DNA from: a bacterium | Lineage (GTDB): Bacteria > Actinomycetota > Acidimicrobiia > Acidimicrobiales > Bin134 | Assembly: GCA_026705465.1 (NCBI GenBank) | Contig: JAPPAP010000032.1 | Location: forward strand, 2,693-66,692 | Reading direction: 5' to 3' | DNA length: 64,000 nt | Shown: positions 1-64,000 of the stretch, piece after piece | How the letters are laid out: each line of letters starts with the position of its first letter | Numbering within the stretch: position 1 is the stretch's first letter | Translations under genes and position numbers: made by a program | The notes under the pieces: model-generated | Database searches by the model: none | What the model was told of the DNA's origin: nothing | The model's input: the letters and a program-made list of their open reading frames with translations, nothing else

Positions 1-2158
1 CATCACCCATGGCCAGCCGTTCCTCGGAGGCCTCCTTGCCCTGGAACTCGCCCGACCAGTCCACGAACCGGCCCAAGTCGGCCTCCACCGGGGTGATCTC
101 GGTGGTGAGCTCGAAGCCCATTGCCTTGTAGGCCTTCTCGATGCGCATGGTGTTCATGGCGTAGGCGCCGTAGTGGACCATGCCGAGGGGCTCCCCCGAC
201 TCCACCAAGGCGTCGTACAGCTCGGCAGTGTGCTCCTGGGAGTGGTGCAGCTCCCAGCCCAGCTCGCCCACATACGACACCCGCAGGGCCAGACACGGCA
301 CCCCGGCGACTTCGATCTCCTGGCCGGTGAGCCAGCGGAACCCGGGCGCCTCCAGCTCCGCATCGGTGAGGGGGGCCAAGATTTTACGGGACAGGGGGCC
401 CGAAACGGCCAAGATGCCCATTTCGTCGGTTCGGTCGGTGACGGTCACGTCCTCGCCGTCGGCAACATGGTGGGTCAACCAATCCCGATCGTGGAACTGC
501 CCGACGATGGCGGAGTTCAGGTAGAACCGGTCGGGAGCCAGCCGGGTGATGGTCATCTCGGTCTCGATGCCGCCCAGGGTGGTCAGGAAGTGGGTGAGCC
601 GCATCCCGCCGTCTTTGGCCGGCATCCGGTTGGCGGTCAGGCGATCGAGAAGCGCCTCGGCGTCGGCCCCGGTCACCTCGAATTTGGAGAAGGCGGTGAG
701 ATCGGCGATTCCGGCCCGCTCCCGGGTGGCCCGACACTCGGCGCCCACGATGTCGAAGGCGTTGGAGTGGCGGAAGGTGTGGGCCTCGGGCTCGCCGTAG
801 TACTGGGGGCGCTCCCAGCCGAAGATCTCCATCCACTGGGCCTGCCGGGCGTCGAGCCGGTCGTAGATGGGGTCGGTCTTCTGTGGGCGGCCGGCAAAGC
901 GCTGCTCGCCAGGGAGTCGGGTGGCGTACATCTCGTGGAATTCGTCGATGGCCTTCTCGATGGCGTAGCGGCCGGTCGGCCCGCAGTGGTCGCCGAATCG
1001 GCGAGGGTCCATCTCAGCCACGTTGATCTCGGTCTGGCCGTGCACCATCCACTGGGCCAGGTACTTGCCCGCGCCCGGACCTTGGGTAATGCCGATGGAC
1101 GCCCCCGCGCACAGCCAGTAGTTGCGCAGCCCGGGGGCCGGCCCCATGAGGTAGCCGGAGTCGGGAGTGTGGGTGATCGGTCCGCTGACCACGGTTTTTA
1201 TTCCTGCGTCAGCAAATGCGGGGATACGCTTGCCCGCTTCGATCAGCCAGGGCATGAGCTGGTCGAGGTCGGGTGGTGTCAGGTAGAAGTGCTTGTCCCA
1301 GTCGATGCCCTCCAGCCCGTAGGTTTGAGCGTTTTCCCGCTCGTAGGGGCCGACCAGCAGTGAGTCGATCTCCCGGCGGTAGTAGGCCGACGCCCGGGGG
1401 TCGCGGATCACCGGCGGGTCGAAGTCGCCCAGCTCCTTCATCTCTGCCATGGGCTCGGTGATGAGGTACTGGTGGATCACCGACACGATGGGCACATCCA
1501 GGCCCACCATGGCGCCGAGCTGGGGGGCGTAGCACCCGGCTGCGTTCACCACGTGCTCAGCAACGATGGTATGGGTCTCGCCTCCCACCTCGCAGACCAG
1601 CTCCCAGCGGTGGTCGGGGAGCTGCTTCATATCGGCGACCAGCGTGTTGCGATAGACCTCGCCGCCCAACTGCCGGGCCCCTTTGACCATGGCCTGGGTG
1701 ACGCTAGAGGGGTCGGTCCAGCCGTCGTTGGGGGTCCAGCACCCCATCAGCACGTCGGACACGTCCATGAACGGCCAGTGGTCGAGGATCTCCTTGGGCT
1801 CGATCAGGTGGTTCTCCACCCCCACCAGATCGAGCATCCCGCTCACGTAGCGGAACCAGTCCACCTGATGGCGGTCGAGGGCCAGGCGAATGGCCCCGGT
1901 GCCGTGCCAACCGCTGGCCAGTCCAGTCTCGGCTTCGATGCTGTCGTAGAGCTCGGGGGCCACCTGGTGGCACTTGGCCATGTTCAGGCTGCCGATGAAG
2001 TGGGGGATGAGGCCCGCGGCGTGCCAGGTGGAGCCCGAGCACAGCTCTCCCTTCTCCACCAGCACGGTGTCGGTCCAACCCTCGTGGGCCAGGTAGTAGA
2101 AGAGGCCCGCACCCATGGCCCCACCGCCGATGATCACAACCTGGGCTTCATCGCGCAC
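1..2158 (-). CDS. FAD-dependent oxidoreductase fused to GcvT-like aminomethyltransferase domain (dimethylglycine/sarcosine dehydrogenase family). The C-terminus is cut by the window edge.
   Basis: This ORF is absent from the track because it has no stop inside the window. My minus-strand translation from GTG at 2158 reads VRDEAQVVIIGGGAMGAGLFYYLAHEGW..ELCSGSTWHAAGLI.. and stays open to nt 1. The C-terminal half is GcvT-like (FSKFEVTGADAEALLDRL, RVSYVGELGWELHH). Plus-strand ORFs 173..1363 and 1472..3472 are antisense shadows. Confidence 0.85.
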   Translation of the reverse strand, partial: MRDEAQVVIIGGGAMGAGLFYYLAHEGWTDTVLVEKGELCSGSTWHAAGLIPHFIGSLNMAKCHQVAPELYDSIEAETGLASGWHGTGAIRLALDRHQVDWFRYVSGMLDLVGVENHLIEPKEILDHWPFMDVSDVLMGCWTPNDGWTDPSSVTQAMVKGARQLGGEVYRNTLVADMKQLPDHRWELVCEVGGETHTIVAEHVVNAAGCYAPQLGAMVGLDVPIVSVIHQYLITEPMAEMKELGDFDPPVIRDPRASAYYRREIDSLLVGPYERENAQTYGLEGIDWDKHFYLTPPDLDQLMPWLIEAGKRIPAFADAGIKTVVSGPITHTPDSGYLMGPAPGLRNYWLCAGASIGITQGPGAGKYLAQWMVHGQTEINVAEMDPRRFGDHCGPTGRYAIEKAIDEFHEMYATRLPGEQRFAGRPQKTDPIYDRLDARQAQWMEIFGWERPQYYGEPEAHTFRHSNAFDIVGAECRATRERAGIADLTAFSKFEVTGADAEALLDRLTANRMPAKDGGMRLTHFLTTLGGIETEMTITRLAPDRFYLNSAIVGQFHDRDWLTHHVADGEDVTVTDRTDEMGILAVSGPLSRKILAPLTDAELEAPGFRWLTGQEIEVAGVPCLALRVSYVGELGWELHHSQEHTAELYDALVESGEPLGMVHYGAYAMNTMRIEKAYKAMGFELTTEITPVEADLGRFVDWSGEFQGKEASEERLAMGD

Positions 2159-2176
2159 CGCTGGCCGCTCCTTGCC

Positions 2177-4618
2177 TTAGAGCCGAACCCGCTCTTTGCG
2201 GGGATCGTAAAACGAACGTATGGATGCGGTGGCGGCGATGGGCACCCCGGCCACCTCGATCTCGAAGCGCCCGGCTTCCACCCAGTCCTTGGTGACGCCG
2301 TCGGCGCATTCCACATAGCCCAGCGCCAGCGCCCGCTTCTCGGTGTAGCTCCACATCCCGCTGCTGGTGCGGCCCACCAACTGGCCATCGCAGTAGATGG
2401 GCTCATCGTGGTACAAGAGCCAGTCGGGATCCTCCAGCCGGAACTTGATGAGCCGCTTGGTGCGGGGCCCCTCCCGCTGGGCAGACAGCGCGTCGCGGCC
2501 CCGGAACCCGCCCGCCTTGTCCCAGGCCACTGCGAAACCCAACCCCGCCTCCAACGGAGTGTCCTCATCGGTGATGTCGTGGCCCCAATGGCAGTAGGCC
2601 GCCTCCATACGCAGCGTGTTCATGGCGTGGTAGCCGGCGTGGCGCAGTCCCAATGGCGACCCGGCGTCCACCACGGCGTCGTGCAGGGTCACCGCGTGCT
2701 CGTTGGGCACATAGAGCTCCCAGCCCAGCTCACCCACATAGGTCATGCGCAGCGCCAAAGCCCCCACCCCGGCGATGCTGAGATCCTGGGCAGTGCCAAA
2801 CGGAAAACCCTCGTTACCAAGATCAGCGTCGCAAAGCTGGTTCAGCACGGCTCGGGAGTTGGGCCCCATCACGCCCAGCACCGCGTAGCGGTCGGTCACG
2901 TCCTCGATCACCACGTCTCTGCCCCGAGCGGCCCGCCGCAGCCAAGCCCAGTCCCGGGTGGCGGTAGCCGCCGAGGTGACCACCCAATAGGAGTTCTCCC
3001 CCCGGCGGGTCACGGTGAGGTCGGCTTCGATCCCGCCGCAGTCGTTGAGCCACTGGGTATACACCGCCCGCCCCACTGGCACGTCCACCTCGTTGGCGCA
3101 CACCCAGTTGAGCAGGGCCATCGCATCAGGGCCCTCCACGGTGAACTTGGCGAACGAAGTCTGGTCGAACAGGCCCACCGCGTTGCGGACCGCCTCACAT
3201 TCGTCTCCGCTGGCCTCGAACCAATTCTGTGGCCCCCAGCTGTAGCGGTATTCCCGCTCTTGGCCGGGAGCGGCGTACCAGTTGGGCCGCTCCCACCCCC
3301 CGACCTCGCCGAACACCGCTCCGACTACGTCGATGCGCTCGTGCAGCGGCGACCGGCGGATGTTCCGGGCCGTCTCGTACTGACGAAACGGCCAGTGCAT
3401 GGCATACAGCAAACCCAGGCTCTCGGGGATGCGAGCATCGAGATAAGCGGGTTCGCACTGAAACCCGAATGAGCGGCGGATGTCCACCATCGACAAGTCC
3501 ATGGGCGGGTGGTCGTCGACGATCCAGTCGGCCAACACCCAGCCCACCCCGCCAGCCGACTGAATGCCCACCGAGTTGAATCCGGCGGCCACATAGCAGC
3601 GGTCCACCTCGGGTGATTCGCCCAAGTAGTACACCCCGTCGGGGGTGAAGGCCTCGGGGCCGTTGAAGAACAGCTGCAAGCCCGCTTCCCCCAGTACGGG
3701 CATGCGATGGATGGCCCGCTCGAATATCGGGCCGACGTGTTCCCAATCTTCGGGCAAGGTCTTGAACTGGAGGTCTCGGGGGATGCCGTCGAGGTTCCAG
3801 ACCTTGCCCCGGGGCTCGAAGAAGCCGGCCATCAGCTTGCCGGTCTCCTCTTTGAAGTACGTGTAGTTGGACGGGTCGCGCACCGTGGGCATATTGGGAT
3901 AGGCCCCCTCGACCGGCTCAGTGACGATATAGAAGTGCTCGCAGGCCTGCACCGGCACGCTCACCCCGGCAGTGGCGGCCAGCTGGCGGGTCCAGATTCC
4001 GGCGGCCAGCACCACGGTCTCGGCTTCTACCCGTCCGGCCTCGGTGTCCACCCCCACCGCCCGGCCGTCTTCCACCACTACTCCGGTCACCGCAGTGCCC
4101 TGGACGATGCGGGCGCCCCGGGACCGAGCCCCCTTGGCCAGCGCCATGGTGGTGTCCACCGGGGAGGTCACGCCGTCTCGGGGAATGAACAGTGCGCCCA
4201 CCAGGTCGTCGATGTTGAGCATCGGACACATCTCGAGGGCCTCGTCGAGGTCGATCGGGCGGATGTCCACCCCCACGGTACGGGCCATGGACATGCCCCG
4301 CAGAAGCTCCTCCCACCGCTCCTCATCGGCGGCCACCGAGATGGAACCCGGCGCCCGATAGCCGGTGGCCTGGCCGGTTTCGACCTCGAGTTCTTCGAAC
4401 AGCTCGGCCGAGTAGGTGGCTAGACGGGTGAGGCTGTGGCTGGACTTGAGCTGGCTCACCAGCCCTGCGGCGTGCCAGGTGGTGCCGCTGGTGAGCTGGC
4501 CCTGCTCGATGAGCAGCACATCGGTGATCCCGCGCCGGGTGAGGTGGTACGCGATGGAACAACCGACGATCCCGCCACCGACAATAACTACCTGAGCTCG
4601 GTCGCCAAGCTCAGCCAT
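2177..4618 (-). CDS. Dimethylglycine/sarcosine dehydrogenase family protein (FAD oxidoreductase + GcvT-like folate-binding domain)
   Basis: 813-aa ORF. It has an N-terminal Rossmann motif VVIVGGGIVGCS and a SGTTWHAAGLV flavinylation-type His context. The C-terminal aminomethyltransferase signature is RMTYVGELGWELYV. Confidence 0.9.
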   Translation of the reverse strand: MAELGDRAQVVIVGGGIVGCSIAYHLTRRGITDVLLIEQGQLTSGTTWHAAGLVSQLKSSHSLTRLATYSAELFEELEVETGQATGYRAPGSISVAADEERWEELLRGMSMARTVGVDIRPIDLDEALEMCPMLNIDDLVGALFIPRDGVTSPVDTTMALAKGARSRGARIVQGTAVTGVVVEDGRAVGVDTEAGRVEAETVVLAAGIWTRQLAATAGVSVPVQACEHFYIVTEPVEGAYPNMPTVRDPSNYTYFKEETGKLMAGFFEPRGKVWNLDGIPRDLQFKTLPEDWEHVGPIFERAIHRMPVLGEAGLQLFFNGPEAFTPDGVYYLGESPEVDRCYVAAGFNSVGIQSAGGVGWVLADWIVDDHPPMDLSMVDIRRSFGFQCEPAYLDARIPESLGLLYAMHWPFRQYETARNIRRSPLHERIDVVGAVFGEVGGWERPNWYAAPGQEREYRYSWGPQNWFEASGDECEAVRNAVGLFDQTSFAKFTVEGPDAMALLNWVCANEVDVPVGRAVYTQWLNDCGGIEADLTVTRRGENSYWVVTSAATATRDWAWLRRAARGRDVVIEDVTDRYAVLGVMGPNSRAVLNQLCDADLGNEGFPFGTAQDLSIAGVGALALRMTYVGELGWELYVPNEHAVTLHDAVVDAGSPLGLRHAGYHAMNTLRMEAAYCHWGHDITDEDTPLEAGLGFAVAWDKAGGFRGRDALSAQREGPRTKRLIKFRLEDPDWLLYHDEPIYCDGQLVGRTSSGMWSYTEKRALALGYVECADGVTKDWVEAGRFEIEVAGVPIAATASIRSFYDPRKERVRL

Positions 4619-4708
4619 CCCACCCCATTAGGCCGCTCCAGTGATGCGAGGTTTATGTTTGCCGTCAATTGCACCCCCTGAACCACACCTCCAGAGGCTG
4701 CTCCCGCT

Positions 4709-5647
4709 TTACATGATTGCCAGCGGATTCACCGGCGAGCCGGTGCCGTAGCGTAACACCAGCGGGGCGCACACGTATTGGAATTCCCAGCGGCCCAATT
4801 CGGCGCATTTGTCGGCCACCGCTTCGAAGTCGGCGTTGTCGATGATGGGCATGCCCATGTACGGCAACAAGATGTGGTGGACGTGCAGTGCGATGCGGAT
4901 GGGCATCGGGTTAGGGATGCCCTGATCTTCTTGGGGGGCATCCTGAAAGTCCCAGGTCAAACAGGACGCGTCGGTCTCATAGAGGAACTCGATGGCCGAG
5001 GCGTGGACCCCGGCGTTCGAGCCCATCCCCTGTGAGGTTCCGGTCTTCTCGAAGTACACGTCCATGCCGCTGCGGATGCACACCGCGTCGCCCGGCTGGG
5101 GCTCGATGCCCTGGGCGGCGGCCACATCGGCCAGCTCCCAACCGTGGACCGGCTCGCCGGGGGCTACGTAGTCGGTACCCCGGAATCGGGGAACGTCGTA
5201 CAGCACGCCCCGGGTGACAATGCCGTCGCGCCAATAGTCGATGGTGCCGGAGTGTTCGGCGGGCATAGGAGGCTTGGCGAACTCCTTGCCGTTCCAGAAC
5301 TTGCCGCCCCCATCCACCGGCAGGTGGCACAGGGCGTCGATGTGGGTTTGCACGAACCCGTGGATGAACATGCCGAAATAGTCGGCCATGGCCCCCGAGT
5401 CGCCGGCGCCCACGAAGTGGTGGGCCGGATAGGGGTTGGCCGGACCAGCATGGGTGTCGATGGGCCGGCTCATCGACACCGCCTCCCCGGTCTGCACCAG
5501 CGCGGCGGCGGCCCGTCGGGCTTCAGGCGTGATGTGGTTGAGGGTGCCCAGCTCGTCGTCGTCCCCCCAACGACCCCAGTTGCAGAACCGCTCCCGGTAG
5601 GCGGCGTACTCTTCAGCGGTCGGCGGCGTGCGATCACTCAGTCCCAT
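4709..5647 (-). CDS. Cyclase family protein (kynurenine-formamidase-like fold)
   Basis: 312-aa ORF. The N-terminus NWGRWGDDDELGTLN and the metal motif THIDALCH are typical of putative cyclase family proteins. Confidence 0.75.
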   Translation of the reverse strand: MGLSDRTPPTAEEYAAYRERFCNWGRWGDDDELGTLNHITPEARRAAAALVQTGEAVSMSRPIDTHAGPANPYPAHHFVGAGDSGAMADYFGMFIHGFVQTHIDALCHLPVDGGGKFWNGKEFAKPPMPAEHSGTIDYWRDGIVTRGVLYDVPRFRGTDYVAPGEPVHGWELADVAAAQGIEPQPGDAVCIRSGMDVYFEKTGTSQGMGSNAGVHASAIEFLYETDASCLTWDFQDAPQEDQGIPNPMPIRIALHVHHILLPYMGMPIIDNADFEAVADKCAELGRWEFQYVCAPLVLRYGTGSPVNPLAIM

Positions 5648-5666
5648 AAGGCAGTCTCTATCACGA

Positions 5667-6848
5667 ATGAACGACTACGACCCGTTCTCTGAGGCGGTGG
5701 CTACCGATCCGTTGCCCATCTACCGGGAGCTGCGGGCCGCGGGCGGGGTACACCGGCTGGAGCAGTACCACGGGTGGGCGCTACCCCGATTCGCCGAGGT
5801 GTGGGAGGTGAGCTGCGACCGGGAGTCGTTCACCATCGTGGAGGGGCCGGTGTTCTTGCGGGACCAAGTGCTCCAGCCAGCAAACACCGAATTGGGGCCA
5901 CTGCCGACTGGGCCGTTTCTGAGCTTCTCTCAGATGGACCCCCCGGCCCATACCAAGATTCGCAAGATCCTCTATCCGCCGCTGCGCCAACGGCCGGTGG
6001 CCGAGATCGAGGCCGAGCTGCGTCAGGTGGCGGCCGAACGCGTGGACGCCGGTTTGGAGCGGGGGCGGTTGGACATCGTCACCGAGCTGGCTTCGCCGGT
6101 GTCGGTAGCCGGAACCTCGCTGATCCTGGGCTTTCCCCCGGCCGACGGCGAGCTGTTAGTGGAGTACGCCAACCAGACCATGCGCTACGACGACCGCGCC
6201 CCGGCAGCTCGGGCCAAGATCCACGAGTATCTGTGCGGCTTCGTGGCCGAGCAGCGGGCCGGTGACTGCCCTGAGTTCATAGAGGCTTTACTGGGAGTGG
6301 ACTTGGCTGGCGATCCATTCGACGACCAGGAAGTCGCCATCCAGCTGTCCACCTTGTTCACCGGCGGGGTGGAGACCACCCCCAAGGTGATGGGCGGCGG
6401 CTTCATCCACTTGGCCGCTCACGATGATCAACGGGCCGCGTTGACCCAAGACCCGTCGCTTAGCGCGGGCGCCTTCGAGGAGATGCTGCGTCTGGAGGTG
6501 CCCATCCAGCACTTGGGCCGTACCGTGTGCCGCCCCACGGTGATTGGCGGCCAGGAAATGGCCCCCGGCGACCGGGTGTTTCTGCTTTATCAGTCGGCCA
6601 ACCGGGACGAGCAGGAGTTCGGCTCCAATTCAGAGGCCTTCGACCTCCATCGCCGTCCGACCCGTCAGCTCGGCTTCGGCCATGGCCTGCACTATTGCAT
6701 CGGCGCCCACCTGGCCCGCTTAGAGGGCCGGGTGATCATCGAGGAGGCTCTAGCCCGCATCCCCGACTTCGACGTGCCCGCCGACGAGGTGGTGCGTCTG
6801 CCGGGCTCGTTTCAGCAGGGCTACGCCTCGGTGCCGATCGTCTTCTAG
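5667..6848 (+). CDS. Cytochrome P450
   Basis: Shows the I-helix GGVETT, the ExxR motif (EEMLRLE) and the heme loop FGHGLHYCIGAHLA. I chose the ATG at 5667 (MNDYDPFSEAV..) rather than the track's GTG at 5628, which would overlap the divergent gene. Confidence 0.9.
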   Translation: MNDYDPFSEAVATDPLPIYRELRAAGGVHRLEQYHGWALPRFAEVWEVSCDRESFTIVEGPVFLRDQVLQPANTELGPLPTGPFLSFSQMDPPAHTKIRKILYPPLRQRPVAEIEAELRQVAAERVDAGLERGRLDIVTELASPVSVAGTSLILGFPPADGELLVEYANQTMRYDDRAPAARAKIHEYLCGFVAEQRAGDCPEFIEALLGVDLAGDPFDDQEVAIQLSTLFTGGVETTPKVMGGGFIHLAAHDDQRAALTQDPSLSAGAFEEMLRLEVPIQHLGRTVCRPTVIGGQEMAPGDRVFLLYQSANRDEQEFGSNSEAFDLHRRPTRQLGFGHGLHYCIGAHLARLEGRVIIEEALARIPDFDVPADEVVRLPGSFQQGYASVPIVF

Positions 6849-8044
6849 CTGAGGGCCACCGGGAGGCGGCTCAAGCCCCGCAAGGTGATCCGGGGCTTCC
6901 AGGGAGGGTCGTCTTCGGTCGGGGTCCAGGTTTTGAAGCGGTCGAGCAGGCCAGCCAGCACCACTTGGCCTTCGAGGCGGGCCAGCGAGGCGCCCAGGCA
7001 ATAGTGGATGCCCGAGCCAAACGACAGCAGCGGCGTTTCCTGTCGCCCGATGTCGAACCGGTCGGGATCGTCGATCACTGCGGGATCGCGGTTGGCCGCC
7101 CCCAAGAGCATCAGCACCATGCTTCCCTTGGCGATGGAGTGCCCGCCGATTTCCATGTCCTCGAAGGTGTAGCGGGCGTCCACCTGCACGGGAGGCTGAT
7201 AGCGGAGCACCTCGTCCACCGCGCCGGGCACCAGCGACCGGTCGGCCCGCAGCCGGGCCAGCTCATCGGGATGCCGGATGAGTGTGTCGACCATGTTGCC
7301 GATCAGGTTGGTGGTGGTCTCAAATCCCGCGGCATAGATCAGCGACAACGTGAGGCCGATCTCTCTCTGGGTGAGCCGATCTTCTCCGTCGCTGGCCGCG
7401 ATCAGCGCTGAGAGCAGGTCGTCACGGGGCTCGACTCGCCGCCGGTCGATCAGATCGTCGAAGTACGCCTTCACCTTGGCCCCGGAGACCTCGGCCCGCT
7501 CCTGCTCTTCGAGGCTTTGATTCGGCTCAAGGGTGCCGGCCAGGTCTGACACCAATGGCCGGAGCCAATCGCGGTCAGACCGGGGAACCCCCACCAACTC
7601 GCTGATGACATTGGCCGGCAAGGGAAAGGCCAGCTGATCCATCAGGTCTCCCCCGCCGGAGGCGGCCAGCGAATCGAGCAGCTCGGCGGTCATCTCCTCC
7701 ACCGCGGTCCGCAAGCCCTCGACCCGTCGAGGGGTGAAGGCCCGGCTGACCAGCGAGCGCAGGCGAGTGTGGTCCGGCGGGTTCAAGAACAGGAAGGTTC
7801 GCTCTTCGTTGGGAGTTCGCACCCTCTCGGCAGTGAGCGTGGGAACCTCGTCGCCGGGCTCGGCGTTGCCCATCCGGGGATCCCGCAGGGCCATCCGGCA
7901 GTCCTCGTAGCGGGTGAGCACCCAATAGTCGGCGAAGCTCAGCTTGTGGACCGGCGCCGTTTCCCGCAGCTCCCGCAGCAATGGGTAGGGATCGGCGTAC
8001 ACCTCCGGATCGGTGACGATCCGAAGCAGCAGCTCGTCGCTCAC
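6845..8044 (-). CDS. Cytochrome P450
   Basis: 399-aa ORF with the I-helix AAGFETT, the ExxR motif (DEVLRYQ) and the heme loop FGSGIHYCLGASLA. Confidence 0.9.
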   Translation of the reverse strand: MSDELLLRIVTDPEVYADPYPLLRELRETAPVHKLSFADYWVLTRYEDCRMALRDPRMGNAEPGDEVPTLTAERVRTPNEERTFLFLNPPDHTRLRSLVSRAFTPRRVEGLRTAVEEMTAELLDSLAASGGGDLMDQLAFPLPANVISELVGVPRSDRDWLRPLVSDLAGTLEPNQSLEEQERAEVSGAKVKAYFDDLIDRRRVEPRDDLLSALIAASDGEDRLTQREIGLTLSLIYAAGFETTTNLIGNMVDTLIRHPDELARLRADRSLVPGAVDEVLRYQPPVQVDARYTFEDMEIGGHSIAKGSMVLMLLGAANRDPAVIDDPDRFDIGRQETPLLSFGSGIHYCLGASLARLEGQVVLAGLLDRFKTWTPTEDDPPWKPRITLRGLSRLPVALS

Positions 8045-8958
8045 GGCCGGGGGCTGTGGACCCGGCCAAAGGTGTAGGCATCAGGCCAGCCCCGCTCGGC
8101 GAGGTTGGCCTCTTGACGGGTGATGGCCGCGGGGATGTCACCCGGTTGCCAGCCGTCGACCAGCGATTCGCCCATCAGGTCGCGCACCGGCCGGTTGAGT
8201 TCCACCAGCAGTTGCAGGCTGAAGGCGATGCGGCCGGTGAGCACATCAGGATCGCCGGTGACCAGGGCCAAGGCGGCTTCGGCCATGGTGTCCAGCGGCT
8301 CGAACATGTCCTCGTCGATCCAGCCGGCCTCAACCAGTGCCGGGGTAGCGATGGCGGCCTGGGGGGTGAGGGCGTTCACCGACACCCCCTGCCCTTCGCA
8401 CTCGCTGGCGGCCGACACGGTCAGCTTGTTGAGCGCCGCCTTGGGGGCCCCGTAGACGAAGCCGGCTTTTGAGGGTTTGCTGGTGGGGAACGGCGGTCCG
8501 GGAGGCAACTCGGCTGAGAAGGTGGTGAGGTTCAATATCGAGCCGCTCCCCCGCTCTCGCATCCCGCCGATCACGGCCTTCATCAGCTCCCACGGCGCCC
8601 ACAGATTCACTTGCAGGCTCAACTCGAGCTGCTTGGGTGTGACTTCCTCGAACGGGTGGTACCCGCCGAAGGCGGCATTGTTCACCAGGATGTCGATAGG
8701 CCCGAATGCCTCCACCGTCTTGGGCACCAGATGGGTGCGGGCGCCCGACGGATCGCTGAGGTCTGACGGGAGCACCAGGCACTCCCCGCCGAAAGACTCG
8801 ATGCGCTCCTTGGTGGTGGCCAAGCCCTGTTCATCGCGGGCGGTGATGGCCACCCGGGCCCCTTCGGCGGCCAGACGCAAAGCGATGGCCGTGCCCGTGC
8901 CTCCCTTGCTGGCCCCGGTGACCAGTGCGACCTTGCCGTCGGCGGCCCGTTCTGCCAT
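8041..8958 (-). CDS. SDR family oxidoreductase
   Basis: The internal ATG at 8958 gives MAERAADGKVALVTGASKGGTG.. It has NNAA and YGAPK motifs. Its stop overlaps the P450 start (8041..8044). The track ORF's upstream extension to 9222 is antisense to the next gene. Confidence 0.85.
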   Translation of the reverse strand: MAERAADGKVALVTGASKGGTGTAIALRLAAEGARVAITARDEQGLATTKERIESFGGECLVLPSDLSDPSGARTHLVPKTVEAFGPIDILVNNAAFGGYHPFEEVTPKQLELSLQVNLWAPWELMKAVIGGMRERGSGSILNLTTFSAELPPGPPFPTSKPSKAGFVYGAPKAALNKLTVSAASECEGQGVSVNALTPQAAIATPALVEAGWIDEDMFEPLDTMAEAALALVTGDPDVLTGRIAFSLQLLVELNRPVRDLMGESLVDGWQPGDIPAAITRQEANLAERGWPDAYTFGRVHSPRP

Positions 8959-9009
8959 AGCCTTGCCTTCCGGTGAGAAATTATCTGCGAGCCTACGACT
9001 ACTAGCGAC

Positions 9010-9750
9010 GTGACCGAGAAGCAACACCAACGCCAAGCTCTTTCCCTGCTGCACACGTCGGACTGCCATCTGGGCACCTCCCCTGCTCGACGGCAGGAGG
9101 CCGCCTTTGCCGCCGCCATGGATCTGGCCATCGCTGAAGGCGTGGATGCGGTGATCATCTCCGGCGACCTCTTCGACCACAATCGGGTGGGCGACGACGT
9201 GCTGAGCTGGGCTGCTTCCCAACTAGCTCGACTGTCGTGCCCGGTCGTGATGATCGCGGGCAACCACGACGCCCACCCCGAGACGTCTGTGCTGCACCGG
9301 TTTGGCCTCCACATCGAGGAGCTCCCGATCACCATCCTCGACTCCTTGGAGGGGACCACCACCCATCTTCCCGAGTTGGAGCTCACCGTCTGGGGCAAGT
9401 CGATGGACGACCACCACCCCGGCTTCCATCCTCTCGACGGCCTCCCGGACCGCCCAGATAGTGGCTGGTGCATAGCCATGGGCCATGGCCTCGTCATGCC
9501 CGACGAGACTCCGTCGTACCGCTCGTCTCCCATCTATCCCAGCCATCTCGACGCCCTCGACTGGGACTACGTCGCCTTAGGTCACATCCACCGCCACATG
9601 GTGATCCGCGAATCGCCCTCGATGGTCGCCTACTCCGGTGCCACCGCCGAGTCTTTGGAAGGCGAGCCCGCCGTGCTGCTCGTGGCCCTCGACCCCGACA
9701 CCGGCGTCTCGTTGAATCTGCGCGAGTTGACGCCCAGTCCCGTCGCTTAG
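9010..9750 (+). CDS. Metallophosphoesterase (calcineurin-like, SbcD/Mre11-type motifs)
   Basis: Shows the motifs HTSDCHLG, GDLFDH, AGNHD, GHG and GHIH in the canonical order. The start is a GTG. Confidence 0.8.
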   Translation: MTEKQHQRQALSLLHTSDCHLGTSPARRQEAAFAAAMDLAIAEGVDAVIISGDLFDHNRVGDDVLSWAASQLARLSCPVVMIAGNHDAHPETSVLHRFGLHIEELPITILDSLEGTTTHLPELELTVWGKSMDDHHPGFHPLDGLPDRPDSGWCIAMGHGLVMPDETPSYRSSPIYPSHLDALDWDYVALGHIHRHMVIRESPSMVAYSGATAESLEGEPAVLLVALDPDTGVSLNLRELTPSPVA

Positions 9751-10625
9751 GGCTTGCCGACGCCGGGGACGGTGGCGTCGACGGCGTAGATGGAACCGGT
9801 CTTGGCCGCGGTCACCACTTCTCTCTTCCAGTCGTCGGCGGCGCATATAAGCAGGGTGCGGCGGTCGTCCCCCCCTAACACGCAGGCCACCGGCACTTTG
9901 GGCGCCATGTCGTAGGAGTCGGTCACCTCGCCGCCGGGCAACACCCGGAACACCCGCAGGCCCAGGGGATCGGCCACCCAGACTGCGCCCTCGGCGTCCA
10001 GGCAGATGCCATCGGGCGGGGCCACCGGCAGCTTGTCGGACTCGGGCACCAACTCGGCATAGACCCGGCGGTTGGACAGAGTGCCGTCGGGCGCCACGTC
10101 GAAGGCAGTGAGGCGGGAGGCGGCGCTCTCGGCCACGATCAGCGTGGTCTCGTCGGGGGTCAAGATGTGGCCGTTGGGGGCCTCCATTTCTGGCGCGCCC
10201 ACGCTCACCGATCCGTCGGGGGTCACCCTGAAGGTCTGGCCGGTGAACCGATCGCCCCCGGCGTGGATCCTCTGGCCCATATCGCCGATGTAGGCGGTAC
10301 CGTCGGAGCGCACGATCATGTCGTTGATGTCGCCGATGGCCAGCGGCGACAGGTCGGCGTGCTCCACCATGGACCCATCGGGCTCTTGGCGCAGCAGCTT
10401 CTGGGTGGACATGGCCACCACCAGCAGCCGGCCGTCGGGCAGCCATCCCAGCCCGGAGGGGTCGTCCCAGTCGACCACTGCCACCGTCTCGGCGTTGCCC
10501 TCCATGTCGGTGCGAACCACCCGGTGGGCGTGCATGTCGGAAAACCACAAAGCTCCGTCACGCCACCGGGGCCCTTCGGAGAAATTGAGCCCGTCCAAGA
10601 TCGTGCGCATCTGTTGCCTCCTCAT
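9747..10625 (-). CDS. SMP-30/gluconolactonase/LRE-like beta-propeller protein
   Basis: 292-aa ORF. FSEGPRWRDGALWFSD and the repeated DG..Y..D propeller-type segments fit this family. The start could be the second Met at about 10610. Confidence 0.75.
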   Translation of the reverse strand: MRRQQMRTILDGLNFSEGPRWRDGALWFSDMHAHRVVRTDMEGNAETVAVVDWDDPSGLGWLPDGRLLVVAMSTQKLLRQEPDGSMVEHADLSPLAIGDINDMIVRSDGTAYIGDMGQRIHAGGDRFTGQTFRVTPDGSVSVGAPEMEAPNGHILTPDETTLIVAESAASRLTAFDVAPDGTLSNRRVYAELVPESDKLPVAPPDGICLDAEGAVWVADPLGLRVFRVLPGGEVTDSYDMAPKVPVACVLGGDDRRTLLICAADDWKREVVTAAKTGSIYAVDATVPGVGKP

Positions 10626-10660
10626 CGCCTTGCTTGCAGACGAGATGGCACAATAGCCCC

Positions 10661-11587
10661 ATGAGCGTGACCCTCACCCCCGGCATCGACGCGGAAGAGT
10701 CCTACGAGACCATCCAGGTGTCCCGAATCGGCGGGTCATTGGGAGCGGTGATCTCCGGGGTGGACCCCCGCGACGACCTCACCGATCAGCAGTTCGCCGA
10801 GATTCACGAGGCACTACTCCGCCACGAGGTGATTTTCTTCCGCAACGTGCCCATGAGCGCCGAGGCCCAGCTGGAGCTGGCTTCCCGCTGGGGTCAGCCC
10901 AGCATCTACCCACTACAGGCCCTCATGGGAGTCACTGAGCCGAACACCTCGGTCATTCGCGACGACGCCGACAGCCTGCCGACCACCGACAACTGGCACA
11001 CCGACGTGACCTGGATCGAGATGCCCCCGAAGGTCGCCCTGCTCCAAGCTCTGGTGGCGCCTCCCTACGGCGGCGACACCATGTGGTGCAGCATCACCTC
11101 GGCCTACGACGCTCTGTCGGAGCCGATGCGATCCGTGATCGATGGTTTGGAGCTCCACCACTCCAACTATCCCCAGTACTGCACCAATATGGCCGAGAAA
11201 TCAGGAAGCTGGGAATTGGTGCCCTTGCTGCGAGAGGCATACCCCGGCGTGAACCACCCGCTGGTGCGCACCCACCCCGAGACCGGGCGGCGGGCGCTGT
11301 ATGTGGCCACCAACTTCCAGCAATACGTGGTGGGGCTGTCCGAGAATGAGAGTGCGGCCCTGCTCGACTTCTTAATGCGCCACATCGAGCAGCCCCGCTT
11401 CCACTGCCGTTGGTCGTGGACTGAGGGCGATCTGGCCATCTGGGACGAGCGGACAACCAACCATCGGGGCGTGTCCGATCACTATCCCGAGGTCCGGGAA
11501 GTGCGCCGCTGCACCGTGGACGGCGACCGCCCTTACTTCGACCCCTCGGTGCCCTACCAGCCCAAGGCTGTTTACCAGCCCCAGTAG
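10661..11587 (+). CDS. TauD/TfdA family Fe(II)/2-oxoglutarate dioxygenase
   Basis: NWHTDVTW supplies the HxD of the facial triad. GGDTMW and a distal His are also present. I chose the ATG at 10661 over the track's TTG at 10634. Confidence 0.85.
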   Translation: MSVTLTPGIDAEESYETIQVSRIGGSLGAVISGVDPRDDLTDQQFAEIHEALLRHEVIFFRNVPMSAEAQLELASRWGQPSIYPLQALMGVTEPNTSVIRDDADSLPTTDNWHTDVTWIEMPPKVALLQALVAPPYGGDTMWCSITSAYDALSEPMRSVIDGLELHHSNYPQYCTNMAEKSGSWELVPLLREAYPGVNHPLVRTHPETGRRALYVATNFQQYVVGLSENESAALLDFLMRHIEQPRFHCRWSWTEGDLAIWDERTTNHRGVSDHYPEVREVRRCTVDGDRPYFDPSVPYQPKAVYQPQ

Positions 11588-12423
11588 TCGCCCCCGAAGC
11601 GCTCGTCGCGCTCGGCCAACGCCCCCTTCATGCCCTTCTCCCGGGATGTCTCATGGAAGTCGAACTCGTCGGGGCTTCTGCGAGTGCCCATCACGAATAG
11701 GGGATGGACGCCGTAGTGGGGGGTGAATGACTGCCCGATACCCAGAAGGTCGTAGGCCAGATGGGCCACGGTGCGCCCGGTGGCGATGCCGTCTCGGGGC
11801 AGGCTGGCCAGGGCCCCGGTGAGCTGGGCCACCGCCTCGTCGAGCTCATCTGCGGGAACCACTCGGTTGACCAGGCCGAGCCGCTCGGCCTCGGCGGCGT
11901 CGAACTTGCGTCCGGTCACCACCAGCTCGTTAGCCCGCTTCAACCCGATCTGTGAGGCCAGCATGGGATAGAGCCACGAAGTGCCGGCCGAGCCGAACCG
12001 CTCCTCAGGCAGTCCGAACGTCGCATCGTCGGTAACGACCGCGAAATCGCACACCAGCACCAGATACAGCCCGGCGCCGATGCAGGGCCCATGGACTCGG
12101 GCCACGATGGGCTTGGCCGAGTACAGCAAGTCGCGCATGACCCACGCCCGGCGGCGCAGACCGGCGACGGCGAACCTCCCGCCTTTGGTCTCGGCCCCGC
12201 CATAGAAGTCGTCGGGGCTGGACAGGTCGAACCCCGCGGTGAACCCCCGCCCCGCTCCAGCCAACACGATGCATTTCACGTCGTCGTCGGCCTCGGCCTG
12301 GCGGACAAAGGCCACGATCTGGTCGAACATGTCGTCGGTCAGGGCGTTGAACACCTCGGGCCGGTTGAGGGTGATCGACGCCACCGCTCCGTCTGCCACA
12401 TAGGTCACTTGATCTTCAGCCAT
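11572..12423 (-). CDS. Enoyl-CoA hydratase/isomerase (crotonase) family protein
   Basis: ITLNRPEVFNAL, AGAGRGFTAGFDL and HGPCIGAG are typical crotonase segments. Confidence 0.85.
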   Translation of the reverse strand: MAEDQVTYVADGAVASITLNRPEVFNALTDDMFDQIVAFVRQAEADDDVKCIVLAGAGRGFTAGFDLSSPDDFYGGAETKGGRFAVAGLRRRAWVMRDLLYSAKPIVARVHGPCIGAGLYLVLVCDFAVVTDDATFGLPEERFGSAGTSWLYPMLASQIGLKRANELVVTGRKFDAAEAERLGLVNRVVPADELDEAVAQLTGALASLPRDGIATGRTVAHLAYDLLGIGQSFTPHYGVHPLFVMGTRRSPDEFDFHETSREKGMKGALAERDERFGGDYWGW

Positions 12424-12479
12424 ACCCTCTATCCTGCCGGACTGGATTCGGTGTCGCCGCAGAGTACGCCGAGTGAGCC

Positions 12480-13763
12480 GTGTTCCCCCTTATTCTTCTA
12501 ACCGTGAGCAACCCCCCGACCCGGTTGGCCCGGCGGCTGGGCACCGGGGATGCGGTCGTCATCGGCCTTGGTTCGATGATCGGGGCCAGCGTGTTCGCCG
12601 CCATCGGACCGGCCTCAGCCGCGGCCGGTTCAGGCCTGATGATCGGGCTGGCGGCGGCCGGCGTGGTGGCATTCTGCAATGCCACCTCCTCAGCCCAGTT
12701 GGCCGCCCTCTACCCCGCTTCGGGGGGCACCTACGTCTATGGCCGCAAGCAACTGGGGCACCTAGCCGGGTTCAGCGCCGGATGGGGATTCGTCATCGGC
12801 AAGTCGGCCACCCTGTCGGTGACCGCCCTCACTTTTGGGGCGTACACCTTGCCCGAATTCCCTCGACCAGCAGGCATCGCCGCTGTCGTCGCGGCGACTG
12901 CCATCAACCTCCGGGGCATTACCCGCACGGCGGTGGCTACTCGAGTCACGGTCACATTGGTTTTGATTGCCCTTGGGCTGGTGGTGGCTGCGGCGGCTGG
13001 CGGAGGTACCACCAATGCGGACAACCTGGCTGACTGGAGCGTCGGCGGTGCCCGTGGAATCTTGGAGTCTGCTGGCCTGCTGTTCTTTGCCTTCGCTGGC
13101 TATGCCCGCATTGCCACTCTCGGTGAGGAGATCAAGGACCCGGCTCGCACCATCCCCCGAGCCATTCCCACCGCACTCGGCATTGTCCTGGTGGTCTATG
13201 CCGCGGTGTCGGCCGCGGCCTTGTGGGCGGTCGGCCCCGACGTACTGGCTGACGCAGCCGCCCCCTTGGCCGCAGCCACCGACGCCGGATCCTTGAGCGG
13301 GCTTACCCCAGTGGTGCGAGTGGGGGCGGCCATCGCTTCGGCTGGGGCGCTGATGGCCCTCATTGCCGGCGTGGGCCGCACCACATTCGCCATGGCATCC
13401 GAGGGAGACTTGCCTCGGGTACTGGACAGGGTTCATCCGACCCACAAGGTGCCCCACTGCGCCGAGGTCGCGGTGGCTGCGGTCGTGGTGGTGCTGGTGG
13501 CGCTGACCGACTTGCGCACCGTGCTTGGATTCAGTTCGTTCTGCGTCTTGTTCTACTACGCCGTGACGAATGCTTCGGCGTGGACCCTCTCCCCTGTCCA
13601 GCGCCGCTGGCCGCGGGGACTGAGCGGCCTCGGCTTCGTCGGCTGTATAGTACTGGCAATTACCCTCCCCGGGGCCTCCGTAGTCGGCGGTCTCGCCGTT
13701 CTTGCCACGGGAATGATCTTCTGGCGCATTCGCCAATCCATTGATCCACAGTCGTCGGTGTAG
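12480..13763 (+). CDS. APC superfamily amino-acid/polyamine permease
   Basis: 427-aa polytopic membrane ORF. It has GLGSMIGASVF and ALYPASGGTYVY signatures. The exact start is uncertain. Confidence 0.8.
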   Translation: MFPLILLTVSNPPTRLARRLGTGDAVVIGLGSMIGASVFAAIGPASAAAGSGLMIGLAAAGVVAFCNATSSAQLAALYPASGGTYVYGRKQLGHLAGFSAGWGFVIGKSATLSVTALTFGAYTLPEFPRPAGIAAVVAATAINLRGITRTAVATRVTVTLVLIALGLVVAAAAGGGTTNADNLADWSVGGARGILESAGLLFFAFAGYARIATLGEEIKDPARTIPRAIPTALGIVLVVYAAVSAAALWAVGPDVLADAAAPLAAATDAGSLSGLTPVVRVGAAIASAGALMALIAGVGRTTFAMASEGDLPRVLDRVHPTHKVPHCAEVAVAAVVVVLVALTDLRTVLGFSSFCVLFYYAVTNASAWTLSPVQRRWPRGLSGLGFVGCIVLAITLPGASVVGGLAVLATGMIFWRIRQSIDPQSSV

Positions 13764-13782
13764 CTCGCACAAAAGGGAGCAA

Positions 13783-15528
13783 ATGACAGCAACTCATCCA
13801 ACAGGAGTGACGCGAGTAACCACAACTCGGCGGCGGATGGTCGTCGGGTTGTGGGTTGCGACCGCAGTTCTCGCCACTCTGCTCACGGCTACAGGCGCTG
13901 CCGGTGCGCAGACCATCACCTTCAGCGAAATCGAACGGCGCGACCAGCTGATTGCCGCGCAACAGACGCTGATCAACATTTACCGCTGTCGCTTTGAGAT
14001 CGACGACTCGCAGGTTCCCGGCGGATGCTACAACGGCTCGCCTGTTGAACCCGCCAACCAGCCCATCCCCTTCGACGGGATCCCAACCATTGACGAGATC
14101 ACCGAACGCGACCGCCAGATCTCCACAAACAGAAAAATACTCAGCCTCTACCGCTGCGCCTTGAACATCGACGTCCATTTGGTTCCCCGAGGCTGTCGCG
14201 ACCGCTGGCCCGTTCCTCCATCCATGGAGGCCGACCCGCCAACGGCGGAAACCGAGTTGTCGTCCGTTGAGGTGTACGAGCAGATTGGCCCCTCGATTGC
14301 CCTAATCGAGACCCAATCTAAGAAAGGCAGCGGCGTCTTGATCGAAGGGGGTTACATCGTGACCAACCACCACGTTGTGTCCCCTTACGATGAGGCTTGG
14401 GTGGTGTTCCCCGATGGCACCGAGTTGGAAGACGTACCGGTGCTGGCGTGGGACTTCATGGCAGACTTAGCCGTCTTGGGGCCGGTGGATGTGGAATTCT
14501 CGCCGGTGAGACTGGGCCAACACGAGAACCTACCTCCCGGTAGCGAAGTCCTTCTACTGGGCTACCCATCTGAACCCGAACTATTCCCACAGCCCACCAT
14601 CACCAGGGGCATATTGTCTCGTACTCGCCAATGGGACGCCTACAGTCTCACCCTGCTACAGACCGATGCCGCCATAGCCGGTGGGCAGAGCGGTGGTGCT
14701 TTGCTGAATTCCCGAGGAGAAGTAGTTGGTATATCCACATGGAGGTTCAGCGAAGCTGGATTTGCTCTGGCAACATCAGTCGCTGACAATTTGCCAATAA
14801 TTGAAACACTGATTGTGGAGAGTCTCATAAGCCATTATTCGCCATCCCAAAGGAGCAGCCGTAGAGCCCCAAAGGCAGTAGGAGACTTTGCCCATAATGT
14901 TTCGGGGGTTCAAGGTCTTGACAGCCCTGCATTTACTTTCAAAGCGTCCGCAGGTACGAAGGTTTCAGTAGCGCTCAATGGACTTCAAGATGGAGTTTTG
15001 ACCATATCTGATTCTGTCCGAACTATTGCAGTGCAAGACGGCAACGAGACTGGTGTCGAGAGGACAACCTTCGAGACTGTTCGAGATGGAATACACTTCG
15101 TCAGTGTTGGCAGCAAATCGGAAGGCAGGTTTGCATTCGAACTAACAAGTTCTGTTCGACTAGACCCCTACAACGATCCAACAGATGGTACAGCGCTGGC
15201 AGCGGAGACTAACAGAGAATCCTTCTACGGGCATTTCGACCACCCCGGTGATATTGACTGGTACAAGATCGATCTAAGTGAAGATGAGACCATCGAAATA
15301 AACACCAGTGCCATCATCGCGGACACCGCAATTGCGGTGAGGAATCCAGAAACAGGGGACCTAGTAAGGAGCGACGGTACAGATCCGCTAACTGGTTTAG
15401 GTTTTGCTACAAATGCTCAGCTTATATTTACCGCTCCCACTTCGGGAACGTATCACATTTACGTCGAAGAGACATCAAACAGGAGCAGCCAGGGTTACGC
15501 CTTGATCGTTGAGCGTCTTACACAATAG
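13783..15528 (+). CDS. Secreted trypsin-like (S1) serine protease with two C-terminal PPC-like domains
   Basis: RBS AGGGAG lies before the ATG at 13783. The N-terminus has an RRR + hydrophobic signal (TTRRRMVVGLWVATAVLATLL..AGAQ). The catalytic His (VTNHHV), Asp (ADLAVL) and Ser (GGQSGGAL) are present. The C-terminus (DIDWYKIDL..GTYHIYVEE) resembles a pre-peptidase C-terminal domain. Confidence 0.8.
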   Translation: MTATHPTGVTRVTTTRRRMVVGLWVATAVLATLLTATGAAGAQTITFSEIERRDQLIAAQQTLINIYRCRFEIDDSQVPGGCYNGSPVEPANQPIPFDGIPTIDEITERDRQISTNRKILSLYRCALNIDVHLVPRGCRDRWPVPPSMEADPPTAETELSSVEVYEQIGPSIALIETQSKKGSGVLIEGGYIVTNHHVVSPYDEAWVVFPDGTELEDVPVLAWDFMADLAVLGPVDVEFSPVRLGQHENLPPGSEVLLLGYPSEPELFPQPTITRGILSRTRQWDAYSLTLLQTDAAIAGGQSGGALLNSRGEVVGISTWRFSEAGFALATSVADNLPIIETLIVESLISHYSPSQRSSRRAPKAVGDFAHNVSGVQGLDSPAFTFKASAGTKVSVALNGLQDGVLTISDSVRTIAVQDGNETGVERTTFETVRDGIHFVSVGSKSEGRFAFELTSSVRLDPYNDPTDGTALAAETNRESFYGHFDHPGDIDWYKIDLSEDETIEINTSAIIADTAIAVRNPETGDLVRSDGTDPLTGLGFATNAQLIFTAPTSGTYHIYVEETSNRSSQGYALIVERLTQ

Positions 15529-15558
15529 GACGGCCTAATTCAGAAGTCGACGTGCAGC

Positions 15559-16659
15559 TCAGGCCTTACTCAGCAAGTGGGCCACGATCTGATCCTCGAA
15601 GGTGAAGTCCAAGTCGAGGCTCTGGTCGAGGCCCTCTGCCACCATCCAGCGGTACACGTGGTCGACCATGCCAGCCAGGGTGTACTCCGGTTCCCAGCCG
15701 ATGTCGACCCGCAGTCGGTCGACGGAGAACACCACGCTGCGGTTCCAGCGGTGCAGGTTGGGGGCCAGGCGCTGCACGAGCTGGGCCAGCTTGAACCGAC
15801 GTCGCGTGTTGTCGGCATCGGCGCGGGCAGTGTCGGAGCTGCGGATATCGATGTTCACCGGCGAGGCTTTGCCTTCCTCGAACACCAGGGCGCCGTCCCA
15901 TAGGTCGTCCATCACCGGTGCGGGGATGAACACCTTGTCGGCGACGATGCCCAGCACCTCGGCGAAGGTGTCCACATAGCCCACATCTGATTGATAGGTC
16001 CCGCCGGTGAGGTTGTAGCGCTTCCCAAACGTCTGGGGCTGGAGCATCATCATTCGCAGCGCCCGGGCCTGGTCGTCCACATGGCCCACTTGGCCCAGGG
16101 TTGTGCCGTCGCCGGGGACCAGCACTGGGCGACCCCTCAGCAGCCGCAAGACCATCCGCTGCTCCCGGTCGGCCAGAATGTTGCGGGGGCCGAACACCAT
16201 GGAGAACGGCACGATGGTGGCCGGGAATCCCCGGGTGCGCCAAGCGTCGATCAGGATGTCCTCGCACAAGAGCTTGTGCAGGCCGTACTCGTTCTGGTTG
16301 GGGCTCCGGTCATCGGGGTGATCCTCGGTGATGGGCAATATGTCGGTGGGGGCGTAGATCACCGTGGATGAGGCGAAGATGTAGTGGCCGATGCGCCCTT
16401 CGAATACCTCGATCATCAGCTCCACGTCGGCCGGGTGATAGGCGCTCATGTCCTGGACGGCATCGAAGCTCTCACCGCCGAGCACCGACCGCACCTGATC
16501 GTGGTCAGTGCGGTCGGCCACCAGCCGACGGACCGACCGGGGGAAGTCCACCGCAGTGCGCCCCCGGTTCAACACCGTCACCTCGTGACCGTTTCTCACC
16601 AAGTCGTTGACCAAGGCGTAGCCGTTGAACTGGCTCCCGCCCATGACCAAAACCTTCAT
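15559..16659 (-). CDS. NAD-dependent epimerase/dehydratase family protein
   Basis: RBS AAGGAG lies before the ATG at 16659, giving MKVLVMGGSQFNGYALV (Rossmann motif). The track ORF's N-terminal extension overlaps the upstream gene. Confidence 0.8.
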   Translation of the reverse strand: MKVLVMGGSQFNGYALVNDLVRNGHEVTVLNRGRTAVDFPRSVRRLVADRTDHDQVRSVLGGESFDAVQDMSAYHPADVELMIEVFEGRIGHYIFASSTVIYAPTDILPITEDHPDDRSPNQNEYGLHKLLCEDILIDAWRTRGFPATIVPFSMVFGPRNILADREQRMVLRLLRGRPVLVPGDGTTLGQVGHVDDQARALRMMMLQPQTFGKRYNLTGGTYQSDVGYVDTFAEVLGIVADKVFIPAPVMDDLWDGALVFEEGKASPVNIDIRSSDTARADADNTRRRFKLAQLVQRLAPNLHRWNRSVVFSVDRLRVDIGWEPEYTLAGMVDHVYRWMVAEGLDQSLDLDFTFEDQIVAHLLSKA

Positions 16660-16687
16660 ACCTGCTCCTTTGCCTGACGGACTGACT

Positions 16688-18985
16688 TCAGCGGCAGACG
16701 CCGGCTTCGGCGAGGGCCTGTACTTCGTCGGGGGGGATGCCGAGAACCTCACCGAGCACTTCGACGGTATCGACACCGAGCAGCGGGGAGGGACCGGCGG
16801 TGCGCTTGGCCAGGCGGCTGAAGCGGATGGGGTTGGCCACGTGGGTTTCCTTGCCCACCACCGGGTGCTCCAGCACGTCGAGGGCACCCCGGACGGCCAG
16901 GTGCTCGTCGCCTAGGTGGTCGTAGGGGCCCATCACCGCCATGGCTGACACGCCGGCAGCCTGCAATCGCTCGGCTCGGTCCTCGGCTAGCCCTTCTGCG
17001 ATCCACGCCGCCACTGCGGCATCGACCGCTTCAACGTCGGCCAGCCGGTCGGCGTTGGCGGGCCAGCGATTCTCCACACCGATCACCTCGCAACACCGCT
17101 GCCATGACTCATCGTCGTGGCAGGCCACCGCCACCCAGTCATCGTCACCGCCAGCCTGGTAAACGTCATGGGGAGCAACGGTCTCGGAGCGGTTGCCGCG
17201 GGGCTCGGGATCGGCCCCGGCAAACGCCGCACCCATGTACACCTCGCCGATGAGGTAGGCGGCCGCCTCGGTTTGGGCCATGTCAATGAGCTGGCCCTGG
17301 CCGGTGCGCTGCTTGTGATCGAGGGCGGCCAGCACTGCTACCGCCAGCAGCTTGCCGGCAATATGGTCCGGGTGGTTCAGCGTGGTACCGCAGGGAAACG
17401 GCACGTCGGCGTGGTTCCACATCCAGTGGGCCCCAGCAAAGCTGGCGTTGAGCGGCCCATAAGCCGGCATCTTGCCCATAGGTCCGCCCCGGCCGTAGCC
17501 CTGCGAGCACACGTACACCAGATCGGGCCGCCGGATCGACATGTCGTCCCACCCCAGGCCCAGTTTGTCCAGCGAGCCGCCCCGCAGGTTCTCGGCTACC
17601 ACATCAGCAGCCATGAACAGCTCGAGGGCCAGTTCGCGGCCCTTTTCAGTGGTCAGGTCGAGGGCCACTGAGCGACGTCCCCTGCTCTCGGCGTTGAACG
17701 GGAAGGCCTTGTTGAGGTCGCCCCGACCGGCAAAGCGCAGCGAGTCGGGGTGGGCCGCCGATTCGATCTTGATGACATCGGCCCCCAACTCCGACAGCAT
17801 CCAGGTGCCCTCGGGCACCACCGCAGCCATGCCGAACTCCACTACCCGAACGCCCTTCAAAAGGAGGACGTCGTCTCCCGAACCGTTGGCCGACCCCGAC
17901 CAAGGGTTGTCGGAGGCGCGGGGACTGAACGAGGCCTTCTCATCTGATACCGAGGGAGCTCGCTTGCGCACTCCGGCGGGGGTACCCGACAACTTCCAAG
18001 GGGCATCGGGCATCGGCAGGCTTTCGGAGCCTTCCACGTCGTAGCGAAAGAACCCTCGTCCCACCACTTGGGGGTGGGCGGCAAACTCGCTGGGCGACTG
18101 AATGACGCCGATGGTGGTGCCTGCGGCCAGGCCGTGCTCGAACAGATCGGTTCGGTCCCGCTGCGACGTAATGGCATCGGCCACCACGTGAATCACATCC
18201 CGGTTGCGCCCCCGGAACACACCGTCGGCCCATTCCGGACCGGTCAGGGCGTCGGGGTTGCCCAGCACCTCTACAAAGCCGGTCCACTGGTAGGGCGTGC
18301 CAATCACCGTGCGCACCCAGCCGTCCCGGGCCGGAAAAATCCAGTAGTTGCCATCGGCGTTGCGACGACCCTCGTGGGGCAGCTCGGGAAAGTGCTCCAC
18401 GTAGTCGGGGATGAGGACCGACCAAGGATTGAGCCCGGACAGTGCGGCTTCCTGCACGCTGATTTCCACGACCTGGCCTTGGCCATGGCGACGCCGATCC
18501 ATCACCGCGGCCAGCCCGCCGATGGCGCCGAACACCGAGGCGCAGTCGTGGGCCAGATAGCCGGGATGCCAACACGGTGACTTCTCCCGAAAGCCCGACA
18601 GGAAGTGCCCACCGGACGAGGCGAATGCGGGCAGCGGCTCCAGCTTCCAGCCTGAGCGAGGGCCGGTGAGGCCCATGTCAGTCAGTGCCACCACCACGAG
18701 GGCAGGATGGCGCTCGGTCAGCTCGTCGAGGTCCATTCCGGTGTTGTCGATGAGCAAGTCGGTGGCTGCCATCAGCGAGTCCATTTCGGCGAGGTCGCCC
18801 GGCACTTTGTTGGCGTTGCGATGGGCATGCGCCAAACCGTCGGGATCGGGCACCGGAGGCACTCGGATCACCTCGGCCCCCAGATCACCCAACACTCGAG
18901 CACACAGCGCACCGCGCATGTCGGTGTGGTCCACCACCCGCAGCCCGGCGAGTGCGCCGGGACCCATGGGCTCCGTAGAACTCAT
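16688..18985 (-). CDS. Tandem-domain family III CoA-transferase (two CaiB/BaiF-like modules in one chain)
   Basis: The ATG at 18985 overlaps the upstream stop (ATGA). There are two N-terminal-type signatures: LAGLRVVDHTDMRGALCARVLGDLGAEVIRV and, about 370 aa later, LKGVRVVEFGMAAVVPEGTWMLSELGADVIKIE. Confidence 0.85.
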   Translation of the reverse strand: MSSTEPMGPGALAGLRVVDHTDMRGALCARVLGDLGAEVIRVPPVPDPDGLAHAHRNANKVPGDLAEMDSLMAATDLLIDNTGMDLDELTERHPALVVVALTDMGLTGPRSGWKLEPLPAFASSGGHFLSGFREKSPCWHPGYLAHDCASVFGAIGGLAAVMDRRRHGQGQVVEISVQEAALSGLNPWSVLIPDYVEHFPELPHEGRRNADGNYWIFPARDGWVRTVIGTPYQWTGFVEVLGNPDALTGPEWADGVFRGRNRDVIHVVADAITSQRDRTDLFEHGLAAGTTIGVIQSPSEFAAHPQVVGRGFFRYDVEGSESLPMPDAPWKLSGTPAGVRKRAPSVSDEKASFSPRASDNPWSGSANGSGDDVLLLKGVRVVEFGMAAVVPEGTWMLSELGADVIKIESAAHPDSLRFAGRGDLNKAFPFNAESRGRRSVALDLTTEKGRELALELFMAADVVAENLRGGSLDKLGLGWDDMSIRRPDLVYVCSQGYGRGGPMGKMPAYGPLNASFAGAHWMWNHADVPFPCGTTLNHPDHIAGKLLAVAVLAALDHKQRTGQGQLIDMAQTEAAAYLIGEVYMGAAFAGADPEPRGNRSETVAPHDVYQAGGDDDWVAVACHDDESWQRCCEVIGVENRWPANADRLADVEAVDAAVAAWIAEGLAEDRAERLQAAGVSAMAVMGPYDHLGDEHLAVRGALDVLEHPVVGKETHVANPIRFSRLAKRTAGPSPLLGVDTVEVLGEVLGIPPDEVQALAEAGVCR

Positions 18986-19791
18986 CGGATGCGGGGCTCG
19001 ATCCGAGTTTGTTCTTTGATGCCCCGTGCCTTCTCGGTGATCTCCTCCTCGGCCCCGGCCAGGCTCAAGAAGGCCACCCCGCTGTTCATGGCGTTGGCCA
19101 GCGTGGTGTACTGCGCGGTCCACAGTCCCTTCATGGTGGCCTCAACCGCCAGACGCTCCGGGGCCGAAGCGATGGCCTCGGCGCACCAGCGAGCCGTGTC
19201 CATCAGGTCGTCTAGCGGCACAACCTCTTGCACCAGCCCGATCTGGAAGGCCCGCTGCGCCGACATTCGCTCGTGACGGCCCAACAGCGACATCCGCATG
19301 ACCTCGCCCAGCGGCATCCGCTGGAGCATGAACATCGGCTCGTTCACCGCGGGCATGCCGTGGCTGACATGGGGGTCGAAGAAGGTGGCGTTGTCTGAGG
19401 CGATGATGAATTCCACCTCGCCCAGCAGGTAGAACGCGCCTCCGGCGGCCATGCCGTTCACCGCGGCGATGACCGGTCGCCAGTAGTCGTTGGACTTGGG
19501 CCCGACAGTGGAGATCGGGTCGTCGACCATGAACGGCGAGGCAGGCTGCTTCCACGATCCGGTGATGTCCACCCCGGTGCTGAACGCCCGCTCGCCGGAG
19601 GCGGTGAGGATAACGCACCGCACGTCGTCGTTGTAGCGGAGGTGGGCCCACACCGCCCGGAGCTCATCACAAGAGGTGTTGTCCATGGCGTTGAGCCGCT
19701 CGGGCCGGTTCAAAGTGACCACCGCCACCCCGTCGGACTCCTCGTACAGCAAGTTCTCATAGCTGGGCACGGCCCGAAGCGTAGCCCGCAC
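18982..19791 (-). CDS. Enoyl-CoA hydratase/isomerase family protein
   Basis: VTLNRPERLNAM and AAVNGMAAGGAF are crotonase motifs. The gene is first in a minus-strand run with the CoA-transferase and the epimerase. Confidence 0.8.
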   Translation of the reverse strand: MRATLRAVPSYENLLYEESDGVAVVTLNRPERLNAMDNTSCDELRAVWAHLRYNDDVRCVILTASGERAFSTGVDITGSWKQPASPFMVDDPISTVGPKSNDYWRPVIAAVNGMAAGGAFYLLGEVEFIIASDNATFFDPHVSHGMPAVNEPMFMLQRMPLGEVMRMSLLGRHERMSAQRAFQIGLVQEVVPLDDLMDTARWCAEAIASAPERLAVEATMKGLWTAQYTTLANAMNSGVAFLSLAGAEEEITEKARGIKEQTRIEPRIR

Positions 19792-19842
19792 ATACGCCAG
19801 GGCTTATGGGTGTGCCAGTTCCAATCACTAACCTCACCGCCC

Positions 19843-20715
19843 ATGGACATCGGAAGAATCGGATTGTGGCAAGGCGTCTTGGATCAGCGGCCCTCGAGCC
19901 AAGTACGGGAAGTCGTCGCCGAACTGGAGGAGATGGGCTGGCCCACACTGTGGATCCCCGAGGCCGTGGGCCGGGACCCGTTCGTGTCGGCATCGGTCAT
20001 GCTGGGAGCCACCAGCACGCTGAAGATCGCCACCGGCATCGTGCAGATCCACGCCCGGCATCCCATGACAACCGCCGCGGCCCAGAAGACGGTGGCCGAA
20101 GCGTTCGACAATCGGTTCCTGCTCGGCATCGGCGTGAGCCACGGCCCGATGATCGAGGGCATTCGCAACCTGGACTACTCCAAGCCGTACTCCTACATGG
20201 TGGAGTACCTCAACGCCATGGAAGGGGCCATGTACATGGCCGCCGGTCCCGAAGAAGACCCCCCGATCGTGCTGGCCGCACTGGGCCCCAAGATGCTGGC
20301 CCTGGCCGCGGAGCGCACCGCTGGCGCCCACCCCTACTTCGTGCCTCCCGAGCACACCGCCGTTGCTCGAGAGATCATGGGGCCCGACGCCCTATTGGCC
20401 CCCGAGCAGAAGGTGTGCTTGGAGACCGATCCCGAGGCAGCCCGAGCGCTGGCCCGGGAGAACATGGCCTTCTACATGGATCTGCCCAACTACGTGAACA
20501 ACCTTCACCGCCTGGGGTTCACAGAGGCCGACACATCAGATTTGTCCGACCGCCTCGTGGACGCCGTTGTCGCTTGGGGCGACCTGGACACCATCCGAGC
20601 TCGCATCCAGGCTCACCACGACGCTGGCGCCGACCACGTGGCGGTACAGGCGCTCAGCCCCCGCGGCGAACTGCCCCTGGCCCAATGGCGAACCCTGGCC
20701 GATGCCCTTCTATAG
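19843..20715 (+). CDS. LLM-class (luciferase-like) F420/flavin-dependent oxidoreductase
   Basis: The ATG at 19843 gives MDIGRIGLWQG..MGWPTLWIPEAVGRDPF..LLGIGVSHGPM, typical of small LLM oxidoreductases. Confidence 0.8.
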   Translation: MDIGRIGLWQGVLDQRPSSQVREVVAELEEMGWPTLWIPEAVGRDPFVSASVMLGATSTLKIATGIVQIHARHPMTTAAAQKTVAEAFDNRFLLGIGVSHGPMIEGIRNLDYSKPYSYMVEYLNAMEGAMYMAAGPEEDPPIVLAALGPKMLALAAERTAGAHPYFVPPEHTAVAREIMGPDALLAPEQKVCLETDPEAARALARENMAFYMDLPNYVNNLHRLGFTEADTSDLSDRLVDAVVAWGDLDTIRARIQAHHDAGADHVAVQALSPRGELPLAQWRTLADALL

Positions 20716-20775
20716 TTCGTCGGCGAGGCTCTTTCTGTAGGACGAGGAGCTCGAAACCACGAGGGGTTCGACATC

Positions 20776-21711
20776 ATGAGCAAACTTTGCGAAGGACGAG
20801 TCGCGGTCATCACTGGCGCAGGACGGGGTATCGGACGGGAGTACGCCCTGATGCTGGCCGAGCACGGAGCCAAGGTGGTGGTGAACGACCTGGGCGCCGA
20901 CCCCGACGGCCGGGGTGGCGATGCCGGGCCGGCCGGCGAGGTGGTCGAGGAGATTCGGGCCATGGGCGGCGAGGCAGTGGTGAACGGCGCCGACGTCAGC
21001 GATTTCGACGCAGCCCGAGACATGATCCACCAGGCCATCGACACGTTCGGAACCCTGGACATCCTCATCAACAACGCCGGCATCCTGCGGGACCGCATGG
21101 TGTTCTCCATGAGCGAGTCGGACTGGGATGCGGTGGTGCAAGTCCACCTCAAGGGCACTTTCGCCCCGGTTCACCACGCTGCCGCCTGGTGGCGTGAGCA
21201 GACCAAAGCCGGGCGCAGTTTCCAAGCCCGGATCATCAATACCGCATCGCCGTCAGGCATCTTCGGCAACGTGGGCCAGACCAACTACGGCGCGGCCAAA
21301 GCCGGCATCGCCGCCTTCACGGTGATCTCGGCCATGGAACTGGTCCGCTACGGGATCACGGTGAACTGCATCGCCCCCAGCGCTTTGACTCGGTTGACTG
21401 CTCCGCTCATGGGCGGTGCCGACATTTCCGAAGAGATCCAGGAGACGATGTCGCCTACCTGGATCGCTCCCATCGTCACCTGGCTGTGCAGCCCTGAGGC
21501 GGACAACGTGACCGGCCGGGTGTGGGTAGTGGGCAACGGCCGACTGGGCATCGCTGAGGGCTGGGCCCTAGGCCCCAATGTGCCCCTCGAGTCTCAAGAC
21601 CCAACCACCCTCCACCCGGTGGTGGCCGATCTGATGGCCAAGGCTGAATTGAATGCCGACATGAGCGGCGAACCCGCTGGCGGCCCAGGAAGACCTAGCC
21701 ACGAAATCTAA
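20776..21711 (+). CDS. SDR family oxidoreductase (hydroxyacyl-CoA/17-beta-HSD-like)
   Basis: Shows VAVITGAGRGIGREYA, NNAGILRD and YGAAKAG. Confidence 0.85.
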   Translation: MSKLCEGRVAVITGAGRGIGREYALMLAEHGAKVVVNDLGADPDGRGGDAGPAGEVVEEIRAMGGEAVVNGADVSDFDAARDMIHQAIDTFGTLDILINNAGILRDRMVFSMSESDWDAVVQVHLKGTFAPVHHAAAWWREQTKAGRSFQARIINTASPSGIFGNVGQTNYGAAKAGIAAFTVISAMELVRYGITVNCIAPSALTRLTAPLMGGADISEEIQETMSPTWIAPIVTWLCSPEADNVTGRVWVVGNGRLGIAEGWALGPNVPLESQDPTTLHPVVADLMAKAELNADMSGEPAGGPGRPSHEI

Positions 21712-22763
21712 AGAGCTTCTACTCGGCAGTGGACCTCAGGCTCGACTTCTGCCCCCACCCAGCGGAGGGCGAGGCCTCCCCGGGCGTGACCCGCGGTATC
21801 CAGCCAGTTGGGATGGCCGGGATCGCGCCGGGCCACCACCACCCGCACCGTGCCGTCGTCTTCAACCACTGCTGTGTGATGGTTCAGGTTGGTCGGGTAG
21901 TACTCAAAGTCCAATGACTCCAGCCAGTGATTGCCGAGTTGGATGTTCCAGTACTCGCATTCAGGGGGCTCGAATTCGATGATCCAAGCCACATCGGGGC
22001 CCAGGTCGTAGTAGCCGTAGTTGTACGACGTGTCGGGGTCGCCCTGGGCAAAGGCCAGAAGCTCGGGATCGATGGGCCGGATCTCGTGGGGGTGGGCGGC
22101 GAAGCTGGCTGTCCAGCCGAGAAACTGACCCACCACCGCAGCCACCGTGAATCCGGCTCGGCCCAGCGCATCGGACAATCGCCCGGGATCCACCGGCTGG
22201 GGCGGACCACCGGCATCGGTGCGCTCCAAGACAAACTCGGCCGGAACCTGATTGGGCCGGTCTAACAGGGTCTGGCGGATGGTGAGGGCGTTGGTGCCAT
22301 CTTTCATGGCCAGCCACGGGCCGGATTGGGGGTCGGTGCTGATGGCCACCTCGAAGCAGCCATCGCCATCTAAGGCCAGGTCCTCGGTTACCAGATAGCT
22401 GTCCCGGATTAGCCCCTCGGGAGTGCCCAGGCCACCACTGAACGCCCCCATGCGGATGGAGTGGGCGTCATTCAGACGACCCCTCAGCCGGTATTCGAAT
22501 CGGGGCGACAACCGAGCTCCCCCGTAGGCGTAGTCGGGATTGTCGAGGCCGATCTTCACGCCCGACTGGTTGAGGACGGCCCGGGCCGGATCGGCTTCCT
22601 CCAGGTTGGCCCGCAGGAAGTTGCTGGCCAGTCGCGTGACGTAGCGCAAACCCTCAGCCCGGTCGAAGTCATCGTCGGGTGATGCGTCCAGCACCTGGCG
22701 GCCTGCGTCCCGCAGAAGGTCGCAGAACTCCTCCCAACTCTTGGATAAGTCGATTTCGCTCAT
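21708..22763 (-). CDS. DUF1214-like conserved protein
   Basis: The ATG at 22763 overlaps the upstream stop. AEGLRYVTRL..GLDNPDYAY resembles actinobacterial DUF1214 proteins. This assignment is from memory only. Confidence 0.55.
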   Translation of the reverse strand: MSEIDLSKSWEEFCDLLRDAGRQVLDASPDDDFDRAEGLRYVTRLASNFLRANLEEADPARAVLNQSGVKIGLDNPDYAYGGARLSPRFEYRLRGRLNDAHSIRMGAFSGGLGTPEGLIRDSYLVTEDLALDGDGCFEVAISTDPQSGPWLAMKDGTNALTIRQTLLDRPNQVPAEFVLERTDAGGPPQPVDPGRLSDALGRAGFTVAAVVGQFLGWTASFAAHPHEIRPIDPELLAFAQGDPDTSYNYGYYDLGPDVAWIIEFEPPECEYWNIQLGNHWLESLDFEYYPTNLNHHTAVVEDDGTVRVVVARRDPGHPNWLDTAGHARGGLALRWVGAEVEPEVHCRVEAL

Positions 22764-23902
22764 TCCACTGCCACCCCGCAGGTCTCGATGTAGTCGGCGT
22801 AGCGCTCGTGGATCACCTCGGCCCGCAGCCCGTACTGCTCGGGGCTGTAGTCGTGGACACCGTGCTCGCCTTTTGGATGATCGGCGGCCCACTGGGCCAC
22901 GGCTTGCTCAGCGGTAGTGTCGAACTGGTAGCCGAATCGGTCGCAGATGGCCGCCACGCTGCCCAGTGGATCGCGCTGGAATTCGGCGAAATGCAGATCG
23001 TAGAACCGGTCCTCGCGGCCAGCTCTTGCGGCCAACAGGCGCTCAATACCCCGAGCCCACAGCTCAGTCTGCTCGGCCCCGTGGACAACGTTGTCGGGAT
23101 GCTCTTCGAACCCCTGGCGGCTGACCGCGGTGAGGCTGCACACCGAGGCCACCGCCTTCAGCGGATCACGATGGGTCATCACCACGTTGGCATCGGGGTA
23201 GGTAGCGAACAGCGCCTCGGGGGCGAACAGGTGGCTGGGATCCTTCAGCAGCCAGCAGGTGTCGGGCTCGTCCACGCCGATCAGCCCGATGCTGCGGCGG
23301 TGCTGGGCGTAGGCCGGGCCCATGTCGCAGTTGGCCCACCAGGAGGAATAGGTGGGTATGCGGAACAGGCACTCGAACGTCACGCTGGCAAAAGAGTGGC
23401 GGAACAAGTTCCAGCACTCGTCAACCAGTTCGGCCGATTGGAAGTGGATGGTGGACTGATCCGGGTTCATTTCGGCCATGGCGTCCATCTTGGCCTTGCA
23501 GCTGACGTAGTCGTCTATCTGCTCCCAATGGTCGCGGGGCGGCCGGGGCCGGGGCATCTCGGCCAGCCACAACTCCAGTCCCTGGAAGTGGGGGCTGGCC
23601 GCCATCAGCTGGTGCAAAGCGGTGGTGCCGGTACGGGGCAGGCCGATGATGACCAAGGGCCGTTCCACGTTGACGGTGGCCGCCTCGGGCCGGGCCTTCA
23701 GACCAGCTTCGGCTTTGAGCCGTCCCATCAGGGCACCGATGGCGATCTCGCCAATGGCGAAGCGGCCGATGTCGGTCATTCCCGCCTCGGCCTCCAGCGA
23801 GTCCTCCAACACGGTGAGGCCTTCGAGATAGTTGTCGCTACCGAAGTCGTCGAGTCCGGTCCGCTCAATGGCCGCCGCGTGATACTGCTCGATTTGGCTC
23901 AT
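22760..23902 (-). CDS. Sulfotransferase family protein
   Basis: 380-aa ORF. It has a PAPS 5'-phosphosulfate-binding loop, IIGLPRTGTTALH, and a later RDP motif. Confidence 0.75.
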   Translation of the reverse strand: MSQIEQYHAAAIERTGLDDFGSDNYLEGLTVLEDSLEAEAGMTDIGRFAIGEIAIGALMGRLKAEAGLKARPEAATVNVERPLVIIGLPRTGTTALHQLMAASPHFQGLELWLAEMPRPRPPRDHWEQIDDYVSCKAKMDAMAEMNPDQSTIHFQSAELVDECWNLFRHSFASVTFECLFRIPTYSSWWANCDMGPAYAQHRRSIGLIGVDEPDTCWLLKDPSHLFAPEALFATYPDANVVMTHRDPLKAVASVCSLTAVSRQGFEEHPDNVVHGAEQTELWARGIERLLAARAGREDRFYDLHFAEFQRDPLGSVAAICDRFGYQFDTTAEQAVAQWAADHPKGEHGVHDYSPEQYGLRAEVIHERYADYIETCGVAVE

Positions 23903-24771
23903 TGGGCTGCCGCCTGGAGCTGCGCGCCGAAAGCGGCCATCGTCTCAGCGGTGTCGGCGAAGAAAAGGAACGAGGGAACGATCAGGCGGTCACCACCCAA
24001 GTCGGCCACTTCCTGTATGAGCCCGGCAGGGTCGTCCATCGGGGTGTTGGGTAAGCCCACGGTGATCTCGATGCCCTCGGGATCCCGGCCCGCTGAGGCG
24101 GCTGTTTGGCGCATCTCGTCGATGAGCTCGGCCATGGACACCCCTTCTCGGGGTCCTGGCCAGAAGCCGTCGCCCAGCCGCCCCGCTCGGCGGGCCGCGG
24201 CCCGCGAGTGGCCGCCGACCACGATGGGCACCCGGCCATTGGCCGGCTTGGGGTTCACGCTGACCCCGGAGAACGAGGCGTGGTCGCTGTCATACGAGGC
24301 GTGGTCGCTGTCCCACAGCGCCCGCATGGCTCCGATGTAGTCGTCGGTGCGCTGGCCCCGGCGCTCCCAGGGAATGCCCAGCGCCTCGAACTCCTCCTTC
24401 AGCCAGCCGACACCCACGCCCAGAATGACCCGACCGCCCGACATCGAATCCAGCGTGCCCAGCGCCTTGGCCAGGACCACCGGATTGCGCTGGGGCAGGA
24501 TCAAGATCCCCGTCCCCAGCCCCAGGTTGGTGGTGGCCGCCGCTACCCAGGTCAGCCAGATGAGCGGGTCGGGCAGCGGGGAATCGGGCGCCATCGCCAT
24601 TTTGCCCGACGGGTCGTAGGGGTACTGCGAGGCGTACTCGTCGGGATAGACCACGTGCTCCACTGTCCAGATCGAGTCGAACCCGGCAGCCTCGGCGGCC
24701 TGGCCGAATTCCACTGCTCCTTCCGCGGTGGTCCAGTGGAGAATGTTTGAGAAACCGATGCCGAACTTCAT
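23899..24771 (-). CDS. LLM-class F420/flavin-dependent oxidoreductase
   Basis: MKFGIGFSN..FDSIWTVEHV..GGRVILGVGVGW is typical of LLM oxidoreductases. The stop overlaps the sulfotransferase start. Confidence 0.8.
   Translation of the reverse strand: MKFGIGFSNILHWTTAEGAVEFGQAAEAAGFDSIWTVEHVVYPDEYASQYPYDPSGKMAMAPDSPLPDPLIWLTWVAAATTNLGLGTGILILPQRNPVVLAKALGTLDSMSGGRVILGVGVGWLKEEFEALGIPWERRGQRTDDYIGAMRALWDSDHASYDSDHASFSGVSVNPKPANGRVPIVVGGHSRAAARRAGRLGDGFWPGPREGVSMAELIDEMRQTAASAGRDPEGIEITVGLPNTPMDDPAGLIQEVADLGGDRLIVPSFLFFADTAETMAAFGAQLQAAAQ
24273..24314 (-). repeat. 21-bp in-frame tandem duplication inside the LLM gene
   Basis: acgaggcgtggtcgctgtc occurs at 24273 and again at 24294 (period 21). 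It encodes DSDHASY-DSDHASF. Confidence 0.9.
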
Positions 24772-24794
24772 GGCCCGCCAGCGTAGGGGAAGCG

Positions 24795-27044
24795 CTAGCC
24801 AGCTGAGGAAGCTATGGCGGTCCAGACCTTTTGAGGGGAGGCAGGCATGTCCAGGTGGCGGATGCCGAGGTGCGACAAGGCGTCGATCACCGCGTTCTGC
24901 ACTGCGGGGGTGGAGCCCACGGTGCCCGACTCGCCGATGCCTTTGGCCCCCAGCGGGTTCAGCGGGGTGGGGGTGACGGACTCATGGACTTCGAAGCTGG
25001 GCAGTTCGGTGGTGGATATCACGCCGTAGTCGGCGAAGTTGGAGGTGAGCAGGTTGCCGTCGGGGTCGTAGTGGACCTCTTCCATGAGGGCTTGGGCCGC
25101 GCCGGCGGCCAATCCGCCGTGGATCTGACCGTGGGCCAGCAGCGGATTGAGAAGGAAACCGGCGTCATCCACCGCCACTAGCCGCTCCAGCGTCACTTCG
25201 CCGGTGTCGGCATCTACCTCCACCACCGCTATATGGGTGCCGAACGGGAAGGTGGCGCCATGCTGCTCGAAGTCGTTCTCTACGAACAGTGCTTCTGAGA
25301 CTGACGCCGCCACGTCGGCCCAGTTGGCCGACCGCGCCGGAGTGCCGACCACGTGGAACTGGCCGGTCTCTGAGTCGAGCACCACGTCAGCGGGTGCCGC
25401 CTCCAACAGGTCAGCCGCCAGTGGGCGCGCCGCTTCAATGAGCTTCTCGGAGGCGTCGAGCAGGGCCGAGCCGGCGATCTGGGCGGTGCGGGAGCCACCG
25501 GTGATGTCGCTGGAGGGGATCTCGTCGGTGTCACCGTGGATCATCTCGATCCGATCCATGTCGATACCCAGGGTGTCGGCCACCACCATCGACAGCGTGG
25601 TCACGTGGCCCTGGCCGAAGGGTGTGGCCCCGGTGCGAGCCAGCACCGTGCCGTCGGGCCGCAGCTCCAGACTTCCCGTCTCCGTGCAGACGGGACCCAT
25701 GGGCGAGGTGACCTCCACGTAGGTGGCTATCCCAATGCCCAGCAGCCGGTGGTCGCCCTGCTCCCGACGGGCGGCTTGTTCGGCTCGCAGACCGTGGTAA
25801 TCGGCCGCCTCCAGCGCCGCCTCCAAAGAGGCTCGGTAATCCCCGGAGTCGTAGGCGGCGCCGGTGGGAGTGGTGAGGGGAAAGGCGTCGGGGGCGAGGT
25901 AGTTGCGGCGGCGCACTTCAGCTGGGTCCATGTCGATCTCGGCCGCGAAGAGATCCACCGCCCGCTCGATGGCCGCGGTGGCCTCGGGACGACCAGCCCC
26001 TCGGAACGCATTCACCGGGGCGGTGTTGGTCGCCACCGCAGTGGCCGACCAGGCCACGTTGGCAATGTCGTAGTTTCCACAGGCCATGAGTCCAGTGAAG
26101 GTGGGTAGCAGGGCCCCCACGCCGGGATAGGCCCCGGCGTCGGCCAGCATGTCCAGGCGGTAGTGGGTGAATCGGCCATCGGCGGTGCCCCCCAGGGTGA
26201 CGGTCTGGAACTGGGCCCGGCTATGGCCCAGCGACTGGAGGCTCTCGGTGCGGGACTCGGCCCAGCGCACCGGGCGACCCACCCGGCGGGCCAACCATCC
26301 CAGCAGGCACTCCTCGGCACCGGGACTGGCCTTAGTGCCGAAACCGCCGCCCACATCGGGGATGATCACCCGAACCTCAGACGGGTCCAAACCCAACGCA
26401 CCGGTAATGGCCCCTTGAGCGGTGTGGGGCCCCTGAGTGCTCGACCAGCAAGTCAGGCGCCCGTCCTCGCCCCACGCGGCGGCGGCCACTCGGCCCTCAA
26501 TGGGACTGGCGTAGATCTTGGAGTTGACGACGCGGTGGGAGATCACCACCTCGCACTCGCTGAAGTCCACCTCCACTGCCGGAGGCAGGGCGATGGCCAC
26601 GTTGGATTCGGCGTCGTCGAACAGCTTGGGGCCATCGGCGGCAGTCTCGGCATCGACCGCCACGGACAGCGGGTCGTAGTCGGCCCACACTGCCTCGGCG
26701 GCGTCGGTGGCCTGCTCGACACTCTCAGCCACCACCGCAGCAATGGGCTCGCCCACAAATCGCACTTTGCCGGTGGCCAGCAGTGGGCGGGACATGGCAG
26801 CGTCACCCGCCATCGGCGGCCGGGGGGGCAGGTCGATGTCGTCACCGATGACCACATCGAGCACGCCGGGCATGGATCGGGCATCGTCTGTCTCTACTGA
26901 CAACAGCCGGGCATGGGCGATGGGCGATCGCACGAACACCACGTGGGCCGCCCCCTCCAGCGGGATATCGGCCACATAGGTGCCCCCTTCGCTCAGCATC
27001 CGGGGGTCTTCAACCCGCCTCACCTCGTTGCCCAAAATGCTCAT
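24795..27044 (-). CDS. Xanthine dehydrogenase/CoxL-family molybdopterin-binding large subunit
   Basis: 749-aa ORF. The N-terminus reads ILGNEVRRVEDPRML, the active-site region reads NAFRGAGRPEA, and the C-terminus reads NPLGAKGIGESGTVGS. Confidence 0.85.
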   Translation of the reverse strand: MSILGNEVRRVEDPRMLSEGGTYVADIPLEGAAHVVFVRSPIAHARLLSVETDDARSMPGVLDVVIGDDIDLPPRPPMAGDAAMSRPLLATGKVRFVGEPIAAVVAESVEQATDAAEAVWADYDPLSVAVDAETAADGPKLFDDAESNVAIALPPAVEVDFSECEVVISHRVVNSKIYASPIEGRVAAAAWGEDGRLTCWSSTQGPHTAQGAITGALGLDPSEVRVIIPDVGGGFGTKASPGAEECLLGWLARRVGRPVRWAESRTESLQSLGHSRAQFQTVTLGGTADGRFTHYRLDMLADAGAYPGVGALLPTFTGLMACGNYDIANVAWSATAVATNTAPVNAFRGAGRPEATAAIERAVDLFAAEIDMDPAEVRRRNYLAPDAFPLTTPTGAAYDSGDYRASLEAALEAADYHGLRAEQAARREQGDHRLLGIGIATYVEVTSPMGPVCTETGSLELRPDGTVLARTGATPFGQGHVTTLSMVVADTLGIDMDRIEMIHGDTDEIPSSDITGGSRTAQIAGSALLDASEKLIEAARPLAADLLEAAPADVVLDSETGQFHVVGTPARSANWADVAASVSEALFVENDFEQHGATFPFGTHIAVVEVDADTGEVTLERLVAVDDAGFLLNPLLAHGQIHGGLAAGAAQALMEEVHYDPDGNLLTSNFADYGVISTTELPSFEVHESVTPTPLNPLGAKGIGESGTVGSTPAVQNAVIDALSHLGIRHLDMPASPQKVWTAIASSAG

Positions 27045-27087
27045 GGGCGAGAAGCGTAGGCCAGAGTCCCGTCGAGGTACCTACCGG

Positions 27088-28581
27088 CTATTGGTGGAGG
27101 GAACGACGCCAAGCTTGCGCATCTTCGCCCATCGGGGTTGACGGCGCCCGGTCGGTGAACGGCCACAGCTCCTCAGCAATACTCCGCCAATTGGCGGTGG
27201 CACCGAGTTGGGCAAATAGCGATATCAAGCCCAAGTTGATCCGCTGGAGCACCACCAGCGAGGGCGGCACGTTGAGCACCTTCTTCAGCTCGGCGTGCTC
27301 GCCAGAGGCGTCGAAGATGGCTCTGACTCCCGCGGCGGCATACTCCTGGGTGAAGGTCCGGGTGTCGTCAGTCAGCACGAACTCGTAGAAATGGGTGAAG
27401 AACGCCTGCACCTCGTCATCGCTGAACGGGGCGGTGGCCGGCAGCAGTCCGGCGCTCACCAACTCGGCCCGGAATCGGGGGATGTCTCGCTCGATCACCA
27501 TGGCGGTGAGCATTCGCTCGAACTGGGCGGTCTCTTCTTCAGTGAACCGCTTGACCAAGCCGAAATCCAAGAAGGTAACGGAGCCGTCGGGGTGGAAAAG
27601 ATAGTTCCCCGGGTGAGGATCACCGTTGAACGCCCAAAGGCGGTAGATCGACCCGATCGAGAACCGATAGATGGTCTCGGCCACCCGGTTTCGCTCCTCC
27701 TGGGTCCAACCCAGCGCCTCCTCGAAGGTCGCGCCGGTGGCCAATTCGGTGGTGAGCACTCGGGCGGTGCTCAAGTCGTCGTACACCTTGGGGATGGCGA
27801 TATAGGGATGGCCCCGGTAGTGGTCGGCGAACAGGCGCTGGTTGGACGCCTCGTGCTCGTAGTCCAACTCCTCAGTGAGCCGCTGGCGCAGTTCTTCCAC
27901 GATGGGGGCCGGGTCCAGGCCGGGAAACAGCACCGAGAGCGCCCGGAAAACCATCTTGGCCGAGCCCAGGTCGGCGGCGATGGCCTCAGCCACACCGGGA
28001 TACTGGACTTTGACAGCGCAAGCCCGGCCGTCGGGGGTGAGGGCCCGATGGACTTGGCCGATAGACGCCGCCGCAATCGGCACCGGATCCCACTCCTCGA
28101 ACAGCTCGTCGGGAGGTGCACCCAGTTCGGCGGCTATCACCGACTCAGCCAGGGCCGGGCTCATGGGCGGAGCGTTGGCCTGGAGCTGGCCCAAAGACGT
28201 CCGGGTGGCTTCAGGCAGGCCCACGTCCAGATAGCTGGCCATCTGGCCAATCTTCATGAGGGCGCCCTTCATGTTGCCCAGAACCTCGACGACATCAGCG
28301 GCGGTTCGTAGCTCTCGTTCGGCATCCAGGGCTTCAGCTCGTTCGGCGTCGGCGAACACTTGGCGGGCTCGGGCCATCGCCCATCGCCCGCCACTGCGGG
28401 CGCCCAACCCGGCCATCTTGGCCGTGCGCCCGAGCCGTCCCCGTCGGGGCACCGCTCCCCGACTGCGCCCGTCTGCCACGGCGCCGAAACTACCGGCCCG
28501 ACCACTGCTGCCGGTATCTTTGACAGAGAACGTCGTGTGAAGGAATGTGCTGATAGTTTCCGCTATTTCGCGGGACATCAT
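27088..28581 (-). CDS. ABC1/UbiB (AarF) atypical kinase family protein
   Basis: LGNMKGALMKIGQMASY, AASIGQVHRA and AVKVQYPG are present. The exact start is uncertain. Confidence 0.8.
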   Translation of the reverse strand: MMSREIAETISTFLHTTFSVKDTGSSGRAGSFGAVADGRSRGAVPRRGRLGRTAKMAGLGARSGGRWAMARARQVFADAERAEALDAERELRTAADVVEVLGNMKGALMKIGQMASYLDVGLPEATRTSLGQLQANAPPMSPALAESVIAAELGAPPDELFEEWDPVPIAAASIGQVHRALTPDGRACAVKVQYPGVAEAIAADLGSAKMVFRALSVLFPGLDPAPIVEELRQRLTEELDYEHEASNQRLFADHYRGHPYIAIPKVYDDLSTARVLTTELATGATFEEALGWTQEERNRVAETIYRFSIGSIYRLWAFNGDPHPGNYLFHPDGSVTFLDFGLVKRFTEEETAQFERMLTAMVIERDIPRFRAELVSAGLLPATAPFSDDEVQAFFTHFYEFVLTDDTRTFTQEYAAAGVRAIFDASGEHAELKKVLNVPPSLVVLQRINLGLISLFAQLGATANWRSIAEELWPFTDRAPSTPMGEDAQAWRRSLHQ

Positions 28582-28605
28582 TCAGCAAAGGCGTGTATCG
28601 TAGAA

Positions 28606-28618
28606 CGGAACAGTTCCG
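28606..28618. promoter_or_regulatory. 13-bp perfect palindrome in a divergent intergenic region (possible operator)
   Basis: cggaac-a-gttccg lies between the ABC1 kinase start (28581) and the serA-like start (28692). Confidence 0.25.
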
Positions 28619-28691
28619 CTATGCGGTACGGGGGCTCGGGCCGATCTGTGCCGTGTCCAACCGCCTGTAGAGCAATCCCGGAGTCCGAGTC

Positions 28692-29915
28692 ATGCGAATC
28701 CTCTTTGCTGACAGTCTGGCTGAGAGCGCTGTCGAGCGCCTGCGGGGCGGCGGGGACGAGTGCGTGGTCGATCCCTCGCTGACTGCCGACACTCTGTCCG
28801 AGCACATTTCCGGGTTCGATGTGCTAGTGGTGCGCAGCACCACGGTGACTGCCACCGCCCTAGAGGCCGGTGACCGGCTTGGCTTGGTGGTGCGGGCTGG
28901 AGCGGGAACCAACACCATCGATGCCTATCGTGCCGCTGAACTCGGGATTTTCGTGTGCAATGTGCCGGGCCGGAACGCCATTGCGGTGGCCGAGCTGGCC
29001 ATCGGGTTGATGTTCGCCATCGACCGACACATCGCCCCCGCCACCGCCGATCTCCGATCGGGAGATTGGAATAAGCAGACCTACAGCAAAGCCCGGGGCC
29101 TGTTCGGCTCCACGCTGGGAATCATCGGCATGGGTGCCATCGGCCTCGAAGTAGCCCAACGGGCCAGTGCATGCGGTTTGCGGGTCATCGCCGAGGCTCG
29201 GGCCGATCGCTCCCGCGAGGTATGTCGCCGGATGGCCGACATCGGAGTGGAGGAAGTGCCCGACCGGTCGGTGCTGCTGGCAACCAGCGACATCGTGTCG
29301 GTTCACGTACCCAGTGGCGAGGACACCGTTGGCATGGTGGACGCCGAGTTCCTGGCCGCAATGAAACCCGACGCGGTACTCATCAACACCAGCCGAGGTG
29401 AGGTGGTAGACGAGGCCGCACTGCTGGCCGCGCTGGACGCCACTGAACTGCGGGCCGGCCTCGACGTGTTCGCCAACGAGCCGTCAGGCAGCGTCGGACA
29501 GATCAGCTCAGAACTGGCCCGCCACCCGAAGGTGACGGCCACCCACCACATCGGAGCCTCCACCGACCAAGCCCAGATGGCGGTGGCCGAGGGCACCGCC
29601 GATGTGATCGAGGCCTATCGAAACGGCGTTGTTCTGGACTGCGTCAACTTGGAGCGGGTGCCCAACCGAACGGCCACGCTCAGCGTCCGCCACCACGACC
29701 GAGTAGGGGTGCTGGCCTGCGTGCTTCAAGAGCTGAGCCGTCGGCATCTGAACGTAGCCAACATGCAGAACCGGATCTTCTCCGGCTCGGAGGCGGCCGT
29801 GGCCGTCATCGAGGTCGCAGGAACCATCGACGGAGAGCTATTGGACGCCCTTGGATCCATCGAACATGTGATCTGCGCCTCAGTGCTCGACACCCACTCG
29901 GCTACGGACCAATGA
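28692..29915 (+). CDS. serA: D-3-phosphoglycerate dehydrogenase-like 2-hydroxyacid dehydrogenase with C-terminal ACT domain
   Basis: Shows the NAD motif GIIGMGAIG and the catalytic R..E..H context (NTSRGEVVDE, THHIGAST). An ACT-like tail (LSVRHHDRVGVLACVLQEL) follows. Confidence 0.75.
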   Translation: MRILFADSLAESAVERLRGGGDECVVDPSLTADTLSEHISGFDVLVVRSTTVTATALEAGDRLGLVVRAGAGTNTIDAYRAAELGIFVCNVPGRNAIAVAELAIGLMFAIDRHIAPATADLRSGDWNKQTYSKARGLFGSTLGIIGMGAIGLEVAQRASACGLRVIAEARADRSREVCRRMADIGVEEVPDRSVLLATSDIVSVHVPSGEDTVGMVDAEFLAAMKPDAVLINTSRGEVVDEAALLAALDATELRAGLDVFANEPSGSVGQISSELARHPKVTATHHIGASTDQAQMAVAEGTADVIEAYRNGVVLDCVNLERVPNRTATLSVRHHDRVGVLACVLQELSRRHLNVANMQNRIFSGSEAAVAVIEVAGTIDGELLDALGSIEHVICASVLDTHSATDQ

Positions 29916-31195
29916 CCGGCGCACGCCCCAGCGACTCCTTACAGGCTGAGTGCGAGCCGCTGGTCGCCCCCTTCGCGGGCTGGGTGGTGCACCCCGACTG
30001 GGCTGATCGGGTGATCAGCCGGGCCTACGACAATCTTTCGCCGGTACAGCGTCAGGCCCTGGTGGCATCAAACCCTTACAGCTACATGAACGTCACCAGA
30101 AGCCGTGAGGATCTCTTCGACAACGCCGACCTCTCGCATGAAGATCTGGTTACCCAAGGCGCCGCCGCCCTCACCCGGCTGCTCAATGCCAAGGCATTCG
30201 TCCCGACCGGCCGGCCAGCCCTCTATCTGTATCGCTTGACCCACAAGCAGGGCACTCAGACGGGGGTGGTGTGCACAGTGCCGGTACGGGGGTTTGACGA
30301 CGGTCGCATCCGCATCCACGAAAACGTTCACGACGAGCGGGCTGACCTGCTCACCGCTCATCTTCAAGGCGTGGGCGCCACTTCCAGTCCGGTGGCCATG
30401 GCCGTTCGGTCAACTACTGAGCTCTACAACCAGTTGTTCGACATCACCTCCGCTGCGCCGGCTGATCTGGAGTTCGGATCCACCGCGGTGCGCCATCAGG
30501 TTTGGGCGGTCCCCGACGATCGCACGGAGTCGCTGGTCGCAGCATTTGACAACCAGGTGCTGTACGTCACTGACGGCCACCATCGCTCGGCCGCCGCGGT
30601 GAGAGCAATGGCGGCCGACCCGAACAACGCGGCACTTGCTCGGACGTTGGCCGTGGTGTTCCCCGATGAGCAACTCCATGTGCAGGCATTCCATCGGCTG
30701 GCCGTCGACCAACACGATCGCAGTGCTGAAGACTGCCTGGCCGCCCTGGACGACGTAGTGGAGGTGAAATCGGTCTTCTCTTCCATGCAAGCCCGTCCCC
30801 AACACAGAGGATTGGCCGGGCTATACCTAGGGGGTTCGTGGCACCAGATGGAGTTGCCCCCTGCGATCGGTAACGGAGCCGTGAATGGTCTAGACGTGGA
30901 ACGGTTGCGCCGATCCATCCTCGACCCTGTGCTGGGAGCCGACGAACTCGGCCAGCCGGGAGCAGTGGACTATGTTCCCGCCTCACTGGGCTTCGACGAG
31001 CTAGCCCGCCGGTGCGATGCCGACAATCGGGTGGGTTTCGCGCTGTTCCCCCTGTCGGTGCGCGAGCTGATGGCAGTGGCCGATGAGGGTGGTCTGATGC
31101 CCCCGAAATCGAGTTTCTTTGCCCCCAAGCCCCGCTCCGGCGTGTTCTTGCGAGTGTTGGGTCGCGGCGCCACGGCCCACCTTTCTGCCTCCTAG
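29912..31195 (+). CDS. DUF1015 family protein
   Basis: YVTDGHHR and MPPKSSFFAPKPRSG are the conserved DUF1015 blocks as I recall them. The start overlaps the serA-like stop (ATGA). Confidence 0.7.
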   Translation: MTGARPSDSLQAECEPLVAPFAGWVVHPDWADRVISRAYDNLSPVQRQALVASNPYSYMNVTRSREDLFDNADLSHEDLVTQGAAALTRLLNAKAFVPTGRPALYLYRLTHKQGTQTGVVCTVPVRGFDDGRIRIHENVHDERADLLTAHLQGVGATSSPVAMAVRSTTELYNQLFDITSAAPADLEFGSTAVRHQVWAVPDDRTESLVAAFDNQVLYVTDGHHRSAAAVRAMAADPNNAALARTLAVVFPDEQLHVQAFHRLAVDQHDRSAEDCLAALDDVVEVKSVFSSMQARPQHRGLAGLYLGGSWHQMELPPAIGNGAVNGLDVERLRRSILDPVLGADELGQPGAVDYVPASLGFDELARRCDADNRVGFALFPLSVRELMAVADEGGLMPPKSSFFAPKPRSGVFLRVLGRGATAHLSAS

Positions 31196-31248
31196 GAGAA
31201 CCACTCCGGCTGCCTCCGCCTCTTGGGAGAACAACTACGGTTGTCGAT

Positions 31249-32430
31249 GTGCTGATCTCGTCGGACTCCCACGTCGTCGAACCCGGCGACTTGTGGCTGG
31301 AGCGCTTGCCTAAACACTTGCGGGACCGGGCCCCCCGAGCAGTACAAGACCCCGACAACCACTACTGGTATTTCGAGGCGCCGGAGATGGGTCGGGGGGT
31401 GAACCTCACTCTTTCCCGCAATGCCGGCATTTCCACCCAAGAAGTGGATGCCGCCCTGGCCGCCGATCCTGATGCCTGGGTCGGAGCCACCGGCGGGCAC
31501 GATCCGGTGACCCGGTTGGCCGACATGTGGGTGGACGACACGGTGGCCGACGTGGTCTACCCCACCGCGGGCCTGTCGCTACTCCAATACGACGACATCG
31601 AGCTCCAGCTGGCCTGCATCCAGGTGTACAACGACTGGCTGGCCGAGTTCTGCGCGATCGACTCCGACCGGATCATCGGCATCGCCATGATCCCCACTTG
31701 GGATATCGAGGTGGGTGTGGCTGAGCTCAACCGCTGCGGCGACATGGGGCTGCGGGGCGCCATCATCTGGAGCTCGCCGCCTGCCACCCGGGAGTTCAGC
31801 TTCTTCTCCGACCGCTACGAGCCGTTGTGGGCCACCGCTGCCGACCGGTCGATGCCGATCTCCATCCACATCTTTGGCGGCCACGAAACGAAGGCCATCA
31901 GCAAATACGGGGTGACCGTGGAGGGTACCTACTACTTTGGGATCACGGCGCGCGACGAGCTAGCCCACACCACAGCGGAATTGATCGCCGCCGGGGTGTT
32001 CGAGCGCCATCCCAACCTGCGAATCGTGGCCGCAGAGGGGGGGATCGACTACGCCGCCCGGCTCGAACAGCGACTCGACCTGACTTACAGCGGTGCATGG
32101 AGCCGAATCGACGACAAGTTGACCATGAAGCCATCGGAGTATTTCCGGCGCAACGTATACCTCACTTACATCGAAGACCCCATCGGGCTGAACAACCTGC
32201 GGTTCACCGGCAGCGACCACTTCATGTGGTCCAGCGACTACCCCCACGGGGCGGCCACCTGGCCCCGGTCCCGCGAGTTCACCGCCAACGAATTCAACGA
32301 TGCGGATGTGAGTGAGGCCGACCGGCGCAAGCTCACCCTTACCAACGTGGCCGAGCTCTACAGCATTGACCTGGAGACGGTGAGCCAGCCGTCTCCGGTC
32401 ATCGCCGACAAAGTGGCGGCGGCCACCTGA
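31249..32430 (+). CDS. Amidohydrolase_2 (ACMSD/metal-dependent hydrolase) family protein
   Basis: The GTG start gives VLISSDSHVVEPGDLW. A distal SSDYPHG motif is present. Confidence 0.8.
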   Translation: MLISSDSHVVEPGDLWLERLPKHLRDRAPRAVQDPDNHYWYFEAPEMGRGVNLTLSRNAGISTQEVDAALAADPDAWVGATGGHDPVTRLADMWVDDTVADVVYPTAGLSLLQYDDIELQLACIQVYNDWLAEFCAIDSDRIIGIAMIPTWDIEVGVAELNRCGDMGLRGAIIWSSPPATREFSFFSDRYEPLWATAADRSMPISIHIFGGHETKAISKYGVTVEGTYYFGITARDELAHTTAELIAAGVFERHPNLRIVAAEGGIDYAARLEQRLDLTYSGAWSRIDDKLTMKPSEYFRRNVYLTYIEDPIGLNNLRFTGSDHFMWSSDYPHGAATWPRSREFTANEFNDADVSEADRRKLTLTNVAELYSIDLETVSQPSPVIADKVAAAT

Positions 32431-32473
32431 TCGGCACTCGCCGGGAATCTAACGGGGCCGCGGGCAGCTTTCC

Positions 32474-32887
32474 CTACTCGACCGGAAGCCGCCGGGTATC
32501 GGTCGGGGCCGCGGGGGGCTGCTTGTTGATCAGGTGGGTGGCCGCCGACTCGAAGTAGTCAAGCATGGCGCCGCGGATGTCGTCGGGCATTTCAGCTCCG
32601 GCCAGCGATGCCTGCATGTGGGCCATCCAGGCATCTCGTTCTGCGGCACCGATCTCGAACGGTGCGTGGCGCATCCGCAGCCGGGGATGACCCCGCTCAG
32701 CGCTGTAGTGGGGCGGTCCCCCCCAGTACTGGGCCAAGAATCCAGCCAGTCGATCTCGAGACGGGCCCAAGTCCTCGGGATACAGGGGGCGCAGCACCGG
32801 ATCGTCGAGCACACCGTCATAAAAGCGGTTTACCAACTGGTCGAAGAACGCCTGACCGCCCACTGCGTCGTATACCGACTGTTCCAC
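32474..32887 (-). CDS. glbO: Group II truncated haemoglobin
   Basis: 137-aa ORF. YDAVGG..FF..LV..FY, YWGGP..Y and GHPRLRMRH.PF match the trHbO pattern. Confidence 0.8.
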   Translation of the reverse strand: MEQSVYDAVGGQAFFDQLVNRFYDGVLDDPVLRPLYPEDLGPSRDRLAGFLAQYWGGPPHYSAERGHPRLRMRHAPFEIGAAERDAWMAHMQASLAGAEMPDDIRGAMLDYFESAATHLINKQPPAAPTDTRRLPVE

Positions 32888-32924
32888 CGGGAATAGCGTA
32901 GGCCCAACCCTCTAGGGTGATCGC

Positions 32925-33725
32925 ATGGGACGGCTTGAAGATCAAGTGGCGGTGATCACCGGAGCAGGGCAGGGCATCGGAGCAGCAATTGCCCGTCGAT
33001 TCGCCGAGGAGGGTGCCGACATCGTGGTGGCCGAGATGAACCCCGATACCGGACCCCGCACAGTGGCCGAGGTTGAAGAGCGGGGTCGCCAGGGCCACTT
33101 CATACAGACAGATGTGGGAATCAAAGAACAGGCGGTGGGCTGCGTGGAAGCGGCACTGGAGCAGTTCGGGCGCATTGACTGCCTGGTCAACAACGCCTGG
33201 GGCGGCGGCACCTACAAGCGGTTCGAGTTCAAGACCGACGCCAACATCATGCACGGCATCAATGTGGGATATCTGGCCTGCTTCTGGACCATGCAGGCCG
33301 CATTCGAGCCGATGGTTGCCCAAGGGGGCGGGTCGATCATCAATATCTGCTCGCTGAACGGGGTGAACGCCCACCGCTATTCCCTGGAATACAACGCGGC
33401 CAAAGAGGCAGCGCGCACAATGACCCGAACCGCGGCGGTCGAATGGGGACGCCACGCGATCCGCTGCAATGTGATCTGTCCCGGTGCAGCCACCGATGCC
33501 TACAAAGCGTTTGCCTCGGCTAACCCCGACAATGCGACCAAACTGTTGGAGCTCAAGCCCGTACCCCGGATGGGCGATCCCGATACCGATATCGCCCCGG
33601 TAGCGCTGTTCTTGGCCTCCGACGACTCGGTGTACATCACCGGCAACACCATCTATGCCGACGGCGGCACCCATGTGAACGGTGCCGCTTGGAATCCTCA
33701 AGTCCCCGATCACCCCACCCCTTAG
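32925..33725 (+). CDS. SDR family oxidoreductase
   Basis: Shows VAVITGAGQGIGAA, NNAWGG and YNAAKEA. Confidence 0.85.
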   Translation: MGRLEDQVAVITGAGQGIGAAIARRFAEEGADIVVAEMNPDTGPRTVAEVEERGRQGHFIQTDVGIKEQAVGCVEAALEQFGRIDCLVNNAWGGGTYKRFEFKTDANIMHGINVGYLACFWTMQAAFEPMVAQGGGSIINICSLNGVNAHRYSLEYNAAKEAARTMTRTAAVEWGRHAIRCNVICPGAATDAYKAFASANPDNATKLLELKPVPRMGDPDTDIAPVALFLASDDSVYITGNTIYADGGTHVNGAAWNPQVPDHPTP

Positions 33726-33729
33726 TGGT

Positions 33730-34197
33730 ATGTCCGCAGTCATTTTCCTGAGACACGCCAAATCCGATTGGGACGCCGGTGCCACCGACGATCTCAGCCG
33801 ACCGCTGGCCGACCGGGGGCGCGCTGCCGCCGCCGCCGTCGGTAGCTTCCTCGCCGAAGCTGGCCATGTTCCCAATCTGGTGCTGTGCTCACCAGCCGTC
33901 CGGGCTCGCCAAACCGTGGAAATCGCCATTGCCGCCGGGAGTTGGACCTGTCCGACCGAGACTGCCGATGAGCTGTACTACGGCACAATGGACGACATGG
34001 TCACGTTGGCCTGTAAGCGGCAGGTTCCGCTGCTCATGCTGGTCGGGCACGAACCGACCATGTCCAGCGCCCTGGAGTACTTGACCGGTGGCGAGCTGCG
34101 CATGCCCACCGGGGCCTTGGCCCGGATAAACCTCAACCCCGACAATTCCGGCCTGCTGGAATGGCTTATCCCCCCTCGCCTGCTGACCGACCGCTAG
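33730..34197 (+). CDS. Histidine phosphatase family protein (SixA-like)
   Basis: The ATG at 33730 gives MSAVIFLRHAKSDW (RHG-type motif). A distal VGHEP motif is present. The protein is 155 aa. Confidence 0.7.
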   Translation: MSAVIFLRHAKSDWDAGATDDLSRPLADRGRAAAAAVGSFLAEAGHVPNLVLCSPAVRARQTVEIAIAAGSWTCPTETADELYYGTMDDMVTLACKRQVPLLMLVGHEPTMSSALEYLTGGELRMPTGALARINLNPDNSGLLEWLIPPRLLTDR

Positions 34198-35612
34198 TCG
34201 TCCTCAGGATCGCTGGGCTCGGTCAACTCCGACACTGCCTCAGCCTCCACCAACTCAGCCGCGGCCACGGCTCGGGGATACGCCTCCACCGGTGAGACAC
34301 CCTCGATTCTTCTGACTCCGCTCACTGGGCCCAATTCCTCAAATCTGCGCGCCCGGGGAAGCACTCGACCCTCCAATGAGCCAATGCTGTCGTTGTAGGC
34401 CTTCACCGCCCGCTGCAATCCCTTGCCCACATTGTCAACGTGGCCGGCATAGACCCTCAGGCTGTCGTACAAGGCGGTGGCGCCATCGGCAATTTCTTGG
34501 GCGTTCTCTTGGAGATCCTGCTGCTGCCAGGCCAGAGCCACGGTGCGCAGAAACGCCAACAAGAGTCCGGGCGTGGCAATGAGCACCCGGTGTTTCTGCC
34601 AGGCGTCTTCCCACAAGGTGGGCTGCACGTCTACCGCGGCATCCAGTATCGGGTCAGCCGGTACGAACATGACCGTGAAGTCGGGGGACCCACCTATCGC
34701 CGCGGCGTAGTCCTTGTCCCCCAGCTCCTTTGCGCGCCCCATCAGAGATCGGGCATGGCTCTGAAGCAACTCACCCTGACGCTGTTCATCCTTCTCGCTG
34801 TGGGCTTCGAGGTAGGAGTCCAGTGGGGTCTTGGCATCTATTACCACCTGCACGCCGCCGGGCACCCGGACCACGGCATCGGGCCGCACGCTGCCATCGT
34901 CGGTGGCAACGGTGTGCTGTTCGACAAAGTCGATGTGTTCCCGCATTCCCGACACCTCGAGGATGTTGCGCAGCGTCTGCTCCCCCCATAGTCCCCTCAC
35001 TTGCGGCGAGCGCAGGGCCTCTCTCAATCCGCCGGTTGCCTCTCGGAGCTGTCCGATCTGCGTCGTCAGTCCCTCGTAGGCTCCTTCCCGCTTCTCTTCA
35101 ATCTCGTTGACCCGCTTCTCGAACTTGGCCAAGTTCTCCTTGACCGGCTTGACCAGCTCGTCGATGGCCTGCTGGCGCTGCTTCAAGTCGGCCTCGCTGA
35201 GCTTCTTCTGATTCTCAAACTGCTCTTTGGCCTGCTTGAGGAAAGCCTCGCTGTTGGCCTTGGTCACATCGTCGGCGATGCCCTTGAACTGGGTCTCCAC
35301 CTCCTCTCGGGCCTTGGCCAGTTCCTCCGTGCGAGCTTCATGCTCGGCCTCCGCAGCAGCCAGTCTTCGTAGAGCGTCCTCCCGTTCACCCCGGACTTTC
35401 TCCAACTCGGTCCGGGCTGCATCGCGCTCGCTTCGAGTCTCATTGAACTGCCGATCGCGCTCGTATAGCTGGGTCTCCAGCTGGGCCGTCCTTGTCCTTA
35501 GCTCACCTGTGTCGCCAGCGGCAGCCCCTCCCCCAGCCAGGCGCCACCGCTGCACGACAACGGCGAAGGCGGCCACCAAAACCGCAAGAACGATGAGAAG
35601 AACAATCTCCAT
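34194..35612 (-). CDS. rmuC: DNA recombination protein RmuC
   Basis: The ATG at 35612 gives an N-terminal TM helix, followed by a long coiled coil. An RmuC-type C-terminal region follows (FVEQHTV..VRPDAVVRVPGG..VIDAKTPL..MFVP). Confidence 0.8.
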   Translation of the reverse strand: MEIVLLIVLAVLVAAFAVVVQRWRLAGGGAAAGDTGELRTRTAQLETQLYERDRQFNETRSERDAARTELEKVRGEREDALRRLAAAEAEHEARTEELAKAREEVETQFKGIADDVTKANSEAFLKQAKEQFENQKKLSEADLKQRQQAIDELVKPVKENLAKFEKRVNEIEEKREGAYEGLTTQIGQLREATGGLREALRSPQVRGLWGEQTLRNILEVSGMREHIDFVEQHTVATDDGSVRPDAVVRVPGGVQVVIDAKTPLDSYLEAHSEKDEQRQGELLQSHARSLMGRAKELGDKDYAAAIGGSPDFTVMFVPADPILDAAVDVQPTLWEDAWQKHRVLIATPGLLLAFLRTVALAWQQQDLQENAQEIADGATALYDSLRVYAGHVDNVGKGLQRAVKAYNDSIGSLEGRVLPRARRFEELGPVSGVRRIEGVSPVEAYPRAVAAAELVEAEAVSELTEPSDPEDD

Positions 35613-35716
35613 AGGTCCGCATCCTAGAAACCCCCGGTGACAGTTTCCGGCAGCGTCGCCAATCAACCACTTGGCCTAACCTTCAACCCGCCCGCAGAAC
35701 AACGAGGAGACTCCTA

Positions 35717-36793
35717 ATGCCCCAGATGAACGAGCTCGGCTTCTACACCCTGGCCGGGGCGCCGGAATCGCCTCGGGAGCTGATCGCCGAGGTCCGCCAG
35801 GCCGAGGAGCTGGGCATCGGCAACGTGTTCATCAGCGAGCGGTTCAACATCAAAGAGGCGGCCACCCTCTCGGGGGCGGTGGGCGTTGCTGCCGAATCCA
35901 TGGGCATTGCCACCGCGGCCACCAACCACCACACCCGTCATCCCGTGGTGACCGCGGCCTACGCCATGACCATGCACAAGCTCACTGGCGGGCGCTTCTG
36001 CCTCGGCATCGGCCGGGGGGTCGACCGCTTGTCGCAGGCATTCGGCCTCAGCGCCATCACCACCGCCCAGATGGAGGACTTCACAGGCATCATGCGTCGG
36101 CTCTGGCAGGGCGAGGCCATCTTCAACCACGAAGGCCCAATCGGGAACTACCCGGTGCTCACCCTCATGGGGGCCAGCAGCGAGCACATCCCCATGGCGC
36201 TCACCGCCTTCGGCCCCAACTCCCTGGCCCTGGGCGGTCGCTGCTTCGACGCGGTGGTGCTGCACACATTCTTCACCGATGAGACCACCGCCCGGGTGGT
36301 GGGCGCTGTCAAGCGATCGGCCGAAGAGACAGGGCGCGACCCAGATTCGGTGAAGGTGTGGAGTTGCTTCGCCACCATCGGCGACCACCTCCCTGAAGAC
36401 ATCCGACTCAAGAAAACGGTGGGACGCATGGCCACCTATCTCCAGGGTTATCCCGAGCTCATGGCCCGCACCAACAACTGGGACCCCGCCGCCCTGGAGC
36501 GTTTCCTGGCCGACGACCTGGTGGCCAACTTCCAAGGCGCTATCGACCAGGTGGCCACCACCGACCAACTCGAGCACATCGCCGAGCTGATCCCCGAAGA
36601 ATGGCTCGCCCCCGCCGCCACCGGCACCCCCGCCCACTGCGTGGAAAAGATCCGGGGCCAGTTCGACCTGGGCTGTGATGGCGTCATCCTCCACGGCGCC
36701 AGCCCCACCCAACTCCGCCCCATCGTCGAGGAGTACGCCCGCACCCGCCCCGCAGGCCAATTCGACCACCTGCCCGCCAACCCCGGCGGCTGA
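35717..36793 (+). CDS. LLM-class F420/flavin-dependent oxidoreductase
   Basis: 358-aa ORF with GIGNVFISERF and GGRFCLGIGRG. An RBS (GAGGAG) lies upstream. Confidence 0.8.
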   Translation: MPQMNELGFYTLAGAPESPRELIAEVRQAEELGIGNVFISERFNIKEAATLSGAVGVAAESMGIATAATNHHTRHPVVTAAYAMTMHKLTGGRFCLGIGRGVDRLSQAFGLSAITTAQMEDFTGIMRRLWQGEAIFNHEGPIGNYPVLTLMGASSEHIPMALTAFGPNSLALGGRCFDAVVLHTFFTDETTARVVGAVKRSAEETGRDPDSVKVWSCFATIGDHLPEDIRLKKTVGRMATYLQGYPELMARTNNWDPAALERFLADDLVANFQGAIDQVATTDQLEHIAELIPEEWLAPAATGTPAHCVEKIRGQFDLGCDGVILHGASPTQLRPIVEEYARTRPAGQFDHLPANPGG

Positions 36794-36820
36794 CGGTGCG
36801 AGCGGTATAGCGTCTTGGCG

Positions 36821-37657
36821 ATGCAAACCGTCACGACGACCGTTGCCGGGCTGGGGATGCGGGAGTTCACCGGGGGGTCGGGGGACCCGCTGGTGATGCT
36901 GCACCACTCGTTTGGGAATCCCGGGTGGATGCCCATTCACGAAGCTCTGGCCGAGCGATACACCGTGCATGCGCCGGACTTGCCGGGCTATGGCGGCGCG
37001 GAGGGGTCGGAACGACCCGACTGGGCCCGCCATCCCCGCGACCTGGCTCTGCTGGTGGGCCAGTGGCTGAGGGCCAAAGACCTTGGCCCTGTCGAGCTAG
37101 TGGGCTGCGGGTTCGGGGGGTGGGTGGCGGCCGAGCTGGCCACCATGTCCCCTGAGCTCCTCAAGCGGCTTGTCTTGGTGGGGGCGGCCGGGTTGTTGCC
37201 CGAAAAGGGCCGTATTTTCGACCAGTTCCTGGTGTCGCACTCAGGCTACGTGCAGGCCGCCTTCTCCAACTCGGAGGTGTACGAGTCCGTCTTCCACAGC
37301 AACGGCGACGATCCCGACGAGCATCCGCTGGGCGACGAAACCTTGCTGGTGTGGGACATGAACCGGGAGATGACCACCCGGGTGGCGTGGAAGCCCTACA
37401 TGTACAACCGGCGGCTGCGCCCCCTTCTGGGCGGCGTCACGGTCCCCGTCTTGGTGGTGTGGGGCGACAGCGACGCCGTGGTGCCCATGGAGTGCGCCCA
37501 CGCCTACGTCGACGCCCTGCCCGATGCCCGCTTGGAGATCGTGCCGGACTGCGGACATGCCATCGATCTCGAAGCCCCCGAATCGCTTGCCACCATCATC
37601 ACAAGTGGCACCGCCAATTCAGGAGGCGCTGCACAAATCACCGGAGGAGCCGACTGA
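36821..37657 (+). CDS. Alpha/beta-fold hydrolase-like protein with a non-canonical nucleophile elbow
   Basis: It has an MhpC/BphD-like layout (PLVMLHH, DLPGYG, C-terminal CGHA). The elbow reads LVGCGFGG instead of G-x-S-x-G. The start is the ATG at 36821 or the TTG at 36815. Confidence 0.7.
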   Translation: MQTVTTTVAGLGMREFTGGSGDPLVMLHHSFGNPGWMPIHEALAERYTVHAPDLPGYGGAEGSERPDWARHPRDLALLVGQWLRAKDLGPVELVGCGFGGWVAAELATMSPELLKRLVLVGAAGLLPEKGRIFDQFLVSHSGYVQAAFSNSEVYESVFHSNGDDPDEHPLGDETLLVWDMNREMTTRVAWKPYMYNRRLRPLLGGVTVPVLVVWGDSDAVVPMECAHAYVDALPDARLEIVPDCGHAIDLEAPESLATIITSGTANSGGAAQITGGAD

Positions 37658-38946
37658 TGTTCTTGTCGTATTTCACCGAGCAGCCCATGAGCGCCTACCC
37701 GGCCGAGGAGGGCTTGAAGGAGGGCTTCACCTCGGTGTTGTTCTCCAACAAGTACTACGACCCGGTGGAGGGCAGCCGCCTGTTCAACGAGCGCATCGAG
37801 GAGTACAAGCTGGCCGAGCAGGTGGGCTTCGACGGGATCATGGTGAACGAGCACCACAACGCCCCGTTTTGCATGCAGGCCCGCATCACGGTCATGTCGA
37901 GCATCCTGGCCGCCATCACCGAGCGGGCCAAGATCGTGCAGCTCGGCAACCCGCTGCCCACCTACGACAGCCCGCTCATGTTCGCCGAGGAGATCGCCAT
38001 GATCGACATGATCTCCAAGGGCCGGCTGATCTCGGGCATCGTGAGAGGCGCGGGACAGGAGTCGGTGTGCCTCAACGCCAACCCGGCCTACAACCGGGAG
38101 CGGTTCAACGAGGCCCACGACCTGCTGGTGAAGACCATGACCGACGACGGCCCATTCTCCTGGGAGGGCGAGCACTTCCAGTACCGGGTGGTAAACCCCT
38201 GGGCCCGGGTGCTGCAAAAGCCCCACCCCCGCATCTGGGTGCCCGGCGTGTTCAGCGCCGAGACCATCCGCTGGGCGGCCCAGCACCGCTATCCCTACAT
38301 CTCGCTCAATACCCCGCTGCACCTCACCGGCGAGCTGTGGCAGATCTACGACCAGGCCGCACGAGCGGTGGGCTACGAGCCAGGGCCGGAGAACCGGGGC
38401 TATTTGCTGCGGGTCCACGTGCAAGAAGACGGCGACAAGGCCCGGGAGAACGCCCGTGAGTTCATGTGGATGCAGGGGGAGTTCACCGGCATCGGCCACC
38501 CCTATTGGACGAGCCCAGCAGGCTACGGTTCGTCGGCCCGCCGGCTGGACTACGCCAAGATGGCCAACGCCGAGATCAGGGGCTCACGGGCCGCCTCATT
38601 CGAGAAGCAGCTGGCCGCCCGGGAGATCGTGGCCGGAACCCCCGACGAGGTGATCCGCGAGCTGCGGGTGGTGCTGGAAACCTGCCGCCCGTCGATCCTC
38701 ATGCTGTGGGGCAACGACGGCGGCGTCAACCACGATGACTCGCTGCGGTGCATCGAGCTGATGGGCACTGAGGTGCTACCCGCCCTGCGGGATATGGGCG
38801 ACGAACTGGGATTGCACGATCCATTCGAGCTGGACTCCCCCATCAGCTTGGCCCTCACCCCGCCCGACGAGCTGAACCCCATTGAGTCTGACGACGACCG
38901 CCCTGAAGACGCCTCCGACAGCAAGGCGTTGCAGATGTTCCGGTGA
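37657..38946 (+). CDS. LLM-class flavin-dependent monooxygenase/oxidoreductase
   Basis: RBS GGAGGAG lies before the ATG at 37657, which overlaps the upstream TGA. The sequence MFLSYFTEQP..GFDGIMVNEHH is luciferase-like. Confidence 0.8.
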   Translation: MFLSYFTEQPMSAYPAEEGLKEGFTSVLFSNKYYDPVEGSRLFNERIEEYKLAEQVGFDGIMVNEHHNAPFCMQARITVMSSILAAITERAKIVQLGNPLPTYDSPLMFAEEIAMIDMISKGRLISGIVRGAGQESVCLNANPAYNRERFNEAHDLLVKTMTDDGPFSWEGEHFQYRVVNPWARVLQKPHPRIWVPGVFSAETIRWAAQHRYPYISLNTPLHLTGELWQIYDQAARAVGYEPGPENRGYLLRVHVQEDGDKARENAREFMWMQGEFTGIGHPYWTSPAGYGSSARRLDYAKMANAEIRGSRAASFEKQLAAREIVAGTPDEVIRELRVVLETCRPSILMLWGNDGGVNHDDSLRCIELMGTEVLPALRDMGDELGLHDPFELDSPISLALTPPDELNPIESDDDRPEDASDSKALQMFR

Positions 38947-38986
38947 CGGCTCTGCGGGCACAGCCCGATCCCAAAGGAGCACCTCG

Positions 38987-39454
38987 ATGACCGAACCACA
39001 ACCCCAGGTGTCCTACATCCATGCCGAAGACATGGACTTCGCCGAGGTGAAGAGCCAGCAGCACGCCGATGGGCGCCGGGTGTCGGTGTGGCTGAAGCTC
39101 ATGGAGCTGACCCAGGAGCGGGCGGTGTACCACACCCGCTACGACCCCGGACTTGTGCTTGAGCGCCATGGCCACAACAGCGACCACTTCGTGTTCGTGA
39201 TCGACGGTGAGGTGGTGTTTGACGAGGAGGTGTGCCGGGCCGGCACTCTCATCAAGCTCCCCCACCTGGCCTCATTCGGCCCCATCAAGGTGGGCGACGA
39301 GGGCGCCGAGATCCTGGAGATCTACTTCGGCGACTCCCGCCCCGCCCCCGCCGACAAAGCCGAGTACGCCGCCATCCTCGAAGAACGCGGCATCACCGAA
39401 CTCCCCCACCCCCCAGTGGACCTCCCCGACTGGTTCGGCCCAAGGACCGATTAG
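38987..39454 (+). CDS. Cupin domain protein
   Basis: RBS AAAGGAG lies before the ATG at 38987. The 155-aa protein has an HGHNSDHFVFVIDGE cupin motif. Confidence 0.6.
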   Translation: MTEPQPQVSYIHAEDMDFAEVKSQQHADGRRVSVWLKLMELTQERAVYHTRYDPGLVLERHGHNSDHFVFVIDGEVVFDEEVCRAGTLIKLPHLASFGPIKVGDEGAEILEIYFGDSRPAPADKAEYAAILEERGITELPHPPVDLPDWFGPRTD

Positions 39455-40572
39455 CCGGGAACTGGGATTCCGAAAAGCTTGGCCGGGTTGTCGGTCAGAA
39501 TCTTGCGCTTGCGCTCGTCGCTGAGATCGTCGCGCTCCACGAGCAGCTTCACCGAGTGGGGGAAGTCGCAGTCCCAGTGGCAGTAGTCCGAGGAGTAGCA
39601 CAGGACATCGTCGCCCACCTCGTCCATCACGTAGGGCAGGGCCGACTCGGTGGACTCCACCCCCACGAAGCACTGCCCCGACAAGAAGTACTCCGACGGC
39701 CTGCGGTCCAGTATGGGGGCCTGGTCGGGCATCAGCTCGTACTCTTCGTCCAAGCGCTCCAACCAGAACGGAAGCCAGCCGCAGCCCGCCTCCATAATGC
39801 CCACCCGCATGTTGGGGAACCGGTGCAAGATCCCGCCCACGGTGAAGTTCATGGTGGCCAGCATGGCCCCGAACGGGTGGGTGACGGCATGCTTCTCCAA
39901 GCGGGTGTCGTAGCGGTCTAACACGATGGGCACTTGGTCGGGGGCCTGTCCCCCGCCGTGCACGCACACCGCGGCCCCATGGCGGTCGGCCACCTCCCAC
40001 ACCGCGTCGAGGGCCGGATGGTTCAGGTTGCGGTCCAAGACGTGCTGGGCGGTCACCATGCCCACGAACAGGTCCGGATACTGAGTGAGGCACCGCTCCA
40101 GTTCGGCCGCGGCCCGCTCCGGGTCGATCAAGGGCAGCTTGGCCACCAGCTTGAGGCGGGTGGGATCGTGGGCCGCGTACGAGGCCCGGGCGTCGTTGAG
40201 CAATCGGCACAGCTCGTCAGCGAAGCCGGGGTCGCCCAGCGCCCACTCCTCGCCGGAGCCGGGCGGGAACATGATGGTCACATCGATGCCCTCGAGGTCC
40301 ATGTCGGTCATCCGAGGCCCAGGCACCGCCATTCCCTCCCGCTGAAGGGGCGTCTCGAAATCCAGTTCGCCTGCGGCGTATTGGCCGTAGTTCTGGTCGT
40401 CCTCGGTATGCACCGGCGATCCGGCCCCCGGCAAGTCGCCGTAGATCTCCTTCATCTTGGCCACGTACTCCACCATCTGCGGCCGCCATTCGGCGCTGAT
40501 CCCGTGGCGCCACTGGGGCGGCTCACCCCCGTGCCCGTCGGCGTCGATCACGTAGTACCCGTACTTGCCCAT
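39451..40572 (-). CDS. Amidohydrolase_2 family protein
   Basis: Shows YVIDADGH at the N-terminus and SSDYCHWD near the C-terminus. Confidence 0.8.
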   Translation of the reverse strand: MGKYGYYVIDADGHGGEPPQWRHGISAEWRPQMVEYVAKMKEIYGDLPGAGSPVHTEDDQNYGQYAAGELDFETPLQREGMAVPGPRMTDMDLEGIDVTIMFPPGSGEEWALGDPGFADELCRLLNDARASYAAHDPTRLKLVAKLPLIDPERAAAELERCLTQYPDLFVGMVTAQHVLDRNLNHPALDAVWEVADRHGAAVCVHGGGQAPDQVPIVLDRYDTRLEKHAVTHPFGAMLATMNFTVGGILHRFPNMRVGIMEAGCGWLPFWLERLDEEYELMPDQAPILDRRPSEYFLSGQCFVGVESTESALPYVMDEVGDDVLCYSSDYCHWDCDFPHSVKLLVERDDLSDERKRKILTDNPAKLFGIPVPG

Positions 40573-40646
40573 GGCACCATCGTGGCACTTGAGAGACTTA
40601 GCTGCTAGAAGTCAACCCGTGAGGTTCCAGCAATGAGGACTCGGCA

Positions 40647-41093
40647 GTGAAGGCAGTGGTGATCTTCGAGAGCCGCACGGGGAACACCCAGCGGGCGGCG
40701 GAGATGATCGGCGGAGAGCTGCGCCAGGCCGGCTACGAAGTGTCGGTGCGCCCGGTGCACGGGATCAAGCTCACCGAGATCGCCGAGGCCGACCTGTTGG
40801 CGGTGGGCACTTGGGTGGACGGGCTGGTGCTGTTCGGCCACCGACCCGGCGGCACGGCCAAGCTGATGACATTGCCGTCGCTGCACCACAAGCCGGTGGC
40901 CGCCTTCGCCACCTACAAGTGGTATCCCGGCAACTGCATCGACCAGATCGCCGATCTGCTGGCCTACAAGGGTGCCGATGTGATTCACCAACGGGCGTTC
41001 AACAAAGCGCAGCTCGACGTGCTGGTGCCTGAGTTCGTCGACAGCGTGCTGGCCACGGTGGGAGCGGCGGAGCCGGCCGGAGCCACCGCATGA
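40647..41093 (+). CDS. Flavodoxin-like protein
   Basis: The GTG start gives MKAVVIFESRTGNTQRAAE (FMN phosphate-binding loop). The protein is 148 aa. Confidence 0.7.
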   Translation: MKAVVIFESRTGNTQRAAEMIGGELRQAGYEVSVRPVHGIKLTEIAEADLLAVGTWVDGLVLFGHRPGGTAKLMTLPSLHHKPVAAFATYKWYPGNCIDQIADLLAYKGADVIHQRAFNKAQLDVLVPEFVDSVLATVGAAEPAGATA

Positions 41094-42319
41094 CCATGAC
41101 CGCCGAGTCGCCCGCTACATCCTCGACTGACATCGAGATGCCCCGCATCATCAGCGTGGACGACCACGTGGTGGAGCCGCCCGAGCTGTGGTCGAGCCGG
41201 CTGCCGGCCAAATACCGCGACGTCGGCCCCCGTATTGAGTACCTGCCCCAGGGCGAGGTTGTGCTCGACGGCGGCACCTACCGGGAGCGACCCGGCACCG
41301 AGGGCCGCAAGGTGGCCTGGTGGCTGTACGAAGATCACACCTACTCCATAAAGCGGCTTATCGCCGCGGCCGGCTACCCGTATGACGAGGTATCCGTCGA
41401 GGGCATCACCTACGACGAGATGCGCCCCGGCTGCTGGCAGCCGAAGGCCCGGGTGGCCGACATGGAGATGAACCACACCGACGCCTCGCTGTGCTTCCCC
41501 AACTACCCCCGGTTCTGCGGCCAGCTGTTCAACGAGCGCCAGGACAAAGAGCTCTCGCTGCTGTGCGTCAAGGCCTACAACGACTGGATGGTCGAGGAGT
41601 GGTGCGGCGATTCCGGGGGGCGGCTCATTCCGCTGTGCCTAGTGCCGCTGTGGGACGCCGAACTGGCCGCCGCTGAGATCTACCGCAACGCAGAACGAGG
41701 CGTGCGGGCGGTGGCGTTCAGCGAGCTGCCTACCTGGCTGGGGCTGCCCAGCATCCACTCGGGCTACTGGGACCCGTTCTTCGCCGCCTGTGCCGAGACC
41801 GGCACCGTGGTGTGCATGCACATCGGCTCGGGCACCCGCACCGTTTCGCCCGCCGACGACGCCCCCGACGCGGTGACCGCCTCGCTCATCTTCTGCAACA
41901 GCGCGGCCTCACTGGTCGACTTTCTCTATTCGGGCGTGCTGCACCGCTATCCCGACCTCAAGTTGATGTATGCCGAGGCCCAGATCGGGTGGATCCCCTA
42001 CGCCCTGGAGCGGGCCGACGACGTGTGGGTGACCCACGCCGGGTGGAGTGGGGCCAAGAACAACATCCCCGAGCCGCCGTCGTACTACTACTACCGCCAG
42101 GTGTACGGCTGTTTCTTCAAGGACAGCGTGGGCATGGACATGCTCGACCGGGTGGGCATCGACAACATCACCTTCGAGACCGACTACCCCCACACCGACG
42201 GCACGTGGCCCAACACCAAAGAGGTGGCCACCCGCCTGTTCGGCCACCTCGACGCCGAGTCGGTCTACAAGATCGCCCGCGGCAACGCCATCAAGCTGCT
42301 GGGCCTGGATTTCGACTGA
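41090..42319 (+). CDS. Amidohydrolase_2 family protein
   Basis: Shows IISVDDHVVEPPELW at the N-terminus and ETDYPHTDGTWP near the C-terminus. The start overlaps the flavodoxin stop (ATGA). Confidence 0.8.
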   Translation: MTMTAESPATSSTDIEMPRIISVDDHVVEPPELWSSRLPAKYRDVGPRIEYLPQGEVVLDGGTYRERPGTEGRKVAWWLYEDHTYSIKRLIAAAGYPYDEVSVEGITYDEMRPGCWQPKARVADMEMNHTDASLCFPNYPRFCGQLFNERQDKELSLLCVKAYNDWMVEEWCGDSGGRLIPLCLVPLWDAELAAAEIYRNAERGVRAVAFSELPTWLGLPSIHSGYWDPFFAACAETGTVVCMHIGSGTRTVSPADDAPDAVTASLIFCNSAASLVDFLYSGVLHRYPDLKLMYAEAQIGWIPYALERADDVWVTHAGWSGAKNNIPEPPSYYYYRQVYGCFFKDSVGMDMLDRVGIDNITFETDYPHTDGTWPNTKEVATRLFGHLDAESVYKIARGNAIKLLGLDFD

Positions 42320-42346
42320 AGCCGGCACAAAGCCGGCGACACACCT

Positions 42347-44608
42347 CTAGCTGGCGGCTAGGGCCTGCCAGATGCGCTCGGGGGTGGTGGGCATCTCGAT
42401 GTGGGCCACTCCCAAGTGGGAAACGGCGTCGACCACCGCATTGTGGATGGCAGGGGTCGAGCCGATGGTGCCCGACTCGCCGATGCCCTTGGCCCCCAGT
42501 GGGTTCATCGGGCTGGCCGTCTCGGTGTTGCTCACCTCGAAGCTGGGCAGCTCGGCCGCGCTGGGCATGAGATAGTCGGCCAGGTTGGCGGTACGGGGGT
42601 TGGCGTCCTCGTCGTACTGCACCCACTCGAACAGCGCCTGGGCCGCGCCCTGGGCCACGCCCCCATGCTGTTGGCCGGCCACCAGCAGCGGATTCAAGAT
42701 GGTGCCGCAGTCGTCCACCGCCACGTGGCGCAGCAACTCCACGCCGCCGGTCTCGGTGTCCACCTCGACCACGGCAACGTGGGTGCCGAACGGGAAGGTG
42801 GCCCCGCCCTGGTCGAAGTCGAGCTCGTGGGTGATCACACCGCCGTCGGCCGCTGAGGCCAGATCGGCCCAAGACGCCGACTGGGCAGGCACACCGGCCA
42901 CATGCAGGCCGCCTTCGCCCACCACGATGTCATCGGCGCTGGCTTCCAGTTGCTGGGCGGCCAGCTCCTTGGCCTGGGCCAATACTTCTTCACTGGCCTT
43001 GTAGACGGCGCTGCCCGCGGTCTGAAGCGAGCGGGAACCCAGGGTGCCCGCGCCTCGGGGTATCTCGTCGGTGTCCGACTGGATGAGCTTGATGCTCTCC
43101 ATGGGCACGCCCAATAGATCGCTGACGATCATTGAGAAGGAGGTCTCGTGGCCCTGGCCATGGGCGCTGGTGCCCACCCGGATTTCCGCGGAGCCATCGC
43201 TCAGCACGTCCACCCGGCCGTATTCGGTGTGCAAGCCGAGCGGCGCGGTGATCTCCACATACGACGACACCCCGACGCCCAGCAGCTTGGAGTCGCCCGA
43301 ATCCCGCCGGGCGGCCTGCTCGGCCCGCAGATCGGCATAGCCCGAGGCCTCCAGCGCAGCGTCCAGCGCCTTCTCGTACTCCCCGGAGTCGTAGTTGGCA
43401 CCGGTGATGGTGGCGTAGGGGAACTGGTCGGCGCCGATGAAGTTGCGCCGCCGGATCTCGGCGGGGTCGATGCCCAGCTCGTCGGCGCCCACGTCCAGCA
43501 CCCGCTCCAGAATCTGGGTGGCCTCGGGTCGGCCCGCTCCCCGGTAGGCAGCGATCTGCGTGGTGTTGGTCACCACCGCGTCGGCCACGAACCTGATCTT
43601 GGGAATCTGGTACACGCCCTGGGCCATGGTCTGGGTGAGGATGGGCAAGAAGCTGCCGATAGCGGGATAGGCCCCGGAGTCGGCCAAGCAGTGCAGGTTC
43701 AATCCGGTGATGCGGCCATCGCCGTCGAACCCCATCTTGGCGGTGAAGATGTGGCCCCGGCCCTGCACCAGCGACACCATGTCTTCGGAGCGCGACTCGG
43801 TCCACTTCACCGGGCGGCCCAGATCCAATGCGGCCTTGGCCGCTACCAGATATTCGGGATACAGGCCGGTCTTGGCCCCGAAACCGCCGCCCACCGCCGG
43901 GGCGATCAGGCGCACGTTGTCGCCGTCGAGGCCGAAGAGGCCGGCGAACCCGTCCTTGAGGCCGATGGGGGCCTGGCTGGGGAAGATCACCGTCATCCCG
44001 CCTTCGGGGGTGCCGGGCTCTACCAGAATCCCGTTGGGCTCCATGGGCACCGCAGCCAGCCGCTGGCTCTCCATCTTCACCTCGGCCACATGGGCAGCCT
44101 CGGCCAACCCGTCGTCCTCGCCCAGCTCAGTGTGGAAGGCGAGGTTGCCGCCCTCATTCTGGGGCCACAGCACCTCAACGCCTTCTGACATGGCCTTCTC
44201 GGGATCGGCGTTGGCCGGTAGCGGGTCGTAGTCCACAAACACCGCCTCGGCAGCATCCATGCCCTGCTCGCGGGTCTCGGTGATCACGGCGGCCACGATG
44301 TCGCCCACGAACAGCACCCGCTCGCCGGCGATCTGCGGACGCTCGAACACCGGAAGCATGGGGAACCCGGCTGTGGCCGGCAGCCCGATGTTGTCGCCGG
44401 TGTACACCGCCAGCACGCCGTCCATGGCCTCGGCCTCGCTGGTGTCCACCGACTCGATGGCGGCGTGGGCCATCGGCGAGCGCACGAACGTGACGTAGGC
44501 GGTGCCCTCGGGAGTGAAGTCGTCGTAATAGCGCTCTGCGCCGGTCAACAGCCCGGGATCCTCGCGGCGGACGACAGAATTCCCCAAAATCGAACCAGAA
44601 CTCGACAC
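42347..44608 (-). CDS. Xanthine dehydrogenase/CoxL-family molybdopterin-binding large subunit (form-II-type motif)
   Basis: I chose the GTG at 44608, preceded by AAGGGGAAAA, giving VSSSGSILGNSVVRREDPGLL. The active-site region reads AAYRGAGRPEA. The track ORF's extension to 45145 overlaps the divergent esterase. Confidence 0.85.
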   Translation of the reverse strand: MSSSGSILGNSVVRREDPGLLTGAERYYDDFTPEGTAYVTFVRSPMAHAAIESVDTSEAEAMDGVLAVYTGDNIGLPATAGFPMLPVFERPQIAGERVLFVGDIVAAVITETREQGMDAAEAVFVDYDPLPANADPEKAMSEGVEVLWPQNEGGNLAFHTELGEDDGLAEAAHVAEVKMESQRLAAVPMEPNGILVEPGTPEGGMTVIFPSQAPIGLKDGFAGLFGLDGDNVRLIAPAVGGGFGAKTGLYPEYLVAAKAALDLGRPVKWTESRSEDMVSLVQGRGHIFTAKMGFDGDGRITGLNLHCLADSGAYPAIGSFLPILTQTMAQGVYQIPKIRFVADAVVTNTTQIAAYRGAGRPEATQILERVLDVGADELGIDPAEIRRRNFIGADQFPYATITGANYDSGEYEKALDAALEASGYADLRAEQAARRDSGDSKLLGVGVSSYVEITAPLGLHTEYGRVDVLSDGSAEIRVGTSAHGQGHETSFSMIVSDLLGVPMESIKLIQSDTDEIPRGAGTLGSRSLQTAGSAVYKASEEVLAQAKELAAQQLEASADDIVVGEGGLHVAGVPAQSASWADLASAADGGVITHELDFDQGGATFPFGTHVAVVEVDTETGGVELLRHVAVDDCGTILNPLLVAGQQHGGVAQGAAQALFEWVQYDEDANPRTANLADYLMPSAAELPSFEVSNTETASPMNPLGAKGIGESGTIGSTPAIHNAVVDAVSHLGVAHIEMPTTPERIWQALAAS

Positions 44609-44749
44609 GGTTTTCCCCTTTTTTGTATTGCGGTGATGCGAATGGGTGCCCCTTGGCAACCGGCCGCGAACAGATGTCGCGATTCGACAGGCCTTGGAGC
44701 GCCTAAACGCAGCTGTTATCGGGAGTCGGGAGGATGTTAGAACCACCTT

Positions 44750-45697
44750 ATGGATTTGAGCCAGCTTTACGACCCGGCCCTCGATGAATACGTGCCGGAG
44801 GCGTTGGACTTCTTGTCCCAGTTCTCGTTTGACTCGATGGTCAACGACCTGTCGACGCCCGAGGGATTGGCCAAAGCCCGGGATCTCGACTCGTTGGGCG
44901 GCGATCTCGTGTCCTTCTCGGCCGTGGACAATGTCGACGTCCGCACCTACACCGGCGCGGCGGGCGATGAGTTGGAGTTGCGGGTCTTTTCCCCCGAGGG
45001 CCCGGCCCGAGCGGTGTATCTCGACATCCATGGCGGCGGCTTCTTCATGGGCCACCCCAGGATGGGCGACGTTCGCAACCAGGCCATGGCCCGCACTCAC
45101 CAGATCGCGGTGGTCAGCGCCCAGTATCGGCTGGCTCCCGAGCATCCCTGGCCCGCCAGCCCCGACGACTGCGAGGCCGCCGCGCTGTGGGTGCTGGGGC
45201 CGGGACGCGACGAGTTCGGCCCGGCGCCCCTGCTTATCGGCGGGGGCTCAGCCGGGGCCAACCTGGCCGCCACCACGCTGGTGCGGCTGCGAGACCGCCA
45301 CGACGCCGCCGGGGAGTTCATTGGGGCCAACCTGGTGTTCGGGGTGTACGACCTGAGCGGCACTCCGTCGCAGATCAAGCTGGGCAACACCAGCTTTCGG
45401 GACTTGTACGTGGGCGACCACGACACCGAGGCCCGCAAGAATCCCGACATCTCCCCGCTGTACGCCGGCCTGAACGACTTGTGCCCGGCGCTGTTCACCG
45501 TAGGCACCCTGGATTACCTCTACGACGACTCCCTTTTCATGGCCGCCCGATGGCGGGCCGAAGGCAACCCCGCCGAGGTCGCTATCTTCCCGGCCTCGCC
45601 CCACGGATTCACCGTGTTTCCCACCAAGATGACCCGGGCCGCCAACGACCGCACCGACGCCTGGCTGGCCGGAATCCTCGATGGGGCGGACGGCTAG
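44750..45697 (+). CDS. Alpha/beta hydrolase fold-3 esterase/lipase (HSL family)
   Basis: Shows the oxyanion motif HGGGF and the nucleophile elbow GGSAGA. Confidence 0.8.
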   Translation: MDLSQLYDPALDEYVPEALDFLSQFSFDSMVNDLSTPEGLAKARDLDSLGGDLVSFSAVDNVDVRTYTGAAGDELELRVFSPEGPARAVYLDIHGGGFFMGHPRMGDVRNQAMARTHQIAVVSAQYRLAPEHPWPASPDDCEAAALWVLGPGRDEFGPAPLLIGGGSAGANLAATTLVRLRDRHDAAGEFIGANLVFGVYDLSGTPSQIKLGNTSFRDLYVGDHDTEARKNPDISPLYAGLNDLCPALFTVGTLDYLYDDSLFMAARWRAEGNPAEVAIFPASPHGFTVFPTKMTRAANDRTDAWLAGILDGADG

Positions 45698-45706
45698 CCT
45701 GCTGGG

Positions 45707-46180
45707 ATGAGTCTCTTAGACCAAGTGGTCCCATCGGCCCGACATGTGGGGATCGACGACGTGCCGTTCGTGGAGAACACCGCGCTGGGAGCGCGGATGC
45801 GGCTGCTCCAGGTCAACGCCGAAGACGGACTCTACGTGTTGCACGGCTTCATGCCCGCCGGCATGACGGTGCAGACCCACCACCACCGGGGACCGGTGCT
45901 GGCCTTCACTTTGAGCGGGGCCTGGGGCTACCGGGAAAACGACTTCATGAACCAGGGGCGCAGCTATCTCTACGAACCGCCAGGGTCTATCCACACTCTG
46001 TTCGTGCCCGAGGACAACACCGAGCCCACCGAATTGGTGTCAGCCATCTATGGCGACGTGGAATACCTCGACCCCGACGGCAACGTGGAGTACATCTCCA
46101 ACTACCAGTCCAACCTGGAGATGTACTACCGCTACTGCGAAGAACAGGGCGTTCCCCGCCCCAACGGCATCCTCCAGTAG
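45707..46180 (+). CDS. Cupin protein (ChrR-like / 2,4'-dihydroxyacetophenone dioxygenase-like)
   Basis: 157-aa ORF. TVQTHHHRGPVLAFTLSG and YEPPGSIHTL are cupin motifs. Confidence 0.55.
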   Translation: MSLLDQVVPSARHVGIDDVPFVENTALGARMRLLQVNAEDGLYVLHGFMPAGMTVQTHHHRGPVLAFTLSGAWGYRENDFMNQGRSYLYEPPGSIHTLFVPEDNTEPTELVSAIYGDVEYLDPDGNVEYISNYQSNLEMYYRYCEEQGVPRPNGILQ

Positions 46181-46203
46181 CCCAGGCAGGAGCCAGCCGC
46201 GGG

Positions 46204-46233
46204 CTCAGCCGGCAGTGTCTCAGCCGGCAGTGT
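46204..46233. repeat. Perfect 15-bp tandem duplication spanning the MFS stop codon
   Basis: ctcagccggcagtgt is repeated twice. The second copy holds the last four codons plus the TGA of the MFS gene (..DTAG*). Confidence 0.9.
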
Positions 46234-47458
46234 CGAGGTGATGGAGGCGGCCGCGGGCCAGCTGGCCGGCCAGGTAGGCGGCCACAACGATGGCGGTGAT
46301 GGCCAGCACCCAGCGGATGCCGATGACGCTGGCTATCCCTCCTTGCACCAAGATGCTGAGCGGCGCAGCCAGGCCGAACAGCATCATCCACAGGCTCATC
46401 ACCCGGCCCCGATAGGCATCATCGCAATGGCTTTGCAGCGCACTGGTCAAGGTGGGCATGGTCACCATGAACGCCAAGCCCACCCCGCCCATGGCCACCA
46501 CCCCTAGGGCAAAGGTCGGCACCACCGCCAGCACCAAGGTGAACAGCGCTACCGCAATCATTCCAATGGTTACGAGTCGGCTGTAAGGGTTTCCCCGGTC
46601 GAACTGAAGCAGCAGCGCCGCACCAATCAGCGACCCGACTCCGAACGCTCCCAGCAGAAAGCCGAAGCCGGCGGCGTCCACTCCGAAAGCATCGTCGGCT
46701 ATCACTGGGGCCAGCCACTGGGTGGGGGAAATGGCCGCAGCCAACATGAAGCTGGCCAGCATCACAACCCGGATGCCCTCGATGCTGCGGGCATAGCGGA
46801 GTCCCGATAGGAAATCAGCCAGAAAACCCTGGCTCGACGATGCTCCCGGCGGCGGCCGGGGCGGCAACAAGCTCAATCCAATGACGAGCACGGTGAAGCT
46901 GGCCGCATTGAACCAGAAGGCCGACGCCGCCCCCCAGAATTGGATGAGCCAGCCACCCAGCATGGGGCCCACCGCGCGAGAGATGTTCCACTGGGTGGAG
47001 TTCAAGAAGACGGCGTTGCGCATGACCCCGCCGGGCACCAGTTCCACCACGATGGCCTGCTGTACCGGTGCTCCCACCGACGCGGTGGCACCTCCGCCGA
47101 AGGAGAAAGCCACCAGCACCCAGAACGTCTCGGCGTCGATCTGCACCACCCAAGCCAGAGCCACTGCCACCACCATCTGACCGATCACCGTGACCAAGAA
47201 CAAACGGGTGCGGCTGTAGCGGTCGGCCAGCGATCCCCCGAACGGGCTCATTAACAGCAGGGGCACGAGTCCCACGATGGCCGCCACTGTCACTTTCCAG
47301 GGATCGTCGGTGATGTCCTCCACCAGCCAGCCGATGGCGGCCAGGTACATGATCGACCCGACGTTCGACACCACGCTGGTGGTCCAGTACAGGCGGTAGT
47401 CCCGATAGCCCAGCGCCTGCACTGACACCGGCACCCGCCAATCAGGACCCTCGATCAC
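46220..47458 (-). CDS. MFS transporter
   Basis: 412-aa ORF with about 12 hydrophobic segments and a GGSLADRYSR loop motif. Confidence 0.8.
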   Translation of the reverse strand: MIEGPDWRVPVSVQALGYRDYRLYWTTSVVSNVGSIMYLAAIGWLVEDITDDPWKVTVAAIVGLVPLLLMSPFGGSLADRYSRTRLFLVTVIGQMVVAVALAWVVQIDAETFWVLVAFSFGGGATASVGAPVQQAIVVELVPGGVMRNAVFLNSTQWNISRAVGPMLGGWLIQFWGAASAFWFNAASFTVLVIGLSLLPPRPPPGASSSQGFLADFLSGLRYARSIEGIRVVMLASFMLAAAISPTQWLAPVIADDAFGVDAAGFGFLLGAFGVGSLIGAALLLQFDRGNPYSRLVTIGMIAVALFTLVLAVVPTFALGVVAMGGVGLAFMVTMPTLTSALQSHCDDAYRGRVMSLWMMLFGLAAPLSILVQGGIASVIGIRWVLAITAIVVAAYLAGQLARGRLHHLDTAG

Positions 47459-47515
47459 CCGCTCTTTCTACTCCCCCGCCCCCGCCCGGCCGATATCCGG
47501 GTGGTCAGGGGGAAA

Positions 47516-49234
47516 TCAGGGACCGGCGGCGCTCACCGTGTCGGTGTCGCGGCCCGAGCGGATCACGGTGCCGGGCCGGGCCTCGGTGAGAACACCGGCC
47601 CGCTGGGTTTCCACCCCGTTCACCAGCACGTGCTCGATACCCTCGGCGCCACCGGTCAGCCGCCATCCCCCGCCGGGCATGTCCCAGGCGGTGGTAACCG
47701 GGGCCTTGGTGAGGCGGGACGGGTCGAACACTACGATGTCGGCGCACCAGCCCTCGGCCAGCCGCCCTCGGCCCCGAAGCCCGTAGTGGCGGGCCGGTCG
47801 GTCGGTCACCAAGTTCACCGCCTGCTCCAAGCTGAGGAGTCCTCGATCCCGCACCGTGTCGCCCACCAGCGCCGAAGTGCAGCCCCAAGTCATCATCATG
47901 TCCAGATGGGCTCCGGCATCAGAGCCCCCCGCCAGCACTCGGGGGTCGCCCAGCATCTCGGCCCGCTTCTTCCACGACTCGTCGTCGTCGCCCACCACCG
48001 GCGGTCCGAACCCGGTCATCAGGTCGTCTTCCAGTGAGACGTCGCACATCACATCGAATGGCTCCTGGCCCCGCTCCGCGGCCAGGTCGCCGATGGTGCG
48101 CCCCACCAGCGCCTCCAACGAGGGGGAGGACACGTCCACCACTGTGGTCTCGGCCCACCGCACCCAGGTGCGGTGAGACGCCTGGGCCGCGCCGTCCACC
48201 AGCCGCTGGCGCACCTCGGGACGGGCCAAGGCCTCAACCTTTGCGGCGTGGTCCAGATGCATGATCTCGGCCCAGTCGGGCAGGGTGTCATACAGCACCC
48301 CGGTGGCGAAGTTCAATCGCATCTGCATGACATCGGGCAGCATGAGCCCTACCACGGTGGCGCCCTGCTGTCGGGCGTAGTCGGCGGACCCTAGGCGGTT
48401 CTCCAGGTAGTCATCCTCGCCGGGCCGCACGTTGAACAGGTTCCAGTTCATCGGACGATCAGCGGCCAGCACCATGGCGGTCATCAATTCGTACGCCTCT
48501 GGCGACCACAAGTAGTCGATGCTGGGAATGATCTCCAGGGTGGTGCCGGGGTAATCCCGGCAAACCCCGGCCAGCGCCACCATCTCGGCGTCGGTGGCCG
48601 ACCGAGACGGCACCGGGTCGCCGTTGTGGTCGTTGTGGGCCGACGCCCTGGTAGTGGAGAAACCCAAACCGCCCTCGGCCAGGCTCCGGGCCAGCAGCGA
48701 CTTCATGGCCTCGAGCTGCCCGTCGCTAGCTTCCTCGCCCACCGCGGCCGATCCCATCGCCAGGCGGCGCACCGTGCTGTGGCCCACCAGAAACCCGGCG
48801 TTAACGCCCAAACCGTTGCCCTCCAGGCGATCCAACCAAGACCCGAACGACGACCACCCGAAGTCCAGCCCCGCCTCCAGCGACTCGGTGGGCATGCCCT
48901 CCACCCGGGCCAGCATCCGCATCACGTAGTCAGCCTCGTCGGGGACCATCGGAGCGATGGTGAACCCACAGTTCCCACCAATGGCAGTGGTGATCCCGTG
49001 CAGCGACGTCGGAGTGAGGTGGGGATCCCACAGCACTTGGGCGTCGTAATGGGTGTGGACGTCGATGAACCCCGGGGCCACCGCCAACCCGTCGGCATCG
49101 ATCACCTGGCTGGCGGCCTCATCCGACTGCCCGATGGACACAATGCGACCATCTCGCACGCCCACGTCGGCCACTCGACCCGGCGCTCCGGTGCCATCGA
49201 CCACCAACCCGCCTCGAATCACACAATCCAACAT
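47516..49234 (-). CDS. N-acyl-D-amino-acid deacylase (D-aminoacylase) family amidohydrolase
   Basis: Shows the N-terminus IRGGLVVDGTGAP..DVGVRDGRI and GFIDVHTHYD. Confidence 0.8.
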   Translation of the reverse strand: MLDCVIRGGLVVDGTGAPGRVADVGVRDGRIVSIGQSDEAASQVIDADGLAVAPGFIDVHTHYDAQVLWDPHLTPTSLHGITTAIGGNCGFTIAPMVPDEADYVMRMLARVEGMPTESLEAGLDFGWSSFGSWLDRLEGNGLGVNAGFLVGHSTVRRLAMGSAAVGEEASDGQLEAMKSLLARSLAEGGLGFSTTRASAHNDHNGDPVPSRSATDAEMVALAGVCRDYPGTTLEIIPSIDYLWSPEAYELMTAMVLAADRPMNWNLFNVRPGEDDYLENRLGSADYARQQGATVVGLMLPDVMQMRLNFATGVLYDTLPDWAEIMHLDHAAKVEALARPEVRQRLVDGAAQASHRTWVRWAETTVVDVSSPSLEALVGRTIGDLAAERGQEPFDVMCDVSLEDDLMTGFGPPVVGDDDESWKKRAEMLGDPRVLAGGSDAGAHLDMMMTWGCTSALVGDTVRDRGLLSLEQAVNLVTDRPARHYGLRGRGRLAEGWCADIVVFDPSRLTKAPVTTAWDMPGGGWRLTGGAEGIEHVLVNGVETQRAGVLTEARPGTVIRSGRDTDTVSAAGP

Positions 49235-49360
49235 GGCCTACCCCTGCGCTATCGTCGTTTTCCAGCCCAATGGGCTCATTAGTGGTCTACTACCCCCCTA
49301 CCGTATCCGAGACTCTCGACTGGAGTTTCTGGTCCCGCTTGCCTACAGCCCTCTTCACCA

Positions 49361-49400
49361 AAGAGTTACTATATATTTCATGTAATTTCCATTTATTGGG
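49361..49400. promoter_or_regulatory. AT-rich patch in a divergent intergenic region (possible promoter/UP region)
   Basis: The stretch aagagttactatatatttcatgtaatttccatttattggg has 10 G/C in 40 nt by hand count, in an otherwise high-GC window. It lies 36 nt upstream of the small ORF at 49436. Confidence 0.3.
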
Positions 49401-49435
49401 TTGCAGTCTGGCACGGCGGTAGCTAGGGTCAGAAA

Positions 49436-49720
49436 ATGAGCATTGAGGTGATCGCTCAGGTAGCGACAGTGGCGTTGGCTGTGCTCGCCATCATCTGGCA
49501 TCAGCAGCGGTCCACCGACAAGCTCCGCGACGACTTCAGCCAAGCCACCGACAAGCTCCGCGACGACTTCAGCCAAGCCACCGACAAGCTCCAGACGGGA
49601 CTAGCAGCGAACGGCCAGCGGTTAGCCCGCATCGAAGGGTTTCTCGGCATCGGCATGCCGACGGCAGTCGCTGACAAGGCCGCAGGTGCAGAGGTAGCAC
49701 AGCCCCCCACCCCTGGCTGA
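49436..49720 (+). CDS. Small N-terminally membrane-anchored protein with 11-residue tandem repeats (function unknown)
   Basis: 94-aa ORF. It has a hydrophobic N-terminus (VIAQVATVALAVLAIIW), then TDKLRDDFSQA x2.5, then LARIEGFLG. I did not recognise a family. Confidence 0.45.
   Translation: MSIEVIAQVATVALAVLAIIWHQQRSTDKLRDDFSQATDKLRDDFSQATDKLQTGLAANGQRLARIEGFLGIGMPTAVADKAAGAEVAQPPTPG
49512..49592 (+). repeat. 33-bp perfect tandem repeat, about 2.45 copies, inside the small ORF
   Basis: ccaccgacaagctccgcgacgacttcagccaag occurs at 49512 and 49545. A third partial copy starts at 49578. Confidence 0.9.
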
Positions 49721-49753
49721 GCCAACCTCTCACTTGCTGGCCAAACTAGTGGC

Positions 49754-50926
49754 GTGTCCCCAAGTCGTTCAGAATCGGCAACTCTTGTGACCAGGCGACG
49801 GATTGCTGTCGTTGGAGCGGGCTGGACGGGTGCGGTGGCCGGACGCCTGCTCACCGACGCTGGGTTCGCGGTGGAGGTGATGGAGAAAACCGGCGTGGTG
49901 GGCGGACACTCTCGGGCCGAGACCATGAACGGGGTGGTGTACGAGCCCAACGGTGCCCACATCTTCCACACCTCCAACGCCGCCGTGAACAAGTTTGTGA
50001 ATGCCCACGGCCTCAACCGGCCCTACGACCACAAGGTGCTCACCGAGGTATTCCTGTCGCCCGACGATGATGACCATGAAGGTCTCCTGCTGTCGTGGCC
50101 CCCACAGGTGGCGGAACTGAGGGATTTGCCGATATGGCCGACCGTGGAGCGGGAGCTGGCCTCGCTTCCGTCTGAGCCCACCGGCGAGAACTTCGAGGAC
50201 TACGTGGTGTCGATGATGGGCCGCACCCTCTATGACCTGTTCATACGGGACTACACCGCCAAGCAATGGGGCCGTCCGGCCACCGAGCTCTCAGCTCGTT
50301 TCGCCCCCAAGCGGGTGGAGCTGCGTCATGACGGCCACCGGGGGCTCTTCCGGGACCGGTGGCAGTACTTCCCGGCCAACGGCATCAACGAGGTGATCGA
50401 GTCGGTGCTGTCCACCGTGGCGATCACGCTGAACACCGAGGTCACCGTGGACGACGCCGACCGCCTCGGTCAGGACTACGACGCGGTGATCGTCACCGCG
50501 GCGCTGGACGACTTCGCCCGTTGTCCCGGAGAGCTGGAGTGGCGGGGCATCGAAATGGTGTCCCACTACCACCCGGCCGACGAACCCAGCGGTGTTGTCA
50601 CCCCGGCGTACGTCACCAACCGCCCATCGACCCGGGTGGCCTACACCCGCACGGTGGAAACCAAGCACGCCACGGGGCAGCAGATCACTGGCACCGTGGT
50701 AAGCGAGGAGATGCCCGGCGCCCCCCGACGCCACTATCCGGTGCTGACCGCCGACGGAGCCAACGAGCGCCGGAACACCGAGCTGGCCGAGAAGATCGCC
50801 GAGCAATTCAATGTCCCGGTGTACTTCGCCGGACGGCTGGCCACCTACCGCTACATCAACCAGGACGAGGCCATCGCCGATGCCATCGCCGTAGCCGACC
50901 GCGTCGTGGCCGATTTTGGGGAGTAG
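49754..50926 (+). CDS. glf: UDP-galactopyranose mutase family flavoprotein
   Basis: Shows VVGAGWTGAV, NGAHIFHT, YTAKQWG and GRLATYRYINQDEAI. The start is a GTG. Confidence 0.75.
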   Translation: MSPSRSESATLVTRRRIAVVGAGWTGAVAGRLLTDAGFAVEVMEKTGVVGGHSRAETMNGVVYEPNGAHIFHTSNAAVNKFVNAHGLNRPYDHKVLTEVFLSPDDDDHEGLLLSWPPQVAELRDLPIWPTVERELASLPSEPTGENFEDYVVSMMGRTLYDLFIRDYTAKQWGRPATELSARFAPKRVELRHDGHRGLFRDRWQYFPANGINEVIESVLSTVAITLNTEVTVDDADRLGQDYDAVIVTAALDDFARCPGELEWRGIEMVSHYHPADEPSGVVTPAYVTNRPSTRVAYTRTVETKHATGQQITGTVVSEEMPGAPRRHYPVLTADGANERRNTELAEKIAEQFNVPVYFAGRLATYRYINQDEAIADAIAVADRVVADFGE

Positions 50927-50933
50927 CGGGCGA

Positions 50934-53900
50934 ATGGAAGGGCAGAGCTGGCGCTTCTGGATCGACCGGGGCGGCACGTTTACCGACGTGGTGGCTCAGC
51001 AGCCCGACGGAGAGATCGTTACTGCCAAGCTGCTGTCAGAGAGCCCCCGATACCGCGATGCCGCCGTGGAGGCCATCCGGTCGCTGCTTGAGCTGGCTCC
51101 CGGCCAACCGATCCCGTCGGACCAAGTGGCCGAGGTGAAGATGGGCACCACCGTGGCCACCAATGCCCTGTTGGAGCGCCAGGGGGAACCCACCGTTCTG
51201 GTCACCACCAAGGGGTTCGCCGATGCCCTCCGCATCGGCTACCAGACCCGGCCCGAGTTGTTCGCCCTCGACATCGTGCTGCCCGACATGGTGTATGACC
51301 AGGTCATCGAGGTAGACGAGCGGGTTCAGGCGAACGGCACCGTGGAACGCACTCTGGACGAGGACGATGCTCGCCAGCAGTTGGTCGCCGCCCTCCAGAC
51401 TGGGATGCGATCGGCTGCCATCGTGTTAGTGCACGGCTACCGCTACTCCGAACACGAGGCTCGCTTGGTGGAGATTGCTTCCAAAGTCGGGTTTGAGCAC
51501 GTCTCGGCTAGCCACCAAGTGAACCCGCTCATCCGCCTTGTGCCCCGAGGCGACACTACCGTGGCCGATGCCTACCTGACGCCGGTGCTGCGCCGCCATA
51601 TCCAAACCGTCGAGGACCAAGTCGACACCTCGCTGTTGTTCATGCAGTCCAACGGCGGTTTGGCCCATCCCGACAACTTCCGGGGCAAGGACGCGCTGCT
51701 GTCCGGCCCGGCCGGCGGGGTGGTGGGCATGGCCCGCACCGGTGAAGCTGCCGGGCACGGCCGGCTGATCGGGTTCGACATGGGCGGTACCTCCACCGAC
51801 GTGTCCCACTACGACAGCCGCTTCGAGCGCACCACCGACGCCGTTGTCGCCGGTGTCCGGGTCCGGGCGCCGATGATCCTGATCCACACCGTGGCCGCAG
51901 GCGGAGGGTCGATCCTGTCGTTCGATGGCAGCCGCTTCCGTGTAGGGCCCGATTCGGCCGGCGCCGAACCCGGCCCAGCCTGCTACAGCAACGGCGGTCC
52001 GCTCACCGTGACCGATGCCAATGTCGTCCTTGGCCGATTGCACCCCGACCACTTCCCGGCGGTGTTCGGGCCCGACGGCGACCAACCCCTTGAAGCCGCT
52101 GCGGCCCAGAACGCCTTCGCCGATCTCGCTGCGGCCATCACCGAAGCCACTGGACAACTTTGGACCCCAGAGAGAGCCGCCGAGGGGTTCTTGGATGTGG
52201 CGGTCCAGAACATGGCCAACGCCATCAAGACCATCTCGGTGCAGCGGGGCCATGACGTGAGCGCCTACACGCTGGCCTGCTTTGGCGGGGCCGGGGGCCA
52301 GCACGCCTGCCGGGTGGCCGATGAGCTGGGAATGTCCACCGTGTTGATCCATCCCCACGCCGGCGTGCTCTCAGCGCTGGGCATCGGCCTGGCCGACGTG
52401 CGCTCGGTAACCGAACGGGCCGTGGGCCAACTGCTCACCGAAGAACTGCTGGCGGCGATCGCCCACGACATCGGTGAGCTGGCCGCGGCGGCCTACACCG
52501 AGGTGGCCGCCGACCTGGCCCACTCCAACATCCATATCGAGGCCAGCTTCTTCTTGCGCTACGAGGGATCCGACACCGCGCTCGAAGTCACCGCCGACGA
52601 CTACCCGCCGGTGGTGGCCGCTTTTGAAGATCTGCACCGCGCCCGGTTCGGGTTCGCTTCCCCGGAGACGCCCATCGTGCTGGAGTCAATTCAAGTGGAG
52701 GCCATTGGCCGCAGCGGCCTCTCGGAGACCTTGAGCGATCAGCCCGCCGCTCACCCCGCGGAACCTTCAGACGATCCGCATCTTTTGGCTCAACATTCGG
52801 CCAGCTTTGAGGGGCAGGCCGTCGACACTCCCTTCTACAACCGGGATGGTCTGGACCCCGGCACAATCCTGGAAGGTCCCGCGGTCATCGTCGACCCCCA
52901 CTCCACCACGGTGGTGGAGCCAGGCTGGGCCGCGGCAGTGGCCTCCAGCGGCGAACTAGTGCTGAACCGGGTTGTGCCCCGCCCGGATGCGGCCGTCGGC
53001 ACCGAAGCCGATCCGGTGATGCTGGAGATCTTCAACAACCTCTTCATGAACGTGGCCGAGCAGATGGGGGTGGCACTGGAGAACACTGCCGCCTCGGTGA
53101 ATATCAAGGAGCGACTGGACTTCTCCTGCGCCATTTTTGACCCATACGGCGAGCTGATCGCCAACGCCCCCCACATGCCGGTGCACTTGGGGTCGATGGA
53201 TATGGCGGTCAAGGCGATCATCGCCCGCCATCCCGACATGGCACCCGGCGACGCCTTCATCACAAACGCCCCCTACAACGGCGGCACCCATCTGCCCGAT
53301 GTGACCGTGGTCATGCCGATATTCGATGCCGACGGCGACGAGGTCCTGTTCTTCACCGCCTCCCGAGGCCACCACGCGGACATCGGCGGAAGTGTTCCCG
53401 GCTCCGCCCCAGCCCACGCATCGAACATCGCTGAGGAGGGGGTGCTCTTCGACGGCGAGGTTCTGGCCCGGGATGGGCGATTTCAGGAGGCCGAGATCAG
53501 GGCCATGCTCACCGATGCCGAGTGGCCAGCCCGCAACCCCGATGTGAACATCGCCGACATCAAGGCCCAGTTGGCCGCCTGCCAGAAGGGGGCCGTCTCC
53601 CTGCGCGAGGTGATCGCCTACTACAGCTTGAGCACCGTCCATGCCTACATGAGCCATGTGAGGGCCAACGCCGCCGAGTCCGTCCGCCGCCTGATCGATC
53701 GCCTGGAGGACGCCTCGTTCACCGCCCAGTTCGACGACGGCACCCAAGTGTCGGTGGCATTTCGGGTGGATCGCCGCCAGCGGTCGCTGGCCGTTGACTT
53801 CACCGGCACCAGCGACCAGCACCCGGGGAACTTCAACGCCCCCCAGCCGGTCTGCCGGGCCGCGGTGCTCTACGTCTTGCGCTGCCTGGTGGACGACAAC

Positions 53901-54542
53901 ATCCCGCTCAACAGCGGTTGCCTGGAGCCGGTGGAGTTGATCACGCCATCGCCCAGCATGATCAGCCCGGTAGAGCCCGCTGCGGTGTTCGCCGGCAACG
54001 TGGAGACGTCTCAGCTCATCGTGGACACCCTTTTCGGCGCGGTGGGCTCGGTGGCCGCTGCTCAGGGGACGATGAACAACGTGGTGTGGGGAAACCAGCG
54101 CCACCAGTACTACGAAACCGTGTGCGGCGGCGCTGGGGCCACCGCCCAACGCGACGGCTGCGATGCCGTCCACACCGGTATGACCAACGCCCGGCTCACC
54201 GATCCTGAGGTGTTGGAGCAGCGCCACCCGGTGGTGGTGGAGGAATTCTCAATCCGACGGGGCAGCGGAGGCGCTGGCCAGCATCGGGGTGGCGACGGGG
54301 TGGTGCGGCGCACCCGATTCGAAGAGCCCATGAGCCTCAACGTGCTGTCATCTCGGCGGGAAATCGCCCCTTACGGCATTGAGGGAGGCTCATCCGGGGC
54401 CGTGGGCGTCAACCGCGTCCTGAGAACCGACGGCACCGTCGAGAACCACCCCGGCGTCTTCCGCACCGAGGTGCTGCCTGGGGATCGATTCGAGGTCTCC
54501 ACCCCCGGGGGCGGTGGCTACGGCCCGCCCGAAGACCGCTGA
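50934..54542 (+). CDS. 5-oxoprolinase / hydantoinase (fused HyuA-HyuB, ATP-dependent)
   Basis: About 1200-aa ORF. The N-terminus reads WRFWIDRGGTFTDVV and the HyuB-type part contains ITNAPYNGGTHLPD. I chose the ATG at 50934. Confidence 0.85.
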   Translation: MEGQSWRFWIDRGGTFTDVVAQQPDGEIVTAKLLSESPRYRDAAVEAIRSLLELAPGQPIPSDQVAEVKMGTTVATNALLERQGEPTVLVTTKGFADALRIGYQTRPELFALDIVLPDMVYDQVIEVDERVQANGTVERTLDEDDARQQLVAALQTGMRSAAIVLVHGYRYSEHEARLVEIASKVGFEHVSASHQVNPLIRLVPRGDTTVADAYLTPVLRRHIQTVEDQVDTSLLFMQSNGGLAHPDNFRGKDALLSGPAGGVVGMARTGEAAGHGRLIGFDMGGTSTDVSHYDSRFERTTDAVVAGVRVRAPMILIHTVAAGGGSILSFDGSRFRVGPDSAGAEPGPACYSNGGPLTVTDANVVLGRLHPDHFPAVFGPDGDQPLEAAAAQNAFADLAAAITEATGQLWTPERAAEGFLDVAVQNMANAIKTISVQRGHDVSAYTLACFGGAGGQHACRVADELGMSTVLIHPHAGVLSALGIGLADVRSVTERAVGQLLTEELLAAIAHDIGELAAAAYTEVAADLAHSNIHIEASFFLRYEGSDTALEVTADDYPPVVAAFEDLHRARFGFASPETPIVLESIQVEAIGRSGLSETLSDQPAAHPAEPSDDPHLLAQHSASFEGQAVDTPFYNRDGLDPGTILEGPAVIVDPHSTTVVEPGWAAAVASSGELVLNRVVPRPDAAVGTEADPVMLEIFNNLFMNVAEQMGVALENTAASVNIKERLDFSCAIFDPYGELIANAPHMPVHLGSMDMAVKAIIARHPDMAPGDAFITNAPYNGGTHLPDVTVVMPIFDADGDEVLFFTASRGHHADIGGSVPGSAPAHASNIAEEGVLFDGEVLARDGRFQEAEIRAMLTDAEWPARNPDVNIADIKAQLAACQKGAVSLREVIAYYSLSTVHAYMSHVRANAAESVRRLIDRLEDASFTAQFDDGTQVSVAFRVDRRQRSLAVDFTGTSDQHPGNFNAPQPVCRAAVLYVLRCLVDDNIPLNSGCLEPVELITPSPSMISPVEPAAVFAGNVETSQLIVDTLFGAVGSVAAAQGTMNNVVWGNQRHQYYETVCGGAGATAQRDGCDAVHTGMTNARLTDPEVLEQRHPVVVEEFSIRRGSGGAGQHRGGDGVVRRTRFEEPMSLNVLSSRREIAPYGIEGGSSGAVGVNRVLRTDGTVENHPGVFRTEVLPGDRFEVSTPGGGGYGPPEDR

Positions 54543-55027
54543 GCGGCTAGGCGCACACCTTCGACGATGCTGGTGTAGCCAGTGCAGCGGCACAGGGTCC
54601 CGGCCAGGAACTCCCGGATCTCGTGGTCGGAGGGCTCGCCGGCATCGACGGCCCGGTCAGCCAGCCAGGCCACGGTGGACATGATGATGCCCGGGGTGCA
54701 GAAACCGCACTGAAAGCTCATGGCATCGGCGAAGGCCTGCTGCACCGGACCCAACACCGGGTTGCCAGGGTCGGACATGTCGACCAGGCCCTCGATGGTG
54801 GTCACGTCGCACCCGTGGGCCTGCACCGCCAGCATGAGGCACGATCGCACCGCGTCGCCGTCCACCAGCACCGTGCAAGTCCCACACACCCCGTGCTCGC
54901 ATCCCAGATGAGTGCCGGTCAGTCCGCACTGGCGACGCAAGAAGTCGGCCAAGGTGGTGCGGGTCTCGGCCTCAGCGGCGTACTCAGCCCCGTTGGCCCG
55001 CAATTCAACCGTGCGCTTCGGGGTCAT
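54518..55027 (-). CDS. (2Fe-2S)-binding small subunit of the xanthine dehydrogenase/CoxS family
   Basis: The Cys motifs CEHGVCGTC and CGFCTPG..CRCTGY indicate two [2Fe-2S] clusters. Confidence 0.85.
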
Positions 55028-55036
55028 CGGGACTTG

Positions 55037-55855
55037 CTACCAGGTGATGCTCTGGCCGGCGTTGGCCCGCAGGATCTGGCCCGTCACATAGCGGGAGGCG
55101 TCAGAGGCCAAGAACCAGATGAGGTTGGCCTGATCAGACGCCTCGCACACTTCGCCCAATGGAGAGCGGTCCCGCATGAGCTTGAGATAGCTGTCCATCT
55201 CGGCCGGGTCGACATGGCCTTCGGTGTCCCGCAGATGGCCGCCCACGAAGTTGGTCAGGGTGAAGCCAGGGGCGATGGTGTTGACCCGAACACCGCTGGG
55301 TCCGGCCTCCACCGCCAGCGACTGGGTGAGCATGGCAACCGCCGCCTTGGTGGCCGCATACACCGACAGGCCCCCCACCGGAGTGTTGATGGCGGTGGCC
55401 GATACGTTGATGATCGATCCCGACCCCTGGGGGACCATTACCCGCATGGCCGCCTGGCAGCCGAAGAACACCCCCTTGAAGTTGATGGCCAGCACCCGAT
55501 CCAGCTCGGCCTCGGTCACGTCCACCACATCGCCGTAGCTGCCCACCCCGGCCACGTTGGCCATTACGTCCAGCCGCCCGAACTCGTCCATCGCCACAGC
55601 CACGAGCTCGCTCACCTGCCCAGCCTGGGTGGTATCGGTTGGATGAGCTGTCGCCCGGCCACCGCCGTCAACGATGCGGTTGCGGACCCGGGTTGCTCCC
55701 TTTCCGTCGATGTCGCCCAGCACCACCGCAGCCCCCGCCGCGGCCAGCGTCTCCGCGGCCGCTTCGCCAATCCCGCTGGCCGCCCCGGTGATGCACGCCA
55801 CCTTCCCATTGAGGTCGAAGACTCCGAGCCCTTCCACATGCCAAGTCTGGCTCAC
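55037..55855 (-). CDS. SDR family oxidoreductase
   Basis: Shows KVACITGAASGIGEA and YAATKAA. The start is the GTG at 55855 or 55837. The track ORF's extension to 56242 is antisense to the PAC2-like gene. Confidence 0.8.
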   Translation of the reverse strand: MSQTWHVEGLGVFDLNGKVACITGAASGIGEAAAETLAAAGAAVVLGDIDGKGATRVRNRIVDGGGRATAHPTDTTQAGQVSELVAVAMDEFGRLDVMANVAGVGSYGDVVDVTEAELDRVLAINFKGVFFGCQAAMRVMVPQGSGSIINVSATAINTPVGGLSVYAATKAAVAMLTQSLAVEAGPSGVRVNTIAPGFTLTNFVGGHLRDTEGHVDPAEMDSYLKLMRDRSPLGEVCEASDQANLIWFLASDASRYVTGQILRANAGQSITW

Positions 55856-55901
55856 CGCTAACCGGCTTGCCCCACCGCTGTGCCGGTGCGAACCTTGGGC
55901 C

Positions 55902-56759
55902 ATGGCGGTGGAACTGGAATGGCTGGTGGACCAACCCTCCCAAACCAACCCGGTCATGGTGGTGGCCCTGGAGGGACTGTTCGACGCTGCTGATGCCGCC
56001 ACAACTGCGGTGCGTCTGATGAAGGAAAGCGCCAACAGCGTCGAACCGCTGGCCCACATCGACCCCGAGGGGTTCTTCAATTTCCAAGATCGACGCCCCG
56101 AAGTCCGTCTGGATGACAGCAGCAGACGGGTCATCGATTGGCCGTCAACCCAGGTAGACGCAGTGGAGCGCTTCGGCGCCAAGCACCCCCTGGTCATCGT
56201 GGACGGGGTAGAGCCCCACTTGCGGTGGCGGACCTTTGCCAACTACCTGGTGGAAGTGGCCACTGAGTGCCAGGCCGGGTTGGTGGTCACCCTGGGGGCC
56301 ATGGTCGGTCTCGCCCCTCACACACGACCGTTGGGAGTGGTGGGCAGCTCCACCAGTGCCGATCTCGCCCGCATGTTCGGCTTGGGCCGCCCCACCTACG
56401 AGGGCCCGACTGGCCTGGTGGGCGCGCTCCATGACGCCTTGGACCAGGCCCGCATACCGGTCATCTCTCTACGGGTGTCTGTCCCCCACTATGTGCCCGG
56501 ACCGCCCAATCCCGAAGCCACCCGGTCGTTGCTCAAGCGATTCGAGCTGATCACCGGCATAATCACCGATCACGCCGAGCTCGACGAGGCCGCAGCCGCT
56601 TGGCGGGAGCGGGTGGACGCTGCGGTAGCGGGCGACGACGACCTCAAGGACTACGTCGCCCAGCTTGAACGTCAGATCGATGAGGCCGACGACCTCCTCC
56701 CCACCGGCGACGACCTAGCCACCCAGTTCGAAGCCTTCCTCCGCGACCCCTGGAAATAG
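55902..56759 (+). CDS. PAC2 (proteasome assembly chaperone-like) family protein
   Basis: The ATG at 55902 gives a 285-aa protein. PVMVVALEGLFDAADAA..GPTGLVGAL resembles actinobacterial PAC2 family proteins. This assignment is from memory. Confidence 0.6.
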   Translation: MAVELEWLVDQPSQTNPVMVVALEGLFDAADAATTAVRLMKESANSVEPLAHIDPEGFFNFQDRRPEVRLDDSSRRVIDWPSTQVDAVERFGAKHPLVIVDGVEPHLRWRTFANYLVEVATECQAGLVVTLGAMVGLAPHTRPLGVVGSSTSADLARMFGLGRPTYEGPTGLVGALHDALDQARIPVISLRVSVPHYVPGPPNPEATRSLLKRFELITGIITDHAELDEAAAAWRERVDAAVAGDDDLKDYVAQLERQIDEADDLLPTGDDLATQFEAFLRDPWK

Positions 56760-56763
56760 GGTC

Positions 56764-57297
56764 TTACACCGCGGTCAAGCGGGCGACGGCTTCGTCGATG
56801 ACGGTGGTGGCCAACTTTTGGAGGGACTCGTCGTCGAGGGTGGAGACAGGGTGGGGGACGGTGACCGCGGGGTAGGAGGCCATGCCCACGGTGGGGGCGA
56901 ATGACTCGACCACCGGCTGGAAGGGCTCAGTAACCAGCAGCATTGAGGGGATACCGCGGGATTCCATGTGAACGGCGTCGTGCAGACTGCACGCCGTGCA
57001 GGCGCCTCAATCGCCAAGGCCAGAGATGATGAGGTGGGATCGGGCGGCCAGCATCTCGGCGTCATCGGAGTCGATGGGCTTGCCCGCCGCCGATTTGGAG
57101 TGGACCACGATGTCGGCCACCGGAAGGCGCTCCCGCAATCCTTCGGCCAGGTAAGTAAGCAGTTCTTTGGCGTTGTTCTTGGCGTTGTCAATCACCCCGA
57201 TGACCACAGGCTCGGTCGGCATCTGGCGAGGCGCCATGGCCACCTGCTCGACCTGGGCTTCCTCATAGACCGGCGACAACACGGTTACAGACGACAC
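56764..57297 (-). CDS. Candidate selenoprotein (UGSC-type U-x-x-C protein). The in-frame TGA at 57007..57009 is read as Sec (codon 97 of 177).
   Basis: RBS GGAAGGAG lies 5 nt before the GTG at 57297. The frame is open across a single TGA: ..SHLIISGLGD-U-GACTACSLHDAVHMESRGIPSML.. A hairpin follows directly. The track splits this into ORFs 57007..57477 and 56764..56967, which are in the same frame. Confidence 0.7.
56974..57006 (-). promoter_or_regulatory. Candidate bacterial SECIS hairpin immediately 3' of the in-frame UGA
   Basis: The RNA reads UGA GGCGCCUGCACGGCGUGCAGUCUGCACGACGCC. The upper stem is CGUGC(A)/(U)GCACG and the lower helix is GGCG/CGCC. The loop G and U fall at nt 23 and 24 counted from the U of UGA. 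Confidence 0.55.
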
Positions 57298-57310
57298 CAG
57301 AACTCCTTCC

Positions 57311-58372
57311 TCACGCCAAGGGTAGCCCGTCGCCCGGCGCGGCCACCCTTCGAGTGACCGCCACCGAGTGAACCGTCGGCGCCCAGTTGGGGATGTAGGC
57401 CGACCATCCCGCCCCCGCGCTGCCCGCAGTGACCAGGAAGATGTCGTGGGGCCCTCGGACCGTGTTGAGCTTGCCATCGGCGTCGGGGGTCATGTCGTTT
57501 TGGGCGGTGAACTCCAGCAGAACCCCGCCCGCGGCCAAATGCTCGGGAGTCACCCTGCTGTGCTCGGCCAAGAACTCCCGCACCATCAGCTTGGTCCAGC
57601 CGGCCTCGGCCAGGATCTGGCGGTGCTCGTGGCCGATCACCAGCAGCACTTGGTGCTTCTTGGCCACTGGGTAAGTGGCCGGGCCGGTCATGGCGGCGAC
57701 GAAGGTCAACAGGATGCCCTCGGGGTCGCCGTTGAGGTGGTTGGCCACCTGATGCGGGCTCTCGGAGGGAAACATGGTCACCGTGGTGTCGTCCTTTCCG
57801 TAGCCCAGTTCCACCCGCAGCGGTGGCCACCCTTCGGGCGGGGGCTCTTCGGCCACCAGCATGGTGTACTTGCCGGGGTGGCCCAGTGATGATCCGTCGA
57901 GGGTGTCCGACCGGGCCCCCAACACGTTCATGGCCACCAGCCGCAGCGCCCGCCCCACCGTGGCGTTGGCCCGGTGGCCCGGCCCTAGGGCATTTCGCCC
58001 AGTGTTGAACCCCAATTCGGCCACCAAGGGCCCGCTCACCACCGCGCACAATGCGGCCCCGCCGGTGCTGGTCACAACGGTGTGGCATCCGAACTGGGGA
58101 TCGAACATGGCCGACAGTCCAGCCAGCACTACCGGGAAGTACTCGGGGCGGCACCCGGCCATCACCGCGTTGACGGCGGCCTTCTCTGCGGTCACTTCCC
58201 GCGACCGCTCCGGCACATTGCCCACGATGTCGGCTGCCCCCACTCCGGCATAGTCGAGCATGGCCTCAACTCGCTCCGGGGTGGGCGGAATGACCGGAAG
58301 CCCGTCGGTCCACCCCCGCTCGAAGAACTCCTCTTGGACATCCGCCTCGGCGAGCACCAACTCCTGAGCCAT
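57311..58372 (-). CDS. Conserved protein of unknown function, immediately upstream of the selenoprotein candidate
   Basis: 353-aa ORF with real-protein composition. The N-terminus reads FFERGWTDGLPVIPPTPERV. Its stop is 13 nt before the downstream GTG. I did not recognise a catalytic family. Confidence 0.6.
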   Translation of the reverse strand: MAQELVLAEADVQEEFFERGWTDGLPVIPPTPERVEAMLDYAGVGAADIVGNVPERSREVTAEKAAVNAVMAGCRPEYFPVVLAGLSAMFDPQFGCHTVVTSTGGAALCAVVSGPLVAELGFNTGRNALGPGHRANATVGRALRLVAMNVLGARSDTLDGSSLGHPGKYTMLVAEEPPPEGWPPLRVELGYGKDDTTVTMFPSESPHQVANHLNGDPEGILLTFVAAMTGPATYPVAKKHQVLLVIGHEHRQILAEAGWTKLMVREFLAEHSRVTPEHLAAGGVLLEFTAQNDMTPDADGKLNTVRGPHDIFLVTAGSAGAGWSAYIPNWAPTVHSVAVTRRVAAPGDGLPLA

Positions 58373-58399
58373 GCCGAGACGCTAGTAGGGTTCCCCGCC

Positions 58400-59194
58400 G
58401 TGACCGGAAGACTGACAGGCAAGAGAACCATCGTGACCGGCGCAGGCTCGGGCATCGGCAAGGCCGCGGCCCAGTTGTTCGCGGCCGAGGGGGCCCAGGT
58501 GATGTGCGCCGACATCAACCGCGACGCTGCCGCCGCCACTGCGGCTGAGATCGGAGACCAGGCCATCAGCCAACAGGTGGATGTGACCCAGCCCGACGAT
58601 TGCCAGGCCATGACCGAGCGGGCCGTCACCGCCTTCGGAGGCCTCGATGCGGTGTACTCCAACGCCGGTGTCGACGGCCCCGGCCGGGCTGGCGATCTCA
58701 GCTTGGAGGAGTGGAACCGGGTCATCGGGGTGAACCTCACCGGCAAATGGCTGGCAGTCAAGTTCGCCATACCCCACCTCATCAAAGCCGGCGGCGGATC
58801 GCTAGTGCTCCAGGCCAGCGTCGGAGGAGTGATCGGAGTACCGGGCATTGCCGCTTACGCCGCGGCCAAGTCCGGGGTGATCGGCCTCACCCGGCAGATG
58901 GCGGTGGACTATGGACCCGACGGCATCCGGGTCAACGCCATCTGCCCCGGCACGGTGCCGACTCCCTTGGTGCGAGCCACCTACGAGAAGCGGGGCGGCT
59001 TCTCGGCCACCGCCGCTGTGGCGGCCGACGCCACCGTCGATGAGATGATCGAGGCCGCCGTGATCCGCCACCCCATCGGCCGGCTGGGCACCACCGAAGA
59101 CATCGCCCAACTCGCCGTGCACCTGGCTTCTGACGAATCGTCGTGGACCACCGGCACCGCCATCGTCATCGACGGCGGCATGTCGGTAGCCTGA
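58400..59194 (+). CDS. SDR family oxidoreductase
   Basis: The GTG at 58400 gives [26 protein letters not shown] and YAAAKSG are present. Confidence 0.85.
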
Positions 59195-59758
59195 TCAGCC
59201 CACTTCGGCGAAGAACTTCTTCCAGGTATCCAGACTCTCGGGAAGCTCCGAAGGGCCGACCGTACCGAAGTAGCGTTTGCGATCCGACTCTGACAAGCCT
59301 CCGTCGGTCAACTCGGCCATATCCATGTAGTAGATCATGGCCACCTTTCGCTCCACGAAGCACCAACGGCCGCCTTCCACCCGGTATTCGTCGAAGTAGC
59401 GCAGCGCGGTCACCAGCGTGCGACCGTCGAGAGCCAGCTCGGCGTGGGCGTTGACCATACCGGTGGCGTGATCGGGGCGGTCGGGGTCGAAATCAATCAC
59501 GTGGCTGTGGGGGTAGTGATAAGTGGCTCCGAACGCGGCCATGCGGTCGGTGTAGAAGTCGATCACCGCCTGCCGCCCCTGGTTAGCCACCATGCCATCG
59601 GCCAGGCCGAACTTGGCATCGGAGGTGAACATGTCGGCCAGGCCGTTCACATCCCGATCGTCCACTGCCATCCCGTAGCGGGCGATCAGATCCCGAATCT
59701 CCTCAATCGCCTCCAAGCGTGCAACGCGCTCAGACAGTCCGTTTGAGCCCTCAGACAT
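59195..59758 (-). CDS. NTF2-like / SnoaL_4-type domain protein
   Basis: [23 protein letters not shown] is the typical SnoaL-like N-terminus. The protein is 187 aa. Confidence 0.7.
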
Positions 59759-59886
59759 GCCATATCCTCCCAGTTCGCAAGCTTCCTTTGACCTAGGCGT
59801 GCACCCAGAGACTTGCCGACCTCAGCCAGCGAAAACTACCGTCGCCCCCTGTTGGCCGGCAACACCCGGTCGGCCTTAGGGGGGCC

Positions 59887-60795
59887 ATGCTTCTAGCTTT
59901 CGGCAACTTCACTGCTGATCCAAGCGTCAACTTGCAGTTGTTGATCGGCGGTTTGGCCCTCGGAGCCATCTACGCCGTGGTGGCTCTTGGCTTCGTGCTC
60001 GTCTACAAGAGCACCGATGTACTGAATCTGGCCCACGGTGAATTTCTGATGCTCGGGGCCTATTTCGCGCTGACCTTCCTGATATCCGAAAACCTCAACT
60101 TCTTCTTGGGCGTTTTTGTGTTGCTGCTGGTGATGCTGGTGTTCGGCCTCTTGGTCCACTACGGGATCATGCGACGAATGGTGGGCCAGGGCTTCTTTGC
60201 CATTGTGCTCATCACGCTGGGCATCGCCACCATCATCCGCGCCCTCTTGCTGATCTTTTACGGCCCCACCGAGCGAGGCCGCCTCGATTTGTTGCCCCAG
60301 GGCAGCTTCGAGATCGGCGGTGCCACGGTGAGGCATGTCGACATCATCATCTTTGCCGTGGTGGCGGGGTGCGTGCTGCTGTTCTTCCTATTCTTCAAGT
60401 ACACCCGGCTGGGACTGCACATGCGGGCAGTTGCCGACGACATCGAGGCCGCCGCGGCCATGGGCATCGACCCCGACAAGGTCTACGCCATGACCTGGGC
60501 CGCAGCAATGGTCATGGCCGGAATCGGGGGGTTGCTGTTCGGCCACGTCACCGGCGCCATCGACCGCAGCATCGAAGCCATCGGGTTGCGGGCCTTCCCG
60601 GCCGCGGTGGTCGGCGGGCTCACGTCGCTGGGCGGCTCCATTGTCGGCGGCCTGGTGGTGGGAGTGATCGAGCAGTTCGCCAACGGCCATCTGGGCACCA
60701 AATGGCGTGAGCCGGTGGCCTTCTCGGTGATGTTTGTGGTGCTGCTGGTGCGACCGACTGGTCTCTGGGGCCGGAAGGACCTGGAGCGGGTATGA
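59887..60795 (+). CDS. livH: Branched-chain amino acid ABC transporter permease (LivH-like)
   Basis: 302-aa polytopic ORF. YALVALGFVLVYKSTDVLNLAHGE is a LivH signature. Confidence 0.85.
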   Translation: MLLAFGNFTADPSVNLQLLIGGLALGAIYAVVALGFVLVYKSTDVLNLAHGEFLMLGAYFALTFLISENLNFFLGVFVLLLVMLVFGLLVHYGIMRRMVGQGFFAIVLITLGIATIIRALLLIFYGPTERGRLDLLPQGSFEIGGATVRHVDIIIFAVVAGCVLLFFLFFKYTRLGLHMRAVADDIEAAAAMGIDPDKVYAMTWAAAMVMAGIGGLLFGHVTGAIDRSIEAIGLRAFPAAVVGGLTSLGGSIVGGLVVGVIEQFANGHLGTKWREPVAFSVMFVVLLVRPTGLWGRKDLERV

Positions 60796-60832
60796 GCTGG
60801 GAACTAGAAGGCTCATTATTGCGGGGCGACCT

Positions 60833-62173
60833 ATGACGGCCACGGAAAACCCCCCGACCCAGCAGACAGCCCAGACCTACCGCCCGTCGACACTCCAGCG
60901 GTTCCTCCCATTCGCTATCGCCGCGGTGGTCCCGTTCATCCTGGGATCGACCACCGGCGATGTGAACTTCTGGTGGAAGGCGCTGATCACGGTGGTGGTC
61001 TTGGCTGTCGTCGCCCGCCTGGCCTGGAAATGGACGCCCAGGGGCGAACTCACCCACCGCGAGGACATGCGCTTGTGGCGAACCCCCAGCGACCGGTCGT
61101 GGGCTGCACTGACCACCTTCGGGCTGCTGGTACTGCCCTTCATCTTGGCCTCCGACTTCACGCCGCCCATGGGCTTCCCGTGGGCCACCTGGTTCGCGGT
61201 GGTCAACCTGGTGCTCATCTTCGCCATGGGCGCCGCGGCCTTCAACCTGCTGGTGGGCTACTCGGGGCAGATCAGCCTGGCCCATGTGGCGTTTCTGGCC
61301 TTGGGTAGCATCGTCGGCGGCATCGTCGGGGTGCAGTGGAGCGGCGGAAACATGTGGCTGGCCCTGCCAGCTGCGGCGGTGGCCGGGGCCGTAGTGGGCG
61401 CTATCTCCGGTCTGCCCGCCCTACGGCTCAAGCACCTCTACCTGCTGCTGGCCACTTTCGGCTTCCACTTCGTGATGATGCTGGTGTGGCGGGAGTACCT
61501 CCAGGAGTACTTCGGCTTCGTCGGCATCCGCTTCAAGGGCGAGAACTCCCCGCGGATCGCCTCCTGGCTGCACTGGCTGCCCGGCATCGACCCCGACCAA
61601 AACGGCGAGTTCGTGATCACCGGCCAGTTCCGCTGGTACTGGGTGCTCATGCCCATCACGGTGCTTTCGATTCTGTTCATGGTGAACGTGGTTCGCACTC
61701 GCGAGGGGCGGGCCTTCGCCGCGGTGCGCGACCGGGACGTCTCCGCTTCGCTGCTGGGCATCAACGTGGCCCGGTCCAAGCTCTTTGCCTTCGCTTTGTC
61801 TTCTGCGATTGTGTCCATGTCGGGAGTGCTGGCCTCGTTCTACATAGGCTCTCGGGGCGAAGACAGCTTCAACGTTCAAACGGTGTTGAACTACGCCATC
61901 ATCATCGTGGTCGGCGGCTTCTCCAGCATCCAGGGGGCCATCTTCGGCTCGGCGTTCTTCTGGTTCCTGCCCGAGTGGTTCAAGTGGGCCCGGGAGGAAC
62001 TCTGGTTCGTGAGGGACATCGACTTCCTCAGCGACTATCCCAGCGAGATCGACTTGGCCATCAAGGGGTTCTTGGTGGTGATCATCTTGATGTTCAAGCC
62101 TGATGGCTTGGCCGGGATGTGGCGGGACTTCAAGAACTGGCTGGGCCGCACACTGGCCAGGAGCAATCCATGA
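60833..62173 (+). CDS. livM: Branched-chain amino acid ABC transporter permease (LivM-like) with an N-terminal extension
   Basis: I chose the ATG at 60833. NLLVGYSGQISLAHVAF is a LivM signature. About 130 residues with extra hydrophobic segments precede it. Confidence 0.8.
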   Translation: MTATENPPTQQTAQTYRPSTLQRFLPFAIAAVVPFILGSTTGDVNFWWKALITVVVLAVVARLAWKWTPRGELTHREDMRLWRTPSDRSWAALTTFGLLVLPFILASDFTPPMGFPWATWFAVVNLVLIFAMGAAAFNLLVGYSGQISLAHVAFLALGSIVGGIVGVQWSGGNMWLALPAAAVAGAVVGAISGLPALRLKHLYLLLATFGFHFVMMLVWREYLQEYFGFVGIRFKGENSPRIASWLHWLPGIDPDQNGEFVITGQFRWYWVLMPITVLSILFMVNVVRTREGRAFAAVRDRDVSASLLGINVARSKLFAFALSSAIVSMSGVLASFYIGSRGEDSFNVQTVLNYAIIIVVGGFSSIQGAIFGSAFFWFLPEWFKWAREELWFVRDIDFLSDYPSEIDLAIKGFLVVIILMFKPDGLAGMWRDFKNWLGRTLARSNP

Positions 62174-62997
62174 ACGCCAGCGGACTCGACCTGACGATTG
62201 AGGGCCTTACGGTGGTCTACGGAGGCGTCACCGCCTTGGATGACGTCAAGATCAATGTGCCCTCCGGCGGCTTCGTCACGGTTTTGGGGGCGAACGGAGC
62301 GGGAAAGACCACCCTGGTCCGGTCGATCACCGGACTGCTCTACCTCCACAAGGGTCGGGTGCGCCGGGGCAGCATCGAGTTGGGCGGCGAGTCGATCCTG
62401 GGCAAGAAGAGCCCCGATATCGTTTCCGCCGGCGTAGCCCAGGTGCCCGAGGGCCGCAAGCTGTTCCCCAACCTGACGGTGAAGGAGAACCTGCTGTGCG
62501 GGGCAGCCAGTCGCAGCGACATCTCCGGCATCGACGATTCGCTGGAACAGAACCTGGATCTGTTCCCCCAACTGCGTCCGCTGCTCAGCCAGACCGCGGG
62601 ACTGCTATCGGGAGGCGAGCAGCAGATGGTGGCGGTGGGGCGGGCCCTCATGTCGCAGCCATCCCTGCTGATCTGTGATGAGCTGTCGTTGGGGCTGGCC
62701 CCCAAAATCGTCCACCGTCTGTTCGAGCTGCTCACCGAGATCAACGAAACTCGAGGCACATCGATCCTGGTCATCGAGCAGAACGCCAGTCTGGCACTCC
62801 AGCACGCGGCCGACGCCTACGTGCTGGAGTTGGGCCGGGTGCTCATGGAGGGCAGCGCGGCCGAACTCCGCGGTAATCCTATGGTCCAAGAGCTCTATCT
62901 GGGCGGCGGCGGTGAGGCCCACACCTCCTACGCCGCCATCGAACGCCCCAGCGGTGGGAAGCGCTGGGGGCGCAAGAGGACAGGGGGCGATTCGTGA
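62170..62997 (+). CDS. livF: ABC transporter ATP-binding protein (LivF-like)
   Basis: Shows Walker A GANGAGKTT, the signature LSGGEQQM and Walker B LLICDE. The start overlaps the livM-like stop. Confidence 0.85.
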   Translation: MNASGLDLTIEGLTVVYGGVTALDDVKINVPSGGFVTVLGANGAGKTTLVRSITGLLYLHKGRVRRGSIELGGESILGKKSPDIVSAGVAQVPEGRKLFPNLTVKENLLCGAASRSDISGIDDSLEQNLDLFPQLRPLLSQTAGLLSGGEQQMVAVGRALMSQPSLLICDELSLGLAPKIVHRLFELLTEINETRGTSILVIEQNASLALQHAADAYVLELGRVLMEGSAAELRGNPMVQELYLGGGGEAHTSYAAIERPSGGKRWGRKRTGGDS

Positions 62998-63791
62998 GCG
63001 ACGCCATCTTGAGCTTCGACGACGTGACCGTGCAGTTCGGCGGGGTGCGGGCCTGCGACTCGATCAGCGGTCGGGTGGAGCGGGGGTCGCTGTTCGCCCT
63101 CATCGGGCCTAATGGCGCAGGCAAGACAACGCTGGTCAACGCCATATCCGGGGTGTACAAGCCGCTGCCCGGCGCAAAGGTGCAATTCCACCCCGCAGGC
63201 GAGCCCGCCGAGGATCTCTTGGCCTACCGACCCTTCCAGATCGCCCGGCTGGGTGTAGCTCGAACCTTCCAGAACCTGGGATTGTTCATGGGCGAGAACG
63301 TGCTCACCAACCTGTTGCTGGGGCGCTATATCCACGAGCACACCCGGCTCATGCAGGGCGGGCTGTTTACCCGAGGGGCAGTCAAACGGGAGTTGGCCGC
63401 CCGACAAGCCATTGAGCGAGTGGTCGACCTGTTGGATTTGGGCGCGTTTCGTCGCGACTCAGTAGGCGACTTGCCCTACGGAGTACAAAAGCGCATCGAA
63501 TTCGGCCGGGTGTTGGCTATGGAGCCCGAGCTGTTGATGCTCGATGAGCCCATGGCCGGCATGAGTGTGGACGAAAAGCAAGACATGATCCGCTACATCT
63601 ACGCCGCCCAAGACGAGCTCAATATGACGGTGTTCCTCATCGAACACGACATGAGCGTGGTCATGTCGATCGCCGACCATGTGATGGTGCTCGACTTCGG
63701 CCAGAAGATCGCGGAGGGAACACCGGCCGAGATGCAACAAGACGAACGTGTGATCGCCGCATACCTCGGTACCGAGATGGCCGAGAACTGA
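62994..63791 (+). CDS. livG: ABC transporter ATP-binding protein (LivG-like)
   Basis: Shows Walker A GPNGAGKTT, LPYGVQKRIE and LLMLDEP. The GTG start overlaps the upstream stop. Confidence 0.85.
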   Translation: MSDAILSFDDVTVQFGGVRACDSISGRVERGSLFALIGPNGAGKTTLVNAISGVYKPLPGAKVQFHPAGEPAEDLLAYRPFQIARLGVARTFQNLGLFMGENVLTNLLLGRYIHEHTRLMQGGLFTRGAVKRELAARQAIERVVDLLDLGAFRRDSVGDLPYGVQKRIEFGRVLAMEPELLMLDEPMAGMSVDEKQDMIRYIYAAQDELNMTVFLIEHDMSVVMSIADHVMVLDFGQKIAEGTPAEMQQDERVIAAYLGTEMAEN

Positions 63792-63813
63792 GATCGTCCC
63801 AGATTTAGTGCCT

Positions 63814-63838
63814 GTCACCCGATTTGAATTAGGGTGAC
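63814..63838 (+). other. Intercistronic hairpin (7-bp stem, 11-nt loop) in a lower-GC spacer
   Basis: gtcaccc-gatttgaatta-gggtgac lies between livG-like and the lipoprotein gene. No U-tract follows it. Confidence 0.25.
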
Positions 63839-63930
63839 CCGTTGTAATGCCTATTGTTGGACGTTCAAATATTGGACTGCCAAGTAGGGCCACCCAAGCG
63901 GTGGAAACAGAAACAAGAGGGGAAATACCT

Positions 63931-64000
63931 ATGACTCGACGCTGGCTGAAGCTTGTTGCAGCCTTGTTCGCGTTCGCACTGATCGCGGCGGCCTGCGGCA
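63931..64000 (+). CDS. Lipoprotein, probably the ABC substrate-binding protein; only the first 23 codons are in the window
   Basis: RBS AAGAGGGG lies before the ATG at 63931. MTRRWLKLVAALFAFALIAAACG is a signal peptide with a lipobox-like AAAC. Confidence 0.5.
   Translation, partial: MTRRWLKLVAALFAFALIAAACG

What the first reader, a model, noticed from the sequence alone, without database searches (positions are those of the whole stretch)
56764..57297. One in-frame UGA fuses two 'small ORFs' into a 177-codon U-x-x-C selenoprotein candidate (UGSC type)
- **Two ORFs, one frame.** The ORF track lists two minus-strand ORFs, 57007..57477 (ending ..AARSHLIISGLGD-TGA) and 56764..56967 (MESRGIPSM..). 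They are in the same frame.
- **Open across the TGA.** The 13 codons between the TGA and the downstream ATG (GACTACSLHDAVH) contain no stop.
- **Only the upstream part has a start signal.** GGAAGGAG sits 5 nt before the GTG at 57297, and that GTG is 13 nt after the preceding gene's stop. The 67-aa fragment has no purine-rich RBS of its own.
- **Redox context.** The TGA lies in D-U-G-A-C-T, so Sec would sit three residues before a Cys, a redox-pair arrangement.
- **Known family.** As I recall, a 'UGSC-containing' selenoprotein family of unknown function was described from marine-metagenome selenoproteome surveys. NCBI uses the name 'UGSC family (seleno)protein'.
- **Why it matters.** Routine callers would truncate it, split it or label it a pseudogene. 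Sec use is patchy in Actinobacteria.
Basis: partly seen in the sequence, partly recalled or inferred. Interest (0 to 1): 0.85.

Follow-up and report, generated by a model that had tools for sequence, protein, structure and literature searches.

The report
UGSC-family selenoprotein gene, split by callers
The two small ORFs are one 177-codon gene for a known selenoprotein family (UGSC) whose in-frame UGA almost certainly encodes selenocysteine; the finding is correct, but it is an ordinary new member of a family of unknown function.

Summary
A GTG at 57297 opens a minus-strand frame that runs to the TAA at 56764, with one in-frame TGA at 57009-57007.

- **Family.** The read-through product matches Pfam UGSC (PF24696) end to end (E 4.8e-46) and NCBIfam NF041046, "UGSC family (seleno)protein", just above its cutoff.
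- **Sec/Cys pattern.** In 58 Acidimicrobiia species genomes the same column is TGA and the downstream frame is conserved under purifying selection. One close relative has TGT. Twenty distant homologues have Cys codons.
- **SECIS-type hairpin.** A 6-bp hairpin with a GUY loop lies 13 nt after the UGA. It is intact in every Sec form and in only 1 of 20 Cys forms, and its synonymous sites are frozen. It sits in the same register as the E. coli fdhF SECIS and shares its 3' arm.
- **Partner gene.** An uncharacterised 353-aa gene always sits next to UGSC, upstream in all but one locus, and is fused to it elsewhere.
- **Fold.** The UGSC fold is predicted to be flavodoxin-like, with Sec at a helix N-cap in a UxxCxxC motif.
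- **Open point.** Sec machinery could not be checked in this lineage. Related contigs carry a Sec-type selD.

This is a new member of a known family, of modest interest.

The parts
56764..57297 (-). Complete UGSC-family (seleno)protein gene: 177 codons plus TAA, GTG start, one in-frame TGA.
   Evidence: Translation. Pfam PF24696 positions 2-171/172, E 4.8e-46, and NF041046 at 125.5 bits against a cutoff of 125. The ENA gene caller starts the first fragment at the same GTG. Homologues begin M-S-x-I-T-V-L-x-P.
57007..57009 (-). Predicted selenocysteine codon (UGA, residue 97), first residue of a U-G-A-C-T-A-C (UxxCxxC) motif.
   Evidence: TGA at this column in 58 Acidimicrobiia species genomes, TGT in L041, and TGC/TGT in 20 distant homologues. 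In the AF2 model of a Cys homologue the residue sits between strand 88-94 and helix 97-112.
56977..56994 (-). SECIS-type hairpin. The core CGUGCA-GUC-UGCACG is at 56993-56979, with loop G23 U24 C25 at 56987-56985 (U of UGA = 1). An optional G16-C33 pair has A32 bulged.
   Evidence: - 301 of 301 cells are paired in 43 distinct Sec-form sequences, with one compensatory G-C to A-U change in L055, which breaks the alternative upstream hairpin.
- Synonymous sites are frozen: GCG 58/59, AGT 59/59, CAC 58/59.
- All six pairs form in 38 of 38 Sec forms and in 1 of 20 Cys forms.
- Register and 3' arm (GUCUGCAC, positions 23-30) are the same as in the E. coli fdhF SECIS, whose sequence was verified.
57303..57310 (-). 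Shine-Dalgarno-like GGAAGGAG, 5 nt upstream of the GTG start.
   Evidence: Read directly from the sequence.
57311..58372 (-). Conserved 353-aa partner gene of unknown function. It has no Pfam or NCBIfam family, and its stop is 13 nt before the UGSC start.
   Evidence: - It lies next to UGSC in all 84 loci with the motif, both Sec and Cys forms and across phyla; it is upstream in every locus except L080.
- It is fused to a UGSC domain in P0069: 36% identity over 346 aa, E 8e-57.
- More than 7200 homologues, all named hypothetical.
- No family hit even at E <= 1.
- AF2 pLDDT 89.3, with only weak fold matches at TM < 0.3.
58400..59194 (+). Divergently transcribed short-chain dehydrogenase (SDR), a recurrent neighbour of the partner-UGSC pair.
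   Evidence: Gene calls with Pfam adh_short in L004 and L001. An SDR also lies directly downstream of UGSC in Caballeronia (L089) and in L091. The association is inferred, not tested.

Best explanation
Window 56764-57297 (minus strand) is one gene for a UGSC-family selenoprotein of an uncultured sponge-associated Acidimicrobiia bacterium, close to Candidatus Poriferisocius / marine group Sva0996.

**Recoding (inferred).** Translation starts at GTG 57297, behind a strong Shine-Dalgarno site, and is probably coupled to the upstream partner gene. At UGA 57009-57007 the ribosome inserts selenocysteine instead of terminating. A hairpin lies 13 nt downstream (CGUGCA-GUC-UGCACG) and presents G23-U24 in its loop, in the register of the E. 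coli fdhF SECIS. It would recruit SelB carrying Sec-tRNASec.

**Protein.** The product is 177 aa. Its fold is predicted, from a model of a 47%-identical Cys homologue, to be flavodoxin-like alpha/beta. Sec97 sits at the N-terminus of a helix, followed by Cys100 and Cys103 (UxxCxxC).

**Function (inferred).** Sec97 is the redox-active nucleophile. It would form a selenenylsulfide with Cys100, possibly relayed to Cys103, and would be re-reduced by a thiol system such as thioredoxin. The protein most likely works as the small redox subunit of a two-component enzyme with the 353-aa partner, which is always encoded next to it and is sometimes fused to it. An adjacent SDR is often present as well.

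**What is shown and what is not.** Gene structure, family membership, the Sec/Cys column and the conserved hairpin are shown. SelB-dependent Sec insertion, complex formation and the redox chemistry are inferred. The substrate is unknown.
For: - **Family membership.** Full-length HMM matches span the TGA. Both caller fragments hit PF24696.
- **Sec/Cys pattern.** The column is TGA in 58 Acidimicrobiia species genomes, TGT in one close relative, and Cys codons in 20 distant homologues. Database proteins either end at ...GLGD or carry C at this column; one carries W.
- **Downstream part is translated.** dN/dS is about 0.07-0.3, like upstream. The 13 codons before the internal ATG are invariant, and that ATG is absent in 16 of 59 sequences.
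- **RNA-level selection only in Sec forms.** GCG 58/59, AGT 59/59, CAC 58/59, and GAT 59/59 before the UGA. The hairpin is 100% paired with one compensatory change. It is intact in 38 of 38 Sec forms against 1 of 20 Cys forms. Loop register and 3' arm match the fdhF SECIS.
- **Sec use in the class.** Six related contigs (L042-L046, L048) carry a selD with TGA at the catalytic Cys column, 4-5 kb from partner-UGSC. Sec machinery is reported in Actinomarinales, another order of Acidimicrobiia (bioRxiv 10.64898/2026.04.03.716425). SelD is listed for bin134, the genome of L022.
- **Partnership.** Adjacency in 84 of 84 loci and a fusion protein. A UGSC/Unknown_1 fusion was already noted in PMC2398784.
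- **Redox context.** Thioredoxin and thioredoxin reductase genes lie next to the pair in Caballeronia.
- **Fold.** AF2 pLDDT 91.6; the top PDB matches are flavodoxins and FMN reductases.
Against: - No tRNA-Sec, selA, selB or selD lies in the 64-kb window.
- Table S4 of Slaby et al. 2017 lists SelA = 0 and SelB = 0 (SelD = 1) for bin134, a 90%-complete MAG of the same lineage.
- The whole region does not fold better than shuffled sequence (z = 0.63), and no Rfam SECIS model matches. Bacterial SECIS elements are poorly covered by Rfam.
- Covariation support for the hairpin rests on a single compensatory event. Most of the stem is also constrained by the conserved peptide A-C-S-L-H.
- The NCBIfam score is only 0.5 bit above the cutoff.
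- There is no biochemical evidence for Sec insertion, complex formation or any activity of this family.
Confidence: 0.88

Rival explanations
1. Split gene or pseudogene. The TGA is a real stop. The 96-aa N-terminal piece and the 67-aa piece starting at ATG 56967 are made separately, or the gene is decaying.
For: Gene callers annotate it this way. An ATG exists 13 codons after the TGA in this window.
Against: - The TGA is conserved in 58 species genomes.
- The 13 codons between the TGA and the ATG are invariant at the protein level.
- The ATG is missing in 16 of 59 sequences, where it is replaced by CTG or TTC.
- There is no Shine-Dalgarno site before it.
- The downstream part is under purifying selection.
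- Cys homologues are single continuous proteins.
Confidence: 0.03
2. The UGA is read through, but not as selenocysteine. Near-cognate or suppressor tRNA would insert Trp, Cys or Gly, or termination would dominate, because the Poriferisocius / Sva0996 lineage lacks SelA and SelB.
For: Slaby et al. 2017, Table S4: bin134 has SelD = 1, SelA = 0 and SelB = 0. There are no sel genes in the window.
Against: - That MAG is only 90% complete, in 224 contigs. selA and selB are often adjacent, so one missing contig could remove both.
- The conserved hairpin has a G-U loop in the fdhF register, which is what SelB recognises.
- Sec/Cys interchange at a UxxC site is the signature of selenoproteins.
- Related Acidimicrobiia contigs carry Sec-type selD.
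- TGA is used as an ordinary stop by the neighbouring gene.
Confidence: 0.05
3. Sequencing or assembly error: TGC or TGT misread as TGA in this metagenome scaffold.
For: A single-base difference separates TGA from TGT or TGC. L041 does have TGT.
Against: The same TGA appears in two independent assemblies of this sequence (L004, L005). It also appears in 58 species-level genomes from many projects, including closed long-read chromosomes.
Confidence: 0.01

Closest known systems
UGSC-containing selenoprotein family (Zhang and Gladyshev, marine metagenome selenoproteomes; NCBIfam NF041046, Pfam PF24696)
   Same: - Full-length HMM match and a size of about 180 aa.
- Sec/Cys at a UxxC motif directly after a G-[LV]-G-D strand end.
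- Mostly aquatic bacteria.
- Fusion or association with an unknown domain, called 'Unknown_1' in PMC2398784.
   Different: - The motif here is U-G-A-C, not U-G-S-C.
- The host is a sponge-associated Acidimicrobiia.
- The literature guessed a thioredoxin-like fold (PMC2398784, PMC13188914). The AF2 model of a homologue is flavodoxin-like instead.
E. coli fdhF SECIS (SelB-binding hairpin)
   Same: - A hairpin lies immediately downstream of the UGA.
- Loop G23-U24 and the 3' arm GUCUGCAC occupy identical positions 23-30 counted from the U of UGA.
- The spacer between the UGA and the stem varies freely at synonymous sites.
   Different: - The loop has 3 nt (GUY), not 4 (GGUC).
- There is no bulged U17.
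- The spacer is 13 nt rather than 11 nt.
- No conserved lower stem was found.
- Binding to any SelB is untested.
Selenoprotein B of glycine, sarcosine, betaine and D-proline reductases (GrdB/GrdF/GrdH/PrdB; PF07355, TIGR01917/01918)
   Same: - UxxCxxC after Sec (PMC6778437, PMC13188914).
- Weak HMM hits to three GrdB-type models in one consistent register: residues 81-175 against model positions 331-424.
- Both work with a second, separately encoded subunit.
   Different: - Scores are far below the cutoffs (15.8 against 602 bits; 12.5 against 65).
- There is no Pfam GRDB hit in any of 50 members.
- The protein is much smaller.
- The partner shows no similarity to GrdE or PrdA, nor to any Pfam or NCBIfam family.
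- The hosts are aerobes, not Stickland fermenters.
Thioredoxin-fold UxxC/CxxU selenoproteins (Trx-like, Prx-like, SelW-like)
   Same: A redox pair in which Sec is three residues from Cys, placed at the N-terminus of a helix after a beta strand. Cys-form homologues exist.
   Different: The predicted topology is a five-stranded parallel flavodoxin-like sheet. No thioredoxin-fold protein appears among the top 50 PDB matches.

Membership tests
UGSC family (seleno)protein (NF041046 / PF24696) | Full-length profile match above the curated cutoff. | tested here: met
   PF24696: 157.5 bits against a cutoff of 25, positions 2-171/172. NF041046: 125.5 bits against a cutoff of 125, with U scored as C.
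UGSC family (seleno)protein (NF041046 / PF24696) | Sec or Cys at the first position of the U/C-G-x-C motif, aligned with Cys in homologues. | tested here: met
   TGA aligns with Cys in P0002, P0003 and 20 genome loci. Truncated database entries end at GLGD.
UGSC family (seleno)protein (NF041046 / PF24696) | Single-domain protein of about 175-195 aa. | tested here: met
   This protein is 177 aa. Most of the 150 best representatives are 175-195 aa.
Bacterial SelB-dependent selenoprotein gene | In-frame UGA with a conserved, selected reading frame on both sides. | tested here: met
Bacterial SelB-dependent selenoprotein gene | SECIS hairpin shortly downstream of the UGA, with G-U in the apical loop. 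| tested here: met
   The hairpin spans positions 17-31 with loop G23 U24 Y25. It is conserved in all Sec forms and lost in 19 of 20 Cys forms, with frozen synonymous sites and one compensatory change. No Rfam model matches.
Bacterial SelB-dependent selenoprotein gene | selA, selB, selC (tRNA-Sec) and selD present in the same genome. | tested here: inconclusive
   - None is in the window.
- The published table for bin134, of the same lineage, lists SelD = 1, SelA = 0 and SelB = 0 in a 90%-complete MAG.
- Related contigs carry Sec-type selD.
Bacterial SelB-dependent selenoprotein gene | Selenium actually incorporated at the UGA (75Se labelling or mass spectrometry). | not testable with these tools
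   Experimental.
GrdB/PrdB selenoprotein B family (PF07355, TIGR01917/01918) | Profile match above the family threshold. | tested here: not met
   TIGR01917: 15.8 bits against 602. TIGR01918: 12.5 bits against 65.45. No PF07355 hit in 50 members.
GrdB/PrdB selenoprotein B family (PF07355, TIGR01917/01918) | UxxCxxC motif after Sec. | tested here: met
   U97-G-A-C100-T-A-C103. The motif is defined for GrdB/F/H in PMC6778437.
GrdB/PrdB selenoprotein B family (PF07355, TIGR01917/01918) | Partner is a GrdE/PrdA-type pyruvoyl proprotein. | tested here: not met
   The partner family matches no Pfam or NCBIfam model, even at E <= 1.
Thioredoxin-fold redox selenoproteins | Thioredoxin fold. | tested here: not met
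   The AF2 model of homologue P0358 (47% identity, pLDDT 91.6) has a beta-alpha repeat topology. Its best PDB matches are flavodoxins, FMN reductases and lumazine synthase, at TM 0.4-0.5. The window protein itself could not be submitted.

The most novel reading that the evidence does not exclude
The Poriferisocius / Sva0996 lineage really lacks SelA and SelB, as the COG table for bin134 suggests, yet keeps a conserved UGA plus hairpin in this gene. That would mean a non-canonical way of decoding this UGA.

A milder and more likely novel reading is also open. Partner plus UGSC would form a so far unrecognised two-subunit selenoenzyme, remotely related to GrdB/PrdB-type reductases, that works in aerobes. 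I put that at about 0.2-0.3.
Probability: 0.04. Interest if true: 0.85.

Novelty: new member of a known kind. Interest (0 to 1): 0.3.

Why it matters
- **Annotation.** This gene and its orthologues in dozens of Acidimicrobiia MAGs, including closed chromosomes, are split or truncated by gene callers. Recognising the UGA as Sec restores a complete protein. It also marks these sponge symbionts as probable selenium users.
- **Biology.** The UGSC family is one of the most abundant selenoprotein families in aquatic metagenomes, and its function is unknown. Three points from this work give a concrete starting point for experiments. It is always encoded next to a large uncharacterised 353-aa family. 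It has a flavodoxin-like rather than a thioredoxin-like predicted fold. It shares the UxxCxxC signature of GrdB.
- **Limit.** None of this changes the field's picture. The family and its Sec/Cys dichotomy have been known for about 20 years.

Tried and rejected
- **Rfam.** A scan of the window at gathering thresholds, and of 56700-57350 at E <= 10, gave no SECIS or tRNA-Sec hit. This says little, because bacterial SECIS elements are poorly covered.
- **Whole-region fold.** The MFE fold of the 66 nt after the UGA is no better than shuffles (z = 0.63). The local comparative analysis was used instead.
- **Alternative hairpin.** The hairpin UGCAC-NGC-GUGCA, positions 10-22, was rejected. It has no double change and is broken in L055, exactly where the SECIS-register hairpin shows a compensatory change.
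- **ARAGORN 'tRNA-SeC'.** The call in L056 at 9945-10039 overlaps the partner stop and the UGSC start, is absent from sister loci, and has no Rfam support. It is a false positive.
- **'SelB' tblastn hits.** The hits near UGSC in L041-L049 are TypA/BipA GTPases, and those in L083 and L090 are IF2.
- **Sequence search against PDB.** Only spurious weak hits (P-loop of ArsA, OspI) for UGSC, and nothing for the partner.
- **Fold search for the partner.** Only low-TM matches (<0.3) to class I fumarate hydratase, Toblerone-fold amidohydrolases and chorismatase. No assignment was made.
- **Structure prediction of the window protein.** A 47%-identical Cys homologue was modelled instead.
- **GOS supplements.** The UGSC/Unknown_1 figure is an image and the sequence file is cut, so identity of 'Unknown_1' with the partner is inferred, not shown.
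- **Other read-through candidates.** A GC3 screen for other TGA read-through candidates in the window found nothing convincing.

Full report
**1. The observation**

On the minus strand, a GTG at 57297 opens a frame of 177 sense codons that ends at TAA 56766-56764. The GTG is preceded by GGAAGGAG at 57310-57303 and lies 13 nt after the TGA stop of the upstream gene. The only interruption is a TGA at 57009-57007, in the context ...AARSHLIISGLGD-TGA-GACTACSLHDAVH-ATG.... The only correction is that the motif is U-G-A-C-T-A-C.

**2. Family**

With U written as C, the read-through protein matches Pfam PF24696 (UGSC) over positions 2-171 of 172, at E 4.8e-46. It also matches NCBIfam NF041046, "UGSC family (seleno)protein", at 125.5 bits against a cutoff of 125. 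In public assemblies of this same scaffold (ENA ROBB21-1 scaffold_350, 72.6 kb, and a second assembly) the gene is called as two pieces of 96 and 67 aa. Both pieces hit PF24696.

**3. Sec/Cys column**

- The first protein search returned four entries that end exactly at ...ISGLGD, one with W at the column, and two with C in GLGDCGACSACS.
- A scan of one genome per species found 80 loci. The closest (83-94% identity) are MAGs named Candidatus Poriferisocius, Acidimicrobiales, or marine group Sva0996.
- Reading the codon in every locus gave three groups. It is TGA in 58 Acidimicrobiia genomes (L006-L040, L042-L064). It is TGT in one close relative (L041). It is TGC or TGT in 20 distant homologues from Pseudomonadota, Solirubrobacterales and others.
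- Downstream of the TGA the peptide GACTACSLHDA is invariant in all Sec forms. The ATG that starts the second fragment here is present in only 43 of 59 sequences.
- dN/dS downstream of the TGA is 0.07-0.09 against close relatives and about 0.3 against distant ones, comparable to upstream.

So the TGA is not an error, the gene is not a pseudogene, and the second piece is not an independent gene.

**4. The recoding signal**

The mRNA after the UGA reads GGCGCCUGCACGG-CGUGCA-GUC-UGCACG-AC.

- *Frozen synonymous sites.* Across 59 distinct Sec-form sequences, the synonymous positions inside this hairpin do not vary: Ala GCG 58/59, Ser AGT 59/59 (other Ser columns in the same gene prefer TCC or TCG), Leu YTG only, His CAC 58/59. 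The codons between the UGA and the stem (GGN, GCN, ACN) vary freely. The Asp codon before the UGA is GAT in 59 of 59, although Asp is mostly GAC elsewhere in the gene.
- *Pairing.* On 43 distinct sequences, the six-pair stem plus one outer G-Y pair is 100% paired. There are two wobble-tolerant positions and one compensatory G-C to A-U change, in L055.
- *Alternative hairpin.* A hairpin that uses the same central arm is broken by that very change.
- *Specificity to Sec forms.* All 38 distinct Sec forms keep 6 of 6 pairs. Among 20 Cys forms only L041 does; the others keep 2-5.
- *Comparison with fdhF.* Counting from the U of UGA, the loop is G23-U24-Y25 and the 3' arm is U26-G31. I confirmed the E. 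coli fdhF SECIS sequence against 5,413 E. coli genomes. It has G23-U24-C25-U26-G27-C28-A29-C30 at identical positions.
- *Caveats.* Covariation rests on one event, part of the stem is also fixed by the peptide, the region as a whole does not fold better than shuffles, and Rfam has no matching model.

The selective freezing of synonymous sites in Sec forms only is the stronger argument.

**5. Sec machinery**

- *Window.* It has no tRNA. None of its called genes carries SelA, SelB or SelD domains.
It lies 4-5 kb upstream of their partner-UGSC pair. All six have TGA at the catalytic Cys17 column, HGAG*GCK. That is a second selenoprotein gene on the same contigs.
- *False leads.* The 'SelB' hits were TypA/BipA or IF2.
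- *Literature.* Sec machinery is reported for all 84 complete Actinomarina genomes, which belong to the class Acidimicrobiia (bioRxiv 10.64898/2026.04.03.716425). Slaby et al. 2017 noted SelA and SelB enriched in sponge symbionts. Their Table S4, however, gives SelD = 1, SelA = 0 and SelB = 0 for bin134, which is the genome of locus L022, with 91% identical UGSC. That MAG is 90% complete.

I treat this as unresolved, not as a refutation.

**6. The protein and its partner**

- *UGSC fold.* An AlphaFold2 model of a 47%-identical Cys homologue has pLDDT 91.6. It is a five-stranded alpha/beta domain whose best PDB matches are flavodoxins, FMN reductases and lumazine synthase, at TM 0.4-0.5. The Sec-equivalent Cys sits between strand 88-94 and helix 97-112, at the helix N-cap. 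The older guess of a thioredoxin-like fold (PMC2398784) is not supported.
- *Motif and GrdB.* The motif UxxCxxC is the one described for GrdB/F/H (PMC6778437, PMC13188914). The window protein gives weak hits to three GrdB-type models in one register. Scores are far below threshold, and no Pfam GRDB hit appears in 50 members. This is a lead, not membership.
- *Partner: distribution.* The 353-aa upstream gene is next to UGSC in all 84 loci with the motif, both Sec and Cys forms and in several phyla; it is upstream in every locus except L080. It is fused to a UGSC domain in P0069. This probably corresponds to the 'UGSC/Unknown_1' fusion noted in 2008.
- *Partner: identity.* It has more than 7200 homologues, all 'hypothetical', and no Pfam or NCBIfam match even at E <= 1. 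Its model is confident (pLDDT 89.3) but has only low-TM structural neighbours.
- *Neighbours.* An SDR gene is a recurrent neighbour. In Caballeronia, thioredoxin and thioredoxin reductase lie divergently upstream.

**7. Most likely mechanism**

SelB-dependent Sec insertion at UGA 57009-57007 is directed by the hairpin at 56993-56979. It gives a 177-aa flavodoxin-like protein. Its Sec97-Cys100(-Cys103) centre would cycle between selenol/thiol and selenenylsulfide. The protein would act as the redox subunit of a two-component enzyme with the 353-aa partner and would be re-reduced by a thioredoxin-type system. Gene structure, family, the Sec/Cys column and hairpin conservation are shown. Sec insertion, the complex and the chemistry are inferred. 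The substrate is unknown.

**8. Novelty and score**

UGSC-containing proteins were among the most abundant selenoprotein families in the GOS data, with 255 Sec and 21 Cys sequences (PMC2398784). They were counted in 26 genomes by Peng et al. 2016 and are listed with NF041046 in a 2026 review. This gene is therefore a new member of a known kind. What is modestly new here:

- the fdhF-like SECIS;
- the constant partner gene;
- the fold prediction;
- the breadth of the family in Acidimicrobiia sponge symbionts.

Interest is 0.3.

Noticed in passing
L042 5199-6230; also L043, L044, L045, L046, L048 (TGA at L042 5241): selD lies 4-5 kb upstream of the partner-UGSC pair in six marine Acidimicrobiales contigs. 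It has TGA at the catalytic Cys17 column (HGAG*GCK), so it is a Sec-type SelD. A hairpin AGCUCAC-GUC-GUGAGCU with the same GUC triloop follows, with its loop about 37 nt from the UGA.
   Followed up: partly
window 57311-58372 (-): The 353-aa partner belongs to a very large family (more than 7200 clusters at E <= 0.001) with no Pfam or NCBIfam model. Its AF2 model is confident (pLDDT 89) but resembles no solved structure well. It has an invariant N-terminal T-D-G-L-P-x3-P-T motif and an invariant Cys74.
   Followed up: partly
L041 1081 (TGT): One MAG closely related to the Sec forms has TGT (Cys) at the Sec column but still keeps the full SECIS-type hairpin. This suggests a recent Sec-to-Cys switch, or a base-calling variant.
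   Followed up: no
L014, L017 10555-10625 (-); L034 10525-10595 (-); L056 9945-10039 (+): ARAGORN-nt 'tRNA-Cys' or 'tRNA-Trp' just downstream of UGSC. The window equivalent lies inside the 3' end of the PAC2-family gene. It also calls a 95-nt 'tRNA-SeC' that overlaps the UGSC start in L056. Anticodons are inconsistent, the calls are absent from sister loci, and Rfam gives no support in L056, so these are probably false positives.
   Followed up: partly
L089 4106-5557 (Caballeronia sp. J97): Thioredoxin and thioredoxin reductase genes lie divergently next to a Cys-form partner-UGSC-SDR cluster. This fits a thiol-redox role.
   Followed up: no
window 57010-57012 (-): The Asp codon directly before the UGA is GAT in 59 of 59 Sec forms, while Asp codons elsewhere in the gene are mostly GAC and Cys forms use both. 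This may be a context effect on recoding (U before the UGA).
   Followed up: no
window 1-47000: The rest of the window is dense in catabolic and oxidoreductase genes. It holds several luciferase-like monooxygenases, Amidohydro_2 genes, P450s, SDRs, two DAO-FAO_M-GCV_T (sarcosine/dimethylglycine oxidase-like) genes, two xanthine-dehydrogenase-family molybdoenzymes, a fused hydantoinase A/B and a truncated globin. This is typical of sponge-symbiont Acidimicrobiia. No selenium-related genes are present.
   Followed up: partly
P0035 (453 aa): An apparent partner-UGSC 'fusion' aligns to the partner only over its first 214 residues, and then to UGSC at residues 311-422. It looks like a frameshifted gene call rather than a true fusion. 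P0069 (560 aa, UGSC at the N-terminus and partner at the C-terminus) is a clean fusion.
   Followed up: partly

Follow-up and report, generated by a model that had tools for sequence, protein, structure and literature searches.

Gene organization around the in-frame UGA

The window, i.e. the whole stretch of 64,000 nucleotides that was analysed, carries two co-oriented genes on its minus strand at the locus described here. The gene features are the following.

56764..57297, minus strand: predicted UGSC-family selenoprotein gene, 177 codons and a stop, GTG start, with a single in-frame UGA as codon 97
57007..57009, minus strand: predicted selenocysteine codon UGA, in the motif G-D-U-G-A-C
57311..58372, minus strand: partner gene of 353 amino acids, upstream and co-oriented, its stop lying 13 nt before the UGSC start

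In the numbering used below, the U of the UGA is nt 1 (window position 57009), and nt n corresponds to window position 57010-n. Read from the UGA, the minus-strand RNA is UGA GGC GCC UGC ACG GCG UGC AGU CUG CAC GAC GCC, exactly as it was given in an earlier sequence-only reading of this DNA.

Standard ORF calling splits the gene: one ORF (57007..57477) ends at the UGA and the next one (56764..56967) continues in the same frame. The protein read through the UGA matched the UGSC model PF24696 with an E value of 4.8e-46 and 157.6 bits against a cut-off of 25, the match covering model positions 2-171 out of 172. The score with NF041046, "UGSC family (seleno)protein", was borderline (125.6 bits, cut-off 125) and was reached only when the UGA was read through; each half of the split gene alone remained far under the NF041046 cut-off. 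The start codon is the GTG at 57297, where orthologues show either ATG or GTG, and a GGAGG ribosome-binding site as well as the stop codon of the upstream gene are conserved in front of it. Third codon positions dominate the variation on both sides of the UGA, which indicates a single coding frame.

TGA was invariant at this codon in all 34 orthologues, which share 84-95% amino-acid identity. The wider family set was collected from the phylum, from relatives and from public genomes, its sources including Actinomycetota, Myxococcota, Dehalococcoidia, Entotheonella and Binatia, and consisted of 190 rows of the Sec form, with 123 distinct sequences of 42 nt, and 54 rows of the Cys form, with 45 distinct ones. 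The codon was TGA in the 190 Sec-form rows, which represent several phyla, and TGC or TGT in the 54 Cys-form rows; the UGA is thereby aligned with Cys in the Cys-form homologues. TGA is also the commonest stop codon of the genome (730 of 1329 long frames), therefore the recoding is local and the genetic code is unchanged. Judged by these comparisons, the gene is a predicted selenoprotein gene of the UGSC family and a single gene across the UGA. The Asp codon preceding the UGA (57010..57012) was GAU in 34 out of 34 orthologues, GAC being dominant elsewhere in this GC-rich gene; the conserved GAU may reflect a context effect on UGA decoding.

The source assembly (3.1 Mb in 40 contigs, denoted C with a number) belongs to a sponge-associated member of Acidimicrobiia, and the public records closest to it bear the name Candidatus Poriferisocius. 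The selA and selB genes adjoin each other on contig C3, and the SelB of this genome has a C-terminal SelB-wing_3 domain, the SECIS-binding module. The selD gene is present at C19:53941-54885 and contains an in-frame TGA of its own at C19:53970. Two hairpins follow the UGA of selD, of which the second (nt 30-46), with the loop GGUCA located 32 nt from the UGA, fits the bSECIS model described in the last section.

No tRNA-Sec was detected in the whole assembly by ARAGORN, RF01852 or pattern scans, and there was no tRNA in the selD neighbourhood. A tRNA-Sec, scoring 60-68 bits, was found in eight of eight same-genus relatives. A BLAST comparison identified C3:1-51 as the 3' 51 nt of tRNA-Sec, with 100% identity to the intact gene in a relative from the same genus. 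The tRNA-Sec is cut by the contig end, which is why the finders list no selC here; the gene is therefore present and was only interrupted by the assembly. selA and selB are located 16-19 kb further along C3 from the partial gene. Two other ARAGORN predictions, an 88-nt tRNA-Cys(GCA) at C7:110817-110904 and a 90-nt tRNA-Gly(ACC) at C30:245966-246055, are poorly paired in their stems and appear to be false positives within coding regions.

Folding of the RNA downstream of the UGA

The structures considered in the RNA after the UGA are listed here.

56979..56993, minus strand: core hairpin of the putative SECIS, nt 17-31, with the 5' arm CGUGCA (56993..56988), the loop G23 U24 C25 (56987..56985) and the 3' arm UGCACG (56984..56979)
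56976..56996, minus strand: optional helix extension, C14-G34 and G15-C33 across a G16-A32 mismatch, predicted with 5' nucleotides masked
56974..57006, minus strand: lower helix suggested in the sequence-only reading, GGCG of nt 4-7 (57006..57003) with CGCC of nt 33-36 (56977..56974)

The six pairs C17-G31, G18-C30, U19-A29, G20-C28, C21-G27 and A22-U26 can all be formed in this sequence. The optional extension puts the base of the hairpin 10-11 nt from the UGA and was partly conserved among the 123 distinct Sec forms, with 15:33 paired in 91, 14:34 in 57 and 16:32 in 88 of them.

The minimum free energy (MFE) structure of the free RNA was a different one. In this alternative fold the UGCA of nt 10-13 pairs with the UGCA of nt 26-29 and the GGC of nt 15-17 with the GUC of nt 23-25, the loop is GUGCA, and the structure is closed by nt 4-8 with nt 31-36. 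Its energy was -15.4 to -15.9 kcal/mol and it made up about 90% of the ensemble of the free 42-nt RNA, while the hairpin with the G-U loop reached an ensemble probability of at most 8%. The expectation that the MFE structure would present an apical G-U loop at +23/24 was thus contradicted for the free RNA. The warning, given in the same sequence-only reading, that the threefold motif CUGCAC/GUGCAG/CUGCAC allows alternative pairings proved to be justified: the three copies are located at nt 9-14, 18-23 and 25-30, and an alternative pairing is the MFE of the free RNA.

A different result was obtained when the first 9 to 15 nt were masked. The best fold was then always 18-22/26-30 or 17-22/26-31 with the loop G23U24C25, at energies of -7.6 to -12.1 kcal/mol; the bare 6-bp hairpin had -7.6 kcal/mol, and -8.2 to -12.1 kcal/mol was determined with the extensions and a masked 5' end. 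The first mRNA nucleotides after an A-site UGA would sit inside the mRNA channel of the ribosome. On this general knowledge of the ribosome footprint, nt 1 to about 13 would be masked by the decoding ribosome and the competing fold would be removed. Since the competing fold uses nt 4-13, which would lie inside the ribosome, and shows no covariation (see below), the MFE of the free RNA is not decisive against a SECIS. As this case shows, the MFE fold of one sequence can suggest a wrong structure.

Other measures taken from the single sequence were of little help. The fold stability was equal to that of shuffled sequence (z = -0.03), which is uninformative in a GC-rich coding context. A 6-bp in-register helix together with G23U24 occurred after 32 of the 81,224 genomic TGA triplets (4e-4), most of them outside coding frames, and three of these 32 sites were UGSC genes. 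Four other TGA sites with the helix and the GU were rejected as chance matches, their translated frames being full of stops. An Rfam scan of positions 56500-57500 at E values up to 10 gave chance hits only and nothing SECIS-like; we know of no curated bacterial SECIS model in Rfam. There was no U-run after the hairpin. Taken alone, the single sequence is statistically unconvincing, and the comparative evidence is decisive.

Conservation and covariation of the hairpin in the UGSC family

Codons +5 to +9 (GCG UGC AGU CUG CAC, nt 16-30) showed near-zero synonymous variation in the 34 orthologues. The sole synonymous change in this stretch was C25 to U, which is located in the loop. The synonymous entropy of these codons was 0.038 compared with the gene mean of 0.577, the lowest of 71 windows of codons (permutation p = 0.00025). 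The flanking codons were free at nt 6, 9, 12, 15, 33 and 39; nt 6 was C, G, U or A among the orthologues, and G15 was replaced with C in half of them. Because nt 6 and nt 15, which are needed in the lower helix and in the alternative fold, vary, the frozen stretch matches the upper hairpin and not these two structures.

Covariation was determined with 49 diverse Sec forms aligned without gaps. The helix 17-22/26-31 was paired in 92.5% of the cells, and three of its six pairs had changes on both sides. At the pair 21:27, 32 of the sequences had C-G and the other 17 had G-C, so that it was unpaired in none. This flip proceeds via a synonymous site, UGC being combined with GUG, CUG or AUG, and UGG with GUC, AUC or CUC. 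The covariation of the helix exceeded that of 500 out of 500 shuffles and of all the slide controls. The compensatory changes that had been asked of the orthologues were therewith present, most clearly at 21:27, and the stem 17-21/27-31 with A22-U26 and the apical G23/U24, as proposed in the sequence-only reading, is both conserved and covarying in the Sec forms. The lower helix 4-7/33-36 from the same reading fared only in part: it can form in this RNA, but it was paired in 51% of the cells, with 6:34 paired in 34 and 7:33 in 21 of the 123 distinct Sec forms, and is not conserved.

The Sec and Cys forms of the family differed in both the loop and the helix. G23U24 was present in 110 of 123 distinct Sec forms and in 2 of 45 Cys forms (Fisher p = 7e-26, the counts not being independent due to clade bias in the Cys set). 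The mean energy of the in-register helix was -6.9 kcal/mol in the Sec forms versus +2.4 kcal/mol in the Cys forms. The Cys-form set is dominated by one clade (C-G-S-C-T-A-Y-S-V), and the Sec/Cys statistics overstate independence. Ser at +7 was encoded by AGU in 103 of 103 Sec forms, and at least five of the six Ser codons were used for Ser +2 of the same genes. In the Cys forms with Ser at +7, the codon was AGC or UCN in all but one of 43. Where the Sec forms had Gly or Cys at +7, the codons were GGU or UGU, and the GU was retained. The Cys-form homologues do not conserve the hairpin, which favours a SECIS over a coding constraint.

The residues at neighbouring positions followed the same division. 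The +6 codon of the Sec forms was always an NGS codon (Cys, Trp, Gly, Arg), and Tyr (UAY) was found in the Cys forms; +9 was nearly fixed as His (CAC) in the Sec forms and free in the Cys forms. The putative SECIS lies on codons of the active-site region, and it is conceivable, although rather unlikely, that the RNA helix, beyond protein function alone, dictates the residues of the Sec forms. One Cys form, CGSCTSWSVHD from a metagenome-assembled genome of Acidimicrobiia (L237, DATBSK010000002.1), has the full stem of the Sec type (UCG UGG ... GUC CAC GAC) with the loop AGC instead of AGU; it looks like a recent Sec/Cys switch in which only the loop U was altered.

Three other explanations of the hairpin have to be weighed against these data. 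The stem is made of the UGC, CUG and CAC codons of conserved residues, its UGCA palindromes come from Cys codons, and the z value of the single sequence is that of a random RNA; all this would be expected if the hairpin were a by-product of the amino-acid motif C-x-x-C-S-L-H with its self-complementary Cys and His codons and had no RNA role. However, such a motif does not account for synonymous sites that are frozen within nt 16-30 and free outside, for a 21:27 pair that covaries via the synonymous third position of Val or Ile (GUG with UGC, GUC or AUC with UGG), for the contrast between the AGU of Ser +7 in the Sec forms and the AGC or UCN of the Cys forms, or for a GU that is kept across Ser, Gly and Cys codons. 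The by-product explanation is largely refuted already and must be regarded as highly improbable. It is likewise very unlikely that the functional SECIS is the alternative fold (10-13/26-29 and 15-17/23-25, loop G18 U19 G20 C21 A22, closed by 4-8/31-36), even though it is the MFE and the prevailing structure of the free 42-nt RNA and its loop also starts with G-U. It showed no covariation, being paired in 65% of the cells and equalled by 491 of 500 shuffles; 15:25 was paired in 25 and 16:24 in 33 of the 123 distinct Sec forms, half of the orthologues have C for the G15 it needs, and 12:27 fails exactly where 21:27 flips. It also depends on nt 4-13, which from general footprint knowledge would be inside the ribosome at decoding, and its loop begins 14 nt after the UGA, under the range of 16-37 nt given for bacterial SECIS elements (PMC13188914). 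Neither this fold nor the lower helix belongs in a description of the element.

The UGA might also be a true stop, the gene being split, a pseudogene or a pair of small ORFs, with the hairpin as a terminator-like or pause structure. The outcome of ORF calling and the prevalence of TGA among the genomic stops speak for it. Against it stand the invariance of the TGA in the 34 orthologues and the 190 Sec-form rows and its alignment with Cys elsewhere, the codon-position-specific purifying selection on the downstream part in the same frame, a family HMM that spans the UGA, the complete Sec machinery in the genome and a hairpin that is not followed by a U-run. A true stop is therefore extremely improbable. 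The hairpin is very probably a bacterial SECIS of a UGSC-family selenoprotein gene, as the sequence-only reading had proposed from its distance to the UGA, the same as in fdhF; the comparative data that speak for it are the covariation, the synonymous constraint confined to nt 16-30 and the loss of both helix and GU from the Cys forms.

According to the mechanism proposed for the locus, a ribosome with the in-frame UGA (57009..57007) in place would leave the mRNA just outside free to fold to the 6-bp stem 17-22/26-31 with a loop exposing G23/U24. The C-terminal winged-helix domain of SelB would bind this loop, and SelB-GTP-Sec-tRNA(Sec) would be tethered at the A site, so that the UGA would be read as selenocysteine and not as a stop. 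The predicted product has 177 aa and contains the redox motif U-G-A-C. The mechanism of selenocysteine decoding as known is not changed by this case, which is an ordinary example of it. What is gained is a documented bacterial SECIS in which the helix covaries through synonymous sites and, within the family, the G-U loop is Sec-specific. The two "small ORFs" are one predicted selenoprotein gene, and the same applies to five paralogues and selD; pipelines that stop at UGA truncate all of these.

Paralogues, partner gene and comparison with known systems

Six UGSC paralogues were found in the genome, 27-34% identical to the window copy and each with one in-frame TGA. Six paralogues of the partner gene were found as well, each adjoining one of the six UGSC paralogues. 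The loci are as follows.

UGSC paralogues: C27; C40:5512-5943; C30:532569-532943; C21:159020-159466; C22:41774-42220; C30:47127-47432
Partner paralogues elsewhere in the genome: C21:159758-160531; C40:5955-6980; C22:42262-43218; C30:533169-534158; C30:47532-48485

The same six UGSC paralogues were present in three of the same-genus relatives searched, and the fourth (G304) gave no match. Two of the six paralogue types (TGA at C40:5709 and C30:47198) had ACC in place of the AGU of nt 22-24 and fitted the helix poorly; the SECIS element is therefore not uniform across the UGSC family. These deviant types, H-U-GSCT[S/T]GTVRD and N-U-GSCTSWTVHD, do not begin their loop with G, and the deviant gene of one relative has no G anywhere in the loop. 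Their synonymous sites were invariant, including a rare CGU codon. By eye, a shifted hairpin with the pairs C21-G31, A22-U30 and C23-G29 and the loop CGUGC is possible in the first deviant type and, if real, would explain the invariant unusual CGU codon. The ACC paralogues may thus represent a shifted or distinct SECIS class, or they may be decoded less efficiently.

Modelled with AlphaFold (pLDDT 91), the UGSC protein has a flavodoxin-like alpha/beta fold in which the Sec occupies the N-terminal end of a helix that follows a beta strand. A PDB fold search gave generic flavodoxin-like matches only (TM 0.53 or less), and PDB sequence searches with the UGSC protein and the partner gave nothing significant. 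The partner gene was adjacent at 22 of 23 UGSC loci of relatives. Its protein belongs to none of the families in Pfam or NCBIfam. The homologues number more than 7200, and all the named ones among those listed are "hypothetical protein". Its invariant residues include Cys74 and a T-S-T-G-G motif. The model of the partner (pLDDT 88) has no close solved relative; in the fold search it resembled class I fumarate hydratase and Toblerone-fold enzymes only weakly (TM 0.28 or less). UGSC and its partner look like a conserved two-gene selenoenzyme module. A domain named "Unknown_1" has been reported to be fused to UGSC (PMC2398784), and at a guess the partner is this domain.

UGSC-containing proteins have long been known as an abundant selenoprotein family of prokaryotes, described from the Sargasso Sea and GOS selenoproteomes, with a presumed redox function (PMC2398784), and the UGSC family is listed under NF041046 in PMC13188914. 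The gene in the window resembles this family in its U-G-[S/A]-C motif, in its similar length and in the Sec forms far outnumbering the Cys forms. In this copy Ala replaces Ser (UGAC), and the gene is one of six paralogues in a sponge-associated member of Acidimicrobiia. The fold modelled here is flavodoxin-like alpha/beta, with no obvious thioredoxin fold.

The bSECIS model of Zhang and Gladyshev (bSECISearch, restated in PMC13188914) describes a loop of 3-9 nt on a stem of 4-16 bp. Loop position 1 or 2, or both, is G, and the nucleotide after it is usually G or U; UGA and loop are separated by 16-37 nt, and the energy is -7.5 kcal/mol or lower. The loop determined here has 3 nt, or 5 nt (AGUCU) if A22-U26 is taken as the N1-N2 closing pair, and the stem has 6 bp. 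G is the first nucleotide of the loop and U the next, and 19 nt (nt 4-22) separate the UGA from the loop. The energy is within the model, the bare core being marginal at -7.6 kcal/mol. The in-frame UGA is aligned with Cys in homologues, and selA, selB and selD are present, the tRNA-Sec being cut by the contig end. There is no essential difference from the model, except that the element competes with a more stable fold in the free RNA.

The SECIS of E. coli fdhF is a 17-nt minimal hairpin of nt 15-31 at a distance of 11 nt from the UGA; its U17 is bulged and its loop contains G23/U24 (PMC8659212). These loop residues were given correctly in the sequence-only reading, and the bulged U17 is a SelB contact needed by the SelB of E. 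coli (PMC8659212). The element described here has the apical G23/U24 at the identical distance from the UGA and nearly identical stem letters (UGCA...UGCA), and with the 14-15/33-34 extension the base of the hairpin is also about 11 nt from the UGA. Unlike fdhF, it has no bulged U17, as C17 pairs with G31 in 116 of the 123 distinct Sec forms; its loop is GUC (3 nt) compared with the GGUC (4 nt) of fdhF, the lower helix is not conserved, and the actinobacterial host has a SelB of its own. The element would work like the fdhF SECIS, although it is not of the strict fdhF type.
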